From Candidatus Parachristensenella avicola (lineage in GTDB: Bacteria > Bacillota > Clostridia > Christensenellales > UMGS416), in assembly GCA_904420205.1 (NCBI GenBank), contig CAJFUN010000024.1:23442-87441 (forward strand): DNA of 64,000 nt, given 5' to 3'. The notes beneath the pieces are model-generated. The model made no database searches and was not told the origin of the DNA. It saw nothing but the letters and a program-made list of their open reading frames with translations. Numbering within the stretch: position 1 is the first letter of the stretch; the number at the start of each line of letters is the position of its first letter. A program made the position numbers and the translations under genes. This document shows positions 1-64,000 of this stretch, in pieces.

Positions 1-1
1 C

Positions 2-694
2 GATGGATATACAGGGGAGGAAAAATCCTGGTCGGGCCTGGTGGGCGGCGACGCCCGGCGGCTGGCGGAGGCGCCGGCCTTATGTGGCGAGTTGATGACG
101 CAGGTGATGGTAGAGGCGCTGAAGCAAGCGGAATCCAACGCCTGTATGCGGGTCATCGTGGCTGCCCCTACAGCCGGCTCCTGCGGCGTGCTGCCGGCTG
201 TGCTGATTCCTCTGTACCGGCAGGGCGCAAGCCGCGATAGAATTCTGGAGGCGCTGATTGTGGCCGCCGGGGTCGGGCAGGTCATCGCCAAGCGCGCCTC
301 CATCTCCGGTGCCGAAGGCGGCTGCCAGGCGGAGATCGGTTCGGCTTCGGCCATGGCGGCCGCAGCGGTGGTGATGCTTCGGGGCGGCACGCCGGATCAG
401 GCGGCCCATGGGCTGGCGATAGCGCTGAAAAGCCTGATGGGATTGGTATGCGACCCAGTAGCGGGCCTGGTGGAAATCCCTTGCGTCAAGCGCAATGTGA
501 TCGGAGCGGTCAACGCCCTCAGCTCGGCACAGATGGCTCTGGCAGGGATTGAAAGCAAAATCCCGGCTGATGAAGTGATCGACGCGATGCGCCGGGTAGG
601 AACGATCATGGCCCCCAGCCTGCGGGAGACCGGCGAGGGAGGATTGGCCGCCACGCCCACCGGCAGGGAAGCGGCGAAAAAACTTTTCGGTTAA
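2..694 (+). CDS. sdaAA: L-serine dehydratase, iron-sulfur-dependent, alpha subunit (5' end outside window)
   Basis: The frame is open from base 2, with no stop before the listed GTG at 41. The translation contains APTAGSCGVLPAVL, GAEGGCQAEIGSASAMAA and VCDPVAGLVEIPCVKRN, which are typical of SdaAA. Confidence 0.8.
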   Translation, partial: DGYTGEEKSWSGLVGGDARRLAEAPALCGELMTQVMVEALKQAESNACMRVIVAAPTAGSCGVLPAVLIPLYRQGASRDRILEALIVAAGVGQVIAKRASISGAEGGCQAEIGSASAMAAAAVVMLRGGTPDQAAHGLAIALKSLMGLVCDPVAGLVEIPCVKRNVIGAVNALSSAQMALAGIESKIPADEVIDAMRRVGTIMAPSLRETGEGGLAATPTGREAAKKLFG

Positions 695-696
695 CC

Positions 697-725
697 TTGC
701 AAAAGCGCCGGACGGGTGCTATAAT
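697..725 (+). promoter_or_regulatory. sigma-A type promoter of the aro operon leader
   Basis: TTGCAA (697-702), a 17-nt spacer, then TATAAT (720-725), read directly from the sequence. Confidence 0.7.
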
Positions 726-749
726 AACTCCAACGTTTGGAGGTATCCG

Positions 750-878
750 ATGAACCGTATGCAGAACATCCAGTTTATGAGCTTTAGCTGCTACTTTTAC
801 TTTAGCAGCTTTTTTGGCGTTGCTTCCAATGATGCTCATGCGGGTGTTCGGCTGCCGGCCATTCGGGCTGCAGCATAG
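750..878 (+). CDS. putative Phe/Tyr-rich leader peptide (42 codons) of the aro operon attenuator
   Basis: GGAGG at 739-743 lies 6 nt upstream of ATG 750. The peptide is MNRMQNIQFMSFSCYFYFSSFFGVASNDAHAGVRLPAIRAAA, with stop TAG at 876-878. Codons 9-22 carry 6 Phe and 2 Tyr. It is too short for the supplied ORF track. Confidence 0.6.
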   Translation: MNRMQNIQFMSFSCYFYFSSFFGVASNDAHAGVRLPAIRAAA

Positions 879-893
879 AGTCACAGGAATCAG

Positions 894-929
894 AGAGGAT
901 TCGCATGAAGCGGATCCTCTTTTTATTTT
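894..929 (+). terminator. intrinsic terminator (attenuator) between the leader ORF and aroF
   Basis: An 11-bp stem pairs 894-904 with 910-920 (AGAGGATTCGC / GCGGATCCTCT, one G-U pair) around the loop ATGAA. It is followed by TTTTTATTTT, and the aroF SD/ATG begins only 20 nt downstream. Confidence 0.75.
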
Positions 930-948
930 ACTCAAGGAGGGAATTGGA

Positions 949-1986
949 ATGATCGTAATTATGAAGCCCCAAGCGACGGCGCGGCAAACCGACGAGGTGA
1001 TGCAAATGCTGATTACCTCGGGTATGCAGGTGCAGATGAACCGGGGAACCCAGTGCACGGTGCTGGGCGTGCTGGGCGACACTACACAGGTGGATCCGGA
1101 TTCCATTGAGCTCTGCCCCGGCGTAGAGCGGGTTATGCGGGTACAGGAGCCCTATAAAAAGGCAAATCGCAAATTCCACCCGGAGAACAGCGTGATCGAG
1201 GTAGGCGGTGTGAAGGTCGGAGGAGAGGCGCTGGCGCTGATCGCGGGTCCCTGCTCGGTGGAAAATGAGGCGCAGATCTGCGGCATCGCAAAGGAAGTGC
1301 AGGCCTCGGGCGCCAATCTGCTGCGGGGCGGCGCCTTTAAGCCACGCACCTCGCCTTACGCCTTCCAGGGTATGGAGTGGGAGGGCCTTGAGCTGCTGGA
1401 CAAGGCCCGCGACCAAACCGGGATGCCCGTGGTCAGCGAGATGATGAATCCCCAGCATATGGAGCTTTTCTGCGATATGGTGGATGTGATCCAGATTGGC
1501 GCACGGAACATGCAGAATTTTGACCTGCTTAAGCAGGTGGGTCAGACCCGTAAGCCGGTGCTGCTCAAGCGTGGGCTCTCGGCTACGATCGAGGAGTGGC
1601 TGATGTCGGCTGAATACATTATGGCGGCGGGCAACCCAAATGTCATTCTCTGCGAGCGGGGTATTCGGACCTTTGAGACCTTCACCCGTAACACGTTGGA
1701 TCTTTCGGCTATCCCGGCGGTCAAGCGGCTGAGCCATCTGCCGGTGGTGGTGGATCCTTCCCATGCCAGCGGGATGAGCTGGATGGTGGAACCCCTGGCG
1801 CTGGCAGCCATTGCCGCCGGAGCTGACGGCCTTATCATCGAGGTGCACGATAATCCCGCCAAAGCCCTTTGCGACGGGCCGCAGTCGATTACGCCCGCCC
1901 AGTATGACGCGCTGGTCAAGAAGATCAGCGGCCTGGCCAGCCTGATGGGCCGCAAGGTGGAAGGAGGGCGCCATGCAAACGCTTGA
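949..1986 (+). CDS. aroF: 3-deoxy-7-phosphoheptulonate (DAHP) synthase, type I-beta with N-terminal ferredoxin-like/ACT-like regulatory domain
   Basis: AAGGAGGG at 933-940 precedes ATG 949. MIVIMKPQ...GVLGD...GPCSVE...LRGGAFKPRTSPYAFQG...KRG...CERGIRTFE...DPSH aligns with Thermotoga-type DAH7PS. The listed start at 814 would read through the terminator, so I rejected it. Confidence 0.9.
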   Translation: MIVIMKPQATARQTDEVMQMLITSGMQVQMNRGTQCTVLGVLGDTTQVDPDSIELCPGVERVMRVQEPYKKANRKFHPENSVIEVGGVKVGGEALALIAGPCSVENEAQICGIAKEVQASGANLLRGGAFKPRTSPYAFQGMEWEGLELLDKARDQTGMPVVSEMMNPQHMELFCDMVDVIQIGARNMQNFDLLKQVGQTRKPVLLKRGLSATIEEWLMSAEYIMAAGNPNVILCERGIRTFETFTRNTLDLSAIPAVKRLSHLPVVVDPSHASGMSWMVEPLALAAIAAGADGLIIEVHDNPAKALCDGPQSITPAQYDALVKKISGLASLMGRKVEGGRHANA

Positions 1987-3043
1987 GGTGAACGCTCCGA
2001 ACGGGCGCTATGCGATTTGGGCTAAAAGGGGGCTCCTGCAGGACATGGAGGCCTTCCTTCCCCTGCTGGAGGGAGGCGCGGCGGCGATTATCACCGACGA
2101 CACGGTGCGCGGACTTTATGGAGAGCGCCTCCGCGCTGCGTTGGAGGCTGCCGGCGTTCGGTGCATGCTTTTTTCCTTTCCAGCGGGAGAAGAGAGCAAA
2201 AACCACGCGACCCTCTGCGCAGCCTATGGGGCGCTGATGGAGCAGGGCATGACCCGGAAGGATACCATCATCGCCCTGGGCGGCGGCGTGGTGGGCGACC
2301 TGGCGGGCTTTACCGCCGCCACGCTGCTTCGAGGCGTCCCCTTTATCCAAGTCCCTACGACGCTGCTGGCTCAGGTGGACTCCTCGGTGGGCGGTAAGGT
2401 CGCGGTGGATATTCCGGCCGGCAAGAATTTGGTGGGCGCTTTTTACCAGCCGCGCCGCGTCCTGATTGATCCGGATACCCTAACCACCTTACCGCAGCGG
2501 CAGCTAGCCTGCGGGATAGGCGAGATGATCAAGCACGGGGCCATTGCCAGCCGCACCCTGTGGGACGAGATGGCCGGCATGCCCAAGGCGGCGCTTTTGC
2601 AGCGTGCAGATGAACTCGTGATAGAGAATTGCCGCATTAAGGCCGGCTATGTGGAGGCCGATCCGCTGGATAAGGGCCTACGCATGACCCTGAACTTCGG
2701 ACATACCTTGGGCCACGCGTTGGAAAAGCAGATGGGCTATGGGACGCTGACCCATGGCGAGGCGGTAGCCATGGGTATGGAAGCCATGACCCGCTGGGGG
2801 GAAGCATGGGGCATGACGGAACCTGGCACCCATGCAGCGATGGTGTCCATGCTTCAAAAGTGGGGGCTGCCGGATCATGCGCCGGAGGATGCGGCTGAAA
2901 TATTGCTGCGTGAAGCGAGCTATGACAAAAAGGCCGCCGGCAGCCGAATCACGTTGGTCGCGCTGAAAAGGCTGGGCGAAGCCGTGCTGCTTCCCCTGGA
3001 GCGCGAGGCGCTCCGCCAGCGGATGGAGGCGCTGATGGCATGA
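1973..3043 (+). CDS. aroB: 3-dehydroquinate synthase
   Basis: GGGVVGDLAGF, DSSVGGK and the NFGHTLGHALE motifs are present. The start overlaps the aroF stop, suggesting translational coupling. Confidence 0.9.
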   Translation: MQTLEVNAPNGRYAIWAKRGLLQDMEAFLPLLEGGAAAIITDDTVRGLYGERLRAALEAAGVRCMLFSFPAGEESKNHATLCAAYGALMEQGMTRKDTIIALGGGVVGDLAGFTAATLLRGVPFIQVPTTLLAQVDSSVGGKVAVDIPAGKNLVGAFYQPRRVLIDPDTLTTLPQRQLACGIGEMIKHGAIASRTLWDEMAGMPKAALLQRADELVIENCRIKAGYVEADPLDKGLRMTLNFGHTLGHALEKQMGYGTLTHGEAVAMGMEAMTRWGEAWGMTEPGTHAAMVSMLQKWGLPDHAPEDAAEILLREASYDKKAAGSRITLVALKRLGEAVLLPLEREALRQRMEALMA

Positions 3044-4290
3044 GCCGCGCTGTTACCGTAAAGCCCGCCAGTTTTGCCGGCACAGTGCAAGCGGTGCCTT
3101 CCAAATCGGATGCCCACCGCGCGCTGATTGCCGCCGCCCTGGCTGGCGGAGAATGCCGCCTGAGCGACTGGGGCGACAGCGACGACGTGCGGGCCACGCT
3201 TCAAGCCCTGGAGGCGCTGGGCTTGATCCGGACACGATCAGGCTTCTCCCTTTCCGGAGGGGGATCCATGCGCTCGGATGTGACGATTTCCTGCGGGCAA
3301 TCGGGCTCCACGCTGCGCTTTTTGATCCCGCTGACCCTGGTGCTGGGCGAGGGCGCTCGATTTACCGGGGAAGGGCGGTTGATGCAGCGCCCGCTATCGG
3401 TATATGAGCGGCTCTTTGCGCGGCAGGGCGTGGATTGGAGGCTGAAGGGCGACCAGCTTACCGTATCCGGCCGGCTGGCCGCTGGACGGTATGAGCTGCC
3501 CGGCGATGTATCCAGCCAGTTCGTGACCGGATTATGCTTTGCGCTGCCGTTGCTGGAAAAGGATTCTCAGATCGACTTTACGAGCCCGCTGGAATCGGGC
3601 GGATACGTTGGCATGACGCTGGAGACGCTTCGGCGCTTTGGCATCAAGATCCATGAACGGGCGAACGGCCTGGATATCCCCGGTGGGCAGCGGTATCATC
3701 CCGCCGTTTACGCCATAGAAGGCGATTGGTCCTATGGGGCTTTCTGGCTGGCGGCGGGCGCCATGGGCGGAGATGTAACCGTGCGCGGGCTGAAAAGCCC
3801 CAGCCGGCAGGGGGATAGCCGGGTATCGGCGATTCTTCAGGAGATGGGCGCTACGATCGCCCAATCGGGAGATACGGTGCGGGCATGCGGAAATACGCTG
3901 CGGGGAGCAGAGATTTCGCTGGCCGACGTGCCCGACCTGGCGCCGGTATTGGCCGTGGCCGCCTGCGCAGCCCATGGCCGCAGCCGGTTTACCCATGCCC
4001 GCCGCTTGCGGATCAAAGAGAGCGATCGGCTGGCGGCCATCGGCCGCATGGTGACGGACCTGGGCGGGCGGATTGAACTTGGAGAAGATGAATTTATCAT
4101 TGAAGGCGTTGGCAGGCTGAAAGGCGGCGTGGTAGAGACGCAGCACGACCACCGTATGGCCATGGCGGAGGCGGTGGCCGCGGGGATCGCCGAGGGGCCC
4201 GTTTATCTGGACGATCGGGACTGCGTCGCCAAATCGGCGCCTCCTTTCTGGGACCACTATAAAGCGCTGGGAGGCAGATGGGATGAGTAA
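3040..4290 (+). CDS. aroA: 3-phosphoshikimate 1-carboxyvinyltransferase (EPSP synthase)
   Basis: The PSKSDAHRALI, GQSGSTLRFL, LAVAA and RIKESDRL motifs are present, plus a 4-nt overlap with aroB. Confidence 0.9.
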   Translation: MSRAVTVKPASFAGTVQAVPSKSDAHRALIAAALAGGECRLSDWGDSDDVRATLQALEALGLIRTRSGFSLSGGGSMRSDVTISCGQSGSTLRFLIPLTLVLGEGARFTGEGRLMQRPLSVYERLFARQGVDWRLKGDQLTVSGRLAAGRYELPGDVSSQFVTGLCFALPLLEKDSQIDFTSPLESGGYVGMTLETLRRFGIKIHERANGLDIPGGQRYHPAVYAIEGDWSYGAFWLAAGAMGGDVTVRGLKSPSRQGDSRVSAILQEMGATIAQSGDTVRACGNTLRGAEISLADVPDLAPVLAVAACAAHGRSRFTHARRLRIKESDRLAAIGRMVTDLGGRIELGEDEFIIEGVGRLKGGVVETQHDHRMAMAEAVAAGIAEGPVYLDDRDCVAKSAPPFWDHYKALGGRWDE

Positions 4291-5374
4291 AAGCTGGGGA
4301 TATCATATGGAGGTGAGCCTGTTCGGGGAATCCCATGGCCCGGCCATCGGGGTGGTAATTTCGGGCTTGCCCGCAGGCTTGAGGCTGGATGACGCGGCCA
4401 TTGCGGCTCAGATGGCGCGGCGCGCGCCCGGAGCCGCCGATTGGTCGACGCCCAGGCGGGAGGCGGATGCGGTCAAGATTCTATCCGGCGCCTATCGGGG
4501 GCGGACGACCGGAACGCCACTGTGTGCGATCATTGAGAATACCAATACCTACAGCAACCATTACCAGGGGCTGGATCAGACGCCGCGTCCAGGCCATGCC
4601 GACTATACCGGTTCGGTCAAGTATCGCGGCTATGCCGACCCGCGAGGCGGCGGGCACTTTTCCGGAAGGCTCACCGCGCCGCTGACCTTTGCCGGAGCCA
4701 TCGCGCGGCTTTACTTGCAGGAGAAAGGCATCGATGTGGCAGGACACATATGCCAGGTGGGCGAATGCCGGGATATGCCGGTCGATTTGGCAGAACCGGA
4801 TATGCGGGCGATGCATGACGCTGCCGTGGGCTTCCCCGCCCTTTTGCCGGAGGCCCGCGAGGCGATGGCGGAAGCGATTCGGGCGGCACGGGCAGAGGGA
4901 GATTCTCTGGGCGGCGCGGTGGAGGTCTTTGCTACCGGGGTGCCGGCTGGCTTGGGCGATCCCATCTTTTCCGGGTTTGAGAGCCATTTCGCCAGCCTGT
5001 GTTATGGGATTCCTGCAGTAAAGGCCGTGGAGTTCGGCGCGGGGCCGGATTTCGCTTATCTGCGGGGCAGTCAGGCGAATGATTGCTTTTGCTGGCGAGC
5101 GGGCAAAATTGCTACGGAAACCAACCACACGGGCGGCGTCAACGGGGGAATCACTAACGGCATGCCATTGGCGGTGCGGGTTGCCTTCCGTCCCACGCCC
5201 TCCATCAGCCGTGAACAGGAAACGGTCAACCTTGAGGGCGGAGCGGTTCGCCTGGCGATCAAGGGCCGGCATGACCCTTGTATCGTACCCAGGGCCCTGC
5301 CGGTGGTCGAGGCGGCCCTGGCGCTGACCATTATGGACTTTATGCTGGAGGATGCGAGCGATGCAATTGGATGA
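4283..5374 (+). CDS. aroC: chorismate synthase
   Basis: The FGESHGPAIG, RPGHADY and GGGHFSGR motifs are present. The gene overlaps the aroA stop. Confidence 0.9.
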   Translation: MSKSWGYHMEVSLFGESHGPAIGVVISGLPAGLRLDDAAIAAQMARRAPGAADWSTPRREADAVKILSGAYRGRTTGTPLCAIIENTNTYSNHYQGLDQTPRPGHADYTGSVKYRGYADPRGGGHFSGRLTAPLTFAGAIARLYLQEKGIDVAGHICQVGECRDMPVDLAEPDMRAMHDAAVGFPALLPEAREAMAEAIRAARAEGDSLGGAVEVFATGVPAGLGDPIFSGFESHFASLCYGIPAVKAVEFGAGPDFAYLRGSQANDCFCWRAGKIATETNHTGGVNGGITNGMPLAVRVAFRPTPSISREQETVNLEGGAVRLAIKGRHDPCIVPRALPVVEAALALTIMDFMLEDASDAIG

Positions 5375-6464
5375 GATCCGTTTAGCCTTAGATGCGCTGG
5401 ACACGGAGCTGATCGCTTTGTTCGAGCGGCGGATGGAGCTGAGCCTGGAAGTCGCTAAGGCAAAGAAACGGGATAATTTGCCCATTTATCAGCCCGAACG
5501 GGAAAAAGCGGTGCTGGACAGCCGGGCGGCCAAGCTGAAAGATCCCTGCTGGGCGGCAGCTACCCGCCGCCTGATGCAGACGATTATGGATCTGGGCAAA
5601 GATGCGCAAATGGATTATTTAGCCCAGCTGCGCCCGATCCCTGTCGTCGCCTATCAGGGTGTGCCGGGCGGATATGGTGAGCAGGCTGCTTTGGAGCATT
5701 TCGGGACTGCCCAGTGGAAGGCCTGCGAAACCTTTGGCGCAGTGGTGCACGCGGTGCAGGCGGGCGAGGCCGACTACGGCGTGCTGCCGCTGGAAAATTC
5801 AGTGACGGGGCCGGTGGTGCAGCCTATGGATCTGCTGGCGGCCTCGGGACTCTCCATCGTAGGCGAGCGCTCGCTTCCCATCCGCCATTGCCTCGTGGGC
5901 GTTGATGGCGCTCAGGAGGAGGAGATCCGCCAGGTGGTGTCCCATGAGCAGGGCCTAGCTCAATGCAGCCAATATTTGGAATCCCACCCCGCGATGGCGG
6001 TTTCGTCCCGCAGGAACACGGCTGAAGCCGCGCGCTTTGTGGCCCAAAATGGCGACCCTACCTGTGCAGCCATTGCCTCCAGCCGGGCGGCTGAGCTCTA
6101 CGGCCTCTCGATCCTCCGGCGGGATATCCAGAACGACCGGGGAAACACGACGCGGTTTGTGATGATTGCGCGCAAGCGCTGCTCGAGCGGCAGCAAAACC
6201 TCGGTATATTTTGTGATCCGCAACGTTTCCGGTTCGCTTCAGGCGGCGCTGGAGGCGTTGGCCCGGCATGGTATTAACCTGATCGCCCTGCATACCCGCC
6301 CCATTCCCAGGGAGAAGTGGAGCTATGGATTTTTTGCCGATCTGTCCGGCGGGATGGATCAGCCGCATCTGGCTGCCGCGTTGGAGGATTTAAGCCGGCA
6401 ATGCCAGCAGATGACGGTGCTGGGCAGCTATCAGCCGGATCCGGAGGATGAACATGAGCGCTAA
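5352..6464 (+). CDS. pheA: bifunctional chorismate mutase / prephenate dehydratase (P-protein) with C-terminal ACT domain
   Basis: An N-terminal CM helix region (LDEIRLALDALDTELIALFERRMELS) is followed by PDT (VAYQGVPGGYGEQAA...NTTRF) and an ACT-like tail. Confidence 0.85.
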   Translation: MRAMQLDEIRLALDALDTELIALFERRMELSLEVAKAKKRDNLPIYQPEREKAVLDSRAAKLKDPCWAAATRRLMQTIMDLGKDAQMDYLAQLRPIPVVAYQGVPGGYGEQAALEHFGTAQWKACETFGAVVHAVQAGEADYGVLPLENSVTGPVVQPMDLLAASGLSIVGERSLPIRHCLVGVDGAQEEEIRQVVSHEQGLAQCSQYLESHPAMAVSSRRNTAEAARFVAQNGDPTCAAIASSRAAELYGLSILRRDIQNDRGNTTRFVMIARKRCSSGSKTSVYFVIRNVSGSLQAALEALARHGINLIALHTRPIPREKWSYGFFADLSGGMDQPHLAAALEDLSRQCQQMTVLGSYQPDPEDEHER

Positions 6465-6960
6465 TCTTTATTTGGTAGGCTATATGGGCGCGGGCAAAAG
6501 CACGGTGGGCGCGGCGGCTGCCAGACTGCTGGGCCGCGAATTTATCGACCTGGATCAGGTGATCGAAGCGCGGGAAGGCTGCGGCATACCGGCGATTTTT
6601 GAGCGGCAGGGGGAAGGCGGATTTCGCCTCTGCGAGCAAAAGGCCTTGCGCGCTGTTGCGGAATCTGGCGCGGTGGTTGCAACCGGAGGCGGAATCCTGA
6701 CCTATCCCGGCAACCGGGAAGCGATGGAAAAAAGCGGTGTGATTGTCTTTTTGGACAGGCCCTTGGAATCCATTTTGGCCGATCTGGATACTTCGGCGCG
6801 CCCCATGGCGGCAGGCGGACGAGAGCGGATCGTCAATCTATACCGTCAGCGAGAAGACCAGTATCGCAAGGCGGCGCAGCATCGCGTCGCCAATGCGGGC
6901 ACGCTGGAAGACGCGGCGGCGGCGGTCGCGGCTTTGGCGAGAGAGGTGTTGTTATGGTAA
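6448..6960 (+). CDS. aroK: shikimate kinase
   Basis: The P-loop YLVGYMGAGKSTVG, a size of about 170 aa, and its position in the operon. Confidence 0.85.
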   Translation: MNMSANLYLVGYMGAGKSTVGAAAARLLGREFIDLDQVIEAREGCGIPAIFERQGEGGFRLCEQKALRAVAESGAVVATGGGILTYPGNREAMEKSGVIVFLDRPLESILADLDTSARPMAAGGRERIVNLYRQREDQYRKAAQHRVANAGTLEDAAAAVAALAREVLLW

Positions 6961-7820
6961 TCGCTTCGCTTCTGGCGGTGATTGGCGACCCCATCGCCCA
7001 CAGCCTTTCACCTATGATCCATCAAACCATTTACCAGCAGGAGGGGATTGACGCGGCATATCTGCCGGTGCGCGTGGAGCGAGGCGGGCTGCCCGCCTTC
7101 CTGCAGGCAGCGGATACCTTTTCGGTAAAAGGGTTTAACGCCACCATGCCCCATAAACAGGATATTTTGCCCTATCTGAAGGCTTTGGATCCGGAAGCGA
7201 AGCGATTCGGTTCGGCCAATACCTTAAAGCGGGTGGCAGGGGGCTACATGGGCTATACCACTGACGGGCCGGGATTGAAGCGGGCTCTGGAGGAGGAAGG
7301 CGTAAGCTTTTACGGAAGGCGCATCCTGATTATGGGCGCTGGCGGCGTGACGCCTACGGTGACGGTAACGGCCGCCTTGGCCGGCGCCCAGGCGATGACG
7401 ATTCTGAACCGGCATGCCGATAAAGCGCAGGCTGCGGCCGAGCTGACAACCCGGCTTTCGGGGCTTACGCCGCAGTGGGGCGCTATGGATGGCGCGCCCA
7501 GCGCCAGGCAGGCCCAAGGCTTTGATCTGGTCATCAATACGACGCCGCTGGGCATGGCGGGCTTTGATGATTTTACGAACTTTGACTTTCTGGACACCCT
7601 AGCGCCGAAGGCGGCGGTAGTGGACCTTATCTATCATCCCTTTGCCACGTCGCTTCTGAAGGCGGCGCAGGCTCGGGGGCTGCAGGCCGTGAACGGCCTG
7701 GGCATGCTGGCATGGCAGGCCTTTTTCGCGCATGAGATCTGGTTTGGTTCGCTGCCAAGCCCCCAGACGCGCCGAACTGTGCTGGAGCAGCTTCAGGCTG
7801 CGGCTAGCGGCTGCCGATAG
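6954..7820 (+). CDS. aroE: shikimate dehydrogenase
   Basis: The translation contains IGDPIAHSLSPMIH, NATMPHK, ANT, TDG and GAGG. The start overlaps the aroK stop. Confidence 0.85.
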   Translation: MVIASLLAVIGDPIAHSLSPMIHQTIYQQEGIDAAYLPVRVERGGLPAFLQAADTFSVKGFNATMPHKQDILPYLKALDPEAKRFGSANTLKRVAGGYMGYTTDGPGLKRALEEEGVSFYGRRILIMGAGGVTPTVTVTAALAGAQAMTILNRHADKAQAAAELTTRLSGLTPQWGAMDGAPSARQAQGFDLVINTTPLGMAGFDDFTNFDFLDTLAPKAAVVDLIYHPFATSLLKAAQARGLQAVNGLGMLAWQAFFAHEIWFGSLPSPQTRRTVLEQLQAAASGCR

Positions 7821-7846
7821 GATAGGCCATAAGCGCGCAAATAGAT

Positions 7847-7890
7847 ACGGCCGCCCCGGATCGTCTGGCCGGACGATCCGGGGCGGCCGT
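7847..7890. terminator. long GC-rich hairpin between the convergent aroE and folT genes
   Basis: A 19-bp perfect stem pairs ACGGCCGCCCCGGATCGTC (7847-7865) with 7872-7890. The U-tracts are weak on both strands. Confidence 0.55.
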
Positions 7891-7905
7891 TGTTCGTTAG
7901 AGAAA

Positions 7906-8565
7906 TCAGGCGCTCTTTCGGGAACTGAAAGCTTTCATGCGCCCCCAAAGGCCTTTCCAGCGGCTGACAAAAGCCAGCTGCTGGGCGGGAACCAGGCCGG
8001 ATTTCACGGCCACCGGCAGCAGGGCGCTGAGCAGCAGCGCCATTATGACCGTTTCCAACGGCAATAGAAGCAGGTTTTTAATCGCGCTGTTCGCTAGGTA
8101 GAAATAGTAGCCCTTCCCATAGAGCATGGCGCTCCAGACGGAGCCCAGCAAGATGTTAATCCATACGTTGACCGATAGCTTGCATAGGAAGATCCGCAAA
8201 AGAGAGAGCTTGGAACGGTAAAAGAAGAGGGCGTAAAACAAGGGCCCCAGCATGCTGGTGAGGGTGTAGCCGGGAAAGAATCCGCCGGAGGGATGAACGG
8301 CAAAACCGATAAGATCCGTCACAAGCCCATAGACCAGCGCCGTCAGCGGCCCGCCGATCCAGCCAGCTACCGTGCTGACGATGAAGCTGAAATAGATGCG
8401 TAAATTTTGCGCCACCGGGATATAGAAGCCGCTGACAACGATAGAAATCGCAACAAGGACGGCCATGAGCACAAGCACACGAATGTTTTTCAATTCTTCC
8501 GCCGCAGCCCGCCAATAAGCGCCGGAAAAAGGCGAGAGCAATGTTTTGCCTTGGTTTTTCGACAT
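7906..8565 (-). CDS. folT: ECF transporter S component, folate family
   Basis: A multi-TM protein of about 219 aa resembling the FolT-family S component. It lies directly downstream of a THF riboswitch. Confidence 0.7.
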   Translation of the reverse strand: MSKNQGKTLLSPFSGAYWRAAAEELKNIRVLVLMAVLVAISIVVSGFYIPVAQNLRIYFSFIVSTVAGWIGGPLTALVYGLVTDLIGFAVHPSGGFFPGYTLTSMLGPLFYALFFYRSKLSLLRIFLCKLSVNVWINILLGSVWSAMLYGKGYYFYLANSAIKNLLLLPLETVIMALLLSALLPVAVKSGLVPAQQLAFVSRWKGLWGRMKAFSSRKSA

Positions 8566-8671
8566 AAAAAATCCACTCCTTCCATAGATAAAGTTCCTGC
8601 CTACTGGCTCTATAGAGGAATGGCCGGTTCCATGCGGACGCCTGGGAGGGCGGACGCACTGTTTCTATATG

Positions 8672-8780
8672 CAGTAACGGGATGCGAAATCTGCACCGCA
8701 AGCAGCCGACGGCTTCCTTTTCGTCCGCCTGACAACTCCCCGTTCAGGCGGCACTTAACGCGCAGAAATCTACTTTACTG
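8672..8780 (-). promoter_or_regulatory. THF (tetrahydrofolate, folT motif) riboswitch
   Basis: The minus-strand RNA is CAGUAAAGUAGAUUUCUGCGCGUUAAGUGCCGCCUGAACGGGGAGUUGUCAGGCGGACGAAAAGG...GCGGUGCAGAUUUCGCAUCCCGUUACUG. It shares the AGUAGAU...CGCGUUAAGUG...GAA.GGGA.GU.GUC...ACGAA...GCGGUG...GCAUCC blocks and the P1 pairing CAGUAA/UUACUG with the Eubacterium siraeum THF aptamer as I remember it. Confidence 0.85.
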
Positions 8781-8785
8781 CCCAC

Positions 8786-8814
8786 ACCATAGCATGATTC
8801 TGGAGCGCTGTCAA
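8786..8814 (-). promoter_or_regulatory. promoter of the THF riboswitch-folT unit
   Basis: On the minus strand, TTGACA (complement of 8809-8814), a 17-nt spacer, then TATGGT (complement of 8786-8791). This puts the TSS at about the first riboswitch nucleotide. Confidence 0.6.
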
Positions 8815-9031
8815 CTTCTTTCGACAGATCATGCGGATAAAGGGGCGGACGCATTAAAGGGGTTCGGGAGGAGGAAAACATGAAATCCAATAATCGCCTG
8901 CTACAGCATAGATAAGGATGCGGCGGACGAAATATTTCCTTCGCTTTGGATCGGTTAACGAAAAAAGCTTCTTATGCCGGGCAAAATTGAAAGTCACATA
9001 ACGCCCGTTGAACGGGAGGACGGGGCGGAAT

Positions 9032-9679
9032 TTAACCGAATGCGTCAAGGATAAAGGTGCAGGCGCGAACAATAAAGCGGTCGATATCCTGAGGCAGGAT
9101 ATACCGCGCCGGCGCATAGCGTGCCATATCCATGCCGTCGTAGAAGCCAAGGATATGATCCCGCCATGCCTCTACTTCCGGCGCGGAGACAAGCCCCTCA
9201 AAATCCTGACCTTGGACGCCGTTCAGCAGGTCAAAGACTTCCGGGCGCCAAGGGCTTATAAGATATAGATGCCAATCGGCCAAATCCGTGTCGTTATAAT
9301 ATGCGGCCTTGACATCCAGGCAGGGCGAAGCGTCGTCACGGTATCGCGTGAGATAGCAGGGAGTGTAGAAGCTGCGCACCCATTCGACGTCGGTAAGCAG
9401 ATGGACGGCGTAGCCCACCCGGAAGCTATCGGAGGCCGGGACGCCGCATGTATGCTCCATGAGCGCCAAGGCACGGCGGATGCGTTCCTCATATCCAGGC
9501 TGTGACGGCAGCGCATCGCGAAGGTGGGACCGGTCCTTATCCGCACGGGTCCAGCCTTCGCGTTTGTGGATGCTGTCGGGGGCATTGGCTCCCAGATAGT
9601 AGGCCGCTTTGTCCGCTCCAGCGAAGGGTTCGTCTTTCAGGGCATGGGCGACCGCCAGATGAACCATGGGTAGGGGCAT
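9032..9679 (-). CDS. hypothetical protein (possibly a metal-dependent hydrolase / Zn-phospholipase-C-like fold; function not established)
   Basis: The start was moved to the MPLPMVHLAVAHAL Met at 9679, which has a GGAGG complement at 9689-9693. The longer listed ORF would overlap the upstream gene. I recognise no firm family signature. Confidence 0.5.
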   Translation of the reverse strand: MPLPMVHLAVAHALKDEPFAGADKAAYYLGANAPDSIHKREGWTRADKDRSHLRDALPSQPGYEERIRRALALMEHTCGVPASDSFRVGYAVHLLTDVEWVRSFYTPCYLTRYRDDASPCLDVKAAYYNDTDLADWHLYLISPWRPEVFDLLNGVQGQDFEGLVSAPEVEAWRDHILGFYDGMDMARYAPARYILPQDIDRFIVRACTFILDAFG

Positions 9680-9729
9680 TGATTCAACCTCCTTTATCGT
9701 AGACGGGAATGGGCTAAGGTGGGAAGAAG

Positions 9730-10800
9730 CTAAAAGGGGCTGGCCGGGCGGTCCTGCCGGCGCTTTTTCAGGGCTGGGCAGGCCATAGGCCAGCGGCAGC
9801 CGCCTTTGCATCCCCGACAAGGATAGGTGGGTGATGCGCATTGAAGCGCAGCGGCGGCAAATTGATCATCAGCCAGCATAGCGCGTCCGGCACAGACGAG
9901 ATCGGCACAGCCCGCGTCCAGAACCGCTTGGGCCTGTTCCCAGCTGCGCACGCCGCCCACCCCCATGACGGGAACGCGCCCGGCAGCCTGTTGGCGAATG
10001 CCTTGCGCTAGATAAAAGCGCCCGTCAAAGGGGAAGCCTTCAGGCGACTGCACGGAACCGTCCATGCCCGAAGATACGTTAAGCCCATGGACGCCGGCCT
10101 GAATATAGAATTCGGCGATCCGCCGGCTTTCCTCCAGATCCGGGTCGTTGCCGCCCATGCGCACGGTGACGATGAAGTCGTCGCCGCAGGCCGATTGGAT
10201 ATCCTGAATTATTTCGCGGGCCAAGTGGGTGCGCCCTTCGGTAGAGCCGCCATAGTCGTCCTCGCGCCGGTTATAGCCAGGGTGAGCAAAGGCGTTCAGC
10301 AGATAGCCGTGGCAGCCGTGCAGCTCTACGCCGTCCACTCCGGCCTCGCGGGCCCGAAGCGCCGCCTGGGTAAAGGCGCGCCGGATAGCGGCAATCTCCT
10401 CCAGGGTCAGCGCTTGAACCGATCCATTTGCGTCCGTATAGGCGCTGGGCCCCACGCGTGGGCCCGCCTCGGGGCAGGTAGCAGGCCCCGCGTGATGCAG
10501 CTGCACCAGCACCATCGCGCCGCCCATATGGCAGGCTTCGGCCACGTGGGCCAACCCAGGGATCTGTTCATCACGCCATAAGCCTAGTTCCTCAGGGCTC
10601 AGCCGCCCTTGGGGCAGCACGGCGGTCGCTTCAAGGATAATGAGCCCTACGCCTGCCTGGGCGCGGGCCAAATAATGATGGATATGGCGGGCTGTTACAT
10701 CCCCGTCGCTGCAGCCCAAACCAAAGCTGACCATGGGCGGCATGACAAGGCGATTTTTAAGCTGATACTGATGGAGCGTGGAAGTATCGGTAAGCTTCAT
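9730..10800 (-). CDS. NADH:flavin oxidoreductase, Old Yellow Enzyme family, with a Cys-rich C-terminal tail
   Basis: LKNRLVMPPM and LIILEATAV..G are present, with a TIM-barrel OYE-like pattern. The C-terminus carries CRGCKGGCRWPMAC, a possible Fe-S or metal site. Confidence 0.75.
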   Translation of the reverse strand: MKLTDTSTLHQYQLKNRLVMPPMVSFGLGCSDGDVTARHIHHYLARAQAGVGLIILEATAVLPQGRLSPEELGLWRDEQIPGLAHVAEACHMGGAMVLVQLHHAGPATCPEAGPRVGPSAYTDANGSVQALTLEEIAAIRRAFTQAALRAREAGVDGVELHGCHGYLLNAFAHPGYNRREDDYGGSTEGRTHLAREIIQDIQSACGDDFIVTVRMGGNDPDLEESRRIAEFYIQAGVHGLNVSSGMDGSVQSPEGFPFDGRFYLAQGIRQQAAGRVPVMGVGGVRSWEQAQAVLDAGCADLVCAGRAMLADDQFAAAALQCASPTYPCRGCKGGCRWPMACPALKKRRQDRPASPF

Positions 10801-10802
10801 GG

Positions 10803-11300
10803 TTATTCTCCTTTTCCCCTCAAACCCGCCATCTGGCAGGGAAGGTGCTTGGCTAAAAGTAGGCAGGGGTTGGACGCATCCCAGTAGGAGGGAAAGACCT
10901 CCAAAGGAACGAATCCCTGCCGACGGTAAAATCTTCGGGTGCGCTCATATGGCTCATAGACCGCGGAAGCATCCAGGGTTTTCACGGTGAGATAGATATG
11001 CCCGCGCTCGAGGCAGTACGCTTCCGCCTGGCGAATCAACCGGGAACCAATGCCTTGCCGGTGGTAGCCGGGCAGAACGCCCATCACGCAAATTTCAGCG
11101 GTATAGGGATTATGCGCCTTAACGGCGATAAAGCCTATGGGATGCGCTTGCCTATAGGCGGCAAAAAGAGGCAGGCTGCGTACCGCGTTCGTATATTCAA
11201 TGATGGATGCTTCCACTGCAAACCATTCAGGCAGCGATTGTAGGATATGGCTGCAGATGTCCGATTTTTCCTGAGGATCCTCAACGGTGGCGATAAGCAT
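10803..11300 (-). CDS. GNAT family N-acetyltransferase
   Basis: The acetyl-CoA binding motif is present: VLPGYHRQGIGSRLIRQAEAY. Confidence 0.75.
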   Translation of the reverse strand: MLIATVEDPQEKSDICSHILQSLPEWFAVEASIIEYTNAVRSLPLFAAYRQAHPIGFIAVKAHNPYTAEICVMGVLPGYHRQGIGSRLIRQAEAYCLERGHIYLTVKTLDASAVYEPYERTRRFYRRQGFVPLEVFPSYWDASNPCLLLAKHLPCQMAGLRGKGE

Positions 11301-11383
11301 GATAAAATCGCCCTCCTAAGGTTAATTCGGCTCCTGGCCTACTTTCATCTTACTGGCTTTTAGATGGATTGTCCACTCTTTTC

Positions 11384-11412
11384 TTGACGAGGCAGGAGGG
11401 GCCCGGTATACT
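11384..11412 (+). promoter_or_regulatory. sigma-A type promoter
   Basis: TTGACG (11384-11389), a 17-nt spacer, then TATACT (11407-11412). Confidence 0.55.
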
Positions 11413-11448
11413 TGTGCTATCGGGATACCATGCAAAAGAGGGTATGAA

Positions 11449-12405
11449 ATGGAAAAGGTTGTGATTAGCCACCGCATTGTGGAGGAAGGGCTTCGGGCCT
11501 TAGAAGCGCGCTGTCGGGTTATCCTGCCACCGGAGGGCGGCTTTGATGAGGAAACGCTGATCAGCGAACTGGCCGATGCCGATGCGCTGCTGGCGGCGGG
11601 CGCCGTTACCGAGCGGATGATAGCGGCTGCGCCCAGGCTGAAGATTGTCGCAAATCATGGCGCAGGTTACGACCGGGTGGATGTGGCCGCCGCCACCCGG
11701 CGGGGGATTCCGGTCACCAACATTCCCGACGCAACTGCGCTGCCTACCGCTGAGATGGCGTTGGCGCTGCTGCTCTGCCTCGAGCGGGACATGCTGCGTG
11801 TGAACCGTCTGATGCGGGAGCAGGCGCCGGAGCCGCTTTTTGGCATGAGCCGGGAACATATGGGGCATTCGCTGATGGGGCGCAGGCTCGGCGTAATCGG
11901 CATGGGCCATATTGGCCAGAAGATGGCCAACTTGTGCGCGGCACTGGGCATGGAGGTCGTCTATTACGCTCGCCACCGGAGGCTGGACGTACCCTATACC
12001 TGGATGCCGCTGGACGAACTATTGGCCGAATGCGATGCGTTAACCCTGCATTGCCCGCTGACCGATGAAACGAGGGGCCTGATCGGGGCTCGGGAGTTGG
12101 CGCTGATGAAGCCGGAGGCTGTGCTAATCAACACCGCCCGGGGCGCGGTGGTGGATCATGACGCGCTCATCGAGGCGCTGCAAGCCGGTCGGCTGGCCGG
12201 CGCGGGGCTGGATGTATTTCCCCAGGAGCCCCACGTCCCCCAGGCGTTGCTGAATATGCCAAACGTGGTGCTGATGCCCCACTATGGTACCAACACTGTG
12301 GAGGCGCGCATCGCCATGGTAGAGGCCTGCTGCGAGCGTATCCTAGCTGCCCTAGACGGTAAGCGCCCGCCCAACGTCGTGAATCCTGAAATTTATGGAG
12401 AATAG
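11449..12405 (+). CDS. D-isomer-specific 2-hydroxyacid dehydrogenase family protein (glyoxylate/hydroxypyruvate reductase-like)
   Basis: A Rossmann motif GVIGMGHIGQ is present, with the ARG...VD catalytic region and the HYGTNT C-terminal motif. Confidence 0.8.
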   Translation: MEKVVISHRIVEEGLRALEARCRVILPPEGGFDEETLISELADADALLAAGAVTERMIAAAPRLKIVANHGAGYDRVDVAAATRRGIPVTNIPDATALPTAEMALALLLCLERDMLRVNRLMREQAPEPLFGMSREHMGHSLMGRRLGVIGMGHIGQKMANLCAALGMEVVYYARHRRLDVPYTWMPLDELLAECDALTLHCPLTDETRGLIGARELALMKPEAVLINTARGAVVDHDALIEALQAGRLAGAGLDVFPQEPHVPQALLNMPNVVLMPHYGTNTVEARIAMVEACCERILAALDGKRPPNVVNPEIYGE

Positions 12406-12432
12406 GGAGATATTCCCTTTTTAAGGAGGAGC

Positions 12433-13740
12433 ATGATGACAGAGATTGAAAAGCGCACAGAACGGACTCGCTGGTTCCTTCAGGACCGCTTCGGTATGTT
12501 TATCCACTTCGGCCTCTATGCCATCCCCGCCCGGGGCGAATGGGTGCGTTCGACGGAGCAGATCTCCGTAGAAGACTATCAGCCCTTCTTCGACGAATTT
12601 AATCCCACGGAGTTTGACGCCAAGCAATGGGCTAAGTTGGCGAAGGAAGCGGGTATGAAATATGCGGTGCTGACCAGCAAGCATCACGATGGATTTTGCT
12701 TATTTGACAGCCAACTGACGGATTACAAGATCACCAACACGCCCTTTGGACGCGACCTTGTGCGGGAATTCCTGGATGCTTTCCGGGCAGAAGGGCTCAA
12801 GGTAGGTTTGTACTATTCGCTGCTGGACTGGCATCATCCCGGATATCCGGCCTACGGCGACCGCCAGCATCCCATGCGATATAATGAAGCCTATAAGGGC
12901 ATGACGCGCGATTGGGACAGCTACCTGACCTATATGCATGGGCAGGTGCGGGAAATCTGCTCCAACTATGGCAAGTTGGATATCCTTTGGTTCGACTTCT
13001 CCTATGGCGATATGAAGGGGGAGAAGTGGAAGGCTAAGGAGCTGGTGGAGATGGTGCGCTCCCTGCAGCCGGATGTGATCATCGATAACCGCTTGGAGGG
13101 AAGCGGTGAGGAGGGCGGCTCGCTATATACCGCCGATCCGACGAGCTATGCCGGCGATTTCGCCAGCCCGGAGCAGATTATCCCGCCGGAGGGCGTAACC
13201 AATGTGTTGGGCGACCCGATTCCCTGGGAAGCCTGCATCACCATGAACGAGAACTGGGGCTACTGCTCCTATGATAAGAATTTCAAATCTGCCGGCTTGA
13301 TCATTCGTAAGCTGGTGGAGTGCGTTTCTAAGAACGGCAATATGCTGCTGAACGTGGGACCCGACGCCAAGGGGCGTATTCCCGATGAATCGGTGGCCAT
13401 CCTCAAGGAGATTGGACGGTGGATGCATCGCAATGGCGATTCCATCTATGGCTGCGGTTCCGCAAACCTGCCCAAGCCGGAGTGGGGATGGTATACCGCC
13501 AAGGCAGGCAAGCTTTACGCCCATGTGCTGGAGCCCTCCATTGGGGTGATCGCCCTGCAGAACCTGGGTGGCAAAATTGATTCCATGCGCCTTTTGGCCG
13601 ATGGAAGCGAGCTGAAGATTCCACAGACGTTCACAACGGCAACCTTTGCCAATCACGCCTTTTTCAACTGGGGTCCGGGGCATACCTCCTATCCGCTGCC
13701 CGATGAAAAGGATTCCGTGGTGGAAATTCGGCTGAAATAG
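12433..13740 (+). CDS. alpha-L-fucosidase (GH29)
   Basis: RFGMFIHFGLYAIP, KHHDGFCLFDS and DILWFD are GH29 hallmarks. AAGGAGG precedes the ATG. Confidence 0.85.
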   Translation: MMTEIEKRTERTRWFLQDRFGMFIHFGLYAIPARGEWVRSTEQISVEDYQPFFDEFNPTEFDAKQWAKLAKEAGMKYAVLTSKHHDGFCLFDSQLTDYKITNTPFGRDLVREFLDAFRAEGLKVGLYYSLLDWHHPGYPAYGDRQHPMRYNEAYKGMTRDWDSYLTYMHGQVREICSNYGKLDILWFDFSYGDMKGEKWKAKELVEMVRSLQPDVIIDNRLEGSGEEGGSLYTADPTSYAGDFASPEQIIPPEGVTNVLGDPIPWEACITMNENWGYCSYDKNFKSAGLIIRKLVECVSKNGNMLLNVGPDAKGRIPDESVAILKEIGRWMHRNGDSIYGCGSANLPKPEWGWYTAKAGKLYAHVLEPSIGVIALQNLGGKIDSMRLLADGSELKIPQTFTTATFANHAFFNWGPGHTSYPLPDEKDSVVEIRLK

Positions 13741-13755
13741 CCAGTAAAAAAGATG

Positions 13756-13800
13756 GCGTGCCGCCCCCCAACCGGCATAGGGGCGGCACGCTTTATTTTA
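13756..13800 (+). terminator. intrinsic terminator after the fucosidase gene
   Basis: A 12-bp stem pairs GCGTGCCGCCCC (13756-13767) with GGGGCGGCACGC (13780-13791), followed by TTTATTTTA. Confidence 0.8.
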
Positions 13801-13837
13801 TGGCATATGGGCCGGGAAGAATTCTTTATTGTAACCA

Positions 13838-13865
13838 TTGCAAACAGGAGAAACCGTGGTATAAT
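13838..13865 (+). promoter_or_regulatory. promoter of the hydrogenase-maturation operon leader
   Basis: TTGCAA (13838-13843), a 16-nt spacer, then an extended -10 TGgTATAAT with TATAAT at 13860-13865. Confidence 0.65.
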
Positions 13866-13991
13866 AAGAATATCCAACCCTAAGACGCTGTCTGCGGGAA
13901 GGAGAACAGACAAACCAACCTCTGAATCCAAGGATTTGTTCCGAGGGCAAGAGCGCGGACATCAAAACGCCTATTTTTTGCGTGTTTTTGT

Positions 13992-14028
13992 GCTGCCTTT
14001 GCGCCTTCGGGTCAAAGGCAGCTTTTTT
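13992..14028 (+). terminator. intrinsic terminator inside the 5' leader of the hyd maturation operon (attenuator candidate)
   Basis: A 10-bp stem pairs GCTGCCTTTG (13992-14001) with CAAAGGCAGC (14013-14022), followed by TTTTTTG. It ends 4 nt before the SD of the first gene. A weaker hairpin at 13964-13987 precedes it. Confidence 0.7.
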
Positions 14029-14044
14029 GTTTCAAGGAGGAGCT

Positions 14045-14320
14045 ATGCAGACACGAATCGCACTCATTGGCATCATGGTGGAGGATATGAGCGCTACCGA
14101 ACGCATTAATGCGCTGCTGCATGAATACAGCCGGTATGTGGTAGGGCGGATGGGTATTCCTTACCGCGACCGCGGGGTATCGATCATTTCTGTGGTGATG
14201 GATGCGCCGGGAAATGATATTAGCACGCTGGCGGGCAAGCTGGGGCAGATAAAAGGGGTTAGCGTCAAGACCATCTATTCTAAAGAACCGGAGCCCAAAG
14301 ATCATGAAGGAAACGCTTGA
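14045..14320 (+). CDS. TM1266-family putative iron-only hydrogenase system regulator (small ACT/NikR-C-like protein)
   Basis: AAGGAGGA at 14033-14040 precedes ATG 14045. MQTRIALIGIMVED...RMGIPYRDRGVSIISVVMDAP...L.GKLG...GVSVK fits the family, which is usually found next to hydE/G/F. Confidence 0.65.
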   Translation: MQTRIALIGIMVEDMSATERINALLHEYSRYVVGRMGIPYRDRGVSIISVVMDAPGNDISTLAGKLGQIKGVSVKTIYSKEPEPKDHEGNA

Positions 14321-15362
14321 AGTCCTCGCCCGAGGTGAGCGGCTGCAACCGCAAGACTTTCAATCGCTGATTGAAGAGGAGAATCCGCAGTTCTGGGCAG
14401 AAACCTTTGCCAAAGCCAGAGAGCGGGCACAGGCGGTTTTCGGCCGAAGTATTTATACCCGAGGCCTCATTGAATTCACCAACTTCTGCCGGCAGAACTG
14501 CTTGTACTGCGGAATACGTGCGGGGAATCCCCAAGCCGATCGATACCGGCTAACTCAACAGGAGATCTTGGAATGCTGCCAAGAAGGATACGGCCTAGGT
14601 TTCCGCACCTTTGTGCTGCAAGGCGGTGAAGATCCCTATTTTTCTGACGAGCGCATTGTCCAAATCGTCCGCGCCATCAAGGCGGCCTACCCGGACTGTG
14701 CGGTGACGTTGTCCATCGGGGAAAAGCCTATGGAGTCGTACCGGCTTTTCCGGGAAGCTGGAGCCGATCGCTATCTGCTGCGGCACGAAACGGCGGACAG
14801 TGAACATTTTGCTAAGCTACATCCGCCGGGCCAGCGGCTGGAAAGCCGCATGGCGTGCCTGGAAAGCCTCAAGGAGCTGGGCTATCAGGTAGGCACGGGA
14901 TTTATGGTGGGCTCGCCGGGGCAGCAAAGCCGCCATCTGGCCCAGGATCTGGCCTTTATTCAGCGGTTTCGGCCGCAAATGGTAGGTATCGGCCCCTTTA
15001 TTCCCCATAAAGACACGCCCTTTGCCGGGGAAAAGGCCGGAACCCTGCAGATGACCTTGCGGCTGATCGCTCTGCTGCGGCTGATGCTGCCGGATGCGTT
15101 GATTCCGGCGACTACCGCTTTGGGCACCATTGCCGAGGACGGCCGGGAACAGGGTATCCTAGCTGGCGCTAACGTGGTCATGCCCAACCTTTCGCCTATG
15201 CGAGTGCGAAAGAAATACGCCCTTTATGACAACAAAATCTGTACGGGTGAGGAGTCGGCTCAATGCCGGCAATGCCTTGCTGCCCGTATGGGTTCCATTG
15301 GCTATGAATTGACTGTGGATCGAGGGGACTATCATCCCTGGAAAGGAAAGGAACATGTATAA
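14304..15362 (+). CDS. hydE: [FeFe] hydrogenase H-cluster radical SAM maturase HydE
   Basis: A CX3CX2C radical-SAM motif (CRQNCLYCGIR) is present in a biotin-synthase-like protein of about 350 aa. It is adjacent to hydG and hydF. Confidence 0.85.
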   Translation: MKETLEVLARGERLQPQDFQSLIEEENPQFWAETFAKARERAQAVFGRSIYTRGLIEFTNFCRQNCLYCGIRAGNPQADRYRLTQQEILECCQEGYGLGFRTFVLQGGEDPYFSDERIVQIVRAIKAAYPDCAVTLSIGEKPMESYRLFREAGADRYLLRHETADSEHFAKLHPPGQRLESRMACLESLKELGYQVGTGFMVGSPGQQSRHLAQDLAFIQRFRPQMVGIGPFIPHKDTPFAGEKAGTLQMTLRLIALLRLMLPDALIPATTALGTIAEDGREQGILAGANVVMPNLSPMRVRKKYALYDNKICTGEESAQCRQCLAARMGSIGYELTVDRGDYHPWKGKEHV

Positions 15363-16773
15363 TCCAAAATCTTCTGTTGCTACTGAATTTATTAACGATG
15401 AGGAGATTCGGGAAACGCTGGAATGGGCGGACAGGCATAAGTCCGACCGAGCGCTGATCGAGGGCCTGCTGGATCGGGCTGAAGACTGCAAGGGGCTTTC
15501 CCATCGTGAAGCCATGGTGCTCCTGGACTGCGATCTGCCGGATCTGAATAGCCGGATCGAGCAGCTGGCTATGAAAATTAAGCAGCGCTTTTACGGCAAT
15601 CGCATCGTGATGTTCGCCCCGCTTTATCTGTCTAACTACTGTGTGAACGGATGCGTATACTGTCCATATCACTACAAAAACAAGCATATTGCCCGCAAAA
15701 AGCTGACCCAAGAGGACATTATCCGGGAGGTGACGGCTCTGCAGGACATGGGCCATAAGCGGCTGGCCCTGGAAACGGGAGAAGACCCGGTCAACAATCC
15801 CATTGAGTATATCCTGGAGAGCATCAAGACCATTTATTCGATCAAGCATAAAAACGGCGCGATCCGCCGGGTCAACGTCAATATTGCCGCTACCACGGTG
15901 GAAAATTATCGCAAGCTGAAAGAGGCGGGGATCGGTACCTACATTCTTTTCCAGGAAACTTACCATAAGGAGGCCTATGAGCAGCTGCATCCTACCGGCC
16001 CCAAGAGCAACTATGCCTACCACACTGAGGCGATGGACCGCGCTATGGATGGCGGTATCGACGACGTGGGTATCGGCGTGCTCTTTGGGCTGAACCGCTA
16101 CCGGTATGACTTTACAGGCCTGCTGATGCATGCCGAGCACCTGGAGGCCGCTAAGGGCGTAGGGCCTCATACCATCTCGGTGCCCCGTATCCGTGCTGCC
16201 GACGATATCAACCCCGAGGACTTTACCGATGCCATCAGCGACGATATCTTTGCCAAGATTGTGGCGGTGCTTCGTATTGCGGTACCCTACACGGGCATCA
16301 TCATCTCCACCCGTGAATCCCAAAAAACCCGGGAAAAGGTGCTGCATCTAGGTGTGTCGCAGATCTCTGGAGGCTCCCGTACCAGCGTAGGCGGCTATGC
16401 CGAAGAGGAGCCGGAGGAAGAAAATTCGGCGCAATTTGACCTGAGCGATACGCGTACGCTGGATCAGGTAGTCAATTGGCTGCTGGGCATGGGGTATATT
16501 CCCAGCTTCTGTACCGCCTGCTATCGAGAGGGCCGTACCGGCGACCGATTCATGAGCTTGGTGAAGTCGGGGCAAATCGCCAACTGCTGCCAGCCCAACG
16601 CCATTATGACCTTGAAGGAATACTTGGAGGACTATGCCAGCGAGGATACCCGAATCAAAGGCGAGGCCGTGATCCAAAAGGAACTGGCCAGTATCCCCAA
16701 TGACCGGGTACGGGCGCGAGCTGCTCAATATTTGGACGAACTCAAAGCCGGCAAGCGGGACTTCCGCTTCTAA
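15355..16773 (+). CDS. hydG: [FeFe] hydrogenase H-cluster radical SAM maturase HydG
   Basis: A ThiH-like N-terminal CVNGCVYCPY motif is present. The C-terminal Cys motif (CTACYREGRTG...CQPNA) is specific for HydG. Confidence 0.9.
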   Translation: MYNPKSSVATEFINDEEIRETLEWADRHKSDRALIEGLLDRAEDCKGLSHREAMVLLDCDLPDLNSRIEQLAMKIKQRFYGNRIVMFAPLYLSNYCVNGCVYCPYHYKNKHIARKKLTQEDIIREVTALQDMGHKRLALETGEDPVNNPIEYILESIKTIYSIKHKNGAIRRVNVNIAATTVENYRKLKEAGIGTYILFQETYHKEAYEQLHPTGPKSNYAYHTEAMDRAMDGGIDDVGIGVLFGLNRYRYDFTGLLMHAEHLEAAKGVGPHTISVPRIRAADDINPEDFTDAISDDIFAKIVAVLRIAVPYTGIIISTRESQKTREKVLHLGVSQISGGSRTSVGGYAEEEPEEENSAQFDLSDTRTLDQVVNWLLGMGYIPSFCTACYREGRTGDRFMSLVKSGQIANCCQPNAIMTLKEYLEDYASEDTRIKGEAVIQKELASIPNDRVRARAAQYLDELKAGKRDFRF

Positions 16774-16788
16774 AGGGAGGAAGGCAAG

Positions 16789-17979
16789 ATGGGTTTAACC
16801 AATACGCCCCAATCCAACCGCTTGCATATCGGCGTGTTCGGCCGGCGCAACAGCGGCAAATCTTCCTTGGTGAACGCGCTGACCGGGCAGCATACTGCCC
16901 TGGTATCCGACGTGGCCGGCACGACGACTGACCCGGTCTATAAGGCGATGGAGATCCATGGGATCGGCCCTGTGCTGTTTGTGGACACCGCAGGCTTTGA
17001 CGACGAAGGTGAACTAGGCGCCATGCGGGTGGAAAAGACCCGCGCAGCGCTGAAAAAGTGCGATATTGCGCTGACGCTGCTCTCAGGCCGTGAGGATCCG
17101 CTGGAGAAGGAATGGCTTACCGCCATCCGCGCCGGTGGCTGTGCGGTCATTGCGCTGGTCAATAAGGCCGACGTGAGCGACGATATATCTGAAAGATTGG
17201 CCTTTATTCGCGAGGCATACGGCCTGGAGGCTATCGCAGTCAGCGCCAGGCTGGGGCAAGGGATGGATCAGGTTCGGGCGGCGATCATCCGAGCGATTCC
17301 TGAGGATTACGACAGCCGTGATATCACTGGGGGACTTTGCGGACCGGGAGACGTGGTCTTGCTGGTAATGCCGCAGGACATTCAGGCGCCCAAGGGAAGG
17401 CTGATTCTCCCCCAGGTGCAGACGCTCCGGGAGCTGCTGGACAAAGGATGCCTGGCCTTCTGTGTAACGACCGACCGCTTGAATGAAGCGCTGGGCAGGC
17501 TTCAGGCGCCACCCAAGCTGATCATCACGGATTCCCAGGCCTTTGCGCAGGTGCATGCATTGAAGCCGGAGGGGACGCTTTTGACCTCGTTTTCCGTGCT
17601 TTTTGCTGCCCATAAGGGAGACATTGACGCCTTTGTAAAGGGCGCTGAAGCCATTGACCGTTTAACGGAGAACTCGAAGGTGCTGATTGCCGAGGCATGC
17701 ACCCATGCGCCGCTGACCGAAGACATCGGCCGGGAAAAGATTCCGCGGATGCTGCGTAAACGAGTAGGGCAGGGGCTGACGGTGGATCATGTATCGGGAA
17801 CGGACTTTCCCCAAGATCTGACGGGCTATGACCTTATCATTCATTGTGGAGCATGCATGTTTAACCGGCGCTATGTTTTGTCCAGGGTGGCCCAAGCCCA
17901 GGCGCAGGGCGTACCGATTACCAATTACGGCGTAACCATTGCCAAGGCGACGGGGATCCTGGATCAGATCGCGTACTAG
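16789..17979 (+). CDS. hydF: [FeFe] hydrogenase H-cluster maturation GTPase HydF
   Basis: GTPase G1 GRRNSGKSSL and G3 DTAG are present. The C-terminal CTH...HCGAC cluster-binding cysteines are also present. Confidence 0.9.
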   Translation: MGLTNTPQSNRLHIGVFGRRNSGKSSLVNALTGQHTALVSDVAGTTTDPVYKAMEIHGIGPVLFVDTAGFDDEGELGAMRVEKTRAALKKCDIALTLLSGREDPLEKEWLTAIRAGGCAVIALVNKADVSDDISERLAFIREAYGLEAIAVSARLGQGMDQVRAAIIRAIPEDYDSRDITGGLCGPGDVVLLVMPQDIQAPKGRLILPQVQTLRELLDKGCLAFCVTTDRLNEALGRLQAPPKLIITDSQAFAQVHALKPEGTLLTSFSVLFAAHKGDIDAFVKGAEAIDRLTENSKVLIAEACTHAPLTEDIGREKIPRMLRKRVGQGLTVDHVSGTDFPQDLTGYDLIIHCGACMFNRRYVLSRVAQAQAQGVPITNYGVTIAKATGILDQIAY

Positions 17980-18030
17980 CTCGTGCGATGCGCTAAGGCG
18001 CGAGCAGACATCAGAAAAGTATAAAGAACA

Positions 18031-18061
18031 CCGGCCGGCAAAAATCCCGGCCGGTTCTTTT
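18031..18061 (+). terminator. intrinsic terminator after hydF
   Basis: CCGGCCGG (18031-18038) pairs with CCGGCCGG (18047-18054), followed by TTCTTTT. Confidence 0.7.
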
Positions 18062-18107
18062 GCGTCAAACGGGTTTCGCCTATTCTAGCCATGGATGCAG
18101 GAAGCCC

Positions 18108-18136
18108 TTGCAAATGGGGCGGGTTTCCGATATGAT
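18108..18136 (+). promoter_or_regulatory. sigma-A type promoter upstream of lepA
   Basis: TTGCAA (18108-18113), a 17-nt spacer, then TATGAT (18131-18136). Confidence 0.55.
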
Positions 18137-18177
18137 GAATAGTTGAACCAAGCTAATAAAAGGAGGCTGCCCCTCTT

Positions 18178-19983
18178 ATGGCCCAGCGACAAGATAATAT
18201 TCGTAATTTCTGCATCATCGCCCATATCGATCACGGCAAATCAACCCTGGCCGACCGGCTTTTGGAGCTGACCGGGGTGTTTGCTCAACGGGATATGGAG
18301 GAGCAGATCCTTGACTCCATGGACCTGGAGCGGGAACGAGGCATTACCATTAAAAGCCACCCTGTGCGCATGACATACCGGGATGGCGACGGCCAGGAAT
18401 ATATCTTTAACCTGATCGATACCCCCGGACATGTGGACTTCAACTATGAGGTATCCCGGGCCTTGGCCGCCTGCGAAGGCGCGCTCCTGGTGGTGGACGC
18501 CAGCCAGGGCATAGAGGCGCAGACGCTGGCCAACGTATATTTGGCGCTGGAGCATGATCTGGAAGTGATCCCGGTCATCAATAAAATCGATCTGCCCTCG
18601 GCCGACGTGGAAGGCACGCGGAAAATGATTGAGGACGTGATCGGACTGGACGCTTCCATGGCTCCTGCCGTATCGGCCAAGGACGGCACCAACATGGGCG
18701 AAGTGCTGGAGCAGGTAGCCCAGCTGCTGCCTCCGCCTCATGGCCAGGAGGAAGCGCCGCTGAAGGCTTTGATCTTCGATTCCTATTATGATAACTATAA
18801 AGGCGCCATTTGCTATATTCGGGTGGTGGACGGTGCGATCCGCCCGGGCATGCGGATGCGGATGATGTCTACCGGCAAGGAATTTGAGGTAACCGAGGTA
18901 GGGGTATTCCGTCCCAACTGGTCGCCTTGCCAGCAGCTCTTAGCCGGCGAGGTGGGCTATGTGGCCGCTTCCATTAAGAATGTGGCGGAAACCCGGGTAG
19001 GCGATACCATTACCGACGCTGCAGACCCCGCCTCTGAACCACTGCCTGGCTATAAGGAAGTCAGCCCTATGGTGTACTGCGGTATCTATCCCGCCGATGG
19101 TGCGCACTATGAGGATGTGCGTGATGCGTTGGAGAAGCTAAAGTTAAACGATGCCTCGTTGTGCTTTGAGCCGGAAACCTCTTCAGCGCTGGGGTTTGGA
19201 TTCCGCTGCGGCTTCCTGGGCCTATTGCATATGGAGATTATTCAGGAACGGCTGGAGCGGGAATTCGATTTGGATCTTGTCACCACAGCCCCGAGCGTGA
19301 TTTACCATGTGGTCAAGGGAAACGGGGAGGTGCTGAATATCGATAATCCGGCCAACCTGCCGGATCCGTCGGAAATCGATTACATGGAGGAACCCATCGT
19401 GACAGCCCACGTCATCACGCCGACCGACTATGTGGGCGTGATTATGGATCTGTGCCAGGAAAAGCGGGGGACCTTCATCACCATGGATTACCTGGAGGCG
19501 GACCGGGTGCAAATCACCTATGAGCTGCCGTTGAATGAAATTATCTACGATTTCTTTGATGCCATTAAGTCCCGTACCCGCGGCTATGCTTCGCTGGACT
19601 ATGAGATGAAGGAATATCGCCAGAGCGAGCTTGTGAAGCTGGATATCCTGCTCAATGGAGAGATCTGCGATGCGCTGAGCACCATTGTCCATAAAGATAA
19701 GGCTTATGCCCGCGGGCGCCGGCTGGCTGAAAAGCTGGTGGAGGTGATTCCCAGGCAGATGTTTGAAATCCCGATTCAGGCGGCGGTGGGCGGCAAGATT
19801 ATCGCCCGAGAGACGGTACGGGCGTACCGCAAGGATGTGCTGGCGAAGTGCTACGGCGGCGATATTTCCCGCAAAAAGAAGCTGCTGGAGAAACAAAAGG
19901 AAGGCAAAAAACGCATGCGCCAAGTAGGGACGGTGCAGGTGCCCTCTGAAGCGTTCATGAGCGTGCTGCGCATTGATTCCTAG
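18178..19983 (+). CDS. lepA: translation elongation factor 4
   Basis: The N-terminus [28 protein letters not shown] and NKID are present. The characteristic LepA C-terminal domain (...[22 protein letters not shown]) is also present. Confidence 0.95.
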
Positions 19984-20008
19984 AGCGCGCCGCATGGACG
20001 GGAATATG

Positions 20009-20040
20009 GCCGGAGGTTAAGACCTCCGGCTTTGTTCTGT
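20009..20040 (+). terminator. intrinsic terminator after lepA
   Basis: A 9-bp stem pairs GCCGGAGGT (20009-20017) with ACCTCCGGC (20022-20030), followed by TTTGTTCTGT. Confidence 0.7.
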
Positions 20041-20063
20041 ATTCATAATATTCGTTAGGGGCC

Positions 20064-20092
20064 TTGTAATTAAAAAGGGATCCGTCTATAAT
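20064..20092 (+). promoter_or_regulatory. sigma-A type promoter upstream of marR
   Basis: TTGTAA (20064-20069), a 17-nt spacer, then TATAAT (20087-20092). Confidence 0.55.
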
Positions 20093-20137
20093 GAAGCGCA
20101 TAAGACACCGAACAATTGAAGGAGGAGACCGGTACGG

Positions 20138-20569
20138 ATGGGGGAGATTGCAACGCTGACGCTGTTTAAGCTATTTCATCAGTGCGCCCATCGCATGAAT
20201 CGGACGGGCAAATACCAAGGACAGGGGAGGTTGCTTCTTCTGCTGGAGGAGCAAGGCACGCTTACCCAGCGTGAACTCATCGAAATTACGGGCTGCCGCT
20301 CATCTACCCTGAGCGAGCAACTGGAGAGCATGGAGAAGGCGGGCTGGGTTACCCGAGAGAAAAATGCCGCCGACAAACGCAACATTGACCTGGCGCTGAC
20401 GCCATCGGGCAGGCAAACGGCGAGGGAGGTGCGGGCATGGCGGGCCGGGCATGCCGAGGCGCTTTTCGGCATGCTGGATGAAAAGGAGCGGGACAGCCTC
20501 TATACGCTGCTGCAAAAGCTTTCGGCTGCCTGGGCGGAAATGGCGCAGCAGAAGGAGGCGGGCAGATGA
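20138..20569 (+). CDS. MarR family transcriptional regulator
   Basis: A winged-helix pattern (LTQRELIEITGCRSSTLSEQLESMEKAGWV.R..N..DKR) in a protein of about 143 aa. Confidence 0.8.
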   Translation: MGEIATLTLFKLFHQCAHRMNRTGKYQGQGRLLLLLEEQGTLTQRELIEITGCRSSTLSEQLESMEKAGWVTREKNAADKRNIDLALTPSGRQTAREVRAWRAGHAEALFGMLDEKERDSLYTLLQKLSAAWAEMAQQKEAGR

Positions 20570-22281
20570 AGCTGATGCTACGCTATGTCCGGCGGCATCT
20601 TGGCATGTTTTTTACGGCCATCAGCTTTTTATGCATAGAAGCCATGGCCGATTTGCTCCAGCCTACCTTTATGGCCCATATTGTTGACGAAGGGGTAAAA
20701 GCGGCGGATATCTCAACCATTCTGCGATATGGCCTGATCATGGTAGGTATCGCCGCGGCAGGCGCAGTCGGCGCCGTAATGCGAAACATCTATGCCAGCC
20801 GCACCTCACAAACCATCGGAATGGAATTGCGAGGCGATATTTACCGCAAGGTACAGACGCTGTCCTTTGAAAATATCGACCATTTACAACCGGCTTCCAT
20901 CATCACACGTATCACCAACGACGTGACGCAGATTCAGGAATTCATTAACGGCTGCATGCGCATTATGATTAAGGCCCCAATTACCTGCGTAGGCGCGATT
21001 ATTCTGATTATTGTCCAAACGCCACGGCAGATCCCGGTCATGGCAGTCATCCTGGTGATCGCTGCGGTGCTGATTGCCGCCAACATGAAGCTCGGCTACC
21101 CCCGCTTTGGCAATTTGCAGCGGAAGCTGGACCGGCTGAATAACGTCAGCCGTGAATTCCTATCTTCCATCCGGGTCGTGAAGGCCTTCCATGCTGAAGC
21201 GCAGGAGCAGGAAAAGTTTGAATCAGCTTCCCAAGAGCTGGCCGGCGCCGGCATATCCGCCATGCGCGTTATGGCGGTGTTCGCCCCGCTTATTAACCTG
21301 GCGGTGAATATGGGCATTGTCGTACTTTTGTGGATCTCACAAAACCGGCAGGCGGCTGAAATTGGACGGTTGATGGCCTCGGTGAACTACATGACGCAGG
21401 TCTTGTTTGCCATCGGCATGGTGTCCAACATCCTGAATACTGCAGTGCGGGCTATAGCGTCCTCTGAGCGTGTCAGTGAGGTGCTGGAACAGACACCCGC
21501 CCAAAAAGCGCCCGAACGCCCGGCAACGCAGCCGATCCGAGGTGGCATTTGCTTTGAGGACGTATCGTTTGCCTATGCGGATGCGGGAAAAGAGGCGCTG
21601 AGCCATGTTACCTTTTGGGCGTCGCCCGGCGAAACTATCGGAATCATTGGCCCTACGGGCTCGGGCAAAACGACGCTGGTCAACTTGGTGCCTCGATTTT
21701 ATGACGCCACATCCGGCCGCGTCCTGATCGACGGGATGGACGTCACCCAGATCGAGTCAAACCGGCTGCGTACGGCGGTGGCCGTCGTGCCGCAGAAGGC
21801 GCTGCTTTTTTCGGGTACCATCGAAGAAAACCTGCGCTGGGGCAAGCAGGAAGCGACCCCACAGCAGCTCCGGGAAGCGGCTCGGACGGCTTGCGCTGAA
21901 TCGTTCATTGAAGGAACGGAAAAAGGATACGATACCCTGCTGGGCCAGGGCGGCGTCAATCTTTCCGGCGGCCAGAAGCAGCGGCTGGCCTTAGCCCGGG
22001 CCCTTGTGCGCGATCCGCAGGTACTGATCCTGGACGACTGCACCAGCGCCCTGGATGCGGATACCGAGGCGGCTGTGCTGAAGGGGTTGCGCCGGCGGGC
22101 GGCAGGTATGACCGTGCTGCTCATCAGCCAGCGCATTGCGACGGTTATGCGGGCTGACCGGATCCTATGCCTGGAGAATGGGAACGTCATGGGGTTTGGA
22201 ACCCATGACGAACTAATGGAGGCGTGTCCGACATACCGGGCGATCTATGCTTCACAGATTGGGGGTGGCTGCGATGAATGA
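20566..22281 (+). CDS. ABC transporter ATP-binding protein/permease (type I exporter half-transporter)
   Basis: An N-terminal 6-TM domain is followed by Walker A GPTGSGKTT, the signature LSGGQKQR and Walker B LILDD. Confidence 0.85.
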   Translation: MKLMLRYVRRHLGMFFTAISFLCIEAMADLLQPTFMAHIVDEGVKAADISTILRYGLIMVGIAAAGAVGAVMRNIYASRTSQTIGMELRGDIYRKVQTLSFENIDHLQPASIITRITNDVTQIQEFINGCMRIMIKAPITCVGAIILIIVQTPRQIPVMAVILVIAAVLIAANMKLGYPRFGNLQRKLDRLNNVSREFLSSIRVVKAFHAEAQEQEKFESASQELAGAGISAMRVMAVFAPLINLAVNMGIVVLLWISQNRQAAEIGRLMASVNYMTQVLFAIGMVSNILNTAVRAIASSERVSEVLEQTPAQKAPERPATQPIRGGICFEDVSFAYADAGKEALSHVTFWASPGETIGIIGPTGSGKTTLVNLVPRFYDATSGRVLIDGMDVTQIESNRLRTAVAVVPQKALLFSGTIEENLRWGKQEATPQQLREAARTACAESFIEGTEKGYDTLLGQGGVNLSGGQKQRLALARALVRDPQVLILDDCTSALDADTEAAVLKGLRRRAAGMTVLLISQRIATVMRADRILCLENGNVMGFGTHDELMEACPTYRAIYASQIGGGCDE

Positions 22282-24085
22282 ACGCCATGTGACGCCGCCA
22301 GCCAATATGGGCGGCGTAGGCCGGGCGGGCATGCGAGGCAGGCCGGTGGAGAAGCCTAAGGATCTCAAGGGCACTTTGGCACGGCTGTGGCGGCTGACCC
22401 AAGGCCACCGCAAGGGATTGGGCTGGATCCTGTTGCTTTCAGCGCTGACCTCCGCTTCAGCCATCCTTTCCCCGCTGGTGATCGGTGAGGCGGTCAATGC
22501 GATTGACGGCGGGCGTCCGGCGCAGCAGATCCTCGTGGTGCTGCTGGGGCTGTATCTGTGTGATTGGCTGGTCCGCTTCCTGCAGCAGTATTTTATGGCC
22601 TCCATTGGCCAGCGGATGATCCATTATATCCGGATTACCCTTTTTGGGGTGATGAAGCAGCTGCCGCTGTCCTTTTTTGACCGCCGCCAGCATGGTGAGC
22701 TGATGAGCCGGCTGACCAACGACGTGGATAACATCAGCAATACCCTTTCCAACTCGCTGACACAGCTGCTTACCTACTTTTTTACCATCATAGGCATCTT
22801 GATGATGATGCTCTCCTTAAACGTGCTGCTGACCTTGATTTCGCTGGCAGCGGTGGGCTTTATTTTCCTGCTTACCCGGATCATTACCCGGCGCACCCGC
22901 AAGATGTTCGCCGAGCAGCAGCGGATCTTGGGCAAGCTTAACGGACAGATTGAGGAGAGCATCTCCGGACTGAATGTGGTCAAAGCCTTCTGTCAGGAAG
23001 AGCAGATGGTGCGGCAATTCGATGAAAGCAATGAGGCGTTGCGGCGGGTGGCTACGCGGGCGCTGATTTGGTCCGGCTACCTAATGCCCATTACCAACGT
23101 AATTAATAACTTTAACTTTGTTTTTATCTCCATCTTCAGCGGCATTTTTGCTGTGAAGGGCTGGATCTCCATCGGCATGATTTCGAGCTTTCTGCTCTAT
23201 GCCCGACAGTTCTCCCGGCCCTTTGTGGAGATTGCGAATATTTATAACAATTTCCAGACGGCCGTTGCCGGGGCGGAGCGTATCTTTGAAATATTGGACG
23301 AACAGCCGGAGCCGGAGGACGCGCCGGATGCAATACCGCTGGCGTCGCCCAAGGGCGATATCACGCTGGATCATGTAACCTTCGGCTATTCCCCGGATCA
23401 TCCGATTCTGAAAGACGTTTCAATCGAGATCCCCGCCGGGACCAAGGCGGCTATTGTAGGCCCCACCGGCGCCGGTAAAACGACGATCATCAACCTGCTC
23501 ACCCGCTTTTATGACGTAAACAGAGGCAGTATCCGGCTGGATGGGCATGACTTGCGGGATTATCAGCTGCAGCAGCTGCGGCAGTGCTTCGGCGTGGTGC
23601 TGCAGGATACAGCGCTCTTTGCCGTATCAGTGCGGGACAATATTCGTTATGGCCGGGAGCGGGCGACTCAGGCCCAGGTGGAGGAGGCGGCGCGAATTGC
23701 TGGAGCCGACGCCTTTATCCGCCGCTTGCCCGACGGCTATAATACGGTATTAACCCAAGGGGGCGCGGAACTGAGCCAGGGGGAACGGCAATTGTTAACC
23801 ATTGCCCGTGCTGTGCTGGTGGACGCGCCGATCTTGATTCTGGACGAGGCGACAAGCTCGGTGGATACGGTGACCGAGCAAAAGATTCGCCGGGCGATGC
23901 TGAAAATCACCGAGGGACGCACGTCTTTTATCATTGCGCACCGCCTTTCAACCATCCGCGATTCGGACATTATCCTTTTAATTGAGGGCGGAAGGATTGC
24001 AGAGCAGGGTACCCATGAATCGCTGATGGAGCAAAACGGTCTTTACGCCTCGATGTACCGCACCCAGATGGGCGGATATGAATGA
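22274..24085 (+). CDS. ABC transporter ATP-binding protein/permease (heterodimer partner)
   Basis: The start was moved to ATG 22274 (GGGGGTGG upstream, ATGA-type overlap with the preceding stop). Walker A GPTGAGKTT, signature LSQGERQ and Walker B LILDEATS are present. Confidence 0.85.
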   Translation: MNERHVTPPANMGGVGRAGMRGRPVEKPKDLKGTLARLWRLTQGHRKGLGWILLLSALTSASAILSPLVIGEAVNAIDGGRPAQQILVVLLGLYLCDWLVRFLQQYFMASIGQRMIHYIRITLFGVMKQLPLSFFDRRQHGELMSRLTNDVDNISNTLSNSLTQLLTYFFTIIGILMMMLSLNVLLTLISLAAVGFIFLLTRIITRRTRKMFAEQQRILGKLNGQIEESISGLNVVKAFCQEEQMVRQFDESNEALRRVATRALIWSGYLMPITNVINNFNFVFISIFSGIFAVKGWISIGMISSFLLYARQFSRPFVEIANIYNNFQTAVAGAERIFEILDEQPEPEDAPDAIPLASPKGDITLDHVTFGYSPDHPILKDVSIEIPAGTKAAIVGPTGAGKTTIINLLTRFYDVNRGSIRLDGHDLRDYQLQQLRQCFGVVLQDTALFAVSVRDNIRYGRERATQAQVEEAARIAGADAFIRRLPDGYNTVLTQGGAELSQGERQLLTIARAVLVDAPILILDEATSSVDTVTEQKIRRAMLKITEGRTSFIIAHRLSTIRDSDIILLIEGGRIAEQGTHESLMEQNGLYASMYRTQMGGYE

Positions 24086-24108
24086 ACGCGGAAGAAAGGA
24101 GCGTTAAC

Positions 24109-25293
24109 ATGGCACAGGAAACATGGCGGTTTGATACTGGTTCTGGCAAAGACGTATCCCTATATGTGCATATTCCCTTCTGTGCCAGCCGCTGCCGGTA
24201 CTGTGACTTTGCTTCCAACGTAGCGGGCCGCAGCGCGATGGAACGCTATGTGGATTGCCTGCTGCAAGAGATGGACCGATGGGCGCCGGCGCTGAGCGGG
24301 CGTGTGATCTCGACGGTGTTCTTTGGCGGCGGCACGCCGGGATTATTACCGCCCCCTATGACCGAACGGATCGTAGATGGGATACGCAGTCGGTTTGACT
24401 GTGGGATGGCGGGCGAATGGACGCTGGAAAGCAATCCCGAGGTAACCAACCTGGACCGGGCGCGGCAGTGGCGGAGTATGGGATTTAACCGGCTTTCCCT
24501 GGGTTTGCAGGCCGCGCAGCCGGCGCTTTTAGCCATGCTTGGAAGGCGCGCCGACGCCCAACGCCTGCTCATGGCGGCGGAAGCCGCGCAGCGGGCAGGG
24601 TTTGGAAACCTGAATGTAGATCTTATGGCTTCTCTGCCAGGACAGCGGGCGGAAGATCTGCTGGCAAGCGTCGACATAGCCGCCCAGGCGGGCGCCAGCC
24701 ATATCTCGCTCTATGCGCTGGTGGTGCATGAGGATACGCCGCTGGGGCGGGAAATCTGCTCCGGCGCGCTTAGCCAGCCCAGCGAGGATGAGGACCGGGA
24801 CATGTTTGAAGCGGCCTGCGGCCACCTGGAAGCCCAAGGCTACGCCCGATATGAAATCTCCAATTTTGCCAAGCCGGGTATGGCGTGCCGCCATAACCTT
24901 GTCTATTGGCGGCGGGGCGATTATCTGGGCTTGGGTGCGTCTGCGGCCTCCTGCGACGGCGGACGGCGATGGTGCAATGTGTCGGGCCTGGAAGCGTATT
25001 GTAGGCGCATGGAATCGGGCGCAAAACCATGGGATGAGGAAGAAACGCTTTCGGAGCTTGATCAAGCTTTTGAAACGCTGATGCTGGGCCTTCGGCTGAC
25101 GGAGGGCGTCAGCCGGGTTGCCTTTAAAGAAAACTTCGGATATGACTTCGGCGTGCGCTTCCAGCCCATGCTTCAGCGATGGATAGAGGCGGGTCTTGCC
25201 CGAATGCCAGAGGATCGCCTGATGCTGACGGCCGCGGGTATGGATGTGCAGAACGCCCTTTTGGTGGAGCTGATGGAGCGCATGGGCCTGTAA
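24109..25293 (+). CDS. hemW: radical SAM family heme chaperone HemW (HemN-like, oxygen-independent coproporphyrinogen oxidase family)
   Basis: The motif HIPFCASRCRYCDF is present. GAAAGGA lies 7 nt before ATG 24109. It sits between lepA and hrcA, as in the Bacillus yqeR position. Confidence 0.85.
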   Translation: MAQETWRFDTGSGKDVSLYVHIPFCASRCRYCDFASNVAGRSAMERYVDCLLQEMDRWAPALSGRVISTVFFGGGTPGLLPPPMTERIVDGIRSRFDCGMAGEWTLESNPEVTNLDRARQWRSMGFNRLSLGLQAAQPALLAMLGRRADAQRLLMAAEAAQRAGFGNLNVDLMASLPGQRAEDLLASVDIAAQAGASHISLYALVVHEDTPLGREICSGALSQPSEDEDRDMFEAACGHLEAQGYARYEISNFAKPGMACRHNLVYWRRGDYLGLGASAASCDGGRRWCNVSGLEAYCRRMESGAKPWDEEETLSELDQAFETLMLGLRLTEGVSRVAFKENFGYDFGVRFQPMLQRWIEAGLARMPEDRLMLTAAGMDVQNALLVELMERMGL

Positions 25294-25397
25294 ATAGAAA
25301 TAAGAACAAAACGTAAACAAAACCGTTCACGCCAGAATTTGTCATGCGAGCCCTTGACAAATGGCGGGGGCGGTGTTATTTTATAGATAATTCGTGA

Positions 25398-25424
25398 TTA
25401 GCACTCGATTCGAGTGAGTGCTAA
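25398..25424 (+). promoter_or_regulatory. CIRCE operator (HrcA binding site)
   Basis: A perfect TTAGCACTC-N9-GAGTGCTAA inverted repeat. A possible promoter lies just upstream: TTGACA 25354-25359 and TGtTATTTT at about 25374-25382. Confidence 0.95.
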
Positions 25425-25445
25425 CAACGAAAAGGAGGTGTTGGG

Positions 25446-26522
25446 ATGGAGCTCAATGAACGCAAGCTGGCCATTCTTAAGGCGATCGTCGAGGATTATA
25501 TCGCTACGGCCGAACCTGTTGGCTCCCGAACGCTGTCGAGGAAATATATTCCGAATCTCTCCTCGGCCACCATCCGAAACGAGATGAGCGACTTGGAGGA
25601 AATGGGCTATTTGCTTCAGCCGCACACCTCGGCCGGACGCATCCCTTCAGAGTCGGCCTACCGGCTCTATGTGGATCAGCTGATGGAGCAGCAGCCCCTT
25701 TCGACGGAAGAGATTAACCAGATTCGCCAACAGGCCTGGCGCAAGGATGAACAGATGCAGACCATCATCCGTCAAACGGCCTACATTATCAGCGAACTGA
25801 CCCAGTATACGGCGCTGGTGCTGGCCCCGCAACTGCGGAGGGCTACCTTGAAACGCATTCAGCTGGTTTATCTTTCCGCGGGCATGGCGCTGGTCGTCAT
25901 CGTGACCGATACGACGGTGGTAAAGGATTCGATTCTTCCCATCCCGGAGGGAATCACGGAAGAAGACCTGACGAGGATATCGCGCTTGCTGACCGAGCGC
26001 TTTGCCGGACACAGCCTGACGGATATTGATCTGCAGACTGTGGAGACGCTGCAAAAGGATCTGTACCGCAACCGGGTTTTCTTTGATAACCTTATCCGGG
26101 CGTTAAACGACAGCATCCTAAAACCCGACCGGGGACGCTTGGTGCTGGACGGCGCGGTCAATATCTTTCATTATCCGGAATATAAGGATATTGACAAAGC
26201 GCGCCACTTCCTGACCATGCTGGAAACCCGCGACCAGCTCTACCGCATGCTGGCTAAGCGCACCAAGTGGGAATATACGATTACCATCGGCGACGAAAAC
26301 CAGGAGCGAGAGCTGCGGGACTATTCCGTCGTTACGGCCACCTATAAGGTGGGGAACCGGCCGGTAGGCTCCATCGGCGTGATCGGACCTATGCGGATGA
26401 ACTATCCGCGGGTCGTTCAGGTGCTCAGCGAGGCCACCCACAGCCTGGGCGAAATTTTCTCGGAAAAGAATCACAACATTGAGCATAGAAACGGAAAGGG
26501 CGAACAAAATGAAAAAGCATGA
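25446..26522 (+). CDS. hrcA: heat-inducible transcription repressor HrcA
   Basis: The N-terminus reads MELNERKLAILKAIVEDYIATAEPVGSRTLS. It is the first gene of a CIRCE-controlled operon. Confidence 0.95.
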   Translation: MELNERKLAILKAIVEDYIATAEPVGSRTLSRKYIPNLSSATIRNEMSDLEEMGYLLQPHTSAGRIPSESAYRLYVDQLMEQQPLSTEEINQIRQQAWRKDEQMQTIIRQTAYIISELTQYTALVLAPQLRRATLKRIQLVYLSAGMALVVIVTDTTVVKDSILPIPEGITEEDLTRISRLLTERFAGHSLTDIDLQTVETLQKDLYRNRVFFDNLIRALNDSILKPDRGRLVLDGAVNIFHYPEYKDIDKARHFLTMLETRDQLYRMLAKRTKWEYTITIGDENQERELRDYSVVTATYKVGNRPVGSIGVIGPMRMNYPRVVQVLSEATHSLGEIFSEKNHNIEHRNGKGEQNEKA

Positions 26523-27051
26523 GTCCAAGGCCAAGGAGCCGGAAAAGGTAGACCAGGCCAAGGCGGCAGAGGCCGAAGCCCCGGCCCAGGAGCCGGAGAA
26601 TCCCCTTCAAAAAGAACTGGACGAAGCAATCGCCAAGCGGGACGAATACCTGAAGCTGGCGCAACTTGCTCGGGCGGAATTTGACAACTACCGCCGGCGT
26701 AACCAGAACGTGCGGGCCGATGCTTTGGCTGAAGGCGCGGCCGAGGCCATCACGGCGCTGCTGCCGGTGCTGGATAATCTGGAGCGGGCGGTGGCGGCCG
26801 GAGGCGAGGGCAGCTATGCCGAAGGCGTGGCGATGGTACTTCGCCAGTTTACCGATTGCCTTAAGGGCCTTGGCGTAACGGAGATCCCCTGTGAACCCGG
26901 CGCCAGCTTCGATCCGAACCTGCATAACGCCGTGCTGAACGGCCCTGCCGATGAGGCGCATCCAGAAGGGACGATCCTGACGGTGCTGCAGAAAGGTTAC
27001 GAGTATAAATCCAAAATCCTGCGCCACAGCATGGTGCAGGTAGCCCAATAG
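26509..27051 (+). CDS. grpE: nucleotide exchange factor GrpE
   Basis: AEFDNYRRR and the VLDNLERA motif are present. I prefer ATG 26509; the listed 26479 start is a TTG without a better SD, so the start is uncertain by 10 codons. Confidence 0.9.
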   Translation: MKKHESKAKEPEKVDQAKAAEAEAPAQEPENPLQKELDEAIAKRDEYLKLAQLARAEFDNYRRRNQNVRADALAEGAAEAITALLPVLDNLERAVAAGGEGSYAEGVAMVLRQFTDCLKGLGVTEIPCEPGASFDPNLHNAVLNGPADEAHPEGTILTVLQKGYEYKSKILRHSMVQVAQ

Positions 27052-27097
27052 ACACGAAGATTACCCATTTTCATAACAAAACCTAAGGAGGTTCATC

Positions 27098-28936
27098 ATG
27101 GGAAAAATTATCGGTATTGATTTAGGCACCACCAATTCCTGCGTTGCCGTGCTTGAGGGCGGCGATCCTGTTGTCATTCCCAATCCGGAAGGTAACCGTA
27201 CCACGCCTTCCGTCGTAGCTTTCACCAAGGAAGGCGAGCGTATGGTCGGACAGATCGCCAAACGGCAGGCCATTGTCAATCCTGATCGTACGGTGATGTC
27301 GATTAAACGCGAGATGGGCACTGCTCATAAGGTGACCATCGACGGCAAGAGCTATTCGCCCCAGGAGATTTCGGCTTTCATCCTGATGAAGCTTAAGAGC
27401 GATGCAGAGGCTTATCTGGGTGAAACGGTATCCCAGGCGGTAATTACTGTGCCTGCTTACTTTTCTGACGCGCAGCGCCAGGCCACCAAGGATGCTGGCA
27501 AGATCGCCGGCCTGGAGGTGCTGCGTATCATCAACGAGCCCACAGCGGCCGCGCTGGCCTATGGCCTGGATAAAGAGCATAACCAGAAAATCATGGTGTA
27601 CGATCTGGGCGGCGGTACCTTTGATGTCTCGATTATGGAGATTGGCGACGGCGTCTTCGAGGTGTTGGCTACTGCCGGCAATAACCGCTTGGGCGGCGAC
27701 GATTTTGACCAGCGCCTGATTGATTATATTGCCGATAGCTTCCAGCGTGAGAACGGGATTGACCTGCGCAAGGACCGTAATTCCCTGTCCCGCTTAAAGG
27801 AAGCGGCGGAGAAGGCAAAGATCGAGCTGTCCGGCATGACCAGCGCCAGCGTGAACGCGCCCTTTATCACGGCCGATGCCAGCGGTCCTAAGCACTTGGA
27901 TATGACGATTACCCGGGCCAAATTTGATGAAATTACCGCGGATCTGGTAGAAAAGACCATGGGCCCCATCACCCAGGCCATGCGTGACGCCAACCTGACG
28001 CCCAAGGATATCGACCGGATTATCCTGGTCGGCGGTTCCACCCGCATTCCTGCGGTGCAGGCCGCCGTTAAGAAGATTACCGGCAAGGATCCCTATAAGG
28101 GCATTAACCCCGACGAGTGCGTAGCCGTGGGCGCCGCAATCCAGGGCGGTGTTTTAGGCGGCGAGGTCAAGGATGTGCTGCTGCTGGACGTTACGCCTCT
28201 GTCCTTGGGCATTGAAACCCAATATGGCGTATTTACCCGTATGATTGACCGTAACACCACCATCCCCACCCGCAAGAGCCAGGTGTTCTCTACTGCGGCC
28301 GACGGGCAGACCTCCGTTGAGGTTCACGTGCTGCAGGGCGAGCGCGAGATGGCCAAGGATAATAAGACCTTAGGTAAGTTTATGCTCACCGGCATTCCCG
28401 CCGCGCCCCGCGGCGTGCCGCAGATTGAGGTAACCTTTGACATCGATGCCAACGGCATTGTGCACGTATCCGCCAAGGATCTGGGCACCGGCAATCAGAA
28501 CGAAGTCGTGATCACCGCGTCCACCAATCTGTCCGATGAGGAGATCGACCGCGCCGTGAAGGAAGCGGAGAAGTACGCAGCCGAAGATAAGGCCCGTAAG
28601 GAGTCGGCGGAGACCCATAACATGGCCGATTCGCTGGTCTATCAGACGGAGAAGACGATCAAGGAGCTGGAAGGCAAGCTATCCGCCGAGGACAAGAGCC
28701 GCCTGGAAGCGGAGATGGAAGACCTCAAAAAGGTGAAGGATGGCGAAGATATCCCCGCCATTAAAGCCGCTACCGAGAAGCTGACCCAGACCTCCTATGA
28801 GATCTTCGGTAAGGTTTACCAGCAGACCCAGGGCCAGGCCGGTCCTAACCCGGGCGATCAGGCCGGACAGGGCCAGCAGGGCGGCTACCAGGACGGTTCG
28901 GTGGATGCCGATTATACCGTCGAGGATGATAAATAA
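27098..28936 (+). CDS. dnaK: molecular chaperone DnaK (Hsp70)
   Basis: [17 protein letters not shown] and VGGSTRIP are present, in a full-length protein of 612 aa. Confidence 0.98.
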
Positions 28937-29053
28937 GACCGCTTAGCGGCGGAGGAACGCATAAGGCGCAATTGCGCTGTGCGACTTCATAAAAGGGAAG
29001 ATGAGCCAAGGCGACTGCGCTTTGGCTTTTCCCGGGTTGAGAGGTGAAGCCAA

Positions 29054-30196
29054 TTGGCGGCAAAACGAGATTATTACGAAGTACTGGGGATCAATCGCGA
29101 CGCCTCAGACGATGATATCAAGCGGGCATACCGCAAGATGGCCAAGCAATACCATCCTGATCTGCATCCGGGCGATAAGGAGGCCGAGGCCAAATTTAAG
29201 GAGGTTAACGAGGCGTACGCTACCTTGTCCGACGCGCAGAAGCGCGCCCGGTATGATCAGTTTGGCCACGAAGATCCGGCGGCCGGCGGCGCGGGCGGAT
29301 ACGGCGGCGGATATGGTGGCGCAGGATTTGAGGATCTGGGCGATATCTTCAGCTCCTTCTTTGGAGGCGATATTTTCGGCGGCGGCCGGCGGCGCCGGAA
29401 CGGCCCGCAGCCGGGTAACGACCTGGAGTATGAGCTGCGTATCAGCTTTGAAGAAGCGGCCTTCGGCGCGAAAAAAGAGATTACCATTACCCGCGAGGCG
29501 CTATGCGACGAATGCGGCGGAACCGGGGCCAGAAAAGGCACAGCCCCGGAAACCTGCCCGGACTGCCGCGGCTCAGGGCAGGTGGTGACCTACCAGAATA
29601 CGCCGCTGGGGCGTATTCAAACCCAGCGGCCCTGCTCGCGCTGCGGCGGTAAGGGGCAGATCATCAAAGAGCCCTGTTCGCGCTGCGGCGGCAGAGGGCG
29701 CGTGCGTAAGAGCCCCAAAATTTCCTTGAATATTCCGGCAGGTATCGACAATGGTCAGCGCATTAACCTGCGGGGAGAAGGAGAGCCGGGGATCAACGGC
29801 GGACCGGCCGGCGATCTTTACGTGCGGATTGCCGTTGCGCCCCACAAGCTCTTTAAGCGGGATGGATATAACTTGCGTTGCGAGATCCCGATCACTTTCC
29901 CTCAGGCTGCGTTAGGCGCAAAGATCGACGTGCCTACGCTAGAGGGCAAGGTGGAATACGATATCCCGGAGGGAACGCAGACCGGCACCACCTTCCGCTT
30001 GCGTAACCGGGGTATTCAGATGCTCAATTCAAAGAATCGCGGCGACCTGTATATTACGGTTAAGGTGGAAGTGCCGCGGGCGCTCAATGCTCAGCAAAAG
30101 AAGCTGCTGAAGGACTACGACAGCTCCATGACCGGGCGCGAGCACCGAGAAAGCAAGTCCTTCTTTGATAAGATGAAAGATATACTGGGAAATTAG
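29054..30196 (+). CDS. dnaJ: molecular chaperone DnaJ
   Basis: A TTG start follows GAGAGGTGA. The J-domain KRDYYEVLG...HPD is present. A G/F-rich linker and four CxxCxGxG zinc-finger repeats follow it. Confidence 0.95.
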
Positions 30197-30206
30197 GAGG
30201 TCTGCC

Positions 30207-31157
30207 ATGAATTGGGTGGAAGTGACGGTACATACCACCACCGAAGGGGCGGAAATTGTCGCCAACGCGCTGGAAATGGCTGGGGCCGGCGGCGCGGTGA
30301 TTGAGGACAAGGCCGACCTGGCGCGCTATCAGCGCAGCGAGGGCGATTGGGATTATATCGACGAGGAAATCGGCGCAAAGATGTCGGAGGACGTGCTGGT
30401 AAAGGGATATTTGCCCGACGATGCCCGCATTCCGGACGAGCTCATGCTGCTCAGGCAAACGCTGGCGTCGATTGCACAAATGGATATGGGTGGACTCCCT
30501 CTGGGCAGCTTAGCGGTGGAAACCCAAGGCGTGCGTGAGGAGGACTGGGCGAATAACTGGAAAAAATACTATAAGCCCTTTCATGTAGGCCAGCGGCTAT
30601 GGATTAAACCCGAGTGGGAGCAGGCGCAAACCCCTCAGGGGCGGTTGCCCATCATCATGGATCCGGGCATGGCCTTTGGCACAGGTACGCATGAGACGAC
30701 CTTTATGTGCATGGAGCTGCTGGAACAGTATGTCCAGCCGGGCGACGAAATCTATGATATTGGCTGCGGCACAGGCATCTTAGCCATTGCAGCGCTGAAG
30801 CTGGGCGCGTCCCATGCGGTGGCAGTAGACCGGGATCCAGTGTGCATTTCCGCCGTTCATAACAACATGGCGCAAAACGGCGTGGACGCCTCCATGCTGG
30901 ATGCGAAGCTTGGCAATCTGCTGGATGGACAGATGCAGCCGCGCCGCCTGATTGTGGCCAACATTATCGCCGACGTGATTATCTCGATGGCTTCTGACGC
31001 TTGGACACGCCTAATGGAGGGCGGCATCCTGATCGCCTCGGGCATTATCCGCCAAAAAGAGGAGGAAGTCCGGGACGCGCTGGTTAAGGCGGGCTTTACC
31101 GTGGAAGAGGTGCGGCATAAAGGTGAATGGGTCGCCATGGCCGCCAGGAAAGCATAA
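30207..31157 (+). CDS. prmA: ribosomal protein L11 methyltransferase
   Basis: DPGMAFGTGTHETT and DIGCGTGILAI are present. It lies downstream of dnaJ, as in Bacillus. Confidence 0.9.
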   Translation: MNWVEVTVHTTTEGAEIVANALEMAGAGGAVIEDKADLARYQRSEGDWDYIDEEIGAKMSEDVLVKGYLPDDARIPDELMLLRQTLASIAQMDMGGLPLGSLAVETQGVREEDWANNWKKYYKPFHVGQRLWIKPEWEQAQTPQGRLPIIMDPGMAFGTGTHETTFMCMELLEQYVQPGDEIYDIGCGTGILAIAALKLGASHAVAVDRDPVCISAVHNNMAQNGVDASMLDAKLGNLLDGQMQPRRLIVANIIADVIISMASDAWTRLMEGGILIASGIIRQKEEEVRDALVKAGFTVEEVRHKGEWVAMAARKA

Positions 31158-31245
31158 ACGCAGAAAAAAGAAACGGCCCGGTGGTTCGGCGCTTGACGCG
31201 GCGAAAACCATCGGGTATTCTTATGAAGGAAAAGGAGGGCGGAAT

Positions 31246-32556
31246 GTGAAAAAGGTAGTGTTCCATACCCTCGGCTGCAAAACGAATCAATACGATTCCG
31301 AGGCCATGCTGGAGCGGCTGCTGGGCGGCGGGTATGAGCTGGCCCAGGAGGGAGAGGCAGCAGATCTTGTCATCGTAAATACCTGCACCGTGACAGCGGA
31401 GGCGGACCGTAAATCCCGGCAGATGCTGCGGCAGGCGGCTGCTGCCCATCCTGGCGCCATCGTGGTGGCGGCCGGATGCTATGCCCAGCGGGATCCGCAG
31501 GCACTGACCCAAATTGAGGGCGTAAACCTTGTGTTAGGGAATCAGGACAGGGGCGATATTTTAGCGCTGGTTGACCAGGCAGCAGCGGCCCAGGTTCCGG
31601 TGACCCATGTGGCCGATTTAAAGGAGGCGGGCTTTGAACCCCTGTCCATCCGTGACAGCGGCCTCCATACCCGCGTCAACATCAAGATACAGGAAGGCTG
31701 CAACCGATTCTGCACCTACTGCATTATCCCCTATGCCCGAGGCCCTATCCGAAGCCGACCGTTAGAGGATACGGTGCAGGAAGCGGCCCGATTGGCGGCG
31801 ATGGGTGTAAAGGAATTCGTGCTGACGGGCATTCATATCGCTTCATATGGATTGGATACGCCCGGCGGCCCGAGGCTGATCGAATTGCTAGAGGCGCTGG
31901 ATAAGGTCGATGGGCTGGAAAGGCTTCGGCTCGGTTCGTTGGAACCCTCGCTGCTGACGGAGGATTTCTGCGCCCGAGCTGCGCGGTTGGCTCATCTTTG
32001 CCATCATTTCCATCTTTCGCTGCAAAGCGGCTGCGACGCCACCTTGAAGCGAATGGGACGACGGTATACGGCGGAAGCTTTCGCAGGTTACGCGGCTTGC
32101 CTGCGCTCGGCCATTGGCGATGCAGCGCTGACCACCGATGTGATTGTCGGTTTCCCAGGGGAAACGGAGGATGACTTCCGGCAGTCCATGGCTTTCGTAG
32201 AGCGCATGGCCTTCAGCCGGATTCATGTTTTCCCTTATTCGCCCCGGGCAGGCACGCCGGCCGCGGTCATGCCGAACCAAATTGCCAAGGCGGACAAGCA
32301 CCGCCGCGCCGGCGAGATGATTGCGCTGGGCGAGCGGCTGATGCGGCAAGCCTACGAGGCGCTGCTGGGGCGGGTGGAACCGGTGCTGCTGGAGGAAAAG
32401 GTGGGCGGATGTATGGCGGGCTACACGCCGGGCTATGCCAGGGTATTGGTTCGGGACACGGAGCGCCTGCCAGGCGAATTGGTTTGGGTACAACTGGACG
32501 GAATCGAGCAGGATGCGCTGCTGGGGCGTCCGGTGAATAAGGAGGATGCGCAATGA
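31246..32556 (+). CDS. mtaB: tRNA (N6-threonylcarbamoyladenosine-37) methylthiotransferase MtaB (MiaB-like radical SAM)
   Basis: GTG 31246 lies 6 nt after AAGGAGGG. The UPF0004 domain (FHTLGCKTNQYDSE), the radical SAM motif CNRFCTYC and a TRAM-like C-terminus are present. It occupies the yqeV position of the dnaK locus. Confidence 0.8.
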   Translation: MKKVVFHTLGCKTNQYDSEAMLERLLGGGYELAQEGEAADLVIVNTCTVTAEADRKSRQMLRQAAAAHPGAIVVAAGCYAQRDPQALTQIEGVNLVLGNQDRGDILALVDQAAAAQVPVTHVADLKEAGFEPLSIRDSGLHTRVNIKIQEGCNRFCTYCIIPYARGPIRSRPLEDTVQEAARLAAMGVKEFVLTGIHIASYGLDTPGGPRLIELLEALDKVDGLERLRLGSLEPSLLTEDFCARAARLAHLCHHFHLSLQSGCDATLKRMGRRYTAEAFAGYAACLRSAIGDAALTTDVIVGFPGETEDDFRQSMAFVERMAFSRIHVFPYSPRAGTPAAVMPNQIAKADKHRRAGEMIALGERLMRQAYEALLGRVEPVLLEEKVGGCMAGYTPGYARVLVRDTERLPGELVWVQLDGIEQDALLGRPVNKEDAQ

Positions 32557-32903
32557 GCGAAAAAGAAAGCTGTATTTTCTGCAGAATTATCGAAGGGGAA
32601 ATTCCATCCGACAAGGTATATGAGGACGACGCGTTTGTAGCCATTCGCGACGTGAACCCTCAGGCGCCGATTCATATTCTGGTGATTCCCAAGCGTCATG
32701 TAGCCAATATCTTGGAGGCCTCCGGAGACGGGCAGATGATGGCTGGCATTTTTAAGGTGGTCAACAAGGTGGCCGATAAGCTGGGCATGAAGGTGGACGG
32801 CCTGCGCGTCGTCTCCAATGTAGGCAAATTTGGCTGCCAGAGTGTCCCACATTTGCATATCCATGTGCTGGGCGGCGCACAGCTGGCCGAAAAAATGAGC
32901 TGA
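32553..32903 (+). CDS. HIT family (histidine triad) nucleotide-binding protein
   Basis: CIFCRII...HLHIHVLGG is the HxHxHxx motif. Confidence 0.9.
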   Translation: MSEKESCIFCRIIEGEIPSDKVYEDDAFVAIRDVNPQAPIHILVIPKRHVANILEASGDGQMMAGIFKVVNKVADKLGMKVDGLRVVSNVGKFGCQSVPHLHIHVLGGAQLAEKMS

Positions 32904-32931
32904 TTCCTGGAGAAAGGCGGAAGAAAAAGCC

Positions 32932-32960
32932 TTGACAAGCAGGGAAAAATGGCCTATACT
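32932..32960 (+). promoter_or_regulatory. promoter of the infC-rpmI-rplT operon
   Basis: TTGACA (32932-32937), a 17-nt spacer, then TATACT (32955-32960). Confidence 0.65.
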
Positions 32961-33036
32961 TACTTTTGTTAAGCAGAAGCCACCCTTCTCACCTGTCGGC
33001 AATCGCGCTTCCAGGTTCTGTATGATCACATAAATG

Positions 33037-33067
33037 GGGTAGGCTTGTGCCTATCCTTATTTTTTTG
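33037..33067 (+). terminator. leader terminator upstream of infC (L20-leader-type attenuator candidate)
   Basis: GGGTAGGC (33037-33044) pairs with GCCTATCC (33049-33056), with one G-U pair, followed by TTATTTTTTT. It lies about 75 nt downstream of the promoter and before the infC SD. In Bacillus the equivalent leader is bound by L20. Confidence 0.5.
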
Positions 33068-33112
33068 CAATGGCGAGACCGCCGCAAAACGAATAAACGG
33101 AGGTGTTTTCCT

Positions 33113-33628
33113 ATCAAAACCGAATTGATGATCAACGAACAGATTCGTGCCCGCGAGGTGCGCCTGATGGGCGTGAACCGGGAGCCCCTGGGCGTCGTGC
33201 CCCTGCAGGAGGCCCTGGCCAAAGCGGATGAACACAATCTTGACCTGGTTCTGATTGCGCCGCAGGCGGAGCCGCCGGTTTGCCGGATTATGGATTACAG
33301 CAAATACCGTTTCGAGCAGGCCAAAAAGGATAAGGAGGCCCGCAAGAACCAGAAGGTCATCAGCGTGAAGGAAGTCCGTTTGTCCCCCAGCATTGAAGAG
33401 CACGATCTGGATGTGAAGGCTAAGGCCGCTCGCAAATTCGTGGGCGACGGCGACAAGGTGAAGGTTACCGTGCAGTTCCGAGGCCGCCAGATGGCTCACA
33501 CGGATATCGGCTTTACCGTGCTGGCTCAGTTTGCTTCCAAGGTGGAGGATGTTGCCAATATCGAGAAGAAGCCTCTTCTGGAAGGTCGCAACATGTCCAT
33601 GATTATCGTTCCCAAATCATCTAAGTAA
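33113..33628 (+). CDS. infC: translation initiation factor IF-3, probable non-AUG (AUC) start
   Basis: [14 protein letters not shown]...[13 protein letters not shown] is IF-3. GGAGGTG (33099-33105) lies 7 nt before in-frame ATC 33113. The first in-frame ATG (33128) is 22 nt from the SD. Confidence 0.85.
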
Positions 33629-33645
33629 TCGAGAGGAGGAGCACC

Positions 33646-33843
33646 ATGCCTAAGATTAAAACCCGCAGCTCGGCTGCCAAGCGTTTTGAGACCACCGGTA
33701 CCGGTAAGATCAAGCGCGCCAAAGCTTATAAGAATCACAAGCTGGGCCAGAAGACCCGCAAGACCAAGCGCAATCTGCGTGATGGCGGCTACGTCAGCGA
33801 GCAGGAAGCCAAGGTTATTCATAAGCTGATCCCTTATAAGTAA
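33646..33843 (+). CDS. rpmI: 50S ribosomal protein L35
   Basis: The N-terminus reads [14 protein letters not shown], in a 65-aa protein. Confidence 0.95.
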
Positions 33844-33869
33844 TTTGAGCAGGAAGGAGTGTACCTCAA

Positions 33870-34229
33870 ATGGCACGTATTAAGAGAGCCGTAAACGCCG
33901 TAAAGAAGCGTCGTAAGATTTTTAAGCTGTCCAAGGGTTACTTCGGCGCCAAGAGCCGCCAGTATCGCGTAGCCAACCAGGCCGTGATGAAGTCCCTATC
34001 TTATGCCTATGTGGGCCGCCGCCTGCGTAAGCGTGATTTCCGCCGCCTGTGGATCATCCGCATCAATGCGGCCGCCCGTATGAACGGCCTGAGCTATAGC
34101 CGCATGATGAACGGCCTGAAAAAAGCCGGCGTGGATATCAATCGCAAGGTGCTGGCTGATCTCGCGGTCAACGATATGCCCGCCTTCGCGAAGCTGGCCG
34201 ATTTGGCTAAGCAGCAGCTGAGCGCTTAA
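33870..34229 (+). CDS. rplT: 50S ribosomal protein L20
   Basis: The N-terminus reads [26 protein letters not shown], in a 119-aa protein. Confidence 0.95.
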
Positions 34230-34244
34230 TAGAAAAGCTTTTAT

Positions 34245-34271
34245 GGCCTTGTTTTGGACAAGGCCTTTTTT
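34245..34271 (+). terminator. intrinsic terminator after rplT
   Basis: GGCCTTGT (34245-34252) pairs with ACAAGGCC (34258-34265), followed by TTTTTT. Confidence 0.8.
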
Positions 34272-34296
34272 ATCCGAAAAAAGGAGGAGAAAGCCT

Positions 34297-35088
34297 GTGG
34301 ATAGGGTGATTACCGCCGTACAGAATGAACGGATTAAGCAGCTTCGCCAGCTTAACCAAAAAAAGGGCCGTCGGGAGCAGGGGCTTTTTTTAGCGGAGGG
34401 CCCGCACCTCGTGGAGGAGGCGGTAAAAAGCGGCGTATCCATCCCATGGATGGTGGTGGAGGAAGGCCGGGAGCAGGCATTTCAAGACCTTCTGAATGCA
34501 ATGGATCCCATGCAGATTATACGGGTATCCCGTGTGGTGATGGAATCGATTAGCGAAACGCGGACGCCTCAAGGCATCCTAGCGGTAACGCCGCTACGCC
34601 TTCAGCCCTGGCAAGATCATGATCTGGAACCTGGCCTTATATTAATTCTGGATAACCTGCAGGATCCCGGGAATATGGGCACCATTATCCGCACGGCCGA
34701 TGCGGCGGGCGCCGACGGCGTATTGGTTTCGACCGATTCGGTGGACGTGCATAATCCCAAGTGCGTACGCGCTACGATGGGTTCTATTTTTCATCTGCCG
34801 CTGTGGTCGTGCGAAGACCTGCCCGCGGCCATCCGCGCCATGACGGAAAGGGGATGGGCAGTGCTTTGCGGCGACCTAAAGGGAACGGATTTTTTTTCCC
34901 GCCGGATAGAAGCCCAAGGCCAAGCGCTCATTGTCGGCAATGAGGCGGCGGGTGTCCGGGCAGAGGTAGCGCAGGCCGCCAGCCATCGCTTCCGCTTGGC
35001 CATGGCAGGCCGGGCCGAGTCGCTCAACGCGGCGGTGGCGGCGGGCATTATGATTTACGATCTGGCCCGGAGCATGGGGCGGCTGTAA
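34297..35088 (+). CDS. TrmH/SpoU family RNA 2'-O-methyltransferase (RlmB/YsgA-like)
   Basis: GTG 34297 follows AAAGGAGGAG. LQDPGNMGTIIRTADAAG, GNE..G and ESLNAAVAAGI are SpoU motifs 1-3. Confidence 0.8.
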   Translation: MDRVITAVQNERIKQLRQLNQKKGRREQGLFLAEGPHLVEEAVKSGVSIPWMVVEEGREQAFQDLLNAMDPMQIIRVSRVVMESISETRTPQGILAVTPLRLQPWQDHDLEPGLILILDNLQDPGNMGTIIRTADAAGADGVLVSTDSVDVHNPKCVRATMGSIFHLPLWSCEDLPAAIRAMTERGWAVLCGDLKGTDFFSRRIEAQGQALIVGNEAAGVRAEVAQAASHRFRLAMAGRAESLNAAVAAGIMIYDLARSMGRL

Positions 35089-35135
35089 CCGGCGCAGGCT
35101 GGCATAGCGTTGAATACCCAAGGGAGGAATCGGTA

Positions 35136-36173
35136 ATGACGGATTTACAGCGGGCCGGCGCCGCTTTGTGCGATTGGTTTGACGAGAATATGCGGCCTTT
35201 GCCATGGCGCAAAAATCGAGAGCCCTATCCGATCTGGGTTTCCGAAGTCATGCTGCAACAGACGCGGGTGGAAACGGTGATCGGGTACTTTGAACGCTTC
35301 ATGGTGCGCTTTCCCACCGTGCAGTCATTGGCTGCCGCGCGGCGGGATGAGGTGTTTAAGCTATGGGAGGGCCTGGGGTACTACCGGCGGGCGGAATACC
35401 TGCTCAAGGGCGCGCAGTATGTCGTCGCCCAGCTGGGCGGTGTATTTCCCCGCAGCGCCCGGGAGCTGGAGCGGATTCCCGGCATCGGAGCCTATACGGC
35501 AGGCGCCATCGCCAGCATGGCCTTTGGGGAGCGGGTCGCCGCCGTAGACGGCAATGTGCTGCGGGTCACCGCGCGGCTGGCAGCCTATCACGATCCTGTG
35601 GATTTGCCCGGGACCCGGGCGAAAGCCGGCGAAATATCGCTGGCTATGATGCCGGAAGGGCGGGCATGGAGCCATACCCAAGCGATGATGGAGTTGGGGG
35701 CGTGCATTTGCCTCCCCAAGCATCCGCGCTGCAACCTTTGCCCGGTGCAGGATGCATGCCGCGCGTTTGATATGGGGCTCGAGCAGACGCTGCCGGTAAA
35801 AGGCGCGCGGAAAAAGCAGCTTGAGGTGCAGCGCGACGTATACATGATCACCGACGGACGGCGCATATTGCTGCGGCGAAGGCCAGATGAAGGGCTGCTG
35901 CGGGGCATGTGGGAATTCCCGGGAGAGGAAGAAGCGGAAAGGGGATTCCTTGCAGGATTTACCGTTCGCCGGCGGGAAAGGGCGGTATCCGTGCGCCATG
36001 TATTTACCCACCGCATCTGGCAGATGCAAGGTTGGTGGGTGGAAGTGGAACCGTGCGATGCACCTGAGGGCTGCTGCTGGGCAGACGAAGGGAAATTAGC
36101 GGCGTTGGCGCTGCCTACGGCGATGGCTGCGTTCCGAACCTTTGCCGCGGCCCGGTTGGGCGGTGGGAATTGA
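35136..36173 (+). CDS. mutY: A/G-specific adenine DNA glycosylase
   Basis: PYPIWVSEVMLQQTRV, the HhH-GPD element GIGAYTAGAI and the 4Fe-4S Cys cluster CX6CX2CX5C are present. A NUDIX-like C-terminal domain follows. Confidence 0.9.
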   Translation: MTDLQRAGAALCDWFDENMRPLPWRKNREPYPIWVSEVMLQQTRVETVIGYFERFMVRFPTVQSLAAARRDEVFKLWEGLGYYRRAEYLLKGAQYVVAQLGGVFPRSARELERIPGIGAYTAGAIASMAFGERVAAVDGNVLRVTARLAAYHDPVDLPGTRAKAGEISLAMMPEGRAWSHTQAMMELGACICLPKHPRCNLCPVQDACRAFDMGLEQTLPVKGARKKQLEVQRDVYMITDGRRILLRRRPDEGLLRGMWEFPGEEEAERGFLAGFTVRRRERAVSVRHVFTHRIWQMQGWWVEVEPCDAPEGCCWADEGKLAALALPTAMAAFRTFAAARLGGGN

Positions 36174-36191
36174 AAAGGCGAATCATGTGAG

Positions 36192-36228
36192 GAAGATTTG
36201 CGGACGTTGCAAATCTTCTTATTTTTTT
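36192..36228 (+). terminator. intrinsic terminator after mutY (overlaps a possible TTGCAA-17-TATAGT promoter for the next gene)
   Basis: A 10-bp stem pairs GAAGATTTGC (36192-36201) with GCAAATCTTC (36209-36218), followed by TTATTTTTTT. Confidence 0.8.
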
Positions 36229-36280
36229 GTATAGTGAAGGGTAACCGGCTTATTCCGGTAAAGAATAAGGAGTATGGGAT

Positions 36281-37138
36281 TTGGTTTATTGGATCATTGG
36301 TATCTGCCTGGCGCTGGCGGCGATCGCCTATCTTGCGCTGCGGCAAGATCTGCACGTCGTGCGTTATGCGCTGGAAAGCGACCGGCTGCCGCCGGAGGCC
36401 AGGGTGCGGCTTGTGGTGGTTAGCGATCTGCATAATACCATTTATCCGGGGAATCAGCAGGCGCTGGCCGACGTGATCCTGGGAGAAAAGCCGGACGCCG
36501 TGCTGATTACCGGCGACTTTTTCGACGAGCAAGGCGACGCACAGGGGGCCAAACTGCTGGCGGGCGCCCTTCAGGGGCGCGTTGCCTATTACTATGCTCC
36601 CGGAAATCACGAATATCGGGCCCCTAAACCGGAGGCAATTTTCCGGCAGCTGGGCGATCTGGGCTGCATTGTGCTGCGCAACCGTGCGGCACTGGTGCGG
36701 TTGGGCCATGCCAATGTAGTGCTGGCCGGCTTGGACGACCCGGAAAGAACGGCGACTGACCGAGGGTATGATTGGAAAGCGGCGTTGGCCCATTTGGGGG
36801 AGGAGGTGGCGGGACTGCCCGGTTACCGCATTCTGCTAGCTCATCGCCCGGAAGCCATCGACGAATACCGCCAGATGGATTTTGACTTGATCCTTTCAGG
36901 CCATGCCCACGGGGGGCAATGGCGTATCCCAGGATGGATCAACGGGGTATATGCGCCGGGCCAGGGCCTTTTTCCCCGCTATGCCGGAGGAGTTTACCCG
37001 CTGGATGACCTCGTGATGATCGTCAGCCGGGGGCTTTCCAATAATACATGGGTGCCCCGCATTTTTAACCCGCCTGAACTTGTCATGATTGAGCTTACGG
37101 CCGGGAAGCGTCGGGGTAAGGCCAAAGGAGGGGAATAA
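36281..37138 (+). CDS. metallophosphoesterase (YkuE/calcineurin-like) with N-terminal TM helix
   Basis: TTG 36281 lies 8 nt after AAGGAG. The motifs VVVSDLHN, GDFFD, GNHE and GHAHGGQ are present. Confidence 0.8.
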   Translation: MVYWIIGICLALAAIAYLALRQDLHVVRYALESDRLPPEARVRLVVVSDLHNTIYPGNQQALADVILGEKPDAVLITGDFFDEQGDAQGAKLLAGALQGRVAYYYAPGNHEYRAPKPEAIFRQLGDLGCIVLRNRAALVRLGHANVVLAGLDDPERTATDRGYDWKAALAHLGEEVAGLPGYRILLAHRPEAIDEYRQMDFDLILSGHAHGGQWRIPGWINGVYAPGQGLFPRYAGGVYPLDDLVMIVSRGLSNNTWVPRIFNPPELVMIELTAGKRRGKAKGGE

Positions 37139-37140
37139 GC

Positions 37141-38460
37141 ATGGAAAGCTTTTTGGAGCCTAAGGTTCCGGCGCGGGCGCCGTTAGCCGATCGCATGCGG
37201 CCGAGCACCCTGGATGAATTCATGGGTCAGCAACACCTGATCGGGCCAGGGCGGCTGCTTCGGCGCGCCATTATGGCCGACCGGTTGACCAGCAGCATTT
37301 TTTATGGCCCGCCTGGCTGCGGAAAAACCACATTGGCTTCCATCATCGCGGCCACTACGAAGATGAGCTTTGTAAAGCTTAACGCTGTGACCACCGGTGT
37401 GGGCGAGCTTCGGGAGGTGCTCAAGCAGGCGCAGGCCCATGAACAGCGTACTGGACAGTCCACGCTGCTTTTGCTGGACGAATGCCACCGCTGGAATAAG
37501 GCGCAGTCCGACGCGCTACTGCCCGCGCTGGAGCGGGGAACGCTCTGCTTCATTGGTTCTACCACCGAGAACCCGATGATCAATATGACCCCGGCGCTGG
37601 TTTCCCGCTGCCGGATTTTCGAGTTTAAGGCGCTGAAGGACGCGGATGTCATCCATGCTTTGCGACGGGCGCTGGCCGATGAACAGCGAGGTTTTGGCCG
37701 CATGGAGGTCATCGCCGATGAAGATGCGCTGAATCACATTGCCTCTGTGGCCAACGGCGATGTGCGCAGCGCCCTGAATGCGCTGGAGCTGGCGGTGCTG
37801 ACCACGCCGCCAGAATCCGGCGGCGTCATTCACGTGACCCTGCCGGTGGCAGAGGAATCCATCCAGCGCAGGGTACTGCAGATGGACGAGTCCTATTTTT
37901 ACGATATGCTGTCGGCCTTTTGTAAGTCGCTCCGGGGCAGCGATGCGGATGCGGCGCTGGCCTGGTTCGCCCGCATGGTGACCGGCGGCGTGGATCCCCA
38001 TGTCATTGTGCGGCGGATGATCGTCCATGCCTCGGAGGATGTGGGCCTTGCTGCGCCGGATGCATTGCTGCAGGCGGTGGCGGCTGCCGATGCGCTGGAT
38101 CGTATCGGGATGCCGGAGGCCAGGATCCCCATTGCTCAGGCGATCATCTTTATCTGCGAATCGCCCAAATCGGATGCGGCATCGGCGGCGGTGGAGCGGG
38201 CTTTTGCTTCGGCTGAGAAAACGCGCCATGACCCCGTGCCCCTTCACCTGAAGGATACCCATTATATCGGCAGCAGTAAAATTAAAGCGGGATCGGGTTA
38301 TCTATATCCTCACGATTTCCCGGGCCATTATGTGAAGCAGCAGTATATGCCGGTTTCAGCCCAGGGAGAGCACTATTATGAACCAAGCGATCAAGGCTTT
38401 GAGCGGCGGATCGGTGAGCTGCGCAAGGCCCGAATCGATTCAACGATCACAAGGAGGTAA
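37141..38460 (+). CDS. rarA: replication-associated recombination protein A (AAA+ ATPase)
   Basis: LADRMRPSTLDEF.GQ, Walker A GPPGCGKTT and DECHRWNKAQ are present. The MgsA C-terminal domain (HLKD.HY...YLYPH) is also present. Confidence 0.9.
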   Translation: MESFLEPKVPARAPLADRMRPSTLDEFMGQQHLIGPGRLLRRAIMADRLTSSIFYGPPGCGKTTLASIIAATTKMSFVKLNAVTTGVGELREVLKQAQAHEQRTGQSTLLLLDECHRWNKAQSDALLPALERGTLCFIGSTTENPMINMTPALVSRCRIFEFKALKDADVIHALRRALADEQRGFGRMEVIADEDALNHIASVANGDVRSALNALELAVLTTPPESGGVIHVTLPVAEESIQRRVLQMDESYFYDMLSAFCKSLRGSDADAALAWFARMVTGGVDPHVIVRRMIVHASEDVGLAAPDALLQAVAAADALDRIGMPEARIPIAQAIIFICESPKSDAASAAVERAFASAEKTRHDPVPLHLKDTHYIGSSKIKAGSGYLYPHDFPGHYVKQQYMPVSAQGEHYYEPSDQGFERRIGELRKARIDSTITRR

Positions 38461-38464
38461 AAAA

Positions 38465-39847
38465 ATGCTTGAACTCAACACAGCGCAGCAGGTGCTGGCC
38501 GAGGCGCTGACCACGGGGGGCGATTTTTCCGAAATATTTTGGGAAGATACGCTTCGCTGCGGCTTGGCTTATCTGGGCGGCAGCATGGAGCAGGCTATTT
38601 CGGGGCGGGATCATGGCGCCGGTATCCGCGTGCTGAAGGGCACGCATGCGGTTTACGTCTATACCAACGATACCTCACTGCAAGGGCTGCTGGACGCCGC
38701 GCGCAAGGCTGCCGCAGCGATTGGATCTTCACGGATGCCGGCAGGAGAGATCGTTTTGAACGCGACGCCCATGGGGCATCTGAATCCCATTGCCATTGCC
38801 CCGGATGACGTGAGCGCCCAAAAGAAGGCGGCTTGGATGCGCGAGGCCTATCAGGCGGCTAAGGCGTACAGCCACGAGATCAGCCAGGTCTCCGTGGGGC
38901 TGAATGATAGCTGCCGGCGCATCGTCATTGCAAACAGCGATGGGCTGTACGTGCCCAAAGAACATACCCATGTCCGCATCCGGGTAGGTGCTGTGGCAGA
39001 GAAGAATGGCGAGACGCAGACCGGCATGAACGCTCCCGGCTGGCAGCGGGGCTATGAGGCGCTGGAAGAACTGGATATTGCGGCTATGGCCAAAGCGGCG
39101 GCTAAACAGGCGGTTACAATGCTGCATGCCGACCTCTGCCCGGCTGGCCGGATGCCGGTCGCAATCGAAAATGGCTTCGGCGGCGTACTCTTCCATGAGG
39201 CATGCGGGCATTCGCTGGAGGCTACCGGCGTGTCCAAGGGGCATTCGGAATTCTGCGGGAAGCTGGGGCAGCAGATCGCCAGTCCCATTGTGACGGCCAT
39301 TGACGACGGCACCATCCCCAATGGATGGGGTTCCGGTGATGTGGATGATGAGGGCGCCCCCACCCGGCGTAACGTGCTTATTGAAAAGGGCATCCTCAAG
39401 CAATACTTGGTGGACAAGCTGGGCGGACGCCGTATGGGGATGGAGCCCAACGGATGCAGCCGGCGCCAGAACTATACCTATGCGCCTACCAGCCGCATGA
39501 GCAATACTTTTATCGCCCCCGGCACCGACGATAACGGTGAGATTATCGCCTCCATGGGTGACGGCCTCTATTGCGCTTCCATGGGCGGAGGTTCAGTTAA
39601 CCCCATGACTGGCGACTTTAACTTTGCCGTCAGCGAAGGCTATTTGGTGCGAAACGGCAAGATTGACAAGCCGGTACGGGGAGCGACGCTGATCGGCCGT
39701 GGTTCGCAGATCCTGATGGCCATCGACCGGGTGGGTACGGATATGAAGACAGGGCAGGGCATGTGCGGATCCCTTTCTGGTTCGATCCCGGCGGATGTGG
39801 GTCAGCCGCTGATCCGGATCCGCGAAATCACCGTGGGCGGACGATAG
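38465..39847 (+). CDS. tldD: TldD family metalloprotease
   Basis: AAGGAGG precedes ATG 38465. The HEACGH zinc motif is present. It is paired with a PmbA-family gene. Confidence 0.85.
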   Translation: MLELNTAQQVLAEALTTGGDFSEIFWEDTLRCGLAYLGGSMEQAISGRDHGAGIRVLKGTHAVYVYTNDTSLQGLLDAARKAAAAIGSSRMPAGEIVLNATPMGHLNPIAIAPDDVSAQKKAAWMREAYQAAKAYSHEISQVSVGLNDSCRRIVIANSDGLYVPKEHTHVRIRVGAVAEKNGETQTGMNAPGWQRGYEALEELDIAAMAKAAAKQAVTMLHADLCPAGRMPVAIENGFGGVLFHEACGHSLEATGVSKGHSEFCGKLGQQIASPIVTAIDDGTIPNGWGSGDVDDEGAPTRRNVLIEKGILKQYLVDKLGGRRMGMEPNGCSRRQNYTYAPTSRMSNTFIAPGTDDNGEIIASMGDGLYCASMGGGSVNPMTGDFNFAVSEGYLVRNGKIDKPVRGATLIGRGSQILMAIDRVGTDMKTGQGMCGSLSGSIPADVGQPLIRIREITVGGR

Positions 39848-39856
39848 GAGGATACG

Positions 39857-41239
39857 ATGAAGCTGGATGATTTTTTGAAGCTGCTTTTTGAAAAGGCGAA
39901 GGCGGCTGGGTTGACTGAATTCGACGCCATGTATTGCGAGGGTGAGAATTTCAGAGTCAGCGCTTTTGAAGGCGAGCTGGACGGCTATCATGTTAATGCC
40001 TCCCAAGGGCTTTCTTTCCGGGCGCTGTGTGGGGAAACCATGGGCTACGCCTACACGGAAACCCTGGATGAGGCGGCGGCGGATATGCTGGTGAAAATGG
40101 CCATGGAGAACGCTGCATTGGTGGAACCCAAGGATCCGCAATTCATTTATGAAGGCGCCGAGACCTATCCAGCGGCCAACGGCATGAACCCCGGACTGGA
40201 AGCGGTTTCCGTGCAGGAAAAGATCGATGCGGTGCTAAAGCTTGAGCAGGCGGTTAAAGCTGCGGATCCCCGGGTGAAAACCGTGATGCAGTGCGTCCTG
40301 GCCTCCGGGTCGGGCTATGTGCGGCTGGTCAATTCCAAGGGGGTGGATTGCGACTACCGGGATAACCTCATGTACAGCTATACGGCCGCGGCGGTGGAAG
40401 ACGGCGAACGCAGCGTGGATGGTTTTGACATCGCCTGCACCCGGGATCCCGACGGCCTTGACATCGAGCGATTAGCGCGCAGCGCAGTAGACAAGGCGCT
40501 GGCTCGATGCGGGGCGCGCGCAGTGGCTTCCGGACAGTACCCGGTTATTCTGGAGCACGGAGCGGCCGCCGACCTACTGGAGTGCTTCTGCGGCATGTTT
40601 TGCGCTGATAACGCTCAGAAGGGATATTCTCGCCTGGCCGGCCGCGAGGGCGAAGTAATTGCCTCCGGGCAGGTTACGCTGATGGACGATCCGATGCTGA
40701 CTTGCCTATCAGATGAGGCGGCTAAGGCGGCCCGGGGCTTCGCGGGGCAGCCTTTTGATGGAGAAGGCGTACCGTCCCGCGCCAAGGCTGTGATTGAAAA
40801 AGGCCGGCTGATCACGCTGCTGCACAACCTGACGACAGCCGCCAAAGCCGGAACTGAGTCCACAGGAAATGCCAGCCGCGGCAGCTATAAATCCACGGTG
40901 GGCGTGGCGCCGACCAACCTTTATATTCTGCCCGGAGCCGATTCACTGGAGGATATGATGCAGAAGATGGGCGACGGGCTTGTCATCGACGACCTTTCCG
41001 GCCTCCATGCGGGAGCAAACGGCGTATCCGGGGATTTTTCCCTGCTGGCTCAGGGCTATCGGGTGAAGGATGGCAAGCGGGCCGGGGCGGTGGAGCAGAT
41101 CACCGTGGCCGGGAATTTCTATGAGCTTTTGAATCGGGTCGTATCGGTAGGCAGCGATCTCACCTTTGGGCTGCCGGGCTCCAGCTGCGTGGGCGCGCCC
41201 AGCCTCTGGATCGAATCGCTGGATATTGCCGGCGAATAA
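39857..41239 (+). CDS. pmbA: TldE/PmbA family metalloprotease partner
   Basis: A PmbA_TldD family C-terminus (GDFS...G.....G) is present. It lies directly downstream of tldD. Confidence 0.8.
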   Translation: MKLDDFLKLLFEKAKAAGLTEFDAMYCEGENFRVSAFEGELDGYHVNASQGLSFRALCGETMGYAYTETLDEAAADMLVKMAMENAALVEPKDPQFIYEGAETYPAANGMNPGLEAVSVQEKIDAVLKLEQAVKAADPRVKTVMQCVLASGSGYVRLVNSKGVDCDYRDNLMYSYTAAAVEDGERSVDGFDIACTRDPDGLDIERLARSAVDKALARCGARAVASGQYPVILEHGAAADLLECFCGMFCADNAQKGYSRLAGREGEVIASGQVTLMDDPMLTCLSDEAAKAARGFAGQPFDGEGVPSRAKAVIEKGRLITLLHNLTTAAKAGTESTGNASRGSYKSTVGVAPTNLYILPGADSLEDMMQKMGDGLVIDDLSGLHAGANGVSGDFSLLAQGYRVKDGKRAGAVEQITVAGNFYELLNRVVSVGSDLTFGLPGSSCVGAPSLWIESLDIAGE

Positions 41240-41256
41240 CGATATATTCGAGCTTT

Positions 41257-41284
41257 ACGGCCGCATGCAGCGGCCGTTTTTTTG
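41257..41284 (+). terminator. intrinsic terminator after pmbA
   Basis: ACGGCCGC (41257-41264) pairs with GCGGCCGT (41270-41277), followed by TTTTTTT. Confidence 0.85.
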
Positions 41285-41395
41285 CATGGCGAAGGCAAAA
41301 AGGATATAAATGAAGGATGGCTTGCAAGGATGCAAATTATTCTTGCAAAATTGCTGTCGCATGGTACAATACTAGGCGTATGGAAGGAGGTACTT

Positions 41396-42262
41396 ATGGA
41401 ACAAACGACGGATCTTTTGCAGCTGATTGAGGAAAAGAGTGCCCGAATGAGCAAAGGGCACAGGGCAATCAGCCGTTTTATCCTGCAGGAATATGATAAA
41501 GCCGCCTTCATGACAGCATTAAAAATCGGCGAACGGGTAGGCGTCAGCGAATCCACGGTGGTGCGTTTTGCCATGTCTTTGGGCTTTTCCGGCTACCCAG
41601 AGCTGCAAAAGGCGCTGCAGGAGCTGGTGCGCAACAAGCTGACGACCTTGCAGCGTATGGAAATGACTTCGGATCAGAGCTATTCCATGGTGCTCCGTGG
41701 TGTCATGAAGGCCGATATCAATAACCTAAAAAGCACCATGGAGAACCTGTCTGCCGATACGTTCGAGGCCATGGTGGAGGCCATGTATTCGGCCAAACGA
41801 GTCTATATCATGGGCCTGCGCAGCTCCGCGCCGCTCGCCCAGTTTATGGGCTATTATCTTAGCTTTATCTTGGACAACGTCTATGTGGTCACCTCTGGGA
41901 TCAACGATATCCTGGAGCAGATCTTCCATATTGAGCAGGGGGACATGCTGCTGGGCATCAGTTTCCCGCGGTATTCACGCCGGACGGTGGACGGCATGCG
42001 CTACGCCCGGGAGCGTGGGGCTACGGTAGCTGCGGTGACCGATTCGGCTACCTCGCCGCTGGCATCACTAGCCGAGCATACGCTGATGGTAAAGAGTGAT
42101 ATCGCCTCCTTTGTGGATTCACTGGTCGCACCCTTTTCGGTGATGAATGCGTTGATCGTGGCCATCGCCATGAAAAAGCGTACGGCTGTGGCCGATCATT
42201 TCAAGACGCTGGAGGATATCTGGGGCCAGTATCATGTCTATCTGGAAAAGGAGAACGGATAA
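41396..42262 (+). CDS. MurR/RpiR family transcriptional regulator (HTH + SIS domain)
   Basis: GGAAGGAGG precedes ATG 41396. A promoter lies upstream: TTGCAA 41343-41348, a 16-nt spacer, then TGgTACAAT ending at 41370. The HTH_6 element (AISRFIL...IGERVGVSESTVVRF) and a SIS domain are present. Confidence 0.85.
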   Translation: MEQTTDLLQLIEEKSARMSKGHRAISRFILQEYDKAAFMTALKIGERVGVSESTVVRFAMSLGFSGYPELQKALQELVRNKLTTLQRMEMTSDQSYSMVLRGVMKADINNLKSTMENLSADTFEAMVEAMYSAKRVYIMGLRSSAPLAQFMGYYLSFILDNVYVVTSGINDILEQIFHIEQGDMLLGISFPRYSRRTVDGMRYARERGATVAAVTDSATSPLASLAEHTLMVKSDIASFVDSLVAPFSVMNALIVAIAMKKRTAVADHFKTLEDIWGQYHVYLEKENG

Positions 42263-42263
42263 A

Positions 42264-43517
42264 TTGACCAAGGCGCTCATCGTGGGAGGCGGCCCCGCGG
42301 GCATGGTTGCCGCCATTGCCGCCGCAGAGGAGGGTGCTTCGGTAACGCTGCTGGAGCGCAATGAAAAGCTGGGTAAAAAGCTGTATATTACTGGAAAAGG
42401 CCGGTGCAACATCACAAACGACTGCGATCGGGAAACCTTTTTTGCGTCGATCCCCCGTAACCCGCGGTTCCTTTTCAGCGCATACAGCCGCTTTACGCCC
42501 CAGGATCTGATGAATGCCATGCAGCGGTTGGGGGTGCCGATGACGGTGGAGCGGGGAAACCGGGTGTTCCCTGCCTCGCAGAAAGCCAGTGACGTTACCC
42601 GTGCGCTAGCGCAGCGCATGCAGCAGCTGGGCGTGGAGGTGCGGCTGAATACGCGGGTAAGCAGCCTTGACCTTCGCGAGGGCCGGGTCTGCGGTGTGAT
42701 GGATGAGGCGGGGACGCTGTATCCGGCCGACTGCGTAGTAATCGCTACCGGGGGCCTGGCCTATCCGCTGACCGGCTCCACCGGGGACGGATACGAGCTG
42801 GCGCGCCAGGCAGGGCACCGGATCACGCCCACCTACCCCTCCCTGATTTCTCTGGAAGCCTACGACCCTTGGATCCCAAGCTTGCAGGGATTGTCGCTGA
42901 AAAATGTGAAGCTTACCGCGCGCTTGGGAAAAAAGACGCTATATAGCGGGCTGGGAGAGATGATGTTCACCCATTACGGGATAACCGGCCCCTTGGTGCT
43001 GACGCTTTCGGCGTTGCTGCCGGAAGAAGGAATAAGAGACGTGGCGGTCCGGTTGGATCTAAAGCCGGGGCTGACCGAGGATCAGCTGAAGCGGAGGATC
43101 CAGCGGGAATTTGATGCCCATGCCGGCCGGCAGCTGGCCGGCGCGCTGGCTGAGCTTTTGCCGCGCAGGCTTTTGGAGGCGGTGCTTTCAGCAGCGGGCC
43201 TTTCTCCGGAGTTATCCATCCATCACCTTTCGCGCCAGCAGCGCGAATCGCTGCTGGCTTCGCTTAAGGCGCTGCCCATCCGGCTGAAGGCCCGAAGGGG
43301 GTTCGATGAAGCGGTCATTACCCGGGGCGGCGTGGATGTTCGGGAGGTGGATCCCAAAACCATGCAGTCCAGAAAGGCGGAAGGCCTTTACTTTGCCGGA
43401 GAGGTGCTGGACGTGGACGGTTTCACCGGCGGCTTTAATCTGCAGATCGCTTTTTCTACCGGCCATTCGGCGGGAAAGGCGCTGAAGCCTTGTGCAAATG
43501 ACCCTGCGCCGGTATAA
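42264..43517 (+). CDS. NAD(P)/FAD-dependent oxidoreductase, BaiN/HI0933 family
   Basis: ALIVGGGPAGM and GKGRCN.TN are present. I prefer the TTG 42264 start (AAGGAG 10 nt upstream) over ATG 42234, which has no SD. The start is uncertain. Confidence 0.8.
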   Translation: MTKALIVGGGPAGMVAAIAAAEEGASVTLLERNEKLGKKLYITGKGRCNITNDCDRETFFASIPRNPRFLFSAYSRFTPQDLMNAMQRLGVPMTVERGNRVFPASQKASDVTRALAQRMQQLGVEVRLNTRVSSLDLREGRVCGVMDEAGTLYPADCVVIATGGLAYPLTGSTGDGYELARQAGHRITPTYPSLISLEAYDPWIPSLQGLSLKNVKLTARLGKKTLYSGLGEMMFTHYGITGPLVLTLSALLPEEGIRDVAVRLDLKPGLTEDQLKRRIQREFDAHAGRQLAGALAELLPRRLLEAVLSAAGLSPELSIHHLSRQQRESLLASLKALPIRLKARRGFDEAVITRGGVDVREVDPKTMQSRKAEGLYFAGEVLDVDGFTGGFNLQIAFSTGHSAGKALKPCANDPAPV

Positions 43518-43568
43518 TAGCAGTATGAGCATATAAGGCCCGAATTGAGGAATAGATGAGGACGTAGG

Positions 43569-43985
43569 ATGGATCAGAAATTTGGCAGCAAAGAAGTCTG
43601 CCGTTTTGCCATAACCATGAGCTTGACGGAGGATCGGCAGCAGGAACGCACATTGCAGGAAAGGTTGCACGAGATGGATGTGCGCGCGGCCGCAGTGGAT
43701 TATGGCGGTGAATTTTTATCCTCGGTAATGAAAATTGTAGAGCGCTCCGTAGTAGCCGCTAAGCGGGAAGGGATCATCGGTCCCACCCATCAGGAGGAGG
43801 GCGCCGTAGCAGGCGCAACCCGGGAGGCAATTTCCCAGATATCCAGCAAGGCCATCGGGCTGAACGTGGGAGGCAAAATCGGAATCGCTCGCTACGGGGA
43901 CCACGTGGCGGTTTCCATCTTCTTTGGCATCGGCCTGCTGCATCTCAATGAGATTGCTACGGGACTGGGGCACCGGGTGATCTAG
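43569..43985 (+). CDS. HutP family protein (RNA-binding antiterminator fold; target unknown here)
   Basis: The C-terminal half (HVAVSIFFGIGLLHLNEIATGLGHRVI) resembles the B. subtilis HutP C-terminus (..IAVSLYGTIG...GVGINHI) as I remember it. No hut genes are adjacent. Confidence 0.55.
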   Translation: MDQKFGSKEVCRFAITMSLTEDRQQERTLQERLHEMDVRAAAVDYGGEFLSSVMKIVERSVVAAKREGIIGPTHQEEGAVAGATREAISQISSKAIGLNVGGKIGIARYGDHVAVSIFFGIGLLHLNEIATGLGHRVI

Positions 43986-44006
43986 AAATGGGAGCGTAGG
44001 AGACAT

Positions 44007-45317
44007 ATGGCGAATAAAATCATACAAATTGCAATAGACGGCCCGGCCGGCGCGGGCAAAAGCACGGTAGCGCGGGCTGTGGCCGGGCAGCTTCACATTC
44101 TGTATCTGGATACAGGCGCGATGTACAGGGCCATCGGCCTAAAGGCGCTGAAACAGGGCCTATCCCCCCAGGATGAAGCGGCGGTTTCCTCCATGGTGGC
44201 GCACACCTCCGTTAAGATCACCTATGGCGAAGGCGAACAGCGCATCCTGCTGGATGGGGAAGATGTTACCGACTTGATTCGGACCAACGAGGTATCGGCA
44301 GCCGCCTCAGCGGTCAGCCAGTGGCGGGCGGTACGCCTGAAGATGGTGGAACTACAGCGGGAGATTGCCCGGTCGCAGTCCACGGTGCTGGATGGACGCG
44401 ATATTGGTACCTTTGTGTTGCCGGATGCTCCGTACAAATTCTACCTGACGGCGACGGTGGCGGAGCGCGCCAAGCGCCGGTTTTTGGAGCAGCAGGCAAA
44501 GGGGGATGATCGGCCGCTGGAGGAATATGAAGCGCAGATCACCGCCAGGGACAAGCAGGATATGGAGCGAGAATTTGCCCCGCTGCGCCGGGCGGAGGAT
44601 GCGGTATATGTAGACTCCACCGGTATGAAGCCCCAGGAGGTGGTAAAGCGGATCGTCAATGTGGTGAACAATGACGAGCTGCGCCGGGGTTATACGTTCT
44701 GGATGCGGGCGTTTTACCAGTTGGCCAAGGCTGTTGTTACGGCTATGATCCACATTGCTACGCCTTATCGAGTGGTAGGGGGGGATCTACGGGGGCTAAA
44801 GGGCCCTTGGCTTGTGTGCATCAACCATGTAGCCCAATGGGACGCACTGGTGACTGCCGAGATGTTCCTTCCCCGCAAAACCTCCTTTATGGCGAAGAGC
44901 TCGCTTTTTCATCACAAGGCGATGAACTGGATTATTACCGCGCTGGGCGCTATTCCAGTGCGCCGGGGCGAGGCGGATACCTCGGCCATAAAAAAAGCCC
45001 TGAACGCCCTGGAAGAAGGAAGGGTTTTTGCCCTTTTCCCGGAAGGCACGCGTAACCTGAAGCAGGATGGCAGCATCGGCCAGCTGCATACCGGCGCGGG
45101 CCTGATCGCCATGAAAGCCAAGGTTCCCGTGCTGCCAATTTATATCCACCATGGTGGGAAGTACCGCTTCCTTCATCCCTTCACCATCTATATGGGGCAG
45201 CCGGTGGAGCTGTCCGATCTGATGGGCAAGCGGATTAATAACTCTCTGCTGGAGGAAGTGATGGACCGCATCTATCAGGAGATGATGCGTTTGAAAAAAA
45301 TAGCTGAAAAAAGTTAA
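44007..45317 (+). CDS. cmk: fusion protein: cytidylate kinase + 1-acyl-sn-glycerol-3-phosphate acyltransferase domain
   Basis: The N-terminal half has the Cmk P-loop [13 protein letters not shown] and GRDIGT. The C-terminal half has the LPLAT HX4D motif NHVAQWD (44826-44843) and FPEGTR. It is one uninterrupted 436-codon frame. Confidence 0.8.
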
Positions 45318-45391
45318 AAATTTTTTCCGGATCAGCAGGAAAATACCCTATCCATGCAGAAATAATAGGGATAGGTGAAAGGAAAAGACAT

Positions 45392-47527
45392 TTGATTTTA
45401 CAGTTGGCTCAAAAGGGTGGTTTTTGCTTTGGCGTACGGCGAGCGCTAGATGCCGCGCAGCAGGAAGCGGGACGTAACCCCAAAGGGCTTTTCACCTTCG
45501 GCCCCATCATCCATAACCCGCAGGTGGTGGAGCGGCTGCAAAGCCAGGGGGTCATGGTTTGCGAAGATCCGGAGGCAATACCTTCGGGAGCAACGGTGGT
45601 TATCCGTTCCCATGGGATCGGCCCTACCTTTTATGAACGCTTTGCCAGGCAGAAGTTGCATGTGGTAGATGCCACCTGCCCCTTTGTCCGGCGCATCCAG
45701 CTGAAGGCGCAGGCTTGTGCGGACGCCGGCGTGCCGGTGGTAATCGTCGGTGAGGCGAAGCATCCTGAGGTGGTTGGCATCGTCGGCTGGAGCAAGGGCC
45801 AAGCCTATGTTATCCACAGCCTAGAGGATGTGGAGCGCATGCCGCAGCTGGAGCGCGCTTGCTTAATGGCGCAGACTACCACGTCGCTTTCTCTGTGGGA
45901 AACGCTGAAAGCTGCCGTTGAAGCGCGCATTCCGCGGATAGAGATATTCCATTCCATCTGTCACGCTACCCAGCAGAGGCAGACGGAGGCAGACCAAATG
46001 GCCAGAGCTTGCGATACGATGATCGTCATCGGCGGGCGGAATAGCTCCAATACCGCTAAGCTGGCCCAGATATGCAGACAGCATTGCTCGCGGGTGCTGC
46101 AGGTGCAGACAGCTCGAGAGCTTCCCGAAGCTGAATATTTTTACAATTCGGAAAAAGTTGGCATCGTGTCCGGTGCTTCCACGCCGGATTGGATAATTAA
46201 GGAGGTTTTTATAACCATGAGCGAAATCGACAAGAAGGATCTCAACCAGGACCAGGCCGAAGCGGTGGTGGCCACCGAGGCGGTCGAAGCGAACCAGGCT
46301 TCTCAAAGCGCCGCGCCTATTGAGGAGGAAAAAGCAGCCACGATCCCCAGCGCCGGCAATGAGAACGGCGAGGTCAACTTTGCCGAGGACTTTGAGAAGA
46401 TGATGGTGACCATTCGTCCCGGTCAGGTGATCACGGGCAAGGTCGTGTCCGTCAATGAGAACGAAGTTTGCGTGAACATCGGTTATAAGTCCGATGGCTT
46501 CATTTCCCGCAGCGAGTTCTCCGCCAATGAAGATGTAAACCCCGCTGACGTAGTCAAAGAGGGCGACGACATCGAAGTGGAAGTCTTGAAGGTTAATGAT
46601 GGTGAAGGAAACGTCCTGCTGTCCAAAAAGAACGTGGACTCCCGCAAGCATTGGAAAGAAGTGATGGACCAGTTCGCTGAGGGCGGTCATATCACCGCTG
46701 TGGGCAAGCAGGCGGTTAAGGGCGGCTTAATTGCCAACGCCAATGGCATCCGCGCCTTCATTCCCGCCTCCCAGCTGGATACCAAGTATGTGGAGGACAT
46801 CGAAGCTTACGTGGGCAAGACCATGGAGCTGAAGATCATGGAAGTGGAGAAACACCGCAAGCGTTTTGTCGCCAGCCGTAAAGCCGTGCTGCTGGAGGAG
46901 GAAGAGCGCATCCGCAACGAGAAGTGGGACCAGCTTCACGAAGGCGATAAGGTGACGGGTATTGTCCGCCGCCTGACTGACTTCGGCGCCTTTGTCGATA
47001 TCGGTGGTATCGATGGCTTGGTGCATGTGACCAACCTGGCTTGGGGCCGCGTGCAGCATCCCAAGGATGTGGTTTCTATCGGCCAGACGCTGGATTGCGT
47101 CATCCTGAAGGTGGACAAGGAGAATCAGCGCGTGTCCTTGGGCCATAAGCAGCTGATCCCCAAGCCCTGGGATGTGGCGAGCCAGAAGTATATTCCCGGC
47201 ACGGTTGTCACCGGCAAGGTCGTGCGCATTGTGAGCTTCGGCGCCTTTGTGGAGCTGGAGCCCGGACTGGACGGCCTGGTGCACATTTCTCAGATTGCGG
47301 ATAAGCGCATCGATAAGGTGGAGAATGTGCTGCAGCCCGGTCAGGTGGTCAACGTGAAGATTCTTGACGTCAATCCCGCCGAGCATCGCATTAGCCTCAG
47401 CATTCGTGACGCCCAAACCGAAAAGAGCGAAAACGACTACTCCCTGGATGATTATGATAACGCCGACTATGATGAAGACGATAACGGCGATATCTTCGAG
47501 GGCGTAGACGATGACCTGAACGTCTAA
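45392..47527 (+). CDS. ispH: fusion protein: 4-hydroxy-3-methylbut-2-enyl diphosphate reductase (IspH) + ribosomal protein S1 repeats
   Basis: A TTG start. The N-terminus is IspH-like ([10 protein letters not shown]...SHG...ATCP...). It is followed by a linker and four S1 OB-fold repeats (G..V.G.V......G.....G..G..H.S). The C-terminal tail is acidic. Confidence 0.85.
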
Positions 47528-47540
47528 ATAAGTAGCTAAG

Positions 47541-47572
47541 GGGACACTTCATGCAAAGAAGTGTCCCTTTTT
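47541..47572 (+). terminator. intrinsic terminator after ispH-rpsA
   Basis: A 10-bp stem pairs GGGACACTTC (47541-47550) with GAAGTGTCCC (47558-47567), followed by TTTTT. Confidence 0.85.
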
Positions 47573-47584
47573 CGTATTCAGAAA

Positions 47585-47605
47585 ACCACTCGCTAAGCGA
47601 GTGGT
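47585..47605 (-). terminator. hairpin, possible terminator of an unidentified minus-strand transcript
   Basis: A 9-bp stem pairs ACCACTCGC with GCGAGTGGT around a 3-nt loop. On the minus strand it is followed by TTTCTG, a weak U-tract. Confidence 0.35.
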
Positions 47606-48121
47606 ATAAAGAAGCCTAAGGCGAAGAGGAAAAGAAAGACATCCCTGGCATAATAAAGGTGCGGTCTGCCAACTGCACAAACAAGATAGCAGGGAGGGAC
47701 ATTCCGCAGAAGGCGCCTTTCAGGGTTAAGCAGGCCAGGGCAGCGCTCAAAAGGCCGGATCTCTGCAGCGTAAGCCAGCGGACTTTGGCTGGCCCATGGC
47801 CGGGTGTGGGCAAGTCCTGTATGACCCGCAGCGCCGGTATCGGAAACAACATCACCCATACTGAAGGAGGAAGCAGGTCAAGTGCGTCTCTTCTGTCCTG
47901 GTGGCGAATTTGTGGGCGCCAAACGTGAAAGCGCGACCGGCAATATAGCTGAAAATGCATTCGCTTGACTGCAAATACTTTAACAAAGTATATGCTATTC
48001 AACCTGCTCCGATAGCCTGCACGTAGATTGGACCGCCCGATAAAGATGGGTCAATGTAGCGGTTTGCCATTAATTCAATCGTAACCAATGGGACCCGTGC
48101 AGGTATTCCTGAATAGGAAAA

Positions 48122-48171
48122 GGGCCTTCCTCTATGGCGTCGATTGACTCAATGCTTAAAGAGGAAGTCCC
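48122..48171 (-). terminator. probable terminator of the symporter gene
   Basis: A 12-bp stem with one mismatch pairs GGGCCTTCCTCT (48122-48133) with AGAGGAAGTCCC (48160-48171). The loop is long (26 nt). On the minus strand the hairpin is followed by TTTTCCTATT. Confidence 0.5.
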
Positions 48172-48216
48172 TTTACTGGGCAATTTTTAATTCCAAAGAA
48201 GGCCTGTAGTGGATGG

Positions 48217-49707
48217 TTAATCCTGACTGAAATCCATCGCATAGCCGACATGGGCTTGATCAAGGGGCGGGGTAAAGAGGCTGACCAATACCGTCAGCAA
48301 GATGGAAGCGCCCATGGCAAAGGTGCCAGCCATGGCAGAGGTAAAGCCGGGAACAAAGCGAGGCACGATCAGGTTGCAAATCAGGCTGACGGCAAGCCCA
48401 CCCAGGAAGCCCGCCCACGCGCCGGCGCGGGTAGCGCGCTTCATATAAAGCCCAGCCAGATAGGGCCCTAGGAAAGCGCCGGCCAGGGTGCCCCAGGATA
48501 GGTTCATTAGCTGGGTAATGGTATTGCTCTTGTTAATGGCCAACAGGAAGGAAAGAATAAGAAAGACGATGCAAACAAGCTGCATAAGCCCTTTATTCTT
48601 GCGCTGGGAGAGTTTTGCCCGCATGGAACCGGGTACGAGATCCACACATACTGCGGAGGAGGAGACTAGGATAAGGCTGGAGAGGGTGGACATGCTGGCA
48701 GAGAGCACAAGCACCATAACCAAGCCCAGCAGCAGCGAAGGAAGCGCGCTGAGCAGCATTTGCGGCACCAGTAGGGAAGTATTTCCAAGACCGGTCGCCG
48801 GATCGATGGGCAGCTGCGTCGGATCGCTGTTGAAGAGGCGGGCAAAGACGCCGACAAAATAGCATCCACCGCTGACAATCAGCGCAAATACCGTGGAAAT
48901 GATGGTACCTTGGCGGATCGCCGCTTTGTCGCGGATGGCATAGAATTTATGGGTCATCTGCGGCAGGCCCCATACGCCCAGCGAAGTCAGGATTACCAGG
49001 CTGGCCAGCGGCCATAGCTGTCCGGCGCCGCCCCAGGGGTGAGTCAGATCCGAATCAATGGCGGCGAGCTTATCCAGTCCCGCCTGTAGCCCCCCAACCT
49101 GAGGGCTTTTTAGCACAAAGACCACCACGAGCGCAATACCGATCAACATGATAACGCCCTGGAAGAAATCAGTCAGCGCTGTGGCCAGGTAGCCGCCGGC
49201 TACCAGATAAACGCCTGTAAGCACTACGATGCCAACGACGCACCAGATAAAGGGTAAGCCGATCAGCGTTTCAAACAAATAGCTGATACCCTGAAAGACC
49301 GAGGCGGAGTAAGGAAGAAGGAAGGCAAAAACCACCACTGCGGCCACCAGCTTCAGCTTTGGAGCTTGATAGCGGTTCTCCAGGAATTCCGGCATGGTTT
49401 TAGCGTCCAGCCGCTGCGTCATGGAGCGCGTCCGGCGGCCCAGCACCAACCAAGCCAGCAGGCTGCCGATGACCGCGTTGCCGATCCCGATCCATGTAGC
49501 GCTGGCGCCGAAGCCCCAGCCGAACTGGCCGGCGTAGCCGATAAACACCACTGCGGAAAAATAACTGGTGCCATAGGCAAAGGCTGTCATCCAAGGGCCC
49601 ATCCGGCGCCCGGCCAGCAAGAAATCTTCGCCAGAGCTAACGCGTCGGCTGGAGTATACGGCGATGCCGATGAGCACCGCCACATAGGCAATCATAAAGA
49701 CAATCAT
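48217..49707 (-). CDS. sodium:solute symporter family transporter
   Basis: The real start is taken at MIVFMIAYVAV... (ATG complement at 49705-49707, preceded by GGAAGGATGG). The translation contains GEDFLLAGRRMGPW and is multi-TM throughout. The upstream 319 codons of the listed 815-aa ORF are antisense to recD2 and look spurious. Confidence 0.8.
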   Translation of the reverse strand: MIVFMIAYVAVLIGIAVYSSRRVSSGEDFLLAGRRMGPWMTAFAYGTSYFSAVVFIGYAGQFGWGFGASATWIGIGNAVIGSLLAWLVLGRRTRSMTQRLDAKTMPEFLENRYQAPKLKLVAAVVVFAFLLPYSASVFQGISYLFETLIGLPFIWCVVGIVVLTGVYLVAGGYLATALTDFFQGVIMLIGIALVVVFVLKSPQVGGLQAGLDKLAAIDSDLTHPWGGAGQLWPLASLVILTSLGVWGLPQMTHKFYAIRDKAAIRQGTIISTVFALIVSGGCYFVGVFARLFNSDPTQLPIDPATGLGNTSLLVPQMLLSALPSLLLGLVMVLVLSASMSTLSSLILVSSSAVCVDLVPGSMRAKLSQRKNKGLMQLVCIVFLILSFLLAINKSNTITQLMNLSWGTLAGAFLGPYLAGLYMKRATRAGAWAGFLGGLAVSLICNLIVPRFVPGFTSAMAGTFAMGASILLTVLVSLFTPPLDQAHVGYAMDFSQD

Positions 49708-49871
49708 GAAAATACCATCCTTCCATCCTGCATAATACGCGGTTTTGGGCATAAAAAAACAAGCCGTACTACCAAAATTACACCCAATTCCTACCGTTCT
49801 ACAAAAATTATGATACACGATATTGGATATGGATGCAAGCCCTTTTTCGGCGGAGGGGAAAAAAGGCGGCG

Positions 49872-49900
49872 TTGAACATTGGTTCGCTTCAAGGTATAAT
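49872..49900 (+). promoter_or_regulatory. sigma-A type promoter upstream of recD2
   Basis: TTGAAC (49872-49877), a 17-nt spacer, then TATAAT (49895-49900). Confidence 0.6.
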
Positions 49901-49920
49901 AAACCATAAAGGAGGCGGCC

Positions 49921-52149
49921 ATGGAAAAGATTGTAGCCTCGGTGGAGGGGATTATCTACCGCAACGAGGATAATGGATATACGGTGGCGGAAATTGCCGT
50001 GGGGGATGATCTGGAGACCTGTGTGGGCATGCTGCCGGGCCTGCGGGAGGGCGAGCGGGTTGAGCTCTCCGGCGCATGGAAAACTCATCCAAGTTATGGC
50101 CGTCAATTTGCGGTGGATGCCTGCCGTCCGCTGCCGCCGGAGGGAGAGGAAGGGCTGATTCGCTATCTGGCCTCCGGCGTGGCGCCCGGTGTGGGCGAGG
50201 CCACCGCGCGTCGGATTGTGGAGGCCTTTGGCCAGCAAACGCTGGATGTTATCCATTACGATCCGGAACGGCTCAAGGAGGTTTCCGGAATCGGAGATGC
50301 CAAGGCCGAAGCGATTGCCGAGGCGCTCAGCCAGCACCTGGAGCTTCAAGAGGTGATGGTATTTTTGCAGTCCCTGGAAATTGGGCAGGCGCTGGCGATG
50401 AAGATCTATAAGACCTATGGCGAGAAAACCATGGATATCGTGCGCGAGGATCCATATCGGTTGGCTGGAGAGATCGACGGCGTAGGATTTCTGACGGCGG
50501 ACCGGATCGCTCGGCGGCTGAATATTGAGCCGGGCTCGCCTACCCGTGCCCGAGCGGGCATCCGGCATGTACTGAATGTGGCCGGTATGAACCGGGGGCA
50601 CTGTTGCCTGCCCAGCGACGAACTGATCGCCCAAGCACATCAGCTCCTGGGTGATGAAGTCCAAAGCCTAAACGAGGTTATGGAAAACATGATCCTTAAC
50701 CGGGAGCTGGTGCTCCGACGGATGGAGGATCGCGTGTTTTGCTATTTGCCTAGCTATTATTATGCGGAGAACCAGGTAGCGGCCATGGTTAGCGCGCTGG
50801 CGGCGCATCCAATCACGCCGCCCTTTGCGGATATGGAGGCTGCGGTAGAGATGAGTTCAGGCCTTCTATCCATCCGCTTATCCCAGCAGCAGCGCCAGGC
50901 GGTAGAGGCAGCGGCCCTGTCCGGCGTGGTGGTCATCACCGGCGGCCCAGGGACCGGGAAGACCACCGTTATCCGCTGTATCCTGGAGGTGCTGACCCAG
51001 GCGGGCAACAAGGTGGAGCTGGCTGCGCCTACCGGACGGGCGGCCAAGCGCATGTCCCAGGCGGCGGAGCATGAGGCGCGCACTTTGCATCGCCTCTTGG
51101 AATATGCTTTCGATGGGGAAAGCGGCAGCTTCCAGCGAGATGAAACCAATCCCTTGGAGTGCGACGCCGTCATTGTGGATGAGGTGTCCATGGTGGATAT
51201 ATTCCTCATGCAATCGTTGGTGCGGGCGATGACGCCGGGCATGCGGCTGATCCGGGTGGGCGACAGCGACCAGCTGCCGTCGGTGGGGCCCGGCATGGTC
51301 CTGCGCGATGTCATGGATTCGGGCGTAGCCAAGGTTTGCCGCCTGACGGAGATCTTCCGGCAGGCGCAGGAGTCTATGATCGTGGTGAACGCTCACCGGG
51401 TTAACGAAGGCCTGATGCCGCAGCTGCGCAGCGGCCGAGACTTCTTCTTTGAGGCCCGCACTACGGCTGAATCGGTCTATCAATCGGTCGAGGCGATGAT
51501 CGCCACACGCATTCCGGGTTATCTGCATTGCGACGGGTTTACCGATATCCAGGTCTTGGTCCCGATGCGCAAAGGGGAGCTGGGCGTGCTGCGGCTGAAT
51601 CAGCGGCTGCAGCGGGCGTTCAATCCGCCGGATTTAAAGAAGGCCGAGTTCTCCCACGGAGAGATGATTTTCCGCGAGGGGGATAAAGTCATGCAGATTA
51701 AGAATAACTACCAGATTGAATACCGAATGACCAACGAGCTGGGCGTAGAGGAGGAAGGAAAGGGCGTATTCAATGGCGATGCCGGAGTCATTACCCGAAT
51801 CGACGGCACCGTGCGATGCTTTGAGATCCTTTTTGACGATGGTAAGCTGGTGCGCTATGAATATGCACAGGCCGAGGAGATCGCCTTGGCATACGCCATC
51901 TCCATCCATAAAAGTCAGGGCAGCGAATTCCCCGTGGTGATTTTGCCGCTGCTGGGAGGCCCCGAGATGCTGCTGACCCGTAATCTTTTGTATACGGCTA
52001 TCACCCGGGCCAAAAGGATGGTGGTGATTGTGGGGTCCAAGCGTACGGTGGAAACCATGGTGCGCAATAAAAGAATTGTGCAACGCTACAGCGGCCTTGT
52101 CAGCGCTTTGCAGGCGCTGGGAACGACGGTGGATCATGCGGGCGCTTGA
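49921..52149 (+). CDS. recD2: ATP-dependent RecD-like DNA helicase (RecD2, SF1B)
   Basis: An N-terminal OB/HhH region is followed by Walker A GGPGTGKTT, DEVSMVD and GD.DQLPSVG.G. The C-terminus carries AISIHKSQGSE and YTAITRAK. Confidence 0.9.
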   Translation: MEKIVASVEGIIYRNEDNGYTVAEIAVGDDLETCVGMLPGLREGERVELSGAWKTHPSYGRQFAVDACRPLPPEGEEGLIRYLASGVAPGVGEATARRIVEAFGQQTLDVIHYDPERLKEVSGIGDAKAEAIAEALSQHLELQEVMVFLQSLEIGQALAMKIYKTYGEKTMDIVREDPYRLAGEIDGVGFLTADRIARRLNIEPGSPTRARAGIRHVLNVAGMNRGHCCLPSDELIAQAHQLLGDEVQSLNEVMENMILNRELVLRRMEDRVFCYLPSYYYAENQVAAMVSALAAHPITPPFADMEAAVEMSSGLLSIRLSQQQRQAVEAAALSGVVVITGGPGTGKTTVIRCILEVLTQAGNKVELAAPTGRAAKRMSQAAEHEARTLHRLLEYAFDGESGSFQRDETNPLECDAVIVDEVSMVDIFLMQSLVRAMTPGMRLIRVGDSDQLPSVGPGMVLRDVMDSGVAKVCRLTEIFRQAQESMIVVNAHRVNEGLMPQLRSGRDFFFEARTTAESVYQSVEAMIATRIPGYLHCDGFTDIQVLVPMRKGELGVLRLNQRLQRAFNPPDLKKAEFSHGEMIFREGDKVMQIKNNYQIEYRMTNELGVEEEGKGVFNGDAGVITRIDGTVRCFEILFDDGKLVRYEYAQAEEIALAYAISIHKSQGSEFPVVILPLLGGPEMLLTRNLLYTAITRAKRMVVIVGSKRTVETMVRNKRIVQRYSGLVSALQALGTTVDHAGA

Positions 52150-52798
52150 CTTGATTTTTCCCGATCCGCAGCGGTGTATGTTCTGCGGGCGCACCTTTCA
52201 GCCACGTAGCTGGGGCATCTGCCCCGAGTGCCTGAATGCGCTAAAGGAAGAAGCGCGCCTCCAGCGGCTGCCGGTGGCTTTTGGCGATGGCGCGGCGGCC
52301 TTTCAATATTGCGGCGCGGCGCGTAGCTGCCTGGTGGCGCTGAAGTTCCGGGGGGAAACGTGGCGGGCGCCGCTGATGGCACAGTGGATGGCGCATGCGG
52401 CTAAGGGGATGCAACCCGACGTGGTGGCGGCGGTGCCCATCCATCCGTTGCGGCGTATAGCCAGGGGGTATGGTCAGTGTGTGCTGCTGGCCAAGGGCAT
52501 AGCCGCTGCCCTCGAGCTGCCCTATGAGGGAGACGCGCTGCGACGCAGGCGACATGCGCCGCCACTGTACACCCTTCAGGCGGATGACCATGCCAGGGCG
52601 GTAGCCGGCCGCTTTTCTGCCGGCAAGGCGGCGGCACGGCTCAAGGGAAAGCATGTGCTGCTGGTGGACGACGTATGCACCACCGGAAGCACGCTGAACG
52701 AGTGCGCGCGGGTTTTGCTTCAGACAGGCGTATCTCGGGTGAGCGCAGTCTGCTTTGCCGCCGTGTCAGGCGCCGATCCGGTGGAAGGCCCTTTCTAG
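52136..52798 (+). CDS. comFC: ComF family protein (ComFC, phosphoribosyltransferase-like with N-terminal Zn-finger)
   Basis: ATG 52136 overlaps the recD2 stop. CMFCGR...CPEC and the PRT motif VLLVDDVCTTGSTL are present. Confidence 0.85.
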   Translation: MRALDLIFPDPQRCMFCGRTFQPRSWGICPECLNALKEEARLQRLPVAFGDGAAAFQYCGAARSCLVALKFRGETWRAPLMAQWMAHAAKGMQPDVVAAVPIHPLRRIARGYGQCVLLAKGIAAALELPYEGDALRRRRHAPPLYTLQADDHARAVAGRFSAGKAAARLKGKHVLLVDDVCTTGSTLNECARVLLQTGVSRVSAVCFAAVSGADPVEGPF

Positions 52799-52805
52799 CG
52801 CGTCC

Positions 52806-52834
52806 TTGCGAATTCACGCCAAGGGAGCTATAAT
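52806..52834 (+). promoter_or_regulatory. strong sigma-A type promoter directly after comFC
   Basis: TTGCGA (52806-52811), a 17-nt spacer, then TATAAT (52829-52834). Confidence 0.7.
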
Positions 52835-52840
52835 GTAAGG

Positions 52841-53055
52841 AGCGGAAAATAGGTCTGTGGTTGAAAGTCGAAGCCAGTCGCGGGCAAAACGATCCACGTA
52901 AGCCGGACAAAGTCCGGTGAGCATGGCGCGGTTTAGAAGTAAGTCCAGCCAGGAACAACTGAGAGAGGGACGCGTGAGGGGAATGCACCCCAAGCAAAAC
53001 CTCCAGCTGGCGGGTGTGGGGTCAAAGACCAGGTCAGCTGTTTTCCGCTTTTTCT
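52841..53055 (+). ncRNA. candidate structured ncRNA; raiA-motif RNA is the leading hypothesis. Alternatives are a 6S-like RNA or a long cis-regulatory leader of the pfkB-family gene.
   Basis: The region has its own consensus promoter and no credible ORF. The 5' end AGCGGAAAA (52841-52849) is perfectly complementary to UUUUCCGCU (53041-53049), closing a domain of about 210 nt. Internal hairpins are CCGGAC-AAA-GUCCGG (52903-52917) and GGGG-AAUGCA-CCCC (52978-52991). A strong terminator follows. The position immediately 3' of comFC matches the reported raiA-motif context. Confidence 0.5.
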
Positions 53056-53066
53056 CGAAATGGCGC

Positions 53067-53112
53067 AAAAGTCCCGTTCCCTTACGTCAAATAAGGGAAG
53101 GGACTTTTGTTG
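53067..53112 (+). terminator. strong intrinsic terminator ending the non-coding unit, 18 nt before the pfkB-family ATG
   Basis: A 17-bp stem with one bulge pairs AAAAGTCCCGTTCCCTTA (53067-53084) with TAAGGGAAGGGACTTTT (53092-53108), followed by a GTTGTGTG tail. Confidence 0.8.
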
Positions 53113-53129
53113 TGTGGGAAAGGAAGAAG

Positions 53130-54071
53130 ATGATGATTACATCGTTGTGTATGAATCCTTGCATTGATCGGACGCTGAATCTGGCATCTTTTGCCTGTGG
53201 CGGAATGAACCGCGCCGAATCGGTCAATCAGGATGGAGCGGGAAAAGGCGTTAATGTAGCGTTGGCCGGCAGCCAGATCGGCCTTGCCATGGGATGCATC
53301 GGGATCTTGGGCGAGGAAAACGGATACCTTGTAACAGACCGGCTACATAGCGCGGGTATTGCCCATGAATTTGTGATGCGTCCCGGCGCGATCCGGTGCA
53401 ATACAAAGATCGTGGACGCATCCACCCACCAGGTTACGGAGATTAACGAGGCAGGCGAGCCGGTGGGCAGCGGCTGCCTGGCTGAAGTGCTGGAGCTTTG
53501 CGGCAAGTGGGCTGAGAAAAGCCGGGCATTGGTGCTGTCGGGTTCGCTGCCGCCACGATGCCCGAAGAATTATTATGCGCAGATTATGGATCATGCGGCG
53601 CGGCGCGCGCCGGGCTGCGCCATGGTCGTGGATGCGGAAGGAGAAGCTTTGGCCTGCGCGCTGGACAAGAAGCCCTATCTCATCAAACCCAATCGATATG
53701 AGCTGGAGACACTTTGCGGCAGGCAGTTGGATTCGCCGGAGCAAGCGGCGGAAGAGGGGGCAAAGCTGCTGAAGCGCGGCGTGCAGCATGTAGTCGTATC
53801 CCTGGGGCGCGAGGGCGTCCTCGGGATGAGCAGCAAGGAAGTATGGTATGCGCCGGCCTTGCCATGCCCGGTGAAATCCACGGTAGGAGCGGGGGATTCC
53901 ATGCTTGCCGCTATAACGGGTGCGTTGACCGAGGGGGCGGGTATGGAGCAGGCCCTGATCCGGGGTGTTGCGCTGGCCACGGCAGCCGTCGCGACGCCCG
54001 GAACAGGCTGGATCGATACCGGCTTGTATCATGAAGCCCTCAAGCGCGTCAAACCGCAAAAGATGGTGTAA
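53130..54071 (+). CDS. 1-phosphofructokinase-family hexose kinase (PfkB/FruK/LacC family)
   Basis: MMITSLCMNPCIDRT...N......GGKG.NVA is present, with a C-terminal GAGDSM anion-hole motif. GGAAAGGAAG precedes ATG 53130. I rejected the upstream in-frame extension back to 52917. Confidence 0.8.
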   Translation: MMITSLCMNPCIDRTLNLASFACGGMNRAESVNQDGAGKGVNVALAGSQIGLAMGCIGILGEENGYLVTDRLHSAGIAHEFVMRPGAIRCNTKIVDASTHQVTEINEAGEPVGSGCLAEVLELCGKWAEKSRALVLSGSLPPRCPKNYYAQIMDHAARRAPGCAMVVDAEGEALACALDKKPYLIKPNRYELETLCGRQLDSPEQAAEEGAKLLKRGVQHVVVSLGREGVLGMSSKEVWYAPALPCPVKSTVGAGDSMLAAITGALTEGAGMEQALIRGVALATAAVATPGTGWIDTGLYHEALKRVKPQKMV

Positions 54072-54177
54072 TATCCTGGCAAATGAGCTGGGCGGGGCAG
54101 GCAAAGAAAAAGACGGCCAAAGAGGGATACTTCGTAAGAAAGTGAAAAATTGCCAGGAACAAATAGGAGGCTCCCTT

Positions 54178-54747
54178 ATGAAACATCGTGGTACACAACG
54201 GTTAGAAACTGAGCGATTAGTTTTAAGAAGATTTGTGCATGAAGACGCGGCAGCGATGTATAAAAATTGGGCAGCAGATGAGGAGGTCACAAAATACTTA
54301 ACGTGGCCGCCGCACTCCAATCCGGAAGTAAGTCAAAAGGTGATAGACGATTGGGTAAAAGCGTATGATAGCGAAAGATATTATCAATGGGCCATCGTGT
54401 TAAAAGAAAAAGGAGAACCCATCGGAAGCATAGCGGTAGTGCATATGAACGAAGATGTTTCCATGGCACAGATTGGCTATTGTATCGGAAAAACTTGGTG
54501 GCATACCGGTATCACATCAGAGGCATTAAAAGCAGTGATGGATTTCCTTTTTGATAGGGTCGATGCGCATCGTATAGAGAGTCGGCATGATCCGCGGAAC
54601 CCGAATTCAGGCAAAGTCATGAAAAAATGCGGCATGAAGTATGAGGGGACTTTACGGAGTTCTGATCGGAACAACCAAGGCATATGTGACGCTTGCTATT
54701 ATGCAATGCTAAAATCTGAGCGTTCCAAGGAAGCGCCTCTACGTTGA
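54178..54747 (+). CDS. GNAT family N-acetyltransferase (RimJ/RimL-like), low-GC gene
   Basis: GGAGG precedes ATG 54178. LETERLVLRRF...IGYCIG..WWH.GI.SEA...V.....R.....H...N..S..VM.K.GM..EG is present. A hand count of 54181-54240 gives about 37% GC. Confidence 0.75.
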   Translation: MKHRGTQRLETERLVLRRFVHEDAAAMYKNWAADEEVTKYLTWPPHSNPEVSQKVIDDWVKAYDSERYYQWAIVLKEKGEPIGSIAVVHMNEDVSMAQIGYCIGKTWWHTGITSEALKAVMDFLFDRVDAHRIESRHDPRNPNSGKVMKKCGMKYEGTLRSSDRNNQGICDACYYAMLKSERSKEAPLR

Positions 54748-54836
54748 TAACCTAAAAAACTCGACGATATTTCTTTTGTGTGCGCTAATTCAATAGAATC
54801 ATGGGGCGTTGAATCGGAATTTGTGGAACGATAATA

Positions 54837-55058
54837 ATGGGAAAAAATGTCTTAGTTAAATTTAACCTGGATCACAGAGATGATGTGGTAAAGTTTTTGA
54901 AAAGTCTGTGGAAAGAAGTTCCGCAGCCTTGTCCGCTGTGCGGTGGAAAAATAGATTATCTTCACAAAAAAGCAAAGAAAAGTAATTGTGATTGGGTTTG
55001 TACCGCTTGCGGCGAAAGATTTGATACCATTAAAATTTTAGAACAATTAAATGAGTGA
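54837..55058 (+). CDS. hypothetical small zinc-ribbon protein (73 aa), low-GC gene
   Basis: CPLCGG-x17-CTACGE (CxxC...CxxC) is present. A hand count of 54841-54900 gives about 30% GC. I recognise no homolog. Confidence 0.45.
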   Translation: MGKNVLVKFNLDHRDDVVKFLKSLWKEVPQPCPLCGGKIDYLHKKAKKSNCDWVCTACGERFDTIKILEQLNE

Positions 55059-55423
55059 CAACTTCTCATTTATCGGGCAATTTAGCAGGAGAGGGTACGC
55101 CCGATTTTTGCGTCGCGCCCTATTTCTCGTCCCTCTCTTTTCTTTTGCCGCTTTGACATTTTTCCACAAATGAGCCGATGGCCTATGTAATGGCTTAGTG
55201 GAACCACCCTTTACACAATGCCGCCCGGCTTTTGCAGTACGCCGCGCCCTACTGTGTTAAGCCGAAAATGGAGGGATGTTGCCGGATGTGCGATCAGCTG
55301 CGGGGCGCCTTGGGCGATCCAATAAAACAGATCGGTGTGCGGCTTGCTTCTTCTGATAGGACATGAAGGTAAACATGGCGGGGAAGAAAATGATCCAATA
55401 CGAATGGATTTCCCATGATATCG

Positions 55424-55457
55424 CCGTAAAACAGGATAAGCCGTAAAACAGGATAAG
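55424..55457. repeat. perfect 17-bp tandem duplication
   Basis: CCGTAAAACAGGATAAG occurs at 55424-55440 and again immediately at 55441-55457. Confidence 0.95.
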
Positions 55458-55680
55458 ACTCGATCCGTCGCTTCACTCCATCGTCGGAGATGAAAGGAGG
55501 GAGCGGCGATCATCAAAGAAAAGGTTCCCGCAAGATCATTTGATCATTTCGGTCCAATCATGTTGCTCACAGTACAGCGCTGCTATTCGGTGGCATAGAA
55601 AGAGCGGAAACTTTTTTCCTGCCGTACACAGGGATAGGGGGCGTCAGATTTTGACTCCCGAACCATCGTTGTCAAAATAA

Positions 55681-55711
55681 AACCGGCGTGACCATCATGG
55701 CCACGCCGGTT
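55681..55711. terminator. bidirectional intrinsic terminator (serves galE on the minus strand)
   Basis: A 10-bp stem pairs AACCGGCGTG (55681-55690) with CACGCCGGTT (55702-55711). It is flanked by AAAATAAAA on the left and TCTTTTTT on the right. Confidence 0.8.
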
Positions 55712-55787
55712 CTTTTTTAGCGGTAAATACTGCGTCGGGAAACCTTCCCTATGGCGGGTACCCCGATGCAGCAGCCTGTATTGGCAT

Positions 55788-56798
55788 TTAGTAACCCAGC
55801 ACCTTTTTGCGCTCCACATCGGTCCAGCGCAGTGCATCGGCAATGCCCTCTTCAATGCTCTTCTCTGCACGCCAACCCAGCAGCTTATGGGCACGGTCGG
55901 CATTGGCATAGGCGCCAGCCACATCGCCCGGACGGGGATCCGATTCGGCGACATTAAGCTTCTGCCCGAAAACCTTCTCAAAGGCGGCGACCAGCTCCTT
56001 GACGGTGACGCCATTGCCGGTTCCCAGATTGATCGGCAAAAAGTCGGCGCCTTCCACATCCATGGCGCTGTCGAACCGCTCCACCGCTTTAACGTGGGCG
56101 CAGGCCAGGTCCCAGACGTGAATATAGTCGCGGATGCCAGATCCGTCGCGGGTGGGCCAATTCACGCCGGTCACGGTGAATACGGGATCCTTGCCCAGCG
56201 CAACATTTACCATTTTACCCAGCACATGGGAAGGATTCGGATCATAAGGGCCCGTGCGCATCATCGGATCAGCACCGATGGGGTTGAAATATCGAAGGGC
56301 GATACCCTTGAGATCTGTGGCGCGGCACATATCCTCCATCACCATTTCCATCATTACCTTGGTGCGGGCATACGGGCTGGAAGGATCCTTAGGGGCGCTC
56401 TCGGTTACCATATAGTTGTCGGTATTGCTGTTGCCATAGATCGAGGCGGAAGAGGAGAAGATCAGCCGATGGCAGCCCAACTCATCCAGCGTTTTGAACA
56501 GTTCGAGAGACTTAACCACATTTTCATGATAATATTTGTAGGGTTCCCGCACCGATTCAGGCACTACGATCAACGCAGCGAAATGGATGCAGGCCTCAAT
56601 ATCGGGATGATCGGAGAAAATTTGCTTAATAAGCTTCGTATCGGCGATATCGCCCTGATAAAAAATGCGGCCCTTGGTAAATTCCCGGCGGCCGTTCACC
56701 AAGGAATCCAGGATAACGGGGGTATGGCCGGCCTCGATGAGCGCGGTTGAGGTGGTGGAGCCGATGTATCCGGCGCCGCCTGTGACCAATACTTTCAT
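55788..56798 (-). CDS. galE: UDP-glucose 4-epimerase
   Basis: MKVLVTGGAGYIGS and the catalytic YARTK (YxxxK) are present, in a 336-aa protein. Confidence 0.9.
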   Translation of the reverse strand: MKVLVTGGAGYIGSTTSTALIEAGHTPVILDSLVNGRREFTKGRIFYQGDIADTKLIKQIFSDHPDIEACIHFAALIVVPESVREPYKYYHENVVKSLELFKTLDELGCHRLIFSSSASIYGNSNTDNYMVTESAPKDPSSPYARTKVMMEMVMEDMCRATDLKGIALRYFNPIGADPMMRTGPYDPNPSHVLGKMVNVALGKDPVFTVTGVNWPTRDGSGIRDYIHVWDLACAHVKAVERFDSAMDVEGADFLPINLGTGNGVTVKELVAAFEKVFGQKLNVAESDPRPGDVAGAYANADRAHKLLGWRAEKSIEEGIADALRWTDVERKKVLGY

Positions 56799-56884
56799 GG
56801 CGCGTTCCTCCTGATAATTTGGATAACTTTATTTTACTTGATTCCCTTGAAGAGCGCAAGTGAAGGAAAACACAAAAAATACCG

Positions 56885-56913
56885 TTGACAATTGGGAGCA
56901 GCTCTGCTAGAAT
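56885..56913 (+). promoter_or_regulatory. promoter of the T-box leader
   Basis: TTGACA (56885-56890), a 17-nt spacer, then TAGAAT (56908-56913). Confidence 0.65.
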
Positions 56914-56920
56914 AAGGAAA

Positions 56921-57180
56921 ACTTCCCCAAAGCAAAGGCATGGATGGAGACGGGAAGGCCAATGTGCGTCCAAAGAGAGCCGGTGTTTGGTGTAAACCGG
57001 TGGCGTAGGGCCCAATCCTATCGCTCCTGAGCTGAAGCCCAGAAGGATGAGTAAGGGCTTCCGGGTGGTCCCGATACAGGCCAGGGGCGTGTATGCGCCC
57101 TGATGAGCGGCCGTTTTACGGCAAGATGGGTGGTACCGCGAGCAATAAACCTCGTCCCAGTAGGGACGGGGTTTTTATTT
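56921..57180 (+). promoter_or_regulatory. T-box riboswitch (tRNA-sensing leader), probable Ile specifier
   Basis: The Stem I AG bulge AGAGAG (56973-56978) and a distal loop ..UGGUGUAAA.. are present. A specifier-loop candidate CAAUCCUAUCG lies at 57013-57023. A Stem II AGUA element (GAGUAAGGGC) is also present. The canonical T-box sequence AAGAUGGGUGGUACCGCGAG lies at 57123-57142. The terminator pairs 57150-57158 with 57163-57171 and is followed by UUUUUAUUUU. An alternative antiterminator pairs CGAG/CUCG and GGG/CCC. Confidence 0.85.
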
Positions 57181-57211
57181 TATCTGAATATCCGATAAGG
57201 AGGAAAATGGC

Positions 57212-58864
57212 ATGAATCTGCTGTCGCGCTTTGTTACCCGGGTAGAATATGAAAACCAAGAGGATTTTGAGAAGCATTACCAGATCCTGGTGCCGGAGAA
57301 GTTCAATTATGGATTCGACGTGGTGGACGAAATGGCGCGGCTCGCGCCCGAACAGAAGGCGTTGGTATGGACCAACCCCCAGGGAGAGGAGCGGATCTAT
57401 AATTTTGCCCAGATGAAGGAGGGGTCCGACCGCGCGGCCAACTACCTGCGCGGGCTGGGGATTCAAAAGGGCGACAAGGTAATGCTGATCTTGAAGCGCC
57501 ACTATGAATACTGGTTCATCCTGGTAGCGCTGCATAAGCTGGGCGCGGTGGCGATTCCTGCCACTCACCTGCTGACGGAGAAGGATATTTCCTACCGGGC
57601 CAATGCGGCAGAGGTTAAGATGATCATCTGCACCTCGGAGGGCGAGGTGGCTCAGCACGTAGAGGCGGCCATGCCCAAATCGCCTACGGTGGAAAAGCTG
57701 GTGATCGTGCGCGGCAGTGAGCGTCCGGGATGGTTCAACTTTCATGAAGGCTGGGAGGCGGCTTCCCCCAACCTGGAGCGCAGGCCCGAGGATGATACCA
57801 CAAGCGACGATATGATGCTGCTGTACTTTACTTCGGGCACCACAGGTATGCCCAAGATGGTGGGCCATGCTACCGCATATGCGCTGGGTCATATCACGAC
57901 CGCCAAATACTGGCATAATAATCTGGACGGTGGACTGCACTTTACCATTTCCGATACCGGATGGGGCAAGGCAGCTTGGGGTAAGATTTATGGCCAGTGG
58001 CTGGCGGGTACCGCGGTTATGGTATACGATTTCGATAAATTTGTACCCGCCGAAATCCTTCATATCATGGAAAAATACGGCGTAACGACCTTCTGCGCGC
58101 CGCCCACCATGTATCGTTTTATGATTCGCGAAGATTTGAGCAAGATCGATTTCTCTAAGCTGACCTATTGCTGTACGGCTGGAGAGGCCCTGAACCCTGA
58201 GGTGCATCACCAGTGGAAGCGGGCTACAGGCATGGCCATTCACGAAGGATATGGCCAGACAGAGACGACGCTCACCGTATTCAGTTCTATCTATGACACG
58301 CCGGTACCGGGATCCATGGGACGCACCAGCCCGGCTTATGACATGGACGTGGTGGATGAGGACGGTGTGCACTGCGAGGCGGGCCAGGTTGGCGAAATCG
58401 TCGTGCGTACCGACCGGCGTCTGCCGGCGGGCCTCTTCCTGGGCTACTATCGCAACGAGAAGCTGACCCAGGAGGCCTGGCATGACGGGCTTTATCATAC
58501 CGGCGACACGGCTTGGCGGGACGCCGACGGCCTCTTATGGTATGTAGGCCGCACTGACGACATCATTAAGACATCCGGGTACCGCGTAGGACCCTTTGAG
58601 GTGGAAAGCGCCCTGATGGAGCATCCGGCTGTGCTGGAGACGGCGATCACCGGCGTGCCTGATCCCATCCGTGGGCAGGTCATCAAGGCGACCATCGTGC
58701 TCAACAAGGGATACGAGCCGTCCGATGCGCTGGCCAAGGAGCTGCAGGATCATGTCAAGCGCACTACGGCTCCCTATAAATACCCCAGGGTTGTAGAGTT
58801 TATCGATGAAATGCCTAAGACCATTTCGGGAAAGATTCGCCGCGTGGAGCTGAGAAATCGCTAA
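57212..58864 (+). CDS. AMP-forming acyl-CoA synthetase, medium-chain (ACSM/MacS-like) family
   Basis: AAGGAGGA lies 7 nt before the ATG. The N-terminus (PEKFNYGFDVVDEMA...ALVW) resembles ACSM-type ligases. The AMP-binding motifs YFTSGTTGMPK, GYGQTE, YHTGD and SGKIRR are present. Confidence 0.8.
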   Translation: MNLLSRFVTRVEYENQEDFEKHYQILVPEKFNYGFDVVDEMARLAPEQKALVWTNPQGEERIYNFAQMKEGSDRAANYLRGLGIQKGDKVMLILKRHYEYWFILVALHKLGAVAIPATHLLTEKDISYRANAAEVKMIICTSEGEVAQHVEAAMPKSPTVEKLVIVRGSERPGWFNFHEGWEAASPNLERRPEDDTTSDDMMLLYFTSGTTGMPKMVGHATAYALGHITTAKYWHNNLDGGLHFTISDTGWGKAAWGKIYGQWLAGTAVMVYDFDKFVPAEILHIMEKYGVTTFCAPPTMYRFMIREDLSKIDFSKLTYCCTAGEALNPEVHHQWKRATGMAIHEGYGQTETTLTVFSSIYDTPVPGSMGRTSPAYDMDVVDEDGVHCEAGQVGEIVVRTDRRLPAGLFLGYYRNEKLTQEAWHDGLYHTGDTAWRDADGLLWYVGRTDDIIKTSGYRVGPFEVESALMEHPAVLETAITGVPDPIRGQVIKATIVLNKGYEPSDALAKELQDHVKRTTAPYKYPRVVEFIDEMPKTISGKIRRVELRNR

Positions 58865-58874
58865 GGAGTCGAAT

Positions 58875-60464
58875 ATGGCAACCATCGAAGTGTTGGATTC
58901 TACCTTGCGGGACGGGGCGCAGGCCCCGGGAATTAGCTATTCCCTTCAGGATAAGCTGAAGGTGATAGGGCTTCTTGACCGCTTAGGGGTGGATCTGATC
59001 GAAGCAGGCAATCCCGCCTCCAATCCAAAGGATGCGGAACTTTACCGCCGGGCGGAGAGCCTTCGGCTAAAGCGCGCGCGTCTGGCGGCCTTTGGCATGA
59101 CGTGCCGCGCTGGGACAGCGCCTCAGGAAGATCCTGCGATGGCGGCGCTTTTAGCGGCGGATACAGGCGTGGTCGTGCTGGTGGGGAAAGCCTCCGCCGA
59201 CCAGGTGCGCCGCGTGCTGCAGACGGACTTACAGGAAAACCTGCGCATGATTGAACAAAGCTGCCGGTATCTGGCGGATCGGGGGCGGTCGGTGATTTTC
59301 GACGCCGAGCACTTCTTCGACGCCTGGTCCGACGATCCTAAATATGCCGAAGCAGCCCTGCGGGCGGCGCTGGCGGGCGGCGCACGCTGCCTTTGCCTGT
59401 GCGATACCCGAGGCGGTGCGCTGCCGGATGAGATCACGCAGGCGGTTTCGGCCGTCCGGCGGGATTTCCCCGGCTGCACCCTCGGTATTCACACCCATGA
59501 CGACGGCGGGCTGGCGGTAGCGAATACCCTTCAGGCGGTTCGGGCCGGAGCTGATCATGTGCAGGGGACGCTGCTGGGCTATGGCGAGCGCTGTGGGAAC
59601 GCAAACCTTGCCTCGGTGCTGGCCAATCTTATATTGAAAATGGATCTGCAGGCCCTACAGGGACAGGGGCTGGGATCGCTTACGTCTATTTGCCGCCAGG
59701 TGGCGGACCTGGCCAATAAGCGCCTGCCGGATACCCAGCCCTTTGTGGGATCGGCCGCCTTTTCCCATAAGGCGGGACTACATATCGACGGCGTGCTGAA
59801 AGACCGCGAAAGCTTTGAGCATATTCCGCCCGAGGCCGTGGGAAACCGGCGGCACTTTGTGGTCAGCGAGGTGGCCGGCCGCAGCCTGATGGCCCGGCGG
59901 CTGGGAGAAGATTATACCAAGGACAGCCCGGAAGTGGCCGATATGCTGGCCCAGGTGAAAGAAAAAGAGGGCCAGGGCTACCAATATGAAAACGCCCAGG
60001 GCAGCTTCGAGCTGATGGCTGCCCGGGTGCTGGGGCGTTACCAATCCTTCTTTACCTTGAAGCAGTTTTCGATCCTGACCCAGCGGGGCAAGGGCGGCGA
60101 GCAGGCAACGCATGCCACTGCAATGATTAAAATTGAGGTGAATGGGCGCAGCGAGATTACCGCAGCGGAGGGAAATGGGCCTGTGGACGCCCTGAACCGC
60201 GCGCTGCAAAAAGCGCTTCGGGTTTTTTACCCGGCCATCGACAGCGTCCGCCTGACCGACTATAAAGTCCGCGTGATTGATTCGGAAGCAGGAGCGGCTG
60301 CTTCGGTTCGGGTATTGATTGAATTTACCGATGGCCGGGAAATCTGGAACACGGTCGGCGTGTCGACCGACGTCATTGAGGCATCCTGGCTGGCCCTGGT
60401 GGATGGGGCAGAGGTCGCCCTGATGCATTGGGGCGCAGGAAAAGCATTGCCGACGGACGCATAG
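58875..60464 (+). CDS. cimA: citramalate synthase (LeuA-related, CimA type)
   Basis: IEVLDSTLRDGAQ, HTHDD.G.A.AN and a C-terminal LeuA-dimer regulatory domain are present, in a protein of about 529 aa. It lies 10 nt after the ligase gene and has its own AAGGAG. Confidence 0.8.
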   Translation: MATIEVLDSTLRDGAQAPGISYSLQDKLKVIGLLDRLGVDLIEAGNPASNPKDAELYRRAESLRLKRARLAAFGMTCRAGTAPQEDPAMAALLAADTGVVVLVGKASADQVRRVLQTDLQENLRMIEQSCRYLADRGRSVIFDAEHFFDAWSDDPKYAEAALRAALAGGARCLCLCDTRGGALPDEITQAVSAVRRDFPGCTLGIHTHDDGGLAVANTLQAVRAGADHVQGTLLGYGERCGNANLASVLANLILKMDLQALQGQGLGSLTSICRQVADLANKRLPDTQPFVGSAAFSHKAGLHIDGVLKDRESFEHIPPEAVGNRRHFVVSEVAGRSLMARRLGEDYTKDSPEVADMLAQVKEKEGQGYQYENAQGSFELMAARVLGRYQSFFTLKQFSILTQRGKGGEQATHATAMIKIEVNGRSEITAAEGNGPVDALNRALQKALRVFYPAIDSVRLTDYKVRVIDSEAGAAASVRVLIEFTDGREIWNTVGVSTDVIEASWLALVDGAEVALMHWGAGKALPTDA

Positions 60465-60507
60465 CGTTTAGAGGAAAAATGGACAAAACTACGCGAGGTA
60501 CAGCGGT

Positions 60508-61878
60508 ATGAAAAAGCTATTTTACCGGCCGGAGGGCGCCGTGTGCGCCGACTTTATTCCTTTTTGCGAAGGCGGAGACTTTGAGTTGTTCTATCTTCGG
60601 GACTGGCGGAACGAGGCGGATTACGGCCGCGGCACCCCATGGTACCGAATCAGTACCGACGACTTTTTTCACTATACCGAGCACGGGGAAGCGCTGGCCA
60701 GGGGGAGCGATCAGGACCAGGACCTTTTCGTCTTTACCGGCAGCGTCATCGCGGCGCAGGGGCAATACCATATTTTCTATACGGGCCATAACCCCGATTT
60801 TCCGAGCCAGGGGAAACCGGCCCAAGCGGTGATGCATGCGGTGAGCGATGATTTGGAGCGATGGGTGAAGCGGCCGGAAGACGCTTTTTATGCCGATGCG
60901 GCGCGCTATGATCCGGATCACTTCCGCGATCCCTTTGTTTTCTGGGATGAGGAAGCGGGCCTGTATCGGATGCTCCTGGTGGCGCGCCGCCGGGTGGAGA
61001 ATTACAATGCGGGTTTTACCGCCCAGTATACCTCCTGCGATTTGGCCAATTGGACGGAAGGCGAACCGTTCTGGGCGCCCAATCTCTACAATACCCACGA
61101 GTGCCCCGACCTATTCCGGATGGGGGATAAGTGGTATCTGGTCTTTTCGGAATACTCCGATACCCGGCGCACCCGGTATGTGATGGCTGACCATCTGAAG
61201 GGGCCTTGGCGCATGCCGGCTGACGACTGCTTTGACGGAAAAGCATACTACGCAGCTAAAACAGCCCAGCGCGATGGAAAGCGGTATCTCTTTGGGTGGG
61301 TCGCGACGCGAGCGGGCAACAGCGACGATGGCGCCTGGGAGTGGGGCGGCAACCTGGCGGTACATGAGCTGGTGCAGCGGGAAGACGGCACACTGGGCTG
61401 CCGGATGCCTGAGCAGCTGGAGCAAGCATGGGTACCGGCCGCGCGGTTGGAGAAAGCGCTGCTTGCCGGCGCGGAAGGCAAGGCGGAACAACTGCTATTT
61501 TCTGACTGCGGGAAACGTTGGCGTGTAGATATGGATCTGGCCTATACGCCGGGCACCTACAGCTTTGGCCTATCCTTTAGGCAGGATTTTGCCTCAAGGC
61601 ACGGGTACAAGCTGGAATTCCTCCCCGGAGAGGGGATCGTCCGTTTCGGCGCGGTAACCCGCGCGCTTCAAAGCGCGGAGCTATATCGCCGTGTGCCAAT
61701 GGCGCCCGGGGAGCCGCTCCATCTATCGCTGATTGCCGAGGAAGATGTGCTGGTGCTCTATGTGGGCGACCGAGCGCTGAGCATTCGCATATGCGAGCCT
61801 CAAGGCAGCAGCTTAGCCCTTTTCTGTGTGGGAGGCAGCCTAAAGGCCGAGGATATTACGCGCTATTGTTTATCATAG
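60508..61878 (+). CDS. glycoside hydrolase family 32-like protein with a divergent N-terminal catalytic motif
   Basis: The RDP motif (HFRDPFVFWD) and the EC motif (THECPDLF) are present. Where WMNDPNG is expected the protein has VCADFIPF; the Asp is kept and its neighbours are changed. Confidence 0.65.
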   Translation: MKKLFYRPEGAVCADFIPFCEGGDFELFYLRDWRNEADYGRGTPWYRISTDDFFHYTEHGEALARGSDQDQDLFVFTGSVIAAQGQYHIFYTGHNPDFPSQGKPAQAVMHAVSDDLERWVKRPEDAFYADAARYDPDHFRDPFVFWDEEAGLYRMLLVARRRVENYNAGFTAQYTSCDLANWTEGEPFWAPNLYNTHECPDLFRMGDKWYLVFSEYSDTRRTRYVMADHLKGPWRMPADDCFDGKAYYAAKTAQRDGKRYLFGWVATRAGNSDDGAWEWGGNLAVHELVQREDGTLGCRMPEQLEQAWVPAARLEKALLAGAEGKAEQLLFSDCGKRWRVDMDLAYTPGTYSFGLSFRQDFASRHGYKLEFLPGEGIVRFGAVTRALQSAELYRRVPMAPGEPLHLSLIAEEDVLVLYVGDRALSIRICEPQGSSLALFCVGGSLKAEDITRYCLS

Positions 61879-61938
61879 GGTGAAACGGCGGCTCTTGGAT
61901 CGGCCGGTGTTTCTCTATCATGCGTCGATTTGCAATTT

Positions 61939-61963
61939 GCCGGGCATAGCCCGGCGTTTTTTT
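61939..61963 (+). terminator. intrinsic terminator after the GH32-like gene
   Basis: GCCGGGC (61939-61945) pairs with GCCCGGC (61949-61955) around the loop ATA, followed by GTTTTTTT. Confidence 0.75.
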
Positions 61964-62174
61964 CTTGCTCATTTTGGCCGGGGACGAAGGAAGAACCGGC
62001 GCCCCAAGGCAGCCGGTTTCGGTGCGAGGCGGTTTCCCATGATGCTGATGCTGAAGGCCGGACGGATGAATCAAAAACACAATCGCATTTTCTTTGCGCG
62101 AGCATAGTCGCAGCATGGAAGATGTGATATAATACCCGAGTATGGTATTTTTAAGTAACAGTAAAGGATGACAG

Positions 62175-63518
62175 GTGATGGCTGTGAAAAGTGTAACGTT
62201 TCATCGCGGCGGGGTTCACCCGCTGGAGCGCGAGCATCATGGCAAAACCCGAAGCCAGGGCGAGGCGATCCGCAGCGTCTCCACCGGGCAGGTGGTATTG
62301 CCGCTGGCCAATTATGCCGGCGCACCCGCTAAGCCGCTGGTAAAGAAGGGAGACACCGTGCGCCTAGGTCAGAAGATTGCGGAGGCCGGCGGCTATGTGG
62401 GCGTCCCTTATTTCGCGACGGTATCGGGCAAGGTGCTGGCCGTAGAGAACCGGCTTTCCACCATTGGGACAAGCTGCTTGGCCGTGGTGATCGAAAACGA
62501 CGGCAAAGACGAGCCGGATCCATCCATCAGCCCCAAAGATTACCGGAACATGGAACCCGATCAGATTGTAAAGGCCATCCAGGAGGCCGGTATTGTGGGG
62601 ATGGGCGGAGCGGCGTTCCCGACGCATGTGAAGCTGAACCCGCCGCCGGATACAAAGGTGGATTGCCTGATCCTTAATGGCGCCGAATGTGAGCCTTATT
62701 TAACCTGCGATCACCGGGTGATGCTGGAACGAGCCGATCGGGTAGTGGAAGGCTGCCGGATCCTGATGCGCGCGCTGTCGGTAGAGCGAGCCTACATCGG
62801 CGTGGAAAATAACAAAATGGACGCGGTGCAGGCGCTGGAAAAGGCGTTGGATGGACGAACGGATATTACAGTGGCGCCTTTGAAGGTGAAATACCCCCAG
62901 GGAGCGGAGAAGCAGCTGATCCAAACGCTTACAGGGCGGACGGTGGAGTCGGGCGCGCTGCCGGCCTCCGTGGGCTGTGTGGTCAGCAACGTGGGCACGG
63001 CTGCGGCGATCGCCCAGGTATTTGCTACGGGTATGCCCTGTGTCGAGCGGGTGGTAACGGTGACGGGTCCGGCTATACGGGAACCGGGAAACCTTCAGGT
63101 TCGGCTGGGCACAAGCTTTGAAACCTGCATCGAAGCCTGCGGCGGCCTGACGGAGGACGTAGCCAAAATCCTGTCCGGCGGGCCGATGACCGGCTTTGCG
63201 CAGGCGACCACGGCGGTGCCGGTGATGGCGAATACCTCCGGCATCGTGGCGCTGACGGAGAAAGAGCTTCTGCCCGAAGCATCTAACTGCATCCGCTGCG
63301 GAAAATGTCTCATGGTATGTCCCATGGGGATTAACGCGCGGGACGTGGCCTTGGCGGTCATCCATAACGATTTAAGCCGGGCTATCGCGCTCAATGCCGT
63401 AGATTGTATTGGCTGCGGCAGCTGCTCCTATATCTGCCCGGCTATGCGGCCGCTGATGCAGAACATTAAGCTGGCCAGGGCCGCGGCCCTGGAGCGGGCG
63501 CGGAAAAAGAAGGCTTAG
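62175..63518 (+). CDS. rnfC: Rnf electron transport complex subunit C
   Basis: FHRGGVHP is present. The NADH/FMN-binding region GIVGMGGAAFPTHVKL is present. Two 4Fe-4S ferredoxin motifs (CIRCGKCLMVCP, CIGCGSCSYICP) are present. The start is GTG 62175 or ATG 62178. An extended -10 TGaTATAAT lies at 62125-62133. Confidence 0.9.
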   Translation: MMAVKSVTFHRGGVHPLEREHHGKTRSQGEAIRSVSTGQVVLPLANYAGAPAKPLVKKGDTVRLGQKIAEAGGYVGVPYFATVSGKVLAVENRLSTIGTSCLAVVIENDGKDEPDPSISPKDYRNMEPDQIVKAIQEAGIVGMGGAAFPTHVKLNPPPDTKVDCLILNGAECEPYLTCDHRVMLERADRVVEGCRILMRALSVERAYIGVENNKMDAVQALEKALDGRTDITVAPLKVKYPQGAEKQLIQTLTGRTVESGALPASVGCVVSNVGTAAAIAQVFATGMPCVERVVTVTGPAIREPGNLQVRLGTSFETCIEACGGLTEDVAKILSGGPMTGFAQATTAVPVMANTSGIVALTEKELLPEASNCIRCGKCLMVCPMGINARDVALAVIHNDLSRAIALNAVDCIGCGSCSYICPAMRPLMQNIKLARAAALERARKKKA

Positions 63519-63568
63519 CTCCGAGGCGGGCCTTAAAGAAATGGAAAGAACCGGAGGAGGTAACTCGC

Positions 63569-64000
63569 TTTGAAGCTGCATGTGTCGTCGTCCCCCCATG
63601 TCCATGCACCCCAGACCACCCAAAGCATCATGCGGGACGTATTGATTGCCCTGGCGCCGGCCACGGTGGTGGCAATCGTATACTTTGGGCTTAACGCGCT
63701 CATCCTGGTGGTGGCCTCGGTGGCCTCGGCGGTGCTGACGGAATTTGTCATTCAAAAGCTGACCCACAAAAAGGTCACGATCAGCGATTGTTCCGCGGCA
63801 GTGACCGGGCTTCTCCTGGCACTGAACCTGCCGGCAGGTTGCCGTTGGTGGGCGGCTGTGCTGGGCGCAGCCTTTGCCATTGCCATCGTTAAGCAGGCCT
63901 TTGGCGGCCTGGGGCAGAATTTTATGAATCCCGCCTTGGCTGCCCGGGCCGTATTGATGACGGCTTATCCCGCTATGATGAGCGGAACGTCTTACCAAAG
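63569..64000 (+). CDS. rnfD: Rnf electron transport complex subunit D (3' end outside window)
   Basis: TTG 63569 lies 9 nt after GGAGGAGG. My own translation is LKLHVSSSPHVHAPQTTQSIMRDVLIALAPA...AVTGLLLALNLP...FGGLGQNFMNPAL. The frame is open to the window end, so it is absent from the ORF track. Confidence 0.85.

Follow-up and report, generated by a model that had tools for sequence, protein, structure and literature searches.

The closest described system is uORF-13, the 'aromatic amino acid attenuator' of Stav et al. (2019, BMC Microbiol 19:66, PMC6429828). According to that paper, there are 336 unique examples, about half of them upstream of aroF. The hosts are Clostridiales, Bacillales, Thermoanaerobacterales and Negativicutes, together with metagenomes, and the motif was found starting from Clostridium novyi NT (PMC6429828). 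Briefly, a uORF-13 leader has a terminator and a short ORF whose F-Y-F codons fall in the loop of hairpin P1; it was read as a trp-like attenuator. The same text lists 1258 examples of uORF-12, mostly associated with transporters. A further motif, uORFC-13-1, also lies upstream of aroF (Brewer et al. 2021, PMC8632094). Its 24 examples come only from Acholeplasma and environmental sequences. In the aroF 5′ UTR of C. difficile, premature termination was detected by RNA-seq, without a known riboregulator (Fuchs et al. 2021). For the aroR-aroF attenuator of C. glutamicum, experiments showed that read-through goes up under phenylalanine limitation (Neshat et al. 2014, as reported in PMC11802643). 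Our literature search found no later paper mentioning uORF-13, and no direct experimental test of this kind of attenuator in Firmicutes. An earlier, sequence-only reading of the locus described here had regarded control of an aro operon by a peptide attenuator as unusual for Firmicutes. This is contradicted by uORF-13 and by the work of Brewer et al.; the aroR attenuator of C. glutamicum belongs to this kind as well.

We analysed a 64,000-nucleotide stretch of DNA, hereafter the window, from Candidatus Parachristensenella avicola. The promoter, the leader elements and the seven structural genes described below are all encoded on the + strand. The genes, each identified by an NCBIfam match, are aroF (949–1986, with its ATG at 949), aroB (1973–3043), aroA (3040–4290), aroC (4283–5374), pheA (5352–6464, chorismate mutase/prephenate dehydratase), aroK (6448–6960) and aroE (6954–7820). 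Counted from the aroF Shine-Dalgarno sequence, GGAGG at 936–940, the regulated operon spans 936–7820. A terminator scan placed a strong operon terminator at 7847–7890. The upstream neighbour encodes the alpha subunit of L-serine dehydratase and ends at 694.

Between this neighbour and aroF lies a complete leader region. A sigma-70-type promoter occupies 697–725. It consists of the -35 element TTGCAA (697–702), a 17-nt spacer and the extended -10 element TGcTATAAT (717–725, with the TG at 717–718), and matches the consensus at 10 of 12 positions. A Shine-Dalgarno sequence, GGAGG at 739–743, is found 6 nt before ATG 750; the predicted duplex with the anti-Shine-Dalgarno sequence has an energy of -10.7 kcal/mol. 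The 42-codon leader ORF that follows (750–878, stop codon 876–878) encodes MNRMQNIQFMSFSCYFYFSSFFGVASNDAHAGVRLPAIRAAA. Codons 9–22 (774–815) include six Phe codons, all UUU, and two Tyr codons, both UAC, in a run of 14. All of this agrees with the sequence-only reading, which had placed the promoter, the ribosome binding site, the ORF and the eight aromatic codons at the same positions. With 8 of 14 residues aromatic, the run is the single most aromatic stop-free 14-codon segment in six frames across the whole 64 kb (1 of about 87,600). Aromatic residues make up 19% of the leader peptide versus 5.6% of the operon proteins. The UUU preference of the leader (6:0) is not distinguishable from usage in the operon (45:22, p 0.17). 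Rare-codon use in the window's own leader was considered and, not being significant against the operon's usage, was rejected.

The leader ORF is followed by an intrinsic terminator at 892–929. This has a 13-bp stem (892–904 with 910–922), a 5-nt loop and a U4AU4 tract running to 929. The stem is followed by UUUUAUUUU. In the terminator scan and RNAfold, the structure has a free energy of -20.3 kcal/mol and a z-score of -4.2 relative to shuffled sequences. The terminator had been proposed before as an 11-bp stem at 894–920 that ends 20 nt before the aroF Shine-Dalgarno sequence. The terminator itself stands, with a slightly longer stem. The spacing does not; the Shine-Dalgarno sequence begins about 15 nt past the stem and 7 nt past the U-tract.

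Folding the leader with and without a mask over the translated region gave two different structures. The switch strand is 834–849 (segment 2), and its partner is either segment 1 (764–782), the 5′ strand of the anti-antiterminator, or segment 3 (895–911), which comprises the terminator 5′ arm and loop. The unconstrained fold of 732–935 has a free energy of -72.9 kcal/mol (z = -3.9), and none of 200 shuffled sequences was as stable. It contains the 1:2 helix, the nested P1 hairpin, a small hairpin at 851–874 and the terminator. The 1:2 helix of this minimum free energy structure (764–782 with 834–849) has 16 bp and an energy of -19.5 kcal/mol, encloses the aromatic run, and is equalled in 7 of 500 dinucleotide shuffles. 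With the translated region masked and the transcript ending at 911, 834–849 pairs with 895–911 around the 851–874 hairpin. This 2:3 antiterminator has 15 bp and one bulged A. Its duplex energy is -18.4 to -20.1 kcal/mol, and a test with 500 dinucleotide-shuffled partner regions equalled the value of -18.4 five times. Both helices are real and extend shorter pairings recognised earlier, namely 777–782 with 834–839 and 834–845 with 899–911.

Two smaller hairpins complete the picture. The one at 851–874 (851–860 with 866–874) lies inside the antiterminator and covers the last leader codons before the stop codon. P1, previously noted as an 8-bp hairpin with a U-tract, pairs 786–793 with 803–810. 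Its 9-nt loop, CUUUUACUU at 794–802, reads UUU-UAC-UUU and corresponds to codons F16-Y17-F18; U6 follows at 811–816. When the full transcript was folded with a ribosome mask, the thermodynamic optimum still kept the terminator. Hence, as with every attenuator of this type, read-through must rest on co-transcriptional kinetics, with 2:3 forming before segment 4.

The element is very probably a ribosome-mediated leader-peptide transcription attenuator of the seven-gene shikimate/phenylalanine operon. This prediction draws on the sequence elements, on complementarity that is better than chance, and on conservation and covariation in relatives. Most likely, judging from the layout, the attenuator turns the operon on when Phe or Tyr is short. 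Indirect support for a response to charged tRNA is confined to the premature termination in the C. difficile aroF 5′ UTR and the aroR work in C. glutamicum. We infer leader translation, ribosome stalling, pausing and the direction of the response from this anatomy and from the trp/his/phe paradigm. The earlier idea of a classical attenuator sensing the Phe/Tyr supply is well supported in silico and by comparison, through the pairings, the conservation of the upstream ORF and the locus of Maliibacterium massiliense described below.

The proposed sequence of events is as follows. Transcription would start about 7 nt past the -10 box, near position 732. A ribosome would load at GGAGG/ATG 750 and translate the 42-codon leader. 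Were charged tRNA-Phe or tRNA-Tyr scarce, the ribosome would be expected to stall in 774–815, among the six UUU and two UAC codons. There it would sit inside the 1:2 loop, with P1 melted. Hence, wherever in 774–815 the ribosome stalled, 1:2 could not close and 834–849 would be released. The free strand would capture 895–911 once this was transcribed, taking the terminator 5′ arm and loop, and polymerase would enter aroF. With ample Phe and Tyr, the ribosome would reach the stop codon at 876–878, where its predicted footprint covers roughly 861–890. This is inside the loop that 2:3 must close (850–894); hence, the terminator would form. Behind this ribosome, segments 1 and 2 may pair again. Formation of the terminator (892–922) and its U-tract would then end transcription near 925–930. 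P1 with U6 (786–816) is probably a polymerase pause that keeps RNA synthesis waiting for the ribosome. The 1:2 pause hairpin of the E. coli trp leader plays such a synchronising role.

We compared the locus with 160 others, from metagenomes and species-representative genomes, that encode AroF relatives. Apart from one truncated metagenome match, these relatives are 59–75% identical. The taxa sampled include Christensenellales, Oscillospiraceae, Flavonifractor, Monoglobus, Ructibacterium, Clostridium, Sedimentibacter and Pelosinus. Scanning metagenomes for a closer AroF gave none above 68%; a protein database supplied relatives at 98–100% and at 76–77%. Upstream ORFs were scored at 157 loci, using the best ORF-embedded count of F, Y and W in 12 codons within the 350 nt before aroF. 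On the forward strand, 116 of 157 loci (74%) reach a count of at least five, versus 13 of 157 (8%) on the reverse strand and 124 of 785 shuffles (16%). A count of at least six is reached at 66 of 157 loci, versus 2 of 157 on the reverse strand and 31 of 785 shuffles; the 157 loci are mutually related and, hence, these locus counts are not independent events. The sequence-only reading had proposed a search upstream of aroF relatives for a short aromatic ORF, and the 116 loci are its outcome.

The usual layout is an ATG with a Shine-Dalgarno sequence, an ORF of 21–50 codons and a stop codon about 90–140 nt before aroF. In most loci, a hairpin and U-tract follow, about 25–60 nt before aroF. Nearly all loci have the ATG and Shine-Dalgarno sequence, and in every case the ORF ends ahead of the terminator. 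The peptides fall into subfamilies, including ...LTTASFLFSFGWARFMGAGFFGMGK, ...AEYFYFSxSFYFSFGYF, ...YYFFYFCFSFFGYGYF and ...FYYFSLGYYYFSGAG. Only the aromatic core is common to them; the length (21–50 residues) and the remaining sequence are free to vary. Within the core, F and Y swap at aromatic columns.

The RNA is conserved as well. Most loci have a hairpin with a U-rich tail, and its loop takes in part of the aromatic run. When 28 of these regions were aligned with MAFFT, every internal gap was a multiple of three long. In these 28 relatives, 83.5% of cells in the P1 stem are paired, versus 23–46% with the partner strand slid; as the regions were picked for having the hairpin, this percentage is inflated, but compensatory changes in the aligned columns are not. 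Ten of the 11 P1 pairs have changed on both sides, and none of 500 shuffles reaches any of these measures. We also scored antiterminator potential, taking the best duplex that the sequence past the aromatic run can form with the 5′ arm and loop of the terminator. Across 79 unique loci, the mean z-score is -1.95, and 49% of loci fall below -2. In leaders of the FYFSFGYF type, about 10 nt separate the end of segment 2 from the leader stop codon, which is where a terminating ribosome classically masks this segment. For the 1:2 pairing, the family as a whole shows no significance (mean z -0.3), and we claim it for the window alone. We also built a surrogate covariance model, standing in for that of uORF-13, from the 28-locus alignment, with the window and locus L001 left out. 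Its best match in the window, at 785–818, is weak (16.1 bits, E 0.16 over 128 kb). A second match, at 23117–23157, falls inside a 612-residue ORF and was dismissed as chance.

Conservation of P1 raises the question of where control is exerted. P1 with U6 (786–816) could be the main point of control, acting as a translation-dependent intrinsic terminator in the leader ORF, with the distal terminator constitutive or secondary. Its 8-bp stem contains G+C and has U6 directly after it, the stem and U-rich tail are conserved family-wide, and UUU is fixed at the tract positions even in G+C-rich genomes. However, P1 is weak (about -8 to -12 kcal/mol), has a 9-nt loop, lies outside the usual terminator range and is not listed by the terminator scan. 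Furthermore, the distal terminator has its own conserved antiterminator, which would be pointless were that terminator constitutive. Pausing is the established role of hairpins flanked 3′ by U-rich sequence in leaders of the trp and his type. We consider control mainly at P1 highly unlikely, and favour the distal 2:3/3:4 switch, with P1 as a probable pause.

A related idea is more likely than this, though we hold it tentatively and think it rather doubtful. P1 and its U-tract, which encodes FF/YF, may form a distinct module, either a translation-gated pause or a weak terminator inside the leader ORF. Ribosome position might then be read twice; P1 would register a ribosome that is engaged or stalled, and the distal 2:3/3:4 switch would act afterwards. 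UUU fixation would be an RNA-level property rather than codon choice. The published description of uORF-13 does not include such a two-checkpoint design of P1 and a distal switch (Stav et al. 2019, PMC6429828).

Nucleotide-level conservation also bears on whether the ORF matters at all. The leader could be a structured RNA (a riboswitch, or a protein- or tRNA-binding element) sensing an aromatic metabolite or uncharged tRNA. The ORF would not be translated for regulation, and UUU/UAC in the P1 loop would be a recognition site similar to a T-box specifier. Several observations point this way. P1 and the U-rich tail show conservation of the nucleotides themselves, third codon positions included. 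Leaders are far richer in UUU than aroF in those same genomes, with a UUU:UUC ratio of 381:77 in leaders versus 291:439 in aroF and, in G+C-rich loci, 200:48 versus 107:321. In the GW[AT]RF subfamily, GGCUGGNCYCGAUUUA...CCGGCU is invariant, and an excess of third-position substitutions is absent (0.34/0.37/0.33). Hence, the argument for coding rests on the ATG and Shine-Dalgarno sequence, the in-frame gaps, F/Y interchange and closure of the ORF.

These same features count against a purely structural role. The start signals are found in nearly all loci with the ORF always shut before the terminator, P1 alignment gaps come in multiples of three, F and Y interchange with an aromatic codon retained, and the leader varies freely outside the aromatic run. 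Database searches also argue against it. Scanning 600–1050 with Rfam 15 at E ≤ 10 gave no T-box, riboswitch, Phe_leader or Trp_leader, and matches to Ocean-VII and HOXA11-AS1 were set aside as chance. At the gathering threshold, scanning the window likewise gave nothing relevant to the leader, although it did recover a genuine T-box, at 56932–57162, with a THF riboswitch and raiA elsewhere. For 20 related loci, the Rfam scan placed no known family upstream of aroF. The TRAP-type array is likewise missing from 726–948, where no run of at least three (G/U)AG triplets spaced 2–3 nt apart occurs. We judge a structured-RNA sensor improbable, and retain the translated attenuator as the preferred reading.

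Closer relatives allow the leader to be compared position by position. One, a Logan contig (L164), has a leader identical to that of the window, and gene callers also call the leader ORF on it. Another, a JGI contig (L161), encodes an AroF that is 98% identical. It differs at 12 positions in 690–951, all of them outside P1 and segments 1, 2 and 3. Two of the substitutions (864 and 865) are in the loop of the 851–874 hairpin, and two changes in the tail of the leader peptide are non-synonymous. G913A turns a G-U pair of the terminator into A-U, improving the pair. In two relatives with AroF 75–76% identical (L001 and L163), the promoter, Shine-Dalgarno sequence and P1 are kept, as is a long enclosing helix, though its sequence differs; no convincing or significant antiterminator was found in these two. 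The -35 and -10 elements are kept in L001/L163 and in L161.

The nearest named relative is Maliibacterium massiliense (Clostridia, Maliibacteriaceae), with AroF 77% identical. Its leader encodes MVNLSTQFYFSFGCYYFYGSFFGLGKTGDRGCHAMAC and has the same nested design, with P1, the enclosing helix and the 1:2 pairing. The antiterminator pairs 1346–1360 with 1417–1430 and encloses a small hairpin; the terminator has 14 bp. When the two sequences are anchored on the GCGGG/UUCGC core, five antiterminator pairs have changed on both sides between the window and M. massiliense. The 1:2 pairing of M. massiliense is not significant by the duplex test. Covarying pairings had been proposed as a check on the attenuator. 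P1 covaries and 2:3 is compensated in M. massiliense; 1:2 falls short of significance across the family. Related short ORFs are called as genes in M. massiliense and in L163. M. massiliense has been isolated, and its genome is complete.

That gene callers report these ORFs fits a different account of the leader. The 42-residue product could be a functional small hydrophobic protein, with the hairpin as its own terminator and aroF expressed by read-through or from another promoter. The strong Shine-Dalgarno sequence, the calls made by automatic pipelines and the good intrinsic terminator after the ORF are as expected of such a gene. However, conservation is limited to the aromatic run, in peptides of 21–50 residues, and the peptide tail already carries the two non-synonymous changes in the relative with 98% identical AroF. 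The ORF keeps its linkage to aroF throughout. There is no second promoter between the terminator and aroF, where the gap from U-tract to start codon is 19 nt. Finally, the 3′ part of the ORF is enriched in complementarity to the terminator, which a stand-alone gene would not need. We give the small-protein account hardly any credence. Attenuation by the translated leader is the reading carried forward here.

The survey has wider implications. In the gut and environmental Clostridia that we sampled, leader-peptide control of aroF is predicted to be the rule, with candidate leaders at about three quarters of the 157 loci. The common view of Firmicutes, in which control of aromatic amino acids falls to T-boxes or TRAP, is corrected by this. 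The element in the window is a well-resolved example, with explicit 1:2, 2:3 and 3:4 pairings, of a Firmicute class so far only predicted bioinformatically, in a supplement. There is also a consequence for annotation, as gene callers name the leader a hypothetical protein, or stretch aroF upstream through the terminator. As a device, the element is a compact candidate for a Phe/Tyr-responsive switch. Remaining interest lies in the breadth of the family, and in the conserved module of P1 and U-tract with its position-specific fixation of UUU.

The general design resembles that of E. coli pheL-pheA and trpL-trp. There too, a short ORF with clustered codons precedes exclusive 1:2, 2:3 and 3:4 pairings, and a terminator lies before the first structural gene. 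As with pheL, pheA is among the regulated genes. The details differ. The window has no sequence or covariance-model similarity to either leader (Rfam Phe_leader, Trp_leader), and its leader has 42 codons rather than the 15 of pheL. It uses mixed Phe and Tyr codons, and would control the whole common pathway rather than a single terminal-branch gene. Its regulatory codons are not confined to segment 1, being located within and beside the nested P1. In addition, a ribosome at the stop codon would occupy the antiterminator loop rather than segment 2.

Leaders found upstream of aroF are closer. The aroR leader peptide of C. glutamicum, which contains Phe-Tyr-Phe, also precedes a DAHP synthase operon, according to PMC11802643. 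It belongs to another phylum; Stav et al. treat its peptide and RNA structure as distinct from uORF-12 and uORF-13 (PMC6429828). Like the window, uORFC-13-1 places before aroF an upstream ORF with a promoter, a ribosome binding site and U-rich Phe codons, and an intrinsic terminator comes immediately after. Its published description gives at least one Phe codon, versus the long F/Y run in the window. The strongest likeness is to uORF-13. Both are found in Clostridia directly upstream of aroF, and uORF-13 before other shikimate genes too, with F-Y-F in the P1 loop and a terminator. We conclude that the window element fits uORF-13 feature by feature, on comparison with the published description of a motif that is not in Rfam. 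The host is a relative of Maliibacterium, which sets it apart. That description gives only the ORF, P1 and the terminator; to these the window adds an explicit 1:2/2:3 switch around P1.

Codon choice was compared between 83 unique leader ORFs, drawn from the 160 loci encoding AroF relatives (L001-L160), and the adjacent aroF genes. The leaders favour UUU over UUC (381:77), whereas the reverse holds in neighbouring aroF (291:439). Similarly, the UAU:UAC ratio is 190:87 in leaders compared with 189:274 in aroF. For loci with a G+C content >52%, the odds ratio for leader UUU bias at Phe codons is 12.5. The bias depends on position; UUU is fixed in the loop of P1, the hairpin formed in the window by 786-793 and 803-810, and in the tract 3' of P1. 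In the GW[AT]RF leader peptide subfamily, UUC is preferred at the first aromatic column (14/22).

The GW[AT]RF subfamily was also examined at the nucleotide level, by aligning 25 loci (e.g. L017:2328-2385). The nucleotide sequence of the segment GGCUGGNCYCGAUUUA...CCGGCU, with UUUUUU or UAUUUU after it, does not vary. This holds for third codon positions and for a CGA Arg codon as well. Because the outer helix never varies, covariation is uninformative for that helix; position 16 of the alignment covaries with 30 or 31. The invariant block contains a Trp codon at all 25 loci. Hence, these leaders combine Phe, Tyr and Trp codons.

Some relatives depart from the layout of the window. The promoter, Shine-Dalgarno (SD) sequence, P1 and a long helix enclosing P1 are kept at L001:2285-2490 and at L163, where AroF is 75-76% identical to that of the window. 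A significant antiterminator to the called terminator was sought at these two loci and not found. Either their switch is built differently or the terminator call is wrong. Some other aroF relatives lack an aromatic leader ORF. One example is L165 (72% AroF identity), where the 155-nt spacer (L165:446-600) is G+C-rich and structured, with no obvious U-tract. In the L141-L159 group, the sole aromatic-leader candidate is weak and lies far upstream.

Gene calls across the leader are inconsistent. In the window, an in-frame TTG at 814 opens a 390-codon ORF (814-1986, + strand) that lengthens aroF 5' through the attenuator. An over-extended aroF of this kind is the public gene call P0002 (385 aa) at 237-1394 of L161, a JGI contig. 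On other contigs, the leader is annotated as a hypothetical protein of 34-42 aa. Separately, a 5-bp hairpin (UUGGA/UCCGA, 737-750, + strand) could occlude the SD and start codon of the leader itself. This hairpin is weak and may be incidental.

The aro operon converges with a folT-family ECF S-component gene (7906-8565, - strand), and a 20-bp bidirectional terminator (7847-7890) is common to both transcription units. Upstream of the folT-family gene are a THF riboswitch (8673-8779, - strand) and its promoter-like site (8814-8786, - strand). The window also carries a raiA RNA motif (52844-53046, + strand; 181 bits).

A T-box leader at 56932-57162 (+ strand; 101 bits) is a genuine match. It precedes genes for an MbcS-like acyl-CoA synthetase (57212-58864, + strand) and citramalate synthase (58875-60464, + strand), a gene context of the isoleucine type. 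Hence, the genome has T-boxes for other amino-acid pathways, and a predicted leader peptide for the aromatic operon.

Follow-up and report, generated by a model that had tools for sequence, protein, structure and literature searches.

Positions 52841-53049 of the window, the 64,000-nucleotide stretch of DNA analysed here, carry the gene for a raiA-motif RNA, the RNA called ModT in Clostridioides difficile, with a probability of about 0.9. Situated between comF and the next gene, the RNA gene is a noncoding transcription unit of its own. The locus belongs to the raiA family by its Rfam match, its sequence is compatible with the family fold, its helices covary in relatives, and it carries promoter and terminator sequences of its own. 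Within a known and well-described RNA family this member is ordinary; a textbook copy of the motif that a routine Rfam scan annotates, it is of low interest in itself.

Identification of a raiA-motif RNA

The initial annotation had named a candidate raiA-motif RNA downstream of comFC and had proposed a cmsearch with the Rfam raiA model. When the whole window was scanned with Rfam 15, RF03072 (raiA) matched positions 52844-53046 (+) with 181.3 bits (gathering score 101.3; E = 3.9e-46). The match covers model positions 1-209 of 209 without truncation and stands 80 bits over the gathering score, which supports the candidate. It was one of three matches at the gathering score in the window, and a search of 52700-53250 with permissive filters (E<=10) again returned RF03072 as the sole meaningful match. 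The core of the RNA is as follows.

52841-53049, + strand: raiA-motif (ModT) RNA core, 209 nt, G+C-rich, without P2 and with the P6-P7-P8 domain, delimited by the RF03072 match and covariation

The position between comFC and raiA/hpf and the effect on sporulation and aggregation in Clostridium acetobutylicum, both of which the initial annotation had given for the family, agree with the published description (Soares et al. 2024, PMC10861870). Rfam gives RF03072 the type label 'Cis-reg; riboswitch'. This label conflicts with the evidence against a riboswitch-like role of raiA RNA.

Genomic context and relatives

The RNA is flanked by the following genes.

49921-52149, + strand: recD2 (TIGR01448, 861 bits)
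52133-52798, + strand: comF/comFC-family gene, double zinc ribbon and phosphoribosyltransferase (Pfam PF00156 and PF18912; TIGR00201 under cutoff)
53130-54071, + strand: hexose kinase of the 1-phosphofructokinase/tagatose-6-phosphate kinase subfamily (PfkB family; Pfam PF00294), purine-rich Shine-Dalgarno (SD) sequence at ~53121-53126
54175-54747: GNAT acetyltransferase

The kinase scored 275 bits with TIGR03168, over the cutoff of 216, and 269 bits with the 1-PFK equivalog TIGR03828, under the cutoff of 292. That the downstream gene is a pfkB-family kinase and not raiA/hpf had been recognized before and holds, given the matches to PF00294 and TIGR03168. A tblastn search for an hpf/raiA gene found none in the 64-kb window or in the closest relative. 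In the published set, raiA RNA lies downstream of comFC in 74% and upstream of raiA/hpf in 66% of members (Soares et al. 2024, PMC10861870). Members usually have such a context without being defined by it (PMC10861870), and a third of published members likewise have no hpf/raiA downstream.

The closest genome, with 84%, 94% and 88% amino-acid identity to the ComF, RecD2 and kinase of the window, is UMGS416 ('uncultured Clostridiales'; locus L001), a human-gut MAG. Through this genome the window falls within the host range of the family, which is Bacillota (Clostridia) or Actinomycetota. Promoter, RNA, terminator and kinase follow one another in L001 in the same order as in the window.

Further relatives came from two sources. 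We took 80 comF-relative loci from genome contigs, most of them from lineages without raiA and thus of little use for covariation; nhmmer found raiA only in L001, L017, L047 and L020, the last cut by a contig end, and Rfam confirmed three. Metagenome contigs were also scanned for the exact P1b-J1 block pattern, which yielded 120 loci, and nhmmer placed raiA in ~90 of these. The order recD2-comF-raiA RNA recurs in many relatives, and hpf/raiA is the next gene in many sampled raiA loci. Within the sample, comF was upstream in 21/61 loci and hpf downstream in 16/54, counts that come from a pattern-biased, redundant sample with crude ORF/HMM calling. Given that bias, we do not treat rates lower than the published 74% and 66% as a contradiction.

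A promoter predicted to start at the base of P1

One promoter-like sequence precedes the RNA.

52806-52834, + strand: sigma-A/sigma-70-type promoter TTGCGA-17-TATAAT, 10/12 matches to consensus, predicted start ~52840-52842

The comF stop codon is at 52796-52798 and the -35 hexamer begins at the 8th base past it, in line with the near-consensus promoter that had been described just after the comFC stop. A consensus scan returned TTGCGA-17-TATAAT as the sole promoter-like site on the + strand of 52000-54200, and with relaxed matching (3/6 plus 4/6) it was again the sole site within 52700-53135. Its -10 hexamer ends 18 nt upstream of the GU bulge of P1. Since a start 6-8 nt past the -10 would fall on the first base of P1a, this housekeeping-type promoter is predicted to start transcription at ~52841, the first base of the closing helix P1. 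In 40/62 distinct raiA loci there was a sigma-70-like promoter with at least 9/12 matches, its -10 ending 11-29 nt (in most cases 16-21) ahead of the GU bulge. Placing the promoter for a start at the P1 base thus appears to be a habit of the family.

Architecture of the RNA

We wrote the structure from the comparative architecture of Soares et al. 2024 (PMC10861870) and the cryo-EM work of He et al. 2026 (PMC12968392), taking 52841 as core position 1. All 65 pairs of the written structure, including those of the pseudoknots PK1 and PK2, are standard pairs in the window sequence, so that no helix of the raiA architecture validated by cryo-EM requires a non-standard pair here. Its elements are listed with core numbering in brackets; invariance refers to the 50-sequence alignment described below.

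52841-52861, + strand: P1 5' strand, with P1a 52841-52852 (1-12), GU bulge 52853-52854 (13-14), P1b 52855-52857 (15-17) and P1c 52858-52861 (18-21); pairs with 53028-53049
52862-52866, + strand: J1 UGAAA (22-26), GAA(A) tetraloop-like junction; G23, A24, A25 and A26 invariant in 50 sequences
52867-52893, + strand: P3 hairpin, with P3a 52867-52870/52890-52893 (27-30/50-53), an A-rich asymmetric internal loop and P3b 52873-52875/52883-52885 (33-35/43-45); the apical loop forms PK1
52877-52882 (GUCGCG) with 52927-52932 (CGCGGU), + strand: PK1 (37-42/87-92), 6 pairs, two of them wobble
52894-52897, + strand: P4 5' strand, pairs with 53016-53019 (54-57/176-179)
52898-52922, + strand: P5 hairpin (58-82), which includes the previously noted hairpin 52903-52917
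U52924-A53024 and G52925-C53023, + strand: PK2 (84-85/183-184), two pairs, in the 8-nt linker 53020-53027; geometry from PMC12968392
52933-52942, + strand: single-stranded linker UUAGAAGUAA from PK1 to P6 (93-102), conserved, 10 nt, fitting the family UUAGA(A/C)GUAA
52945-52949/53006-53010, + strand: P6 (105-109/166-170), enclosing P7 52950-52961 (110-121) and P8 52965-53003 (125-163)
53028-53049, + strand: P1 3' strand, with P1c 53028-53031 (188-191), GGU bulge 53032-53034 (192-194), P1b 53035-53037 (195-197) and P1a 53038-53049 (198-209)

The ends of the core had been described as complementary over 9 bp, and 52841-52849 (AGCGGAAAA) is indeed perfectly complementary to 53041-53049 (UUUUCCGCU). 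The helix extends by three further pairs (U.G, A-U and G-C), so that P1a can form 12 bp here, in contrast to 9 in the Rfam model. P1b is CUG/CAG and P1c is UGGU/ACCA, which reproduces the P1 and bulge feature of the family (PMC12968392), and the GU and GGU bulge bases are invariant in the 50 sequences. In solved structures the J1 motif is completed by a bulged A of the PK2 linker (PMC12968392), and by homology J1 would make a tertiary contact with A53025. At the sequence level both partners are present, the linker here being GGUCAAAG (53020-53027) against a family consensus of GGNCNAAG. P3 consists of GUCG/CGAU, a loop of AA / AAAA and GCC/GGC; it is 100% paired in the alignment, with double changes in both helices. 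P6, P7 and P8 are all present and paired, and the equivalent of the linker between PK1 and P6, UUAGACGUAA, is solvent-exposed in the cryo-EM structure.

The RNA has the same helices, bulges, junction and two pseudoknots as raiA RF03072/ModT (CDIF630nc_001 in C. difficile). Without P2 and with a short P7 it is of the same subtype as the C. acetobutylicum RNA (Ca-raiA), which it also resembles in having P8. Two of the three local hairpins in the initial annotation correspond to elements of this structure, 52903-52917 to P5 and 52978-52991 to the tip of P8, but the third, 53020-53030, is in fact the PK2 linker together with the 3' strand of P1c. A single-sequence minimum free energy fold, which we set aside, recovers P1a, P5 and parts of P8 and mispairs the core, because pseudoknots are invisible to it.

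Covariation in relatives

Covariation in relatives had been named as a further check on the candidate. We aligned 50 distinct full-length sequences of the same subtype with MAFFT; the alignment (A2) is well anchored through invariant blocks and was not fitted to the structure. In the written register 91.0% of cells pair, compared with 33-40% after a shift of the 3' partners by 1-3 columns; the structure having been written from the window sequence, the unshifted register is somewhat favoured in these counts. Changes on both sides occur in 41/65 pairs, and the covariation score is 0.409 against 0.149 in shuffles, with 0/500 shuffles attaining any of the observed measures.

The compensatory changes extend over the helices and both pseudoknots. 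Pairing is 100% in P1b and P1c, and double changes occur in 11/15 P1a/P1b pairs; P4 and P1b never vary, nor does part of P1c, and they are thus neutral on pairing. P5 has double changes in 7/9 pairs. PK1 is 100% paired across the 50 sequences, with changes on both sides in 4/6 pairs, while the PK2 pair is U-A in 44 sequences and C-G in 5.

Replacement of the P8 loop-E

A departure from ModT/raiA is found in P8, whose internal loop is ACGC/AAAA here instead of the loop-E AGUA/GAA. U132 and A133, both at least 90% conserved in the 50-sequence alignment, are replaced by G and C in the window. L001 has the same internal loop, and the four sequences nearest to the window (L047, L178, L119 and L001) deviate as well. 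The P6-P7-P8 domain occurs in 68% of raiA members, 'often' with an E-loop. As the loop-E is optional in the family, its replacement does not disqualify the RNA from membership. In solved raiA structures the loop-E docks on PK1 (PMC12968392).

Terminator and predicted isoforms

A second hairpin signal follows shortly after P1.

53067-53113, + strand: intrinsic terminator, made of a 17-bp stem (53067-53108, one G bulged) and a U-rich tail, where an isoform of ~270 nt is predicted to end

The tail sequence is UUUUGUUGUGU. The terminator folds with -32.4 kcal/mol (z = -5.5) and 0/200 shuffles are as good, so the 17-bp terminator that had been called at 53067-53108 is real; a simple terminator scan missed it because of the bulged G in the stem. 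It is conserved in L001, and by a crude criterion an intrinsic terminator lies within ~100 nt after P1 in 37/78 raiA loci.

From its predicted start and this terminator, the transcript would be ~270 nt long with the 209-nt core inside it. In C. difficile, ModT has a single SigA promoter and two forms of 260 and 215 nt (Lence et al. 2024, PMC11706538). The 260-nt form, ModT(L), ends at an intrinsic terminator and is the more stable of the two (PMC11706538). The ~270 nt predicted here, and the core form of ~210 nt that may by analogy exist alongside it, parallel these isoforms, and the anatomy is the same, including an intrinsic terminator ~20 nt past P1. We also considered the U-run after P1a (UUUUU, 53050-53054) as a second terminator, and a cause of the short isoform, common to the family. 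This was rejected, as TTT lies within 2 nt of P1a in only 9/68 loci.

Coding and 6S/SRP readings of the region

Open reading frames do cross the element. As had been noted, the + strand ORF 52917-54071 extends the kinase frame in the upstream direction; the kinase itself starts at ATG 53130. The element is also overlapped on the antisense strand by two ORFs that the initial annotation had not listed, 52641-52997 (118 aa) and 52814-53068 (84 aa); in 25/50 relatives that strand has no stop codon over the whole element. A reading of the region as protein-coding, either as the kinase extension 52917-54071 or as the antisense ORF 52814-53068 or 52641-52997, is nevertheless exceedingly unlikely. The extension has no SD and would have to cross the 17-bp terminator, and in the protein translated from ATG 53130 the Pfam PfkB match already starts at residue 7. 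Among relatives, the distances between invariant anchors fall 26/16/8 over the three residues mod 3; because they are spread over all of them, no reading frame is conserved and the antisense ORFs are not coding. Substitutions in the helices, moreover, are compensatory. With a correct raiA annotation, this region will not be mistaken for an antisense ORF or for extra N-terminal sequence of the kinase.

Two 10-mers, GGUGAGCAUG at 52916-52925 and ACCAGGUCAG at 53028-53037, had raised the question of a relation to other RNAs, since they are presumably shared with E. coli 6S and 4.5S RNA. We see next to no chance that the RNA is related to 6S RNA or to SRP (4.5S) RNA. Both 10-mers occupy positions that are invariant in raiA, the P5/PK2 strand and the run P1c-GGU bulge-P1b, for reasons specific to raiA. 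The 6S and SRP models, which had been proposed for a search together with raiA, gave no match (RF00013, RF00169 or their clan) in 52700-53250 at E<=10 with permissive filters, nor any in the window at the gathering score, and are excluded at that level. The shared 10-mers are thus coincidental, as had been thought probable. Like raiA RNA, 6S RNA (SsrS) is an abundant, growth-phase-linked bacterial noncoding RNA of ~200 nt with its own promoter, but its long, irregular duplex imitates an open promoter, in contrast to the compact multi-junction, pseudoknotted fold of raiA RNA.

Relation to the downstream kinase gene

The initial annotation had cautioned that the element might act in cis on the pfkB-family gene. 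The caution was reasonable, but such a role is poorly supported: the adjacency is confined to the window and one close relative, and the family acts in trans (PMC10861870, PMC11706538). In our sample, L001 and the window are the only loci with the kinase directly behind raiA RNA, and this speaks against conserved regulation in cis. At other loci raiA RNA is followed by hpf, by cysS, by genes for an ABC substrate-binding protein or a regulator, or by a gene that lies on the opposite strand. The absence of hpf/raiA nearby and the 1-PFK-type hexose kinase in its place also set this locus apart from ModT/raiA, which it otherwise resembles in having a sigma-A-type promoter predicted to start at the P1 base, comF immediately upstream and a Clostridia host.

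A trans-acting raiA RNA could be combined with a simple coupling, in which a promoterless kinase operon (53130 onward) is transcribed by read-through of the raiA terminator. The kinase level would then be set by terminator efficiency together with a raiA promoter that is very strong and growth-phase-dependent. We hold this coupling, which would add to the best explanation and not replace it, to be possible but on the doubtful side. No promoter-like site lies between 52835 and 53135 even at 3/6 plus 4/6 matches, and thus no separate kinase promoter was found there, but the consensus scan used is blind to promoters of other sigma factors and to weak ones. The terminator tail ends 17-22 nt before ATG 53130 (taking the tail end at 53108-53113), and an 8-bp helix, 53050-53057/53115-53122, brackets the terminator and touches the SD. 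The interrupted U-tract (UUUUGUUGUGU) is compatible with leaky termination; the long stem, however, with 13 G/C-rich pairs and further A-U pairs, is stable, and read-through may be very low. The layout is retained in L001, but since it is found in two closely related genomes only, its conservation says little, and L147, from another lineage with a gene close behind raiA, has a separate AT-rich promoter-like region. In C. difficile, too, a sugar-related gene (for a PTS-operon antiterminator) lies downstream of ModT, and with glucose or fructose ModT(L) persists (PMC11706538).

Read-through into the kinase may originate from the raiA promoter or from the comF operon. Sugar-related genes downstream of raiA, judged by eye, are few among many unrelated ones, namely a ribokinase (L189 and L117) and a PRD-type regulator (L169), and a sugar theme among these neighbours is no more than an anecdote.

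It is improbable that the raiA element doubles as a conditionally terminating leader whose regulated terminator read-through sets the expression of the hexose (fructose-1-phosphate-type) kinase. If true, such a leader would tie the unknown signal of the raiA family to sugar-phosphate metabolism; the antiterminator gene after ModT and the persistence of ModT(L) on these sugars hint in this direction. A cis-acting leader or riboswitch proper, in which a ligand-dependent raiA fold decides whether the terminator 53067-53108 forms, we regard as very improbable. The RNA has the same orientation as a metabolic gene and lies directly before it, the terminator sits immediately 5' of the SD, Rfam's type label names a riboswitch, and the ModT authors do not exclude ligand binding (PMC11706538). 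Yet the terminator stem (53067-53108) shares no base with the P1 3' strand (53028-53049), an alternative anti-terminator pairing is not evident, and the downstream gene differs in nearly every lineage. Complementation in trans in two species and a genomic layout atypical for riboswitches (PMC10861870, PMC11706538) also speak against it. Two leaders in the same window provide a comparison.

56932-57162: T-box
8673-8779: THF riboswitch

Such riboswitch and attenuation leaders share with the raiA locus the succession of a structured RNA, a terminator and a same-strand gene. They differ from raiA, which shows no visible exclusive pairing of terminator and anti-terminator, whose downstream gene is not conserved and whose family is trans-acting; the RNA here has a strong promoter of its own, and a stable product is expected.

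Predicted function and place in the family

Read as a gene for a trans-acting raiA-motif RNA, the locus suggests the following course, for which the start site, isoforms, abundance, trans action and phenotype are extended by analogy from other species. Transcribed from ~52841, the RNA would fold into P1a/b/c with its GU and GGU bulges, the GAA(A) junction, a kinked P3, P4-P5, P6-P7-P8, PK1 and PK2, and by homology would take the shape of a compact pyramidal core with a protruding P1 arm. Transcription would stop at the strong terminator 53067-53113, and the hairpin at the 3' end of the ~270-nt product probably shields it against exonucleases.

If it behaves like its homologues studied so far, the RNA would be very abundant and act in trans, not on the adjacent gene. 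In C. acetobutylicum the raiA RNA is abundant and affects sporulation and aggregation, and the knock-out is rescued when the RNA is supplied from a plasmid (PMC10861870); in C. difficile ModT is complemented in trans and is linked to c-di-GMP and sporulation, and modT has been replaced there by the orthologs of C. perfringens and P. sordellii (PMC11706538). Two papers thus place the action of the family in trans (PMC10861870, PMC11706538). The RNA of the window would likewise influence the transition from growth to stationary phase, including sporulation and aggregation, an effect linked to c-di-GMP in C. difficile. It may work within a ribonucleoprotein; KhpA-KhpB binds raiA RNAs in vitro at ~2 uM (PMC12968392). 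OLE RNA and other large structured RNAs are comparable in being highly conserved and intricately folded, confined to Gram-positive bacteria and known by a phenotype without known biochemistry. OLE RNA, however, belongs to another sequence family and size class and has dedicated protein partners encoded adjacently, whereas no such partner gene is seen here.

The raiA/ModT RNAs are among the most widespread and abundant bacterial RNAs without known biochemical function, and it is of some use to annotate every copy correctly. Beyond that, little is gained from this one, and the role of the family is not made more tractable by the locus. It does present a case in which a terminator alone stands between a very strong promoter and a sugar-kinase gene. 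For those who work on raiA, an own near-consensus promoter, placed to start the RNA at the P1 base and found in about two thirds of the 62-locus sample, may be a useful detail. Finally, the small clade that includes the window has lost the P8 loop-E and offers a natural test of the need for the PK1 docking contact.

Structure and predicted start of the raiA RNA

Most raiA RNAs carry a loop-E motif (AGUA/GAA) in P8, and cryo-EM structures of raiA RNAs show this element docked on PK1 (PMC12968392). In the window copy (52969-52974 and 52996-52999), the P8 internal loop reads ACGC/AAAA in place of that motif. The four sequences nearest to it deviate from the motif as well; they are L001 (the closest relative locus, from the human-gut MAG UMGS416) and the relative loci L047, L178 and L119.

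A near-consensus sigma-70-type promoter is present in about two thirds of 62 distinct raiA loci (among them the relative loci L081-L200). Its -10 hexamer mostly ends 16-21 nt upstream of the GU bulge, a position that would make the first base of P1a the transcription start.

The antisense strand of raiA was stop-free over the entire element in half of the 50 distinct full-length sequences of the same subtype that we aligned, and this alignment revealed no conservation of a reading frame. Because the strand is so often open, gene callers may predict spurious antisense ORFs over raiA, such as that at 52814-53068 in the window.

From the raiA terminator to the kinase

No sigma-70-like promoter was found between the raiA RNA and the start codon of the PfkB-family kinase gene (53050-53135), even at a relaxed threshold. 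The kinase and GNAT acetyltransferase genes may therefore rely on transcripts that read through the raiA terminator. This terminator is flanked on both sides by the strands of an 8-bp helix, 53050-53057 (UUUUCUCG) with 53115-53122 (UGGGAAAG), and the 3' strand overlaps the first bases of the kinase Shine-Dalgarno sequence. In read-through transcripts the helix could mask the ribosome-binding site of the kinase. Alternatively, the helix may be due to chance.

Other genes and RNA elements in the window

An 815-aa ORF (48217-50664, reverse strand) was rejected as a single gene, since it arises only from a reading frame that stays open for a long distance: the real gene, a sodium:solute symporter (PF00474), is limited to about 48217-49680, and the remainder is antisense to recD2. 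Two further ORFs encode joined domains:

44007-45317, cytidylate kinase-acyltransferase fusion, upstream of the following ORF
45392-47527, forward, single 711-aa ORF, IspH/LytB joined to four S1 RNA-binding domains

From its domains, the latter appears to have arisen by fusion of ispH to a gene for a ribosomal protein S1 homologue, as known from other Clostridia. Two RNA leaders with their downstream genes also lie in the window:

7906-8565, reverse, folate-family ECF transporter S component gene (TIGR04518), downstream of the THF riboswitch
8673-8779, reverse, THF riboswitch (RF01831, 84.3 bits)
56932-57162, forward, T-box leader (RF00230, 101.4 bits)
57150-57176, forward, classic terminator of the T-box leader
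57212-58864 and 58875-60464, forward, acyl-CoA synthetase and citramalate synthase genes, downstream of the T-box

The THF riboswitch and its transporter component are an ordinary pairing. At 57020-57022 the T-box specifier was read as AUC, for Ile, and the next base is G. Citramalate synthase scored above its cutoff (TIGR00977, 578 bits), and the best match of the acyl-CoA synthetase was MbcS-like, with a score below the equivalog cutoff. Together, the T-box and the two genes look like an isoleucine-supply operon. T-box control of an acyl-CoA synthetase is unusual, and here it might reflect synthesis of isoleucine from 2-methylbutyrate.
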